A DNA stretch of 20,000 nucleotides, taken from contig NC_057718.1 in the NCBI RefSeq assembly GCF_004010195.1, positions 100,394,612 to 100,414,611 of the forward strand, given 5' to 3'. Under the pieces are notes generated by a model. That model was not told the origin of the DNA. It saw only the letters and a program-made list of their open reading frames with translations, and searched no databases. Positions 1-20,000 of this stretch are shown here, piece after piece. The position numbers were made by a program, and so were the translations under genes. This DNA is from Chiloscyllium plagiosum (taxonomy: Eukaryota). The number at the start of each line of letters is the position of its first letter. Position 1 is the first letter of the stretch.

Positions 1-1409
1 AGGCAAGCACTTTGCCTTGTAGCTGATAGTCTGAATTTAGCGTGTCCCAGGAGGAAATGTGCTCCTTTTCCGGCCCCCAACATCCTTGTTAGTCATCTTG
101 ACAGGCCACAAATTTCTAACATGCATTTAATTCAATGCATGCTTGCGTGCACGGTGGGGTGTCTGTGGTGACACCTTTTCACAGCCGCCTTACCATCCGT
201 GTACACATCTTTTCGCACTGAATTTGCTAAAGTAATCTAAAGTCTTTCAGTTTCAACATTTGTGCCATTTTTAGGATAACGCCCATCGAGCATAAAATAA
301 AAAGTTGCAGTTTTACCTGTGGGAGTTGGTTGTAACCTGTAAAACTGCCTCCATTAATTTGTCTCTGACTTATTGCGTTGGATTGAAGTTTAACAGCCTC
401 CTATTCTGGAGGAACAAGGTCAGAATTCCTAATAAGTATTTGGGTTTGATGATGATTACCACATTTTTCTAGCTGTTGAAAGCTGTAAAAGCAGGCAATA
501 GTGGGCCTGAAGAAGGATGGATTCACAGATTTACTGGGGTTATTGTCCTCGGTGGAAAACCGTTTGCCAAATCTATCCTCATCATGGTTACCTAACGATG
601 AAACAATGTAAATCCAGTTTCTTAAAAATGTGCAATTTCCTCCCTTGAGCCTGAGCAGATTGACAATTCAAACTAAGAGAGGGACTTTGTGAAAAAGCAT
701 TTATTTTTTAGAAAGCCAGGCAAATGTTGAGGTTACTTCAATTGCAGTTTTTAAATGGATTGCACCCATCATCTATCTGGACTTACACATATGCTCACTG
801 GTTCGAAAGTCTGTTCCCAGAATTGGGAATTGTCTTGTTATCCTTCTGGTCAATGTAGCTATCGGTGGTTGTAATCATTCTCGGGATGTTGTGTTTCTAT
901 ACTTTTAATCATATCTAATTTTACTGCATTTACTAAGAGTCAATGTATCTGTCCAACTCTGGTAGTTAGATGGATGAGGCACATATTGAGTTAATTTTGT
1001 TCTGCAACACTTTCATCCAGGTTAGGGGAAGCAGGCAAAGGAAATCAGATGTTCCTTGGGCTCACTTAGGAATGATTCTGCTAATACAGCAATAAACCCC
1101 TGTTGAAAATGCACAACACTTAAATTTACATGTAATTTTAACCCACAATCTCTGACCAGGTTTGAATTAATCCTGTCATCAATAGCACAGTCACCATGAA
1201 TAAGCAAACATTTTTTTGTTTTAATATTCATTAGACATTTAAGATAAACTGAATGTCTACCCTTAGCCTGAATTTTTCCATGCCGTTCTGAAGGGGTTAC
1301 AATGTCATTAAGACTGTGGTGAAAAAAATTAATTTTAATCTTGTTACGTTTGTTAAAAGATGTTTAATAGAATTATTTTGTGAACCCATTCTAAGGGCTT
1401 GATAAATTC

Positions 1410-1750
1410 TAGAATCAGTGATAGGCCATATCAGCCTATCAAGTCTGTTTCACCGTTCAGATTTGATAATCCTCAACTCCACTTGCTGCTTTTACCCCTT
1501 TAACCCTTGATTCTCTTCTGTCTTTCTCAGCTATGAATTATATTTAATGACCCAGTCTCTATAAGCCTTTTGTAGTAAAGGATTCCAGAGCTCACTACTT
1601 TCAGAGAAGAAAATTCCTCATCTCTTACTCTGAGGATTTACCTTCTGGTTCTAGACTCTCCTACAAGGGAACTCTGTATCTAACCTGCCAAGCCCTCCAA
1701 CAACCTTACATGTTTCAAAAGGATTCATTCTTCTAAACTCCAGTGATTAT
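1410..1750 (-). mobile_element. Old CR1-clade LINE 3' fragment (decayed)
   Basis: Starts with a reverse-complement CR1 tail motif (ataggccatatcagcctatcaagtctg), followed by cctcaactccactt, gaagaaaattcctcatctc and ggttctagactctcc, which resemble the other minus-strand CR1 remnants in the window. Confidence 0.7.
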
Positions 1751-2624
1751 ACGTTAAGTCAGTCCATGCAAATCTCATTGTTTACTACTTAAAGTTGCAG
1801 TTGTGGAGGGAGAATGAATCCTAGATAGTTCTGTCAAGACATTCAATTGATTCAGGTACCCAAAGCAAAAATGAATATGGTAGAAAAATTATTTAACTTG
1901 CAATTTCATTATTAAATATGGCAGTTTATGAACTATAAGGAAGCAAGTTGCAAGCGTGTGTCTTTAAGCTCTAACTACATGCACTGAGCCACGGGAAATA
2001 ACATGGCCAGCATGTACAATCTCAAAAGAAGGCCCATGCCTCTCTCCAGATAATTGACCACTGGTTATGGCAGGGTCTGAGAGTGGAGTTGTGTACACAA
2101 AGTGATTGGCAAGGATAAATTTGCAAGTTTAATCTATGTGCGATCTCCATTTGCTTTAAAGTATTGAGTGTGAAAGGTTTGCATATATTTGTATACTGAT
2201 TCTTTTTTAATACGTAATGGACCAGAAATAAATTACAACTCCTTTTGTCACATCATTTTGTTTTGTATGTCTGATGAAGATGCATGACTGGCCTGAGCAA
2301 ATAAAGCCTTTTGCGTTCCCTTAACTCTGGCCTCTTCTCTGTCTATGATCTCTGTTAAATCTCTTGATAAAATTACTGCTATTAACTAGTATGTATGAGC
2401 TTTTTTTAATGGAACCCATTATAGTAATTGGGATGGAGGGTTGAATGTTCCCACAGTAGCTTTAATTAGAGAGCAAAGAGAATTGAGTCTTAGCACAGCA
2501 ATGATTGTCCCTCTTTTTAAAAAAAAACTCTTTGGTATTTCAACTGAGATACCAGATTAAAATAAGCTAGTTAATGCCTTCATTAGAAATGCCCTCAAAG
2601 GATTGTTTTGGCAGAACATTTGCT

Positions 2625-3110
2625 ATCCTATGTAAATTAAAATAGACGAATCTCCAAAATTTGATGCTTTCCATCCCAGGCTATTAAAAGAAATTGATGC
2701 GGAAATTACAGATGCATTAGTCATAACTTTCCAAAGCGCTCTAGATTCAGAAATGAGGCTCCTTGAACTGGAAGATTGCAAATGTCACTCCCGTTATTTA
2801 AGAATGGTAGATGGAGAAATGTGGTAACTGCAAATCTGTCAGTTTAATGTCAGGTGTGGGTAAGTTACTGGAATCTTTCATCGGAGACTTGAGCAAGTAA
2901 TGTGATCACAGAGAGTCACCATGGATTGTCAAATAATGCTGAAATTGTCCTAGATGATTACTCCTGTCAATGGGTGCTGGCTAAATGGATTTCCAAAAGG
3001 CATTTGATCAAGTTTCACACTGGATTGTTAGCAAAAGTGACAACACTTGGAATTAATGGTAACCTTGTGATTTAAGCCCGTGGTTGTCTTGAGAGGTAAA
3101 GACCAGGTAG
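2625..3110 (+). mobile_element. Old CR1-clade LINE ORF2 reverse transcriptase fragment, 5' part (frameshifted)
   Basis: Manual translation across frameshifts gives KLKIDESPKFDAFHPRLLKEIDAEITDALVITFQSALDS, NWKIANVTP, KSVSLMSGVGKLLESFI and MDFQKAFDQVSH, typical CR1 RT motifs. Confidence 0.85.
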
Positions 3111-3448
3111 AATCATGAGGGGTGTGGATAGCGTAAATAGACAAGGTCTTTTCTCCAGGCTGGAGGAGTCCAGAACTAGAGGGCAGAGGTTCAAGGTGAG
3201 AGGGAAAAAAATTAAAAGGGACCTAAGGGGCAACTTTTTCACGCAAAGCATGATGCATGTATGAAATGAGCTGCCAGAGGAAGTGGTGGAGGCTAGTACA
3301 ATTACAACATTTAAGAGGCATCTGGATGGGTATATGAATAGGAAGGGCCAAGTGCTGGCAAATGGAATTAGATTAATTTAGGACACCTGGTCAGCATGGA
3401 CGAGTTGGATCAAAGGGCCTGTGTCTGTGCTGTATAACTCTGACTATA
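3111..3448 (+). mobile_element. Young HER1-like CR1 LINE, 5'-truncated 3' end, inserted into the older CR1
   Basis: Highly similar to 17098-17453 (atgaggggtgtggatag...gagtccagaactagagg...aatgagctgccagaggaag...catggacgagttgg...tgctgta...tgact). Confidence 0.9.
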
Positions 3449-3730
3449 GAGTTTGTTCTGAATGTCATAAGTGTTTATCCCCTGGGAATTGTTACTGGGT
3501 GTTACACTTAGACCATATTTATTGGCCTGGATAAGGCACAGAGTTATATCTCCAACCTTGTAGACAGTTCAAAGTTAGGAACTTCAGTAGGTAAGGTACA
3601 TGAGAGCTGAAAATCACTGAGGAACCTAGACAAACTGAGTCATTAGCACTTAGACAGATGGAACTCAATGTGGAGAAGGGTAACGCAATCTGTCTGAGTT
3701 ACCAGAATATTTCAATAGTGAGAGGCTAGA
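3449..3730 (+). mobile_element. Old CR1 RT fragment, continuation after the nested insertion
   Basis: Decayed equivalents of the downstream RT motifs: atatctccaaccttgtagacagttcaaagttagga (ISKFADDTKLG-like) and cagatggaactcaatgtggagaag (QMELNVEK, compare QMEFNLDK near 16631). Confidence 0.7.
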
Positions 3731-3740
3731 AAACCGAGAA

Positions 3741-3795
3741 ACAAGTTGGACCTGAGGGTTTGTATCCGTGCTGTACATCTCAATGACTCTATGAC
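3741..3795 (+). mobile_element. Very short HER1-like 3' tail
   Basis: agttggacctgagggtttgtatccgtgctgtacatctcaatgactctatgac matches the last ~55 nt of the LINE at 17400-17453. Confidence 0.75.
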
Positions 3796-4514
3796 CTCAC
3801 TCTTGGAGGAGACCATGTTCTGTCATATGCTGGCTGTTAGGAGCAGGTTTTAACAGCCCCTCTATTCAGTCTGCTTCTCCATCCCCGGACTGTGATTAAT
3901 CTCGATGCATGAGCGAGTTAATTGAACTCCAGCTTGTGTTTCCACACGGAGAGCAGGCAAGAAACGTGGGTTCCAGGTGGAGAACACGATTATTTCTCCA
4001 GCATTGTATCGTGCAGTAGGCCTCAAGACAAGGGGGTCCTTTGGTGAATTCCTGCTGCTTCCTCACAGTGCAGCAGTCCACCCTCTGACTTTCCCTTCAA
4101 CCTTTCAGATTGGCAAATGCTCAAAAGTTCATAAATCAGTGTAAATAGAATGTAATTAAACGAGGCTACTCAATCATGAATAAATAACCAAATGCCATTC
4201 TTAAAGATGATTTTGATTTAAGACTCAATTTTGTTAATTCTACACCAAGCACTGTTCTAAGTTGGATGAAAGGTGGCCTGGTGAATGATTAACTTGCAAA
4301 CATAAAAGTAAAAGGAATAATGAGGCCAACCACAAATTGCTGGCATCTTCTCCGGTTGGGATTGCCAACATCGACGGGACATTTTCCAGGAGAAGTTGTC
4401 ACATGAGCTTGCAACTGCAAATGCTCCATACCCAAGCTCATTCCATTGGTCTCCTATCACAGCCCACAACCAATTGGAAAGCAAATGAACTCCGAGTTAG
4501 CCAACTGGATGGAG

Positions 4515-4626
4515 CTTTTGTGGCATGGTGATACTGTCTATACCTCTGAGCCAGGGAGCCTGGATTCAAGTCCCATCCTGCTCTAATGGTTTGTAATACC
4601 ATCTCAGAACAGGCTGATTAAAAACT
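4515..4626 (+). mobile_element. tRNA-derived SINE, non-HE1 family
   Basis: A-box-like tggcatggtg and B-box-like gattcaagtcc. The body aligns by eye with 9823-9891 and with the reverse complement of 12660-12830. Confidence 0.6.
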
Positions 4627-4982
4627 ATCAGATTTGATATTCTTGACAATTTGTCCTGATGAGGATAAAATGAAAGACAACATGTCTCTCTTTTTGACAA
4701 TATATTATCCGATTCGATGATTGTCGATCAGATGTTTTTTTTCTCACCTGAGCCAATATCTTGATAACTAATAAACAGCGTGAAGTGTAATCAAAATATT
4801 GAAAATATTTTAACATCGTGGTGAGTTGAAGCTCAGATGTCATTCACAGAACTGAGCTGGAGGTTAATCTGTGATTCCTGGAGATTTGGCAATACAATTC
4901 CCAATCCAAACTCTTGCTCACCCTCCCTCAACTACTCGGGTTGGATCCAAGAGATATTTCTCTTAGTGTCTTGAAAGGTTCC

Positions 4983-5540
4983 TTTATTAACTCATTTACA
5001 GGATATTGGCATGACTGGCTGGGCCAGTATTTCTTGCCCGTCCCTTCTTCAACAGCTGCAGTCCATTTGGTGTTGACATCAGGACCTGGGACAGTGAGAT
5101 ACATCAAAGGCCAATAGCTGGGCACTGCAGCTTGAGGGAGCCCACAATGCCCATGTCAGAGGCTGCTGTTGGGTCTGGGTCATAAGCAGAACCAGGGTCA
5201 TGATATCTGTCCCTGCATCTGGTAGCTACACCCTCTGTTAGAGAGAAGCTTAGGATTTTGACCCAGCAACAGTGGAAGAATGGCAATATACTTCCAAGTC
5301 AAGATGGTGAGAGACTTGAAGGGGGACTGGAAGCTGGTGGTGTTCCCATGTATCTGCTACTCTTGTCCTTCTGGAGCAGTGAGGGTGGGAGGGGCTGGGG
5401 TTGGGGTTTGAAGGGGCGGTTAGGTCATGTGTTTGGAAGGTGCAAACAGAGCAACCTTGGAACGTCGCTGCAGTGCAAATTGTAGATAGAACTCACTGCT
5501 GTTACTAAGTTTCAGTGATGGAGAGAGTGAACGCTGAAAG
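4983..5540 (-). mobile_element. LINE 3' end of a second family (CR1/L2-group), decayed and interrupted at about 5090-5235
   Basis: Reverse complement of the tail seen at 19430-19548, followed by ggattttgacccagcaacagtg...gtggtgttcccatgtatctgct, which recurs at 7030-7175. Confidence 0.7.
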
Positions 5541-5774
5541 AGAGGAAGAGAATTCCAAAGCATAAGACCCAGGCACCTGAAGTAGTGAATGGGCCTTATC
5601 TTAAATAGCATAAGACATACAAAATGATGTGGCCACTTTTATCAAATTCATAAAGTTTGGTGCAAACAAAGCAATGACAGCATGGACGACGAAAGATGTC
5701 CTGCTCAGACTGCAGTACTTTCCGTTTTCCTAATATAGAGGCAGAGTTAGGGAACAGGCACAGAACGTCATAAC

Positions 5775-6190
5775 AAGGATCAACTTCGGTTCAAGGAGAG
5801 ATTTGAGAAAATGAGGTTGTCTCCATAAAGCAGAGAAAAAGGTCCAGTTGAGGCATTGGGGAACATCAGGGATTTTCAAAGGGTTGGTAAATTAAAACTG
5901 GTCCCTTTGGCAGAATGAGCAGTGACCACAGGGCACAGGGCGGTGAACACTAGGGAGCGAGCCAGAGGCAGTTGAGGAGTAATGTTCCTAACCTGTGAAG
6001 TTGTCGTGATCTGGAAAGTATTGTCTGAAAGGACAGTGAAAGCAGATTCAATAGTCACTCTCCAAAGGGACATGACTCAAAAATGGAAACATTGGAAAAG
6101 ATTGGCAAGAGAGTTGGGACTAACTGGATAGCAATTTAAAACAGTTTTGATAGAACGGCCTCATTACTTCCTGTCGCTGGAAGATAAGTC
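5775..6190 (+). mobile_element. Old CR1 LINE 3' fragment
   Basis: Decayed ORF2 end and 3' UTR motifs (aaactggtccctttggcaga, gtgatctggaaagtattgtctgaaaggacagtgaaagcagattcaatag). Confidence 0.65.
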
Positions 6191-6539
6191 TGCAAAAAAT
6201 CACTTTGGGAGAAACTGTCTCAAATTTGATGACTTTTGCTGGTATGAATGCAGGATACATATGTACACATTGAACAACTCTGTACTTTTCATCGTTGTTT
6301 AAATGAGTCTTCTGCATGTGGAGAGGGGAAGTAATTGTGGCATGGAGCACAGGGAAAGGAATTTTGAATAGTTTATGCTAACATCAACTATCCTCCAGGG
6401 AGGTCTGGTTTCCACCAGGATTGTTCCAAACACAAGAACTGCATGTTATATTCCACAGGATGGATTATGTGATTAATAGAAGGGAGAATGACTAGCTTGG
6501 TATGGGTTATCGGTGTTCTTCTGAAAAATGACTCATCGT

Positions 6540-6915
6540 TATAGTATCGTAGAAGCATTGCGACCCAGAGGAAGGCACTTTGACCTGTTTAGCACATGCC
6601 AGCTCACAACAAGAGCGATCCAACTGGACTCGCTTCACATCCTACCCTGGACTCCTTTCCCCCTCAGGTGCCTATCCTTCTGAAAGCCACATTCAGGCTT
6701 GCCTCCACCACACTCAGACCGTGCATTCCAGATCCTCACCACGCACTTTAAAAAAAAACGGTGTTTCCTCACACCATACTTTGCTTCTTAAATCAATGTC
6801 CCACTGGATTTGGACCCTTCCACCAATGAGAACATCTCCTCTGGATTCACAGTGTCTAGACACTTCATGATTTTGAATGCCTCAATCAAATCCTTTGACC
6901 TTCTCTCAGGGGAAG
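6540..6915 (-). mobile_element. Old CR1 LINE 3' fragment
   Basis: ORF 6788-6976(-) contains DLIEAFKIMKCLDTVNPEEMFSLVEGSK, matching the CR1 ORF2 C-terminal motif RGDLIEVYKIM. Confidence 0.8.
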
Positions 6916-7009
6916 GACACATTTCACTGGTGCCTCTGTTGGTCATCATCCCCCCCCGGCCCACACAATTACCCATTGTCCGGCACCTCCCTCCATTTCA
7001 AGCAAAGTG

Positions 7010-7180
7010 TAGGGATACCAGAAGGGCAGTTAGGGAGGGCATTCTGGGGGTTTGATCCAGCAACACTGAAGGATCAAAGAGTCAGGATGGTGAGGGGCTT
7101 GGAGGGGAACTTGCAGGTGGTGGTGTTCCTATGTATCTGCCGCCCTTATCCTTCTCAATGGGAGGAGGTCTGAGTATAAG
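7010..7180 (-). mobile_element. Fragment of the same LINE family as 4983-5540
   Basis: gtcaggatggtgaggggcttggaggggaacttgcaggtggtggtgttcctatgtatctgc aligns with 5297-5358. Confidence 0.7.
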
Positions 7181-7649
7181 CAGTATGAGGAAGGGGCAAC
7201 ACACCCTAGAGAGGGGCCCATCGTTCAGTTTGGAGTGGTTCACCCTGCATTAATCCTCGCCTTCATTCAGCCGTCAGCAGTGGTTCCAAGCAGCTCAAAT
7301 CACCATTTCATTGTTACTAGGAGAAATGGGGGTTTAAATTTAGCTCATCACCACATGACAAATTGATGGCCTATCTTGTGCCTGATCTTAAGTCCATGCA
7401 CACAGAAGGGTTTTGAGGGGTTAAAATGGGATCCGACGTGTAAAGGATTGTTGGAAGCCTGAAAGGTTGCCCTGCTCAATGCATATAACCCTCAGATTCC
7501 ACAATCCGAGAGCTGCAGCTAATAGTGTGCGTTCAAAGAGATGGCAGAGCCAGGGTAGAGTTAACATGTCCTGGCATCCGCTTCGGAAACTGTAGCCGAT
7601 ATGAACTGTGTCCGTATGTAATTCACGTGGCCTGTGAATCGATGCAGAA

Positions 7650-7800
7650 ATTAGAATTAGATCTAGAATTTAATGAGAATTAGTTGCCATGTGTACAGGA
7701 GTCCAGTGAAAAGTGTACAAAGTCACCATTCCCAGCATCGTCTTGGGCACAAAATCTTAGGTACAAAGCAGAGAAACAAAGTTAAAAGTTAAATATTACA
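7650..7800 (-). mobile_element. Possible Rex1/Babar-like 3' tail remnant
   Basis: The reverse complement (acttttcactggactcctgtacacatggcaac...) resembles the tail at 11183-11215 (acttttcactgtatcttggtacatgtgacaat). Confidence 0.4.
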
Positions 7801-8762
7801 GACCCTCTTAAATTAAAAGTGGTCATGGAGCAGAAGAAAATGCTTTTGTTTGTGTTTTGTGTGTGAGTGTGAGCGTGCATGTAAGGTATTTAGAGAGAGA
7901 TTTCTGGATGTGTGGTTAATATGGATTGCATGTGTGCAGTCTGTAGCCCAACCCAGAGCTCCTGGGTCTGTGGCTTCTGTTGGCCACGTTACTCATTGGA
8001 GTCGGATGACTGATAAACTCCCACATAGCATCAACACTTTATTGTAAAATCAGGCATCTTGTAGCACGATGTGTCTTCGCTTTCTCCTCATGCATCAAAT
8101 TCTAAAGTGCCCTCTCAAGTCCTCTTTTTAGTCCAAAAGTGGCCTCTTGCTTTGTGAGTATAGGCTTGTGGAAAATTGTCAAGCACAGTGCGCAAGGCAG
8201 CAAGCTGGTGGATATAGGGCCAGGGACATGCTACACTCTGGTGAAGATCCAACCTAAAACAACACTAGGGTATCAAATTATCACACCATAGCCAACTCCA
8301 CCCACAGAATCATGACTGGAAAAAGAGCAATTCCCAAGAGTCATTGAAGAAGGCAGTGAGGGATTGGCACGTGGGTTTAGCCATGTATTAAATATACATA
8401 TTGAATAACTTCTAACATTGAATGAGCTTCCATTCACTGGATATGGGCATCACTGGCAAGTCCATCTCTAACTGCCTTTGTTATTTTGAAAATATACCTT
8501 ATTCATAAAAATTGTGTTTAAAACGACATCAAATATCTTAACATATTCTGCAGAGACTCACTGCCATTAATCTTTATTGGTGTTTATGGAACGATTAATA
8601 CCAACTAGGGAAAAAAGCCTGTACAATGTATTCAGTAGGAAATACGATCAACTCCTGATTAAACAGCAAAGGTTAATTATAGAATAATTAATAGCTAGCT
8701 CCACTGCATCAACGATGTCTCCTAGAATCATATTATACAGAAGAAGCTCTTTAGCTCATCAA

Positions 8763-9060
8763 GGCCATGGTGGCTCAGTGGTTAGCACTATTGCCTCACA
8801 GTGCTAGGGGCCTAGATTCAATTCCGCCTTTGGGATTGCACATTCTCCCTGTGTCTGCATGGGTTTCCTCCCACAGTCCAAAGATGCGCAGGTTCGTGTG
8901 GATTGGCCATGCTAAATTGCCCCCTGATGTGCACACTCGTTGGGTTAGCTATGGGAGCTGCGGAATAGGGTAGGGAGGTGAGTCTGGGTGGGACTGTCTT
9001 TGGAGAGTTGGTGTGGACTAATTTCATATGGCCTGATTTCATATTGTAAGGAGTCTGTTC
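8763..9060 (+). mobile_element. HE1-type SINE (diverged, with internal deletions)
   Basis: A box TGGCTCAGTGG, B-box-like gattcaattcc, core cccacagtccaaagatg...ggccatgctaaattgccc, and a HER1-like tail. Confidence 0.9.
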
Positions 9061-9567
9061 TTCTTGAGAGACACCAAGCTCAATCTAAGAATGAGATCAC
9101 ATAAGACTTCTTTAGCTGCTTGCTGTTATCACGAGGAACAAGCACCAAAGCACTAGTTAGGACACATGACACACTTAATTAACTCCTCCCAGAAACAGGC
9201 CTTATTATCTTAAAGTCTTACAATTTCAGTTAACCCTTTCAGGTACTATCTGCCTCACGCAAAACATACCATTTTGACTTGATGGTTACATTATTTACAA
9301 TAGATTGCAATTTATCTCCACATAGCATGTTCGACTCTTAGATGCCGTAGTACAATTGCAATACTCTTAATATTTACAACATACATTCCATGCCAGGGAT
9401 ACAGCCTATATTTTGAATTGAAAACTTCAGAAAGTGCAATTGAATTAAACATTTCTACATTCACCTTGTTCTACACTGAGGTGCCGCAGAGTGATTTCTT
9501 GATCCTCACACAATACATTCCTGGTCACGTCTGAGAAGGAACCTCTAATGTTGCAGTGATGTGGCTT

Positions 9568-9822
9568 CATGGAATCCCTGCAGTTTGGAAAAGGATCACT
9601 GAGTCCTTACTGATCCTCCAAAGAACATCCCACCTCCCCTCCCCACTCTTAACCTGCATTCCCCATGGCCAATCCACCCTCACATCTTTGGAATGTGGGA
9701 AGAAACCCACATAGACACGGGGAGAATGTGCAAACTCCACACAGACAGTCACCTGAGGCTGGAATCAAACCCAAGTCCCCGGCACTGTGAGGCAGCAGTG
9801 CTAACCACTGAGCCACCCTGCC
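9568..9822 (-). mobile_element. HE1-type SINE (diverged)
   Basis: Reverse-complement head gtgaggcagcagtgctaaccactgagccacc and core ggagaatgtgcaaactccacacagacagtc. Confidence 0.9.
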
Positions 9823-9891
9823 AGGACAACTAGGTTCAAGTCCCACCTGCTGCACAGGTGTGTCATAACATCGCTGAGCAGGTGATTAAAA
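9823..9891 (+). mobile_element. Non-HE1 tRNA-derived SINE, 3' part
   Basis: ggttcaagtcccacctgct...cataacatcgctgagcaggtgattaaaa is similar to 4562-4624. Confidence 0.6.
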
Positions 9892-10171
9892 CCCATCGAC
9901 AGTCTGAGAAAGTGACAATGAGCTGCACTTGAAAACTGAGCCTCTTCCTCAGCTATTTCAGAAGCTAAGAGTTAATGACATTGCAATAGTTCTATAGTCA
10001 CTATTATGAATGTCAGATTTATTAAATTAGTTGCATTTGTGCTTCTTTGATGTACTTATGGACTCATGTCTCCTAATTATGAGCAGCTTTATCACTGTGC
10101 TTCCACAAACACTGCAGGTTTGTACAAAGATAAAACTCACCAACACCTTCTCAAAACCAAGATGTGGGGCT

Positions 10172-10372
10172 ACCGGTGTTGGACTGGGGTGGACAAGGTC
10201 AGAAGTCACATGACCCCAGGTTATAGTCCAACAGGTTCATTTGAAATCACAAGCTTTTGGAGCGCTGTTCCTTCGGCAGGTGAATGTAATGAAGGAGCAG
10301 CGCTCCGAAAATTTGTGATTTCAAATAAACCTGTTAGACTATAACCTGGTGTCATGTGACTTCTGGCTTTCT
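10172..10372. mobile_element. Palindromic Penelope-like terminal element with two decayed hammerhead motifs
   Basis: Inverted arms 10200-10274 and 10291-10365 (68/75 matching by manual count) with a 16-nt spacer. Homologous to 19712-19801. Confidence 0.8.
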
Positions 10373-10643
10373 CAAAGCCAACCAAGGATAGGAAATGAGT
10401 GTCTCATCAACATTCTTTTGGGGAAAACGTCTGTTATTTTTACAAATGGCAAGATTGCATTTTTACAACACAAGGACGTGTTTCTATACAAACAGCGCCA
10501 TCCCTTCATGATGTTAGACAACGTGGAAAACAGATTTGCTGAACCTTTATCAGTTTACAAAATACTGTTTAAATCCTACAGACCAGGGACATGTTTTGGG
10601 ACTAAATGTGCTGGACAATCTCTGTGGAACTGGAAGCAAATGG

Positions 10644-10660
10644 AGAGAGAGAGAGAGAGA
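10644..10660 (+). repeat. (GA)n microsatellite
   Basis: Direct reading of the sequence. Confidence 0.9.
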
Positions 10661-10904
10661 TATGAGTTCTCAGAACCCTGACTCTGAAGACAGTGGTTGA
10701 GGAAGGAGAGGTGGCTGTGAATGTGGGTTTTAGTGAGTATCCTGTCAAACACCAGGCAATAGAGATAGCAATCAACTCAAACGAGGGGGAGGTGACAGCA
10801 AACTAACCAGGCCATTGAGCCTGGAGAGCTGCTTTGATGTTCAACATGATCATGGCTGACTGTACACCTCAATACCTTTCCCACACTTTCCCCACATCCC
10901 TTCA

Positions 10905-11243
10905 CAGCTTTCCAGCAGACAACATCATCAACGACCCCTCCCACCCCAGTTACACTCTCTTCCACCCTCTTCAGACAGGCAGAGGTTTGAATACACGTAC
11001 CAACAGATTCAAGAACAGCTTCTTCCCTGCTGTTACCAGACTTATAAATGGACCTCTCATATATTAGAGTTGATCTTTCTCTGAACCTTCTCTGTAGCTG
11101 TAACACTATATTCTGCATTCTGTTCTATTACTCTGATGTCCTTATGTAAGATATGATTTGCCTGGATCACATACAAAACAATACTTTTCACTGTATCTTG
11201 GTACATGTGACAATAATAAATCAAATCAAGTCAAATCAACTCA
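10905..11243 (+). mobile_element. Rex1/Babar-type LINE 3' end
   Basis: Encodes ADNIINDPSHPSYTLFHPLQTGRGLNTRTNRFKNSFFPAVTRLIN, the typical Rex1/Babar ORF C-terminus. The 3' UTR ends in aataataaa plus a (tcaaa)n tail. Confidence 0.85.
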
Positions 11244-11273
11244 AACCAATGTGTTAAAGTACTCAAAGACTTT

Positions 11274-11566
11274 TGGAGGAGTCCAAAACTAGAGGGTATA
11301 GGTTTCAGGAGAGAGGGAAGAGATATAAATGGGACTGAAGTGGCATTTTTTTCATACAGAGAGTGGTGTGTATAAGGAATGAGCTGCCAGAGGAAGTGGT
11401 TGAGGCTGGTACAATGACAACATTTAAGAGGCATCTGGATGTGTACATGAATAGGAAGCATTTAGAGGAATAGGCAAATGGGATTGGATTAATTTTGGAT
11501 ACCTGGTTAACATGGATGAGTTAGACCGAAGGGTCTGTTTCCGTGCTGTGTGAATCTATGACTGTG
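11274..11566 (+). mobile_element. HER1-like CR1 LINE 3' end
   Basis: Aligns with 17148-17453 and 3163-3448. Confidence 0.9.
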
Positions 11567-12277
11567 AAATGATGGTTGATCTGATGATGATCAACCTGTA
11601 ACCTCACTTAATACAGCAAAAGCCAACATTAATAGAGAAACAGTTTAGTAAGCAACATGTAGATTCAGCTAATGAATAAATGAAGCATTGCAGACTTTAA
11701 TTAATCATTCCCCATTCTTCTGAACTCCAGAGAATATGAAATCAAATTCTAACTTGACAGAACCTGGTTCAGTACTATCAGAACACCAAGGTTTCTTGCT
11801 GTTAACAGAATTTGTCCTTTAACTCTTTACTGACTGCTACAGTTAGAGTTGAAAGAACAACACTCACATTCACACATTTAACTTTAACAAAGACTGAAAC
11901 TGTTTTAATGGAGACTGCTTCTTAGTGCTGTTCCACGTGCTGTTTGACTTTTTACATCGTGCCCTGAGTGGTTTCAGTTTTTTATTCCAATACAGTACAT
12001 TATCTCTTACTCAAGCCATCAACTCAACTCTAACTGAATTGGATGAGATTTTCGAGGAGGCACTGAGATATTCAGGATTGAGCCGTAGTTTTATAAAGGA
12101 ATTTTTGGGATGGACGGAGCAGAAACTGGCCATTTGACCCAAAGATCCTATGCTATTATTTTTCCTTCATGTCAGTCTTCTTGCATCCTATTTTAAATAA
12201 ACCTATTAATGCATCCTGTTCCTGTCCTCCTCATGTCTTTCCCAGTTGTAGTGTGTTTACCACTGACCATTGCATGT

Positions 12278-12600
12278 TTAGATTATATTAGATTAGATTA
12301 CTTACAGTGTGGAAACAGGCCCTTCGGCCCAACAAGTCCACACCGCCCCGCCGAAGCGCAACCCACCCATACCCCTACATTTACCCCTTACCTAACACTA
12401 CGGGCAATTTAGCATGTCCAATTCACCTGACCTGCACATCTTTGGACTGTGGGAGGAAATCGGAGCACCCGGAGGAAACCCACGCAGACATGGGGAGAAC
12501 GTGCAAACTCCACACAGTCAGTCACCTGAGGCGGGAATTGAACCCGGCTCTCTGGCGCTGTGAGGCAGCAGTCCTAACCACTGTGCCACCATGCCGCCCA
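12278..12600 (-). mobile_element. HE1-type SINE, full length, young
   Basis: tRNA-like head with B box (rc GGGTTCAATTCC), conserved core and (TTAGA)n tail. Close match to the copies at 15740 and 18983. Confidence 0.95.
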
Positions 12601-12659
12601 CATGAATATTACAGCCTGGAGAGATGGATATTGATGGTAGAGGCTTCAACTTGATGGAG

Positions 12660-12830
12660 AGGATCTGGTTGACCACAACCCTCTCCCATTCTTACCTTTG
12701 GAAGAATTTCCAACTTGATCCTCAACCTTTTTGGCCACATGTATGAGCACACCTTCCTTGACCATCCAACATTGTAGTGGGACCTGAGCCTGAATCTCTG
12801 GCTCAGAGGCAGTCACACTACCTAATGTGA
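12660..12830 (-). mobile_element. Non-HE1 tRNA-derived SINE-like element (diverged)
   Basis: Reverse complement ggtagtgtgactgcctctgagccagagattcaggctcaggtcccac resembles the head at 4527-4575. Confidence 0.5.
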
Positions 12831-13002
12831 TTATCTCGTTTCTCCTTATATACACCCATGCTATTCACCTCAGCAACTTCCTGTGCTATTGGTGTTCTGC
12901 TGATTTTTGTGCTGCCATGGAATCCTGAACCACAATTTCAAACGGGCTGCCTTTTGTCACATCTCCTAGTCACCAGTTTTGTATTTCGACACCACTTCCC
13001 TT

Positions 13003-13600
13003 TACATTAGATTAGATTCCCTACAGTGTGGAAACAGACCCTTCAGCCCAACCAGTCCATACTGACCCTCCGAAGAGTAACCCACCCAGACCCACTTCCC
13101 TCTAACAAAGAGGTGGCACGGTGGCTCAGTGGATAGCACTGCTGCCTCACAGCCTCGAGCAACTGGCTGTGTGCACATTCTCCCTGTGTCTGTGCGGGTT
13201 TTCTCCGGGTGCTCTGGTTTCCTCCCACAATCCAAAGATGTGCAGATCAGGTGAATTGACCATGCTAAATTGTCCACAGTGTTAGGTGCATTAGTCAGAG
13301 GTAAATGGGTCACTCTTCGGAGGGCTAGTGTGGACCGGTTGGGTCAAAGGGCCTGTTTCCACACTGTAGGGAATCTAATCTAATCTAATACACCTAATGC
13401 TACGGGCAATTTAGCATGGCCAATTCACCTGGCCTGCACATCCTTGGACTGTGGAAGGAAACCGGAGCACCCGGAGGAAACCCACGCAGACCTGGGGAGA
13501 ATGTGCAAACTCCACACAGACAGTCACCCAAGGCTGGAATCAAACCTAGGACCTTGGTGCTGTGAGGCAGCAGTGCTAACCACTGAGCCACCGTGCCACC
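13003..13600 (-). mobile_element. HE1-type SINE split into 13003-13106 and 13389-13600 by a nested opposite-strand HE1
   Basis: The tail part (ttagattagattccctacagtgtggaaacag...ccctctaac) and the head part (acacctaatgctacgggcaatttagc...gagccaccgtgccacc) join into one colinear copy. Confidence 0.9.
13110..13388 (+). mobile_element. HE1-type SINE nested in inverted orientation (B-box region deleted)
   Basis: ggtggcacggtggctcagtgg...ggcctgtttccacactgtagggaatctaatctaatctaat. Confidence 0.9.
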
Positions 13601-13719
13601 TCTCTGAAGCTACTGGCCTTTGTTGCTGTAGCTGTCCACAGTTGGGCTCATTTCAGAGCAACTGGAGTTCTTGTCCGTCAGAAAATTTTTCAAAAAGACA
13701 CACAAATTTGAAGCAACAC

Positions 13720-13990
13720 TGAAACATTTGGCCCCTCAAGCCTGGTACATCATTCAATACGATCGCAGACGATCTAACTATGGCCTCAGCTCCTAATTTC
13801 TGATCACCAATGACTCCTGTGTTGCTCAAGAATCCACCCATCTCTGTATTAAAACAACTCAACACTCCTGTCTCTACTGCTCATGTGGTGGCTGGGGGTG
13901 AGAGTTGCAAAGACCAACAGTCCTTAGAAAGAAAGAAAGTTGCTCCTCATCTCTGTCTTAACTAGGACACCATTTTTGCTAAGTGTTAAT
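13720..13990 (-). mobile_element. Old CR1 LINE 3' fragment
   Basis: catttggcccctcaagcctg...cattcaatacgatc...ctcctcatctctgtctta, similar to 1410-1750 and 18181-18280. Confidence 0.6.
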
Positions 13991-14729
13991 CCTTGAAATA
14001 GTCACTTCTGGGCAGAATGGTGAAGAGAAAATGTTTGGAATCATTTAAGAAACAGTAGCATATTAAGTTAGAGGACAAAATAATGTTAGAAAAGAACAAG
14101 GTAGATGTGCCAATTCTTTTTTTCTGCTGTACTTACCACCGTAGACAACATCAGAAATGAAAATGTAAATGCATTTACTGCCTTTAAGGAGATGTGATAT
14201 TAACAGTGCAGAGGTATGTACATTGAATAATTAACAACAGGATATTTATTAAGTTTACACTCTCCTTCCTCTTTGTATTAGTTCATCTTGCCTTCAGCTC
14301 ACACCCTAGAAATTGGTTTTTATTTTAATAATTGATCTCAGAGACACTGTGAATTTCTCCTGCTCTGCCACGTTGGCACTGTAAATAGAAATGCATTTTT
14401 TAAATTGGCAGTTTCAGGAAGGGTGTATCTGTCAGCAGTGGTTGTGGTGAAGGCAACACTCAGCGCTGATAACATTTATTTATAATCCATCCGGCTGGAG
14501 AAGGAAAATGATACTCCCATTTGTGCCCAGTTGCCACGTTCTCTGGAGCATCTTGAAGATCTGCGCACGTTCGGTTCCTTTTCGGAAGATATTGACTGCT
14601 GAAGTCAAAGATGGATACAGAGCAAATTGAGGCCACTTATTCCCTATGCAATCCCCAACTTTTTGACAGGGCCATCCAATTGGTCACATCTACCCTGCAA
14701 GGTTTGCTTCCTGAAGTCACCTTTCGAAA

Positions 14730-14897
14730 GATGAAGCGTTTCGAGAGCGGGCGGGAACGGGGGCCAAGAATGGTTCCAGAATGTAGGACTTCAGTGTCAC
14801 GGACAGACTGGAGAAGATCAGGCTGTTCTTCAGAGAGAGAGAGAGGTTTGAGAGGCGATATCATAGAGATGCTCAAAATCATGAGGTGCATGAACAG
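14730..14897 (+). mobile_element. Old CR1 ORF2 C-terminal fragment with a GA expansion
   Basis: Translates to RMVPE...RGLRGDIIEMLKIMRCMNR, which accounts for the middle of ORF 14611-15075. Confidence 0.75.
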
Positions 14898-14924
14898 AGA
14901 GAGAGAGAGCGAGAGAGGAGAAAC

Positions 14925-15375
14925 TCACAGGGTCATCAAGGTTTTGTACCACACAGAAAGAAGCCTTTTGGCCTGTTGTATCCTGTTTGTCATCAAACAT
15001 CCATCTATCCTAATCACATTTCCTCAGGCTTGGCCTGCAGTCCTGTATGCTGTGGTATTTCAAGTGTTCATCTAACTATCCCTTCAAAGTCTTGAGAGTT
15101 CCTGACACTCACCACCCTCGAGTGAAAAGGCTTCCTCCTGCTCATGATCCTAAAACACTGTCCCCTGCATATTGACCTCTTTCCCAATGGGAAACGTTCG
15201 TCCCTACCTACCCTCCTCAGAATGTCGTACACCTCAATCAGGTCTCCCCTCACCTCCCTCTGCTCTGAGGAATGCAACTCCAGTCTGTCCTATCTCTCTT
15301 CATGACTGAATCGCTCCAGCACAGGCAACATCCTGGTGAGTCTCCTCCGCACTCTCTCCAATGGAACCACATGCT
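14925..15375 (-). mobile_element. Old CR1 LINE 3' fragment
   Basis: ORF 15068-15277(-) contains EQREVRGDLIEVYDILR. Upstream rc gagagagtgcggaggagactcaccaggatgttgcctg encodes ERVRRRLTRMLP. Confidence 0.85.
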
Positions 15376-15479
15376 ACTTTCTGTCCTTGCTCTTCTCTTT
15401 CTTCAGACTCTGTAAGCTGTGCTCTCTCAAGCTGTCCATCTCTCCTTAGGGACACCTTCCTGTCTCGATAGAAACCCGG

Positions 15480-16085
15480 CTCACCCTGGTAGAGGATGGA
15501 GATTGGCCACCAATTTAAGATGACCAGCAAGTAAACCCAAGATGACATGGTGGAATAGCTTTTCAGCGCAGTGAGTGTTCGAGGATCAGAAACGGGCGGC
15601 CAGAGAGTGGAGTGGAGACAGATTCAATCGTGTGTTTTTCAAACATGAGGCCGAATATTAGCTCCCGAAGAGAAAACAGATAGAGGGATTCCAGGAAAGG
15701 GCTGGCAGTGGGATGAGTCTGAAAGAGAACCACAGGGGCTAGATTAGATTACTTACAGTGTGGAAACAGGCCCTTTGGCCCAACAAGTCCACACGCCCCG
15801 TCAAAGCGCAACCCACCCAGACCCATTCCCCTACACCTAACACTTTGGGCAATTTAGCATGGCCAATTCACCGGACCTGCACATCTTTGGACTGTGGGAG
15901 TAAACCGGAGCACCCTGGAGGAAACCCACGCAGACACGGGGAGAATGTGCAAACCCCACACAGTCAGTCGCCTGAGGCAGGAACTGAACCCGGGTCTCTG
16001 GCGCTGTGAGGCAGCAGTGCTAACCACTGTGCCACAGTGCCGCCCAATGGGTGATGGGTCCAGCAGCCTGGTTCTGCTGCAAATA
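15480..16085 (+). mobile_element. Old CR1 3' remnant interrupted by the HE1 at 15740-16046
   Basis: ccctggtagagg...caccaatttaag...gtggagacagattcaatcg...ggaaagggctggcagtggga, with tail-like gatgggtccagcagcctggttctgctg resuming after the SINE. Confidence 0.55.
15740..16046 (-). mobile_element. HE1-type SINE, full length
   Basis: Head, core and (TAGAT)n tail as in the other copies. Confidence 0.95.
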
Positions 16086-16214
16086 CTTTGATTCAATTAA
16101 TCTGCTTCAGCCCTGAGGCCCTGTTTCAGGCAGTGTAGTCTGGGTGATAATTGCACGATAACCAGAAGGTAACGAGAGCTGCTCAGCTCCTGCTGAGGGC
16201 TGTGAGATTTTCTT

Positions 16215-16495
16215 TTTTCTTATATTTTTCCTGGGATGTGGTGGAAAAATCAATATCTGTTGCCCATCCCTAATTGACCTTGAACTGAGTGGCTTACCAG
16301 ACCAGTTCAGAGTTAAGACTTGGCCAGTTTGCCCATGGGTCTAGATTAAGCAAGCACAGCAGATTTCCTTCCGCTGTGAACCGGATATGGGTAATCAGCA
16401 CTGTGACTGGCATTGGATTCATTTATCGAATTTAAATTCTATCTGCTCCCATGGTGGGATTTGAACACGCAGTCCCAGAGTATTAGTCTGGGATT
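16215..16495 (-). mobile_element. tRNA-derived SINE (third type) sharing its 3' tail with the LINE at 4983-5540
   Basis: B box rc gtgttcaaatcccaccatgg at 16449-16468. Tail gggatgtgg...ttgcccatccctaattgaccttga is the reverse complement of the motif at 19468-19520. Confidence 0.65.
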
Positions 16496-17453
16496 TGGAT
16501 GTGAGCATAAGAGGTACAGTTAGTAAGTTTGCAGATGACACCAAAATTGGAGGTGTAGTGGACAGCAAAGAAGTTTACCACAGATTACAAAGGGATCTTA
16601 ATCAGGTGGGCCAATGGGCTGAGGAGTGGCAGATGGAGTTTAATTTAGATAAATGCAAGGTGTTGTACTTTGAGAAAGCAAATCTTAGCAGGACTTATAC
16701 ACTGGTATAGAATGATAAGGTCTACGGAGTGTTGCTGAACAAAGAGACCTTGGAGTGCAGGTTCATAGCTCCTTGAAAGTGGAGTCACAGGTAGATAGGT
16801 TAGGGAAGAAGGCGTTTGGTATGCTTTCCTTTATTGGTCAGAGTATTGAGTACAGGAGTTGGGAGGTCATGTTACAGCTGTATAGGACATTGATTAAGCC
16901 AGTTTTGGAATATTGTGTACAATTCTGGTCTCCTTCCTATCGAAAGGCTGTTGTGAAACTTGGAAGGGTTCAGAAAAGATTGACAAGGATGCTGCCAGGT
17001 TTGGAGGATTTGAGCCAAAGGGAGAGGTTGAATAAGCTGGGGCTGTTTACCCTGGAGCATTGGAGGCTGAGGGGTGACCTTATAGAGGTTTACAAAGTTA
17101 TGAGGGGCATGGATAGGACAAATAGACAAGTCATTTCCCTGGGGTGAGGGAGTCCAGAACTAGAGAGCATAGGTTTAGGGTGAGAGGGGAAAGATATAAA
17201 AGAGACCTAAGGGGCAACATTTTCACACAGAGGGTGGTATGTGTATGAAATGAGCTGCCAGAGGAAATGATGGAGGCTAGTATAATTGCAACATTTAAAA
17301 GGCATCTAGATTGGTGTATGAATAGGAAAGGTTTGGAGGGATATGGGCTGGGTGCTGGCAGGTGGGACTAGATTGGGTTGGGATATCTGGTCGGCATGGA
17401 CGAGTTGGAGTGAAGGGTCTGTTTCCATGCTGTACATCTCCATGACTCTATGA
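16492..17453 (+). mobile_element. HER1-like CR1 LINE, ~960-bp 5'-truncated copy (frameshifted RT C-terminus plus 3' UTR)
   Basis: ORFs 16495-16710 (SKFADDTKIGG...WQMEFNLDKCKV) and 16755-17147 (LYRTLIKPVLEYCVQFWSP...RLRGDLIEVYKVMRG). Its tail gaagggtctgtttccatgctgta resembles the HE1 3' end aagggcctgtttccacactgta. Confidence 0.95.
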
Positions 17454-17806
17454 TATCACCACCTCCCCCTCTTGATTAGCAAGTTAATGTCTTCAGGAAT
17501 GATCAGCCAGGGTGGATGGGAATTAGCTGGGGTAGATGGACAAGTGAACGTTGGAGAGTTATGGTAGCAGTGGTGAGGACATGGGGATGTGGAGAAGATG
17601 CAAGGTTTGTGTGTAAAGAAATGTACAATTGTATAGGGGCTGGGAGGTACATGGAGGGTAATGCATGTCTTAGATTAGATTACTTACAGTGTGGAAACAA
17701 GTCCACACCAACCCGCCAAAGCGCAACCCACCCAGACCCATTCCCCTACATTTACCCCTTCACCTAACTCTATGGGCAATTTAGCATGGCCAATTCACCT
17801 AACCTG

Positions 17807-17979
17807 GATTAGTGGTGCTGGAAGAGCACAGCAGGTCAGGCAGCATCCGAGGAGCAGCGAAATCGACGTTTCGGGCAAAAGCCCTTCATCAGGAATAAAT
17901 GCAGTGAGCCTGAAGTGTGGAGAGATAAGCTAGAGGAGGGTGGGGGTGGGGAGAAAGTAGCATAAGCAAATGTGGCTGA
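17807..17979 (-). mobile_element. Penelope-like element terminal fragment with a 17-bp target-site duplication
   Basis: ccaattcacctaacctg is duplicated at 17790-17806 and 17980-17996. The insert contains a hammerhead motif and is homologous to 18618-18682. Confidence 0.8.
17860..17897 (-). ncRNA. Minimal type I hammerhead ribozyme motif (PLE-type)
   Basis: Minus strand reads auuc-CUGAUGA-A-GGGC-UUUU-GCCC-GAA-ACGU-C-gauu: intact catalytic core, 4-bp stem II, palindromic ACGU stem III and GUC cleavage triplet. Stem I is weak. Confidence 0.75.
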
Positions 17980-18180
17980 CCAATTCACCTAACCTGCACA
18001 TTTTTGGACTGTGGGAGGAAACCGGAGCACCCGGAGGAAACCCACGCAGAATGTACTAACTCCACACAGAGAGTCGCCTGAGGCAGGAATTGAACCCGGG
18101 TCTCTGGCGCAGTGAGGCAGCAGTGCTAACCACTGAGCCACCACGCCGCCCACTAAAACTTTGTCCATAAAACTTTGTAT

Positions 18181-18500
18181 CAGGACCATTCAGCCCATCA
18201 AGCATGCTTCACCATTCTTCCATAAGATTGTGACTGATCCTCAACTCCACTTTCCTTTCTGATTAAAGAAATCTGTCACCTAATCTGTCCATAGTAGGTG
18301 AGCAGAAACACAGATTCGTTACAGTACAGAGGGAGGCTGTTCAGCCCATCATGTCTACACTGGCTCACTAAATGAGCAACATGACTGAGAGCCATCCGCC
18401 TGCCTTTTCCCTTGTTTCTATTTGGATAACCTTCCGATGGTCCTCTGTAATGGCTTAATTGAACCTGCCTCCATCACATTTCCAGGCAGCACATTCTGAT
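18181..18500 (-). mobile_element. Two adjacent old CR1 3' tail remnants (about 18181-18280 and 18310-18500)
   Basis: Each begins with the rc tail motif (ccattcagcccatcaag; ggctgttcagcccatcatg). cctgcctccatcacatttccaggcagcacattc resembles 6697-6730. Confidence 0.65.
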
Positions 18501-18560
18501 GTTGTCAGGAAGTAACTCCAATTCTGTGGAGGAAAGATAAATTCAGGACGCTAAACGTTT

Positions 18561-18594
<34 letters not shown>
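18561..18594 (+). repeat. (TG)9(AG)8 compound microsatellite
   Basis: Direct reading of the sequence. Confidence 0.95.
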
Positions 18595-18595
<1 letters not shown>

Positions 18596-18617
18596 TGGAG
18601 GTTGAGGAGAAAGTGAG

Positions 18618-18682
18618 GGCTGGAGATCAGAGTCGGAGAGGGCGGTGCTGGAAAAGCACAGCCGGTCAGGCAGCATCCGAGG
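18618..18682 (-). mobile_element. Short Penelope-like terminal fragment, truncated before the hammerhead
   Basis: ggtgctggaaaagcacagccggtcaggcagcatccgagg is nearly identical to 17814-17852. Confidence 0.75.
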
Positions 18683-18982
18683 TTGAGATGGGATTAAGAC
18701 TGGTAGGGATGGAGCTGGAGACGGTGATAGTGTGTAGGGAGTAGCGGGGTTTGCTTTAGAGGCTAGCTGCGTGTTTAGGTGAGATGTTCCTGAGGACATT
18801 TGTTCCAGTTAATATTGGTATCGAAAAATGTTGGCGTTCAAAGTGTAATTGGGGTGTAGGAGCAGCTGTTATGGGAGAGGAGAGGTATTTGTGGGCTAGG
18901 TGAGGGATGAACATGAACGAGGCAAATGAGGTTGATTTTTTTGTGGGGTGCACTTGCAGAGGGCATGTGTATAAGTGGATTG

Positions 18983-19292
18983 TTACATTACTTACAGTGT
19001 GGAAACAGGCCCTTCGGCCCAACAAGTCCACACCGACCCGCCGAAGTGCAACCCACCCAGACCCATTCCCTTACATTTACCCCTTCACTGGACACTACGG
19101 GCAATTTAGCATGGCCAATTCACCTAACCTGCATCTTTTTCGACTGTGGGAGGAAACCGGAGCACACAGAGGGAACTCACGCAGACAAGGGGAGAATGTG
19201 CAAACTCTACACAGTCAGTCGCCTGAGGCGGGAATTGAACCCGGGTCTCTGGCACTGTGAGGCAGCAGTGCTAACCACTGTGCCACCATGCC
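18983..19292 (-). mobile_element. HE1-type SINE, full length
   Basis: Close match to 12290-12595. Confidence 0.95.
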
Positions 19293-19429
19293 AGCCAATT
19301 GTTGTGTATTCGGTAACAGGAAACTTGGATAGATGTATATGTCCTGGGATTTTGTAATGTCTGGGGGATGGGGGTGGGGGGGTAAATCAATGTGTAAAGA
19401 CCCCCCCCCCCACTCCCCCCATTCTGAGT

Positions 19430-19548
19430 CCATCTAAAGCACAACATAGCGGCTCATTACCACCCTCTCAAGGGCAATTAAGGATGGGCAATAAGTGCTG
19501 GTGCAGCCTGTGATGCCCAAGTCCCATGAATGAATGAATGAAATAAAA
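19430..19548 (+). mobile_element. LINE/SINE shared 3' tail ending in (TGAA)n
   Basis: ctcaagggcaattaaggatgggcaataagtgctgg...tcccatgaatgaatgaatgaaataaaa. Reverse-complement copies at about 4983, 8430 and 16225. Confidence 0.7.
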
Positions 19549-19711
19549 GGGGAGATGTGTGGTAGCTGGGGACACCAGATTATGTCATGGAGAGTATGAA
19601 TGAACGTGAGCATGTGACTGGGATAAAGTGAGCGACAGAGTGATGGGTGTGTCTGGGGCGGGAGAGACGTATGATGGGCAAGATGATTGATTGCCCTTCA
19701 ACCATGATGAG

Positions 19712-19801
19712 GTTAAAAATCACACAACACCAGGTTATAGTCCAACAGGTTTAATTGGAAACTCACGAGCTTTCGGAGCGTCGCTCCTTCATCCACCTGA
19801 T
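19712..19801 (-). mobile_element. Penelope-like terminal fragment (same family as 10172-10372) with a broken hammerhead core
   Basis: ccaggttatagtccaacaggtt is identical to 10216-10237. Minus strand reads GAUGA-A-GGAGC-GAC-GCUCC-GAA-AGCU-C-gug. Confidence 0.8.
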
Positions 19802-20000
19802 TGGAGAGATGTGAACACAGTCAGAGATAGAGACAGAAAGAGGAAAGGCAGCAGCAGGCAGTGATCTGAGTGGAAACAGGGAGAGACAAAGGCAGAAAGC
19901 AGAGAGATCAAGGGTAGGATTGAGGGAGGGGAGAGATGACATGAGAGATTAAGGGATGGGGAAGAGCGTGAGGGGAAGAACGTGAGGGGGGAGAAAGATT

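Follow-up and report, generated by a model that had tools for sequence, protein, structure and literature searches.

Does the hammerhead-shaped motif on the minus strand of this 20,000-nucleotide stretch of Chiloscyllium plagiosum DNA (hereafter the window) represent a genuine ribozyme fold, to what kind of element does it belong, and would this particular copy be able to cut? The window is repeat-rich, vertebrate-type DNA with several copies of one SINE and 3' pieces of LINEs. As laid out below, the motif is very probably the minimal type I hammerhead of a pLTR from a family of Penelope-like retrotransposons, and the copy itself a dead-on-arrival, 5'-truncated insert.

The minus-strand letters from 17897 to 17860 were those given in a preliminary description of this locus, and all conserved core bases were intact. 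The motif occupies 17861..17896 (minus strand), as delimited by sequence, descriptor scan and shuffles. Read along the minus strand, it consists of the 5' strand of helix I (17896-17893), the core CUGAUGA (17892-17886, with C3 at 17892), an extra A after the core (17885), helix II with its loop (17884-17873), the GAA (17872-17870), the palindromic helix III ACGU (17869-17866), C17 (17865) and the 3' strand of helix I (from 17864, G1.1). Helix II is formed by pairing of 17884-17881 with 17876-17873, giving four G-C pairs closed by a UUUU loop, and the order of the conserved bases is that of type I. Sequence and descriptor scan place the predicted cleavage site (17864..17865, minus strand) after GUC, between C17 at 17865 and G1.1 at 17864, in agreement with the earlier numbering. 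Helix I begins with contiguous C-G and U-A pairs, followed by a U.U mismatch and then one A-U pair. The "2-3 pairs" credited to this helix before were thus slightly generous: two contiguous pairs exist, a third contiguous one does not.

How far such a motif exceeds chance depends on the pattern used. A loose pattern (core, gap, GAAAC) matched once in the window and at least once in 71 of 200 shuffles, which is not significant. Our own strict descriptor, defined by the exact core, helix II of at least 4 bp, a palindromic helix III and NUH, also matched once in the window, against 20 matches in 3000 dinucleotide shuffles, only 2 of which had a helix I of at least 2 bp. The corresponding rates are 0.0067 matches per shuffled window and 0.0007 with the helix I requirement. 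The same scan revealed no second intact hammerhead core in the window. An Rfam search, proposed earlier as a check with the hammerhead models, returned 11 matches up to E=5, none of them a hammerhead and all low-scoring microRNA or snoRNA hits; the Rfam hammerhead models expect longer helices. The hammerhead-shaped motif at 17861-17896 is therefore real, beyond chance. A fortuitous resemblance within a repeat of another kind could appeal to the empty Rfam result, the insignificant loose pattern, the weak helix I and the lack of a linked ORF, but it is at odds with the shuffle rates, with variants that avoid the constrained positions (among the rows listed) and with the presence of the same architecture, decayed, at the 5' edge of a second repeat family of the window that is unrelated to the first. 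We regard it as extremely improbable and largely refuted.

That second family was seen at two places. At 10185-10380 it forms a head-to-head palindrome with 90-nt arms of 86% identity, and a decayed minimal hammerhead stands at the beginning of each arm; the one at 10286-10314 differs from the core at two positions. A solo copy lies at 19700-19800 (minus strand), with two core mismatches at 19795-19767.

The motif resides in a 173-bp insert (17807..17979, minus strand), which boundary alignment, depth and loose ends identify as the truncated end of a high-copy retroelement. On both sides the alignment showed an exact 17-bp target-site duplication, with the left copy at 17790..17806 and the right copy at 17980..17996. 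The insert splits a host SINE copy (17670..18153, minus strand; repeat comparison and alignment), which we take to be HE1, a shark SINE. Uninterrupted copies of this SINE are found at about 12288-12600, 15739-16047 and 18978-19298, and in such copies the 17-bp word occurs a single time. The family-like part of the insert is 17804-17964, with loose ends at 17804 and 17964, and its first three bases also belong to the target duplication (microhomology). Behind the hammerhead lies a 3' tail (17807..17863, minus strand) that contig depth and loose ends show to be common to the whole family; it extends 57 nt past the predicted cut. On the hammerhead strand, about 70 nt of family sequence precede helix I, and this upstream part (17897..17964, minus strand) is present in a minority of family records, as judged from depth ratios. 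The 15 bases at the 5' junction (17965..17979, minus strand) have no match in the family and no clear one in the SINE, according to depth and the loose end at 17964, and represent either filler or a diverged duplication. No tandem array was found in the window, where only one intact core exists.

Several further features of these repeats were observed. A second stub of the family's tail lies at 18607-18679, with 39 nt at 95% to the insert; it breaks off below the hammerhead and is flanked by its own 8-bp direct repeat (18599-18606 and 18680-18687). Within the tail of the insert, 17845-17818 (minus strand) contains a branch-point-like word, a pyrimidine run and a CAG ending at 17818, and so resembles a 3' splice site when compared with the consensus; Penelope elements retain introns. 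No spliced joint at this site was present among the joints listed for the family contigs and reads. A cluster of direct and inverted SINE copies at 13002-13606 could, if transcribed, yield long double-stranded RNA.

A coding partner was then looked for. Neither the window nor the protein searches yielded a reverse transcriptase or GIY-YIG frame linked to the hammerhead family. A weak RVT_1 match at 16465-16707 (E 1.5e-05, below the cut-off) lies 1.1 kb from the motif and was read as a separate LINE rather than as part of the hammerhead element. It falls within a decayed LINE 3' part at 16465-17450, presumably CR1, with further copies of its 3' end near 3146-3440 and 11259-11556. For a 42-aa frame across the hammerhead motif, the protein search gave no longer protein. 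The frame at 18759-18962 (minus strand) was considered as a piece of the element's ORF and rejected, as HMMER over 1.84 billion proteins returned 0 matches and the 8-bp direct repeat shows that the neighbouring stub stops at 18679. In a host-gene search, the non-repeat open-frame stretches at 14483-14683 and 15402-15563 (minus strand), which are possible exons, had no homologue.

Exact-word scans for other copies gave 0 and 4 viral loci, 5 metagenome loci and 3 loci in prokaryote genomes, and none in plasmids. All 12 loci were dismissed as chance: of these, 11 either align over no more than 18-24 nt or fail to align, and the remaining one aligns over 35 nt. In three Algoriphagus genomes the likeness to the tail (24-35 nt) lies within a 305-aa bacterial ORF (L010 4001-4035; also L011 and L012), and was read as a coincidence rather than a family copy.

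The family itself was surveyed in four of 24 public sequence runs, namely the contig sets X1 and X3 (the latter under a different organism label), the RNA reads of X21, and X22, by comparison with 17782-17990 at 80% likeness; in X22 no reads matched. Matching contigs numbered 62,465 of 25,783,717 in X1 and 74,233 of 22,532,117 in X3; these are contigs, not copy numbers. Alignment depth was restricted to 17804-17964, which confirms the limits of the insert. Within this range, depth dropped sharply above 17896, by 7.1-fold in X1, 3.1-fold in X3 and 8.0-fold in X21 (bins 17887-93 versus 17901-07). At the same place, 17895-17896, loose ends formed a pile comprising 1447 of the 7682 partly aligned contigs in X1 and 1810 of 10,683 in X3, where some contigs were uncounted. 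Hence the family 5' ends accumulate 4 nt before the hammerhead core, at helix I position 2.4, which lies 32 nt upstream of the cut site. Had cleavage set the template's 5' end, a pile would be expected at 17864; none was present among the loose ends listed, beyond which there were 542 further rows. The insert at 17807-17979 extends above 17896 and is thus not among the short family copies.

At the other side, 3' ends vary across the family, with loose ends at 17804, 17811, 17812 and 17816, and other copies continue beyond the 3' end of the insert. Head-to-head (opposite-strand) joints between 17857 and 17896 occurred in 38 contigs of X1 and 44 of X3. Inverted 5' copies, optional tails and target duplications are described for Penelope-like elements in two reports (bioRxiv 10.1101/2021.04.23.441226, PMC3846280), and the head-to-head joints and variable 3' ends match such inverted copies and optional tails. 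The anatomy given there for endonuclease-positive Penelope-like insertions, i.e. 5' truncation, inverted 5' copies, an optional 3' tail and a target-site duplication, was found here throughout.

The fall in depth and the pile of ends at 17895-17896 would also suit a different origin, in which the family is a self-standing, non-autonomous mini-element of about 90-130 nt, SINE- or retrozyme-like, that is transcribed from a start of its own at helix I and depends on the Penelope enzyme for mobilisation in trans, the present copy being a longer read-through. An initiator-like word, YYANWYY, covers 17892..17898 (minus strand) with its A at 17896, exactly at the 5'-end pile; it came from a word scan and was noticed post hoc. 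YYANWYY is an initiator consensus (PMC5287107), and the Drosophila Penelope element has an internal TATA-less promoter (PMC2377424). The window contains the word at 0.013 per position, though, and the hammerhead strand has 5 of them within about 190 nt. A few head-to-tail joints from 17896 to 17804 (4 contigs in X1, 11 in X3) also speak for a mini-element. In bioRxiv 10.64898/2026.07.22.740005, animal retrozymes are reported as derivatives of pLTRs, and pLTR-derived non-LTR retrozymes are reported in one chondrichthyan genome. As here, the non-LTR retrozymes of animals (10.64898/2026.07.22.740005; PMC7229834) combine a type I hammerhead with a short non-coding, pLTR-related unit and commonly occur as solo monomers. 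They are, however, defined by at least two tandem hammerhead units (10.64898/2026.07.22.740005), whereas the present insert is solitary, flanked by a target-site duplication and outside any array, and head-to-tail joints elsewhere are rare. Moreover, this and some other copies continue upstream of 17896, those in X3 even past 17964, and the pile may partly mark a point of subfamily divergence (loose-end agreement 0.33-0.47). We therefore consider an independent mini-element rather unlikely and retain truncated pieces of a Penelope-like element as the preferred origin.

Were the hammerhead bases maintained in the family? Variants listed at 4% or above were counted from the X1 rows with CpG-type sites kept apart; counts refer to the rows listed, beyond which there are 42 further rows, including 8 of the 38 places of X1. 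Non-CpG variants affected 0 of 20 constrained positions and 11 of 55 free positions (p=0.024, among the rows listed). When 17858 and 17859 were left out, 9 of 53 free positions were affected (p=0.046), and at a 9% cut-off the result was p=0.069, both again among the rows listed. Within the motif, the listed non-CpG variants fell in N7 and loop 2 only, and outside helix I also at 17858-17860; the N7 variant made up 13% in X1, 7% in X3 and 35-37% in X21. A6, A9, A13, A14 and A15.1 were without a variant of at least 4% in X1 and X3, where every T>x change was listed (hand count). CpG-type changes of 10-15% were seen at C17, both palindrome bases, C11.1 and G12. Neither 17895 nor 17862 had a variant among the rows listed, and the U.U mismatch of helix I accordingly seems to be a trait of the family and not damage to this copy. 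One further A>T row in each run could reflect a minority with a 3-bp helix I. It should also be pointed out that seeding may favour family records with an intact motif. Among the rows listed, the common non-CpG variants spare the core and stems, and therefore the parent elements held the motif under selection. This bears out, modestly and among the rows listed, the earlier expectation that the core is preferentially conserved among family copies, which we read as selection on the parent elements followed by neutral decay in the copies.

The closest known structures are the minimal hammerheads in the pLTRs of metazoan Penelope-like elements defined by Cervera and De la Pena 2014 (PMC4209133). 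The published core (CUGANGA ... GAAA NN U H) is found in the window motif, and so are the extra base between positions 9 and 10.1, the G10.1-C11.1 pair, a helix II of 3-7 bp with a loop of 3-10 nt, and a palindromic 15.1-16.1 lacking a helix III loop, the last represented by ACGU at 17869-17866. Common to both are a U-rich 5' flank, mostly solitary dispersed copies and some opposite-strand pairs, as well as a large family with a conserved core, here among the variant rows listed. In Fig. S3 of PMC4209133, the rows for Nematostella(2) and Acropora (Neptune) show a near-identical layout with a 4-bp helix II and CGUC. One difference remains: the published descriptor asks for a helix I of at least three contiguous pairs, whereas the window motif has 2 bp followed by the U.U, apparently family-wide. 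Because PMC4209133 lists 2-bp variants as hammerheads of Penelope-like elements (6 of 56 Fig. S3 rows, each with two G-C pairs, by eye), we file the motif with these variants, outside the strict descriptor. Cartilaginous fish account for 0 of the same 56 rows (by eye). In the literature within our scope, which excluded most subscription papers and repeat databases, no description of shark Penelope hammerheads was found. The Penelope label of the family would follow from hammerhead architecture and published precedent. The Penelope-type reading offered earlier is supported by the architecture, the insert with its target-site duplication and the spared core; no reverse transcriptase or GIY-YIG frame could be linked.

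Whether this copy would cut was addressed by folding and by RNA reads. The energies cover secondary structure only, without tertiary contacts or magnesium. The 38-mer monomer folds into a hairpin of -11.4 kcal/mol in which palindrome and C17 are paired to the core at a probability of 0.99, while the pair probability of helix I in the folded monomer is 0.03. A double hammerhead of two strands reaches -13.3 kcal/mol versus -22.8 kcal/mol for two monomers, and with the tail -35.5 versus -45.0 kcal/mol.

In X21, 2913 of 12,955,460 reads match the family, on both strands. Depth at 17865 was 1034 for the presumed sense strand (if the library is stranded as usual) versus 751 for the other, and the strand ratio stayed flat across the predicted cut site (1.22-1.32). 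At a threshold of a fifth of the depth, no pile of read starts or ends was seen in X21 at the cut site or elsewhere, a test blind to cleavage below a fifth of molecules. The X21 data come from a single poly(A) single-cell sample and 2% of its run, and 15 of the 2913 reads match at 99% or more, so most stem from other copies.

These data bear on the idea that the copy actively cleaves itself when embedded in host transcripts, either unaided or by forming trans pairs with one of the many other copies. The intact core bases, a palindrome that permits a 4-bp intermolecular helix III and the transcription of the family are in its favour. Yet even for two strands the active form comes out about 9.5 kcal/mol less favourable (secondary structure only), reads of X21 do not pile up at the cut site, the window contains no second intact core, and no host gene was found at 14483-14683 or 15402-15563. 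In vitro, published minimal hammerheads showed no cleavage as monomers and little as dimers (PMC4209133), and among frog retrozyme dimers cleavage was reported for 1 of 9, with 8 of 9 inactive (10.64898/2026.07.22.740005). Activity of this copy is accordingly very unlikely. Because the monomer misfolds, helix I has two pairs and about 1,000 sense reads show no end pile, the lone copy is unlikely to cut, and it is probably inert, without self-cleavage, as far as folding models and reads can tell. The earlier wording "potentially catalytic" is weakened for this copy, which is solitary, locked in its core and short of three pairs in helix I.

Another close parallel is PAc, a Poseidon element of the green anole (Frangieh et al. 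2024, PMC11167929). There, reverse transcription starts downstream of the pLTR hammerhead at alternative sites, which produces an optional tail. The PAc hammerhead was cut only with protein; RNA that is still uncut serves as the principal template, and the cut site shows no read ends. The ORF of PAc begins at helix II, and in the insert, too, an AUG stands at the start of helix II, inside the core. In PAc both the ORF and the protein-assisted cleavage have been demonstrated (PMC11167929), whereas the AUG frame here ends after 17 codons. This AUG opens the 17-codon frame at 17889-17836 (minus strand).

Under the preferred reading, RNA of an element with an uncut hammerhead would have been reverse-transcribed from a point some 57 nt downstream of the cut, as the insert anatomy and the anole element suggest. 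The cDNA would have been joined at a staggered cut within the SINE, giving the observed 17-bp duplication, and copying would have ended at the boundary, roughly 100 nt upstream of the cut. The core would still be intact since the parents conserved it, as the variants modestly indicate, and the inserted copy has yet to lose it; CpG-type changes are already present in about one in ten of the family signal, G12 included. Judging from published work, the hammerhead of the parent element would most likely cut only as a tandem-repeat dimer or together with an element protein. The motif thus probably behaves like a pLTR minimal hammerhead, dependent on dimers or protein in the parent and inert alone.

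The position of the 5'-end pile tentatively suggests a further step, which we rate as possible rather than likely. The template RNA would begin at the initiator, with +1 at 17896 (helix I position 2.4), so that the hammerhead would form the 5' end of the RNA and be copied uncut, acting as a protein-gated switch or a binding fold. A similar pile would also come from subfamily divergence upstream of the motif or from stalling of the enzyme at the structure. If the start at 17896 were true, the abundant hammerhead-headed stubs would be run-off copies of a short RNA, the hammerhead would be conserved across subfamilies although a 2-bp helix I nearly forbids protein-free cleavage, and a search with the published 3-bp descriptor would miss such a family.

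On its own the copy matters little, as publications on fish, frog and coelacanth already give solitary minimal hammerheads by the thousand for each genome; PMC4209133 counts about 4,000 for coelacanth and 9,000 for Xenopus, of which most are solitary. The family's helix I falls below the published search rule, and shark counts made with that rule would consequently be too low. Finally, the cut site of the hammerhead is not where copies of this family begin; they start at the front edge of the motif, an observation relevant to the role of the hammerhead in Penelope-like elements.
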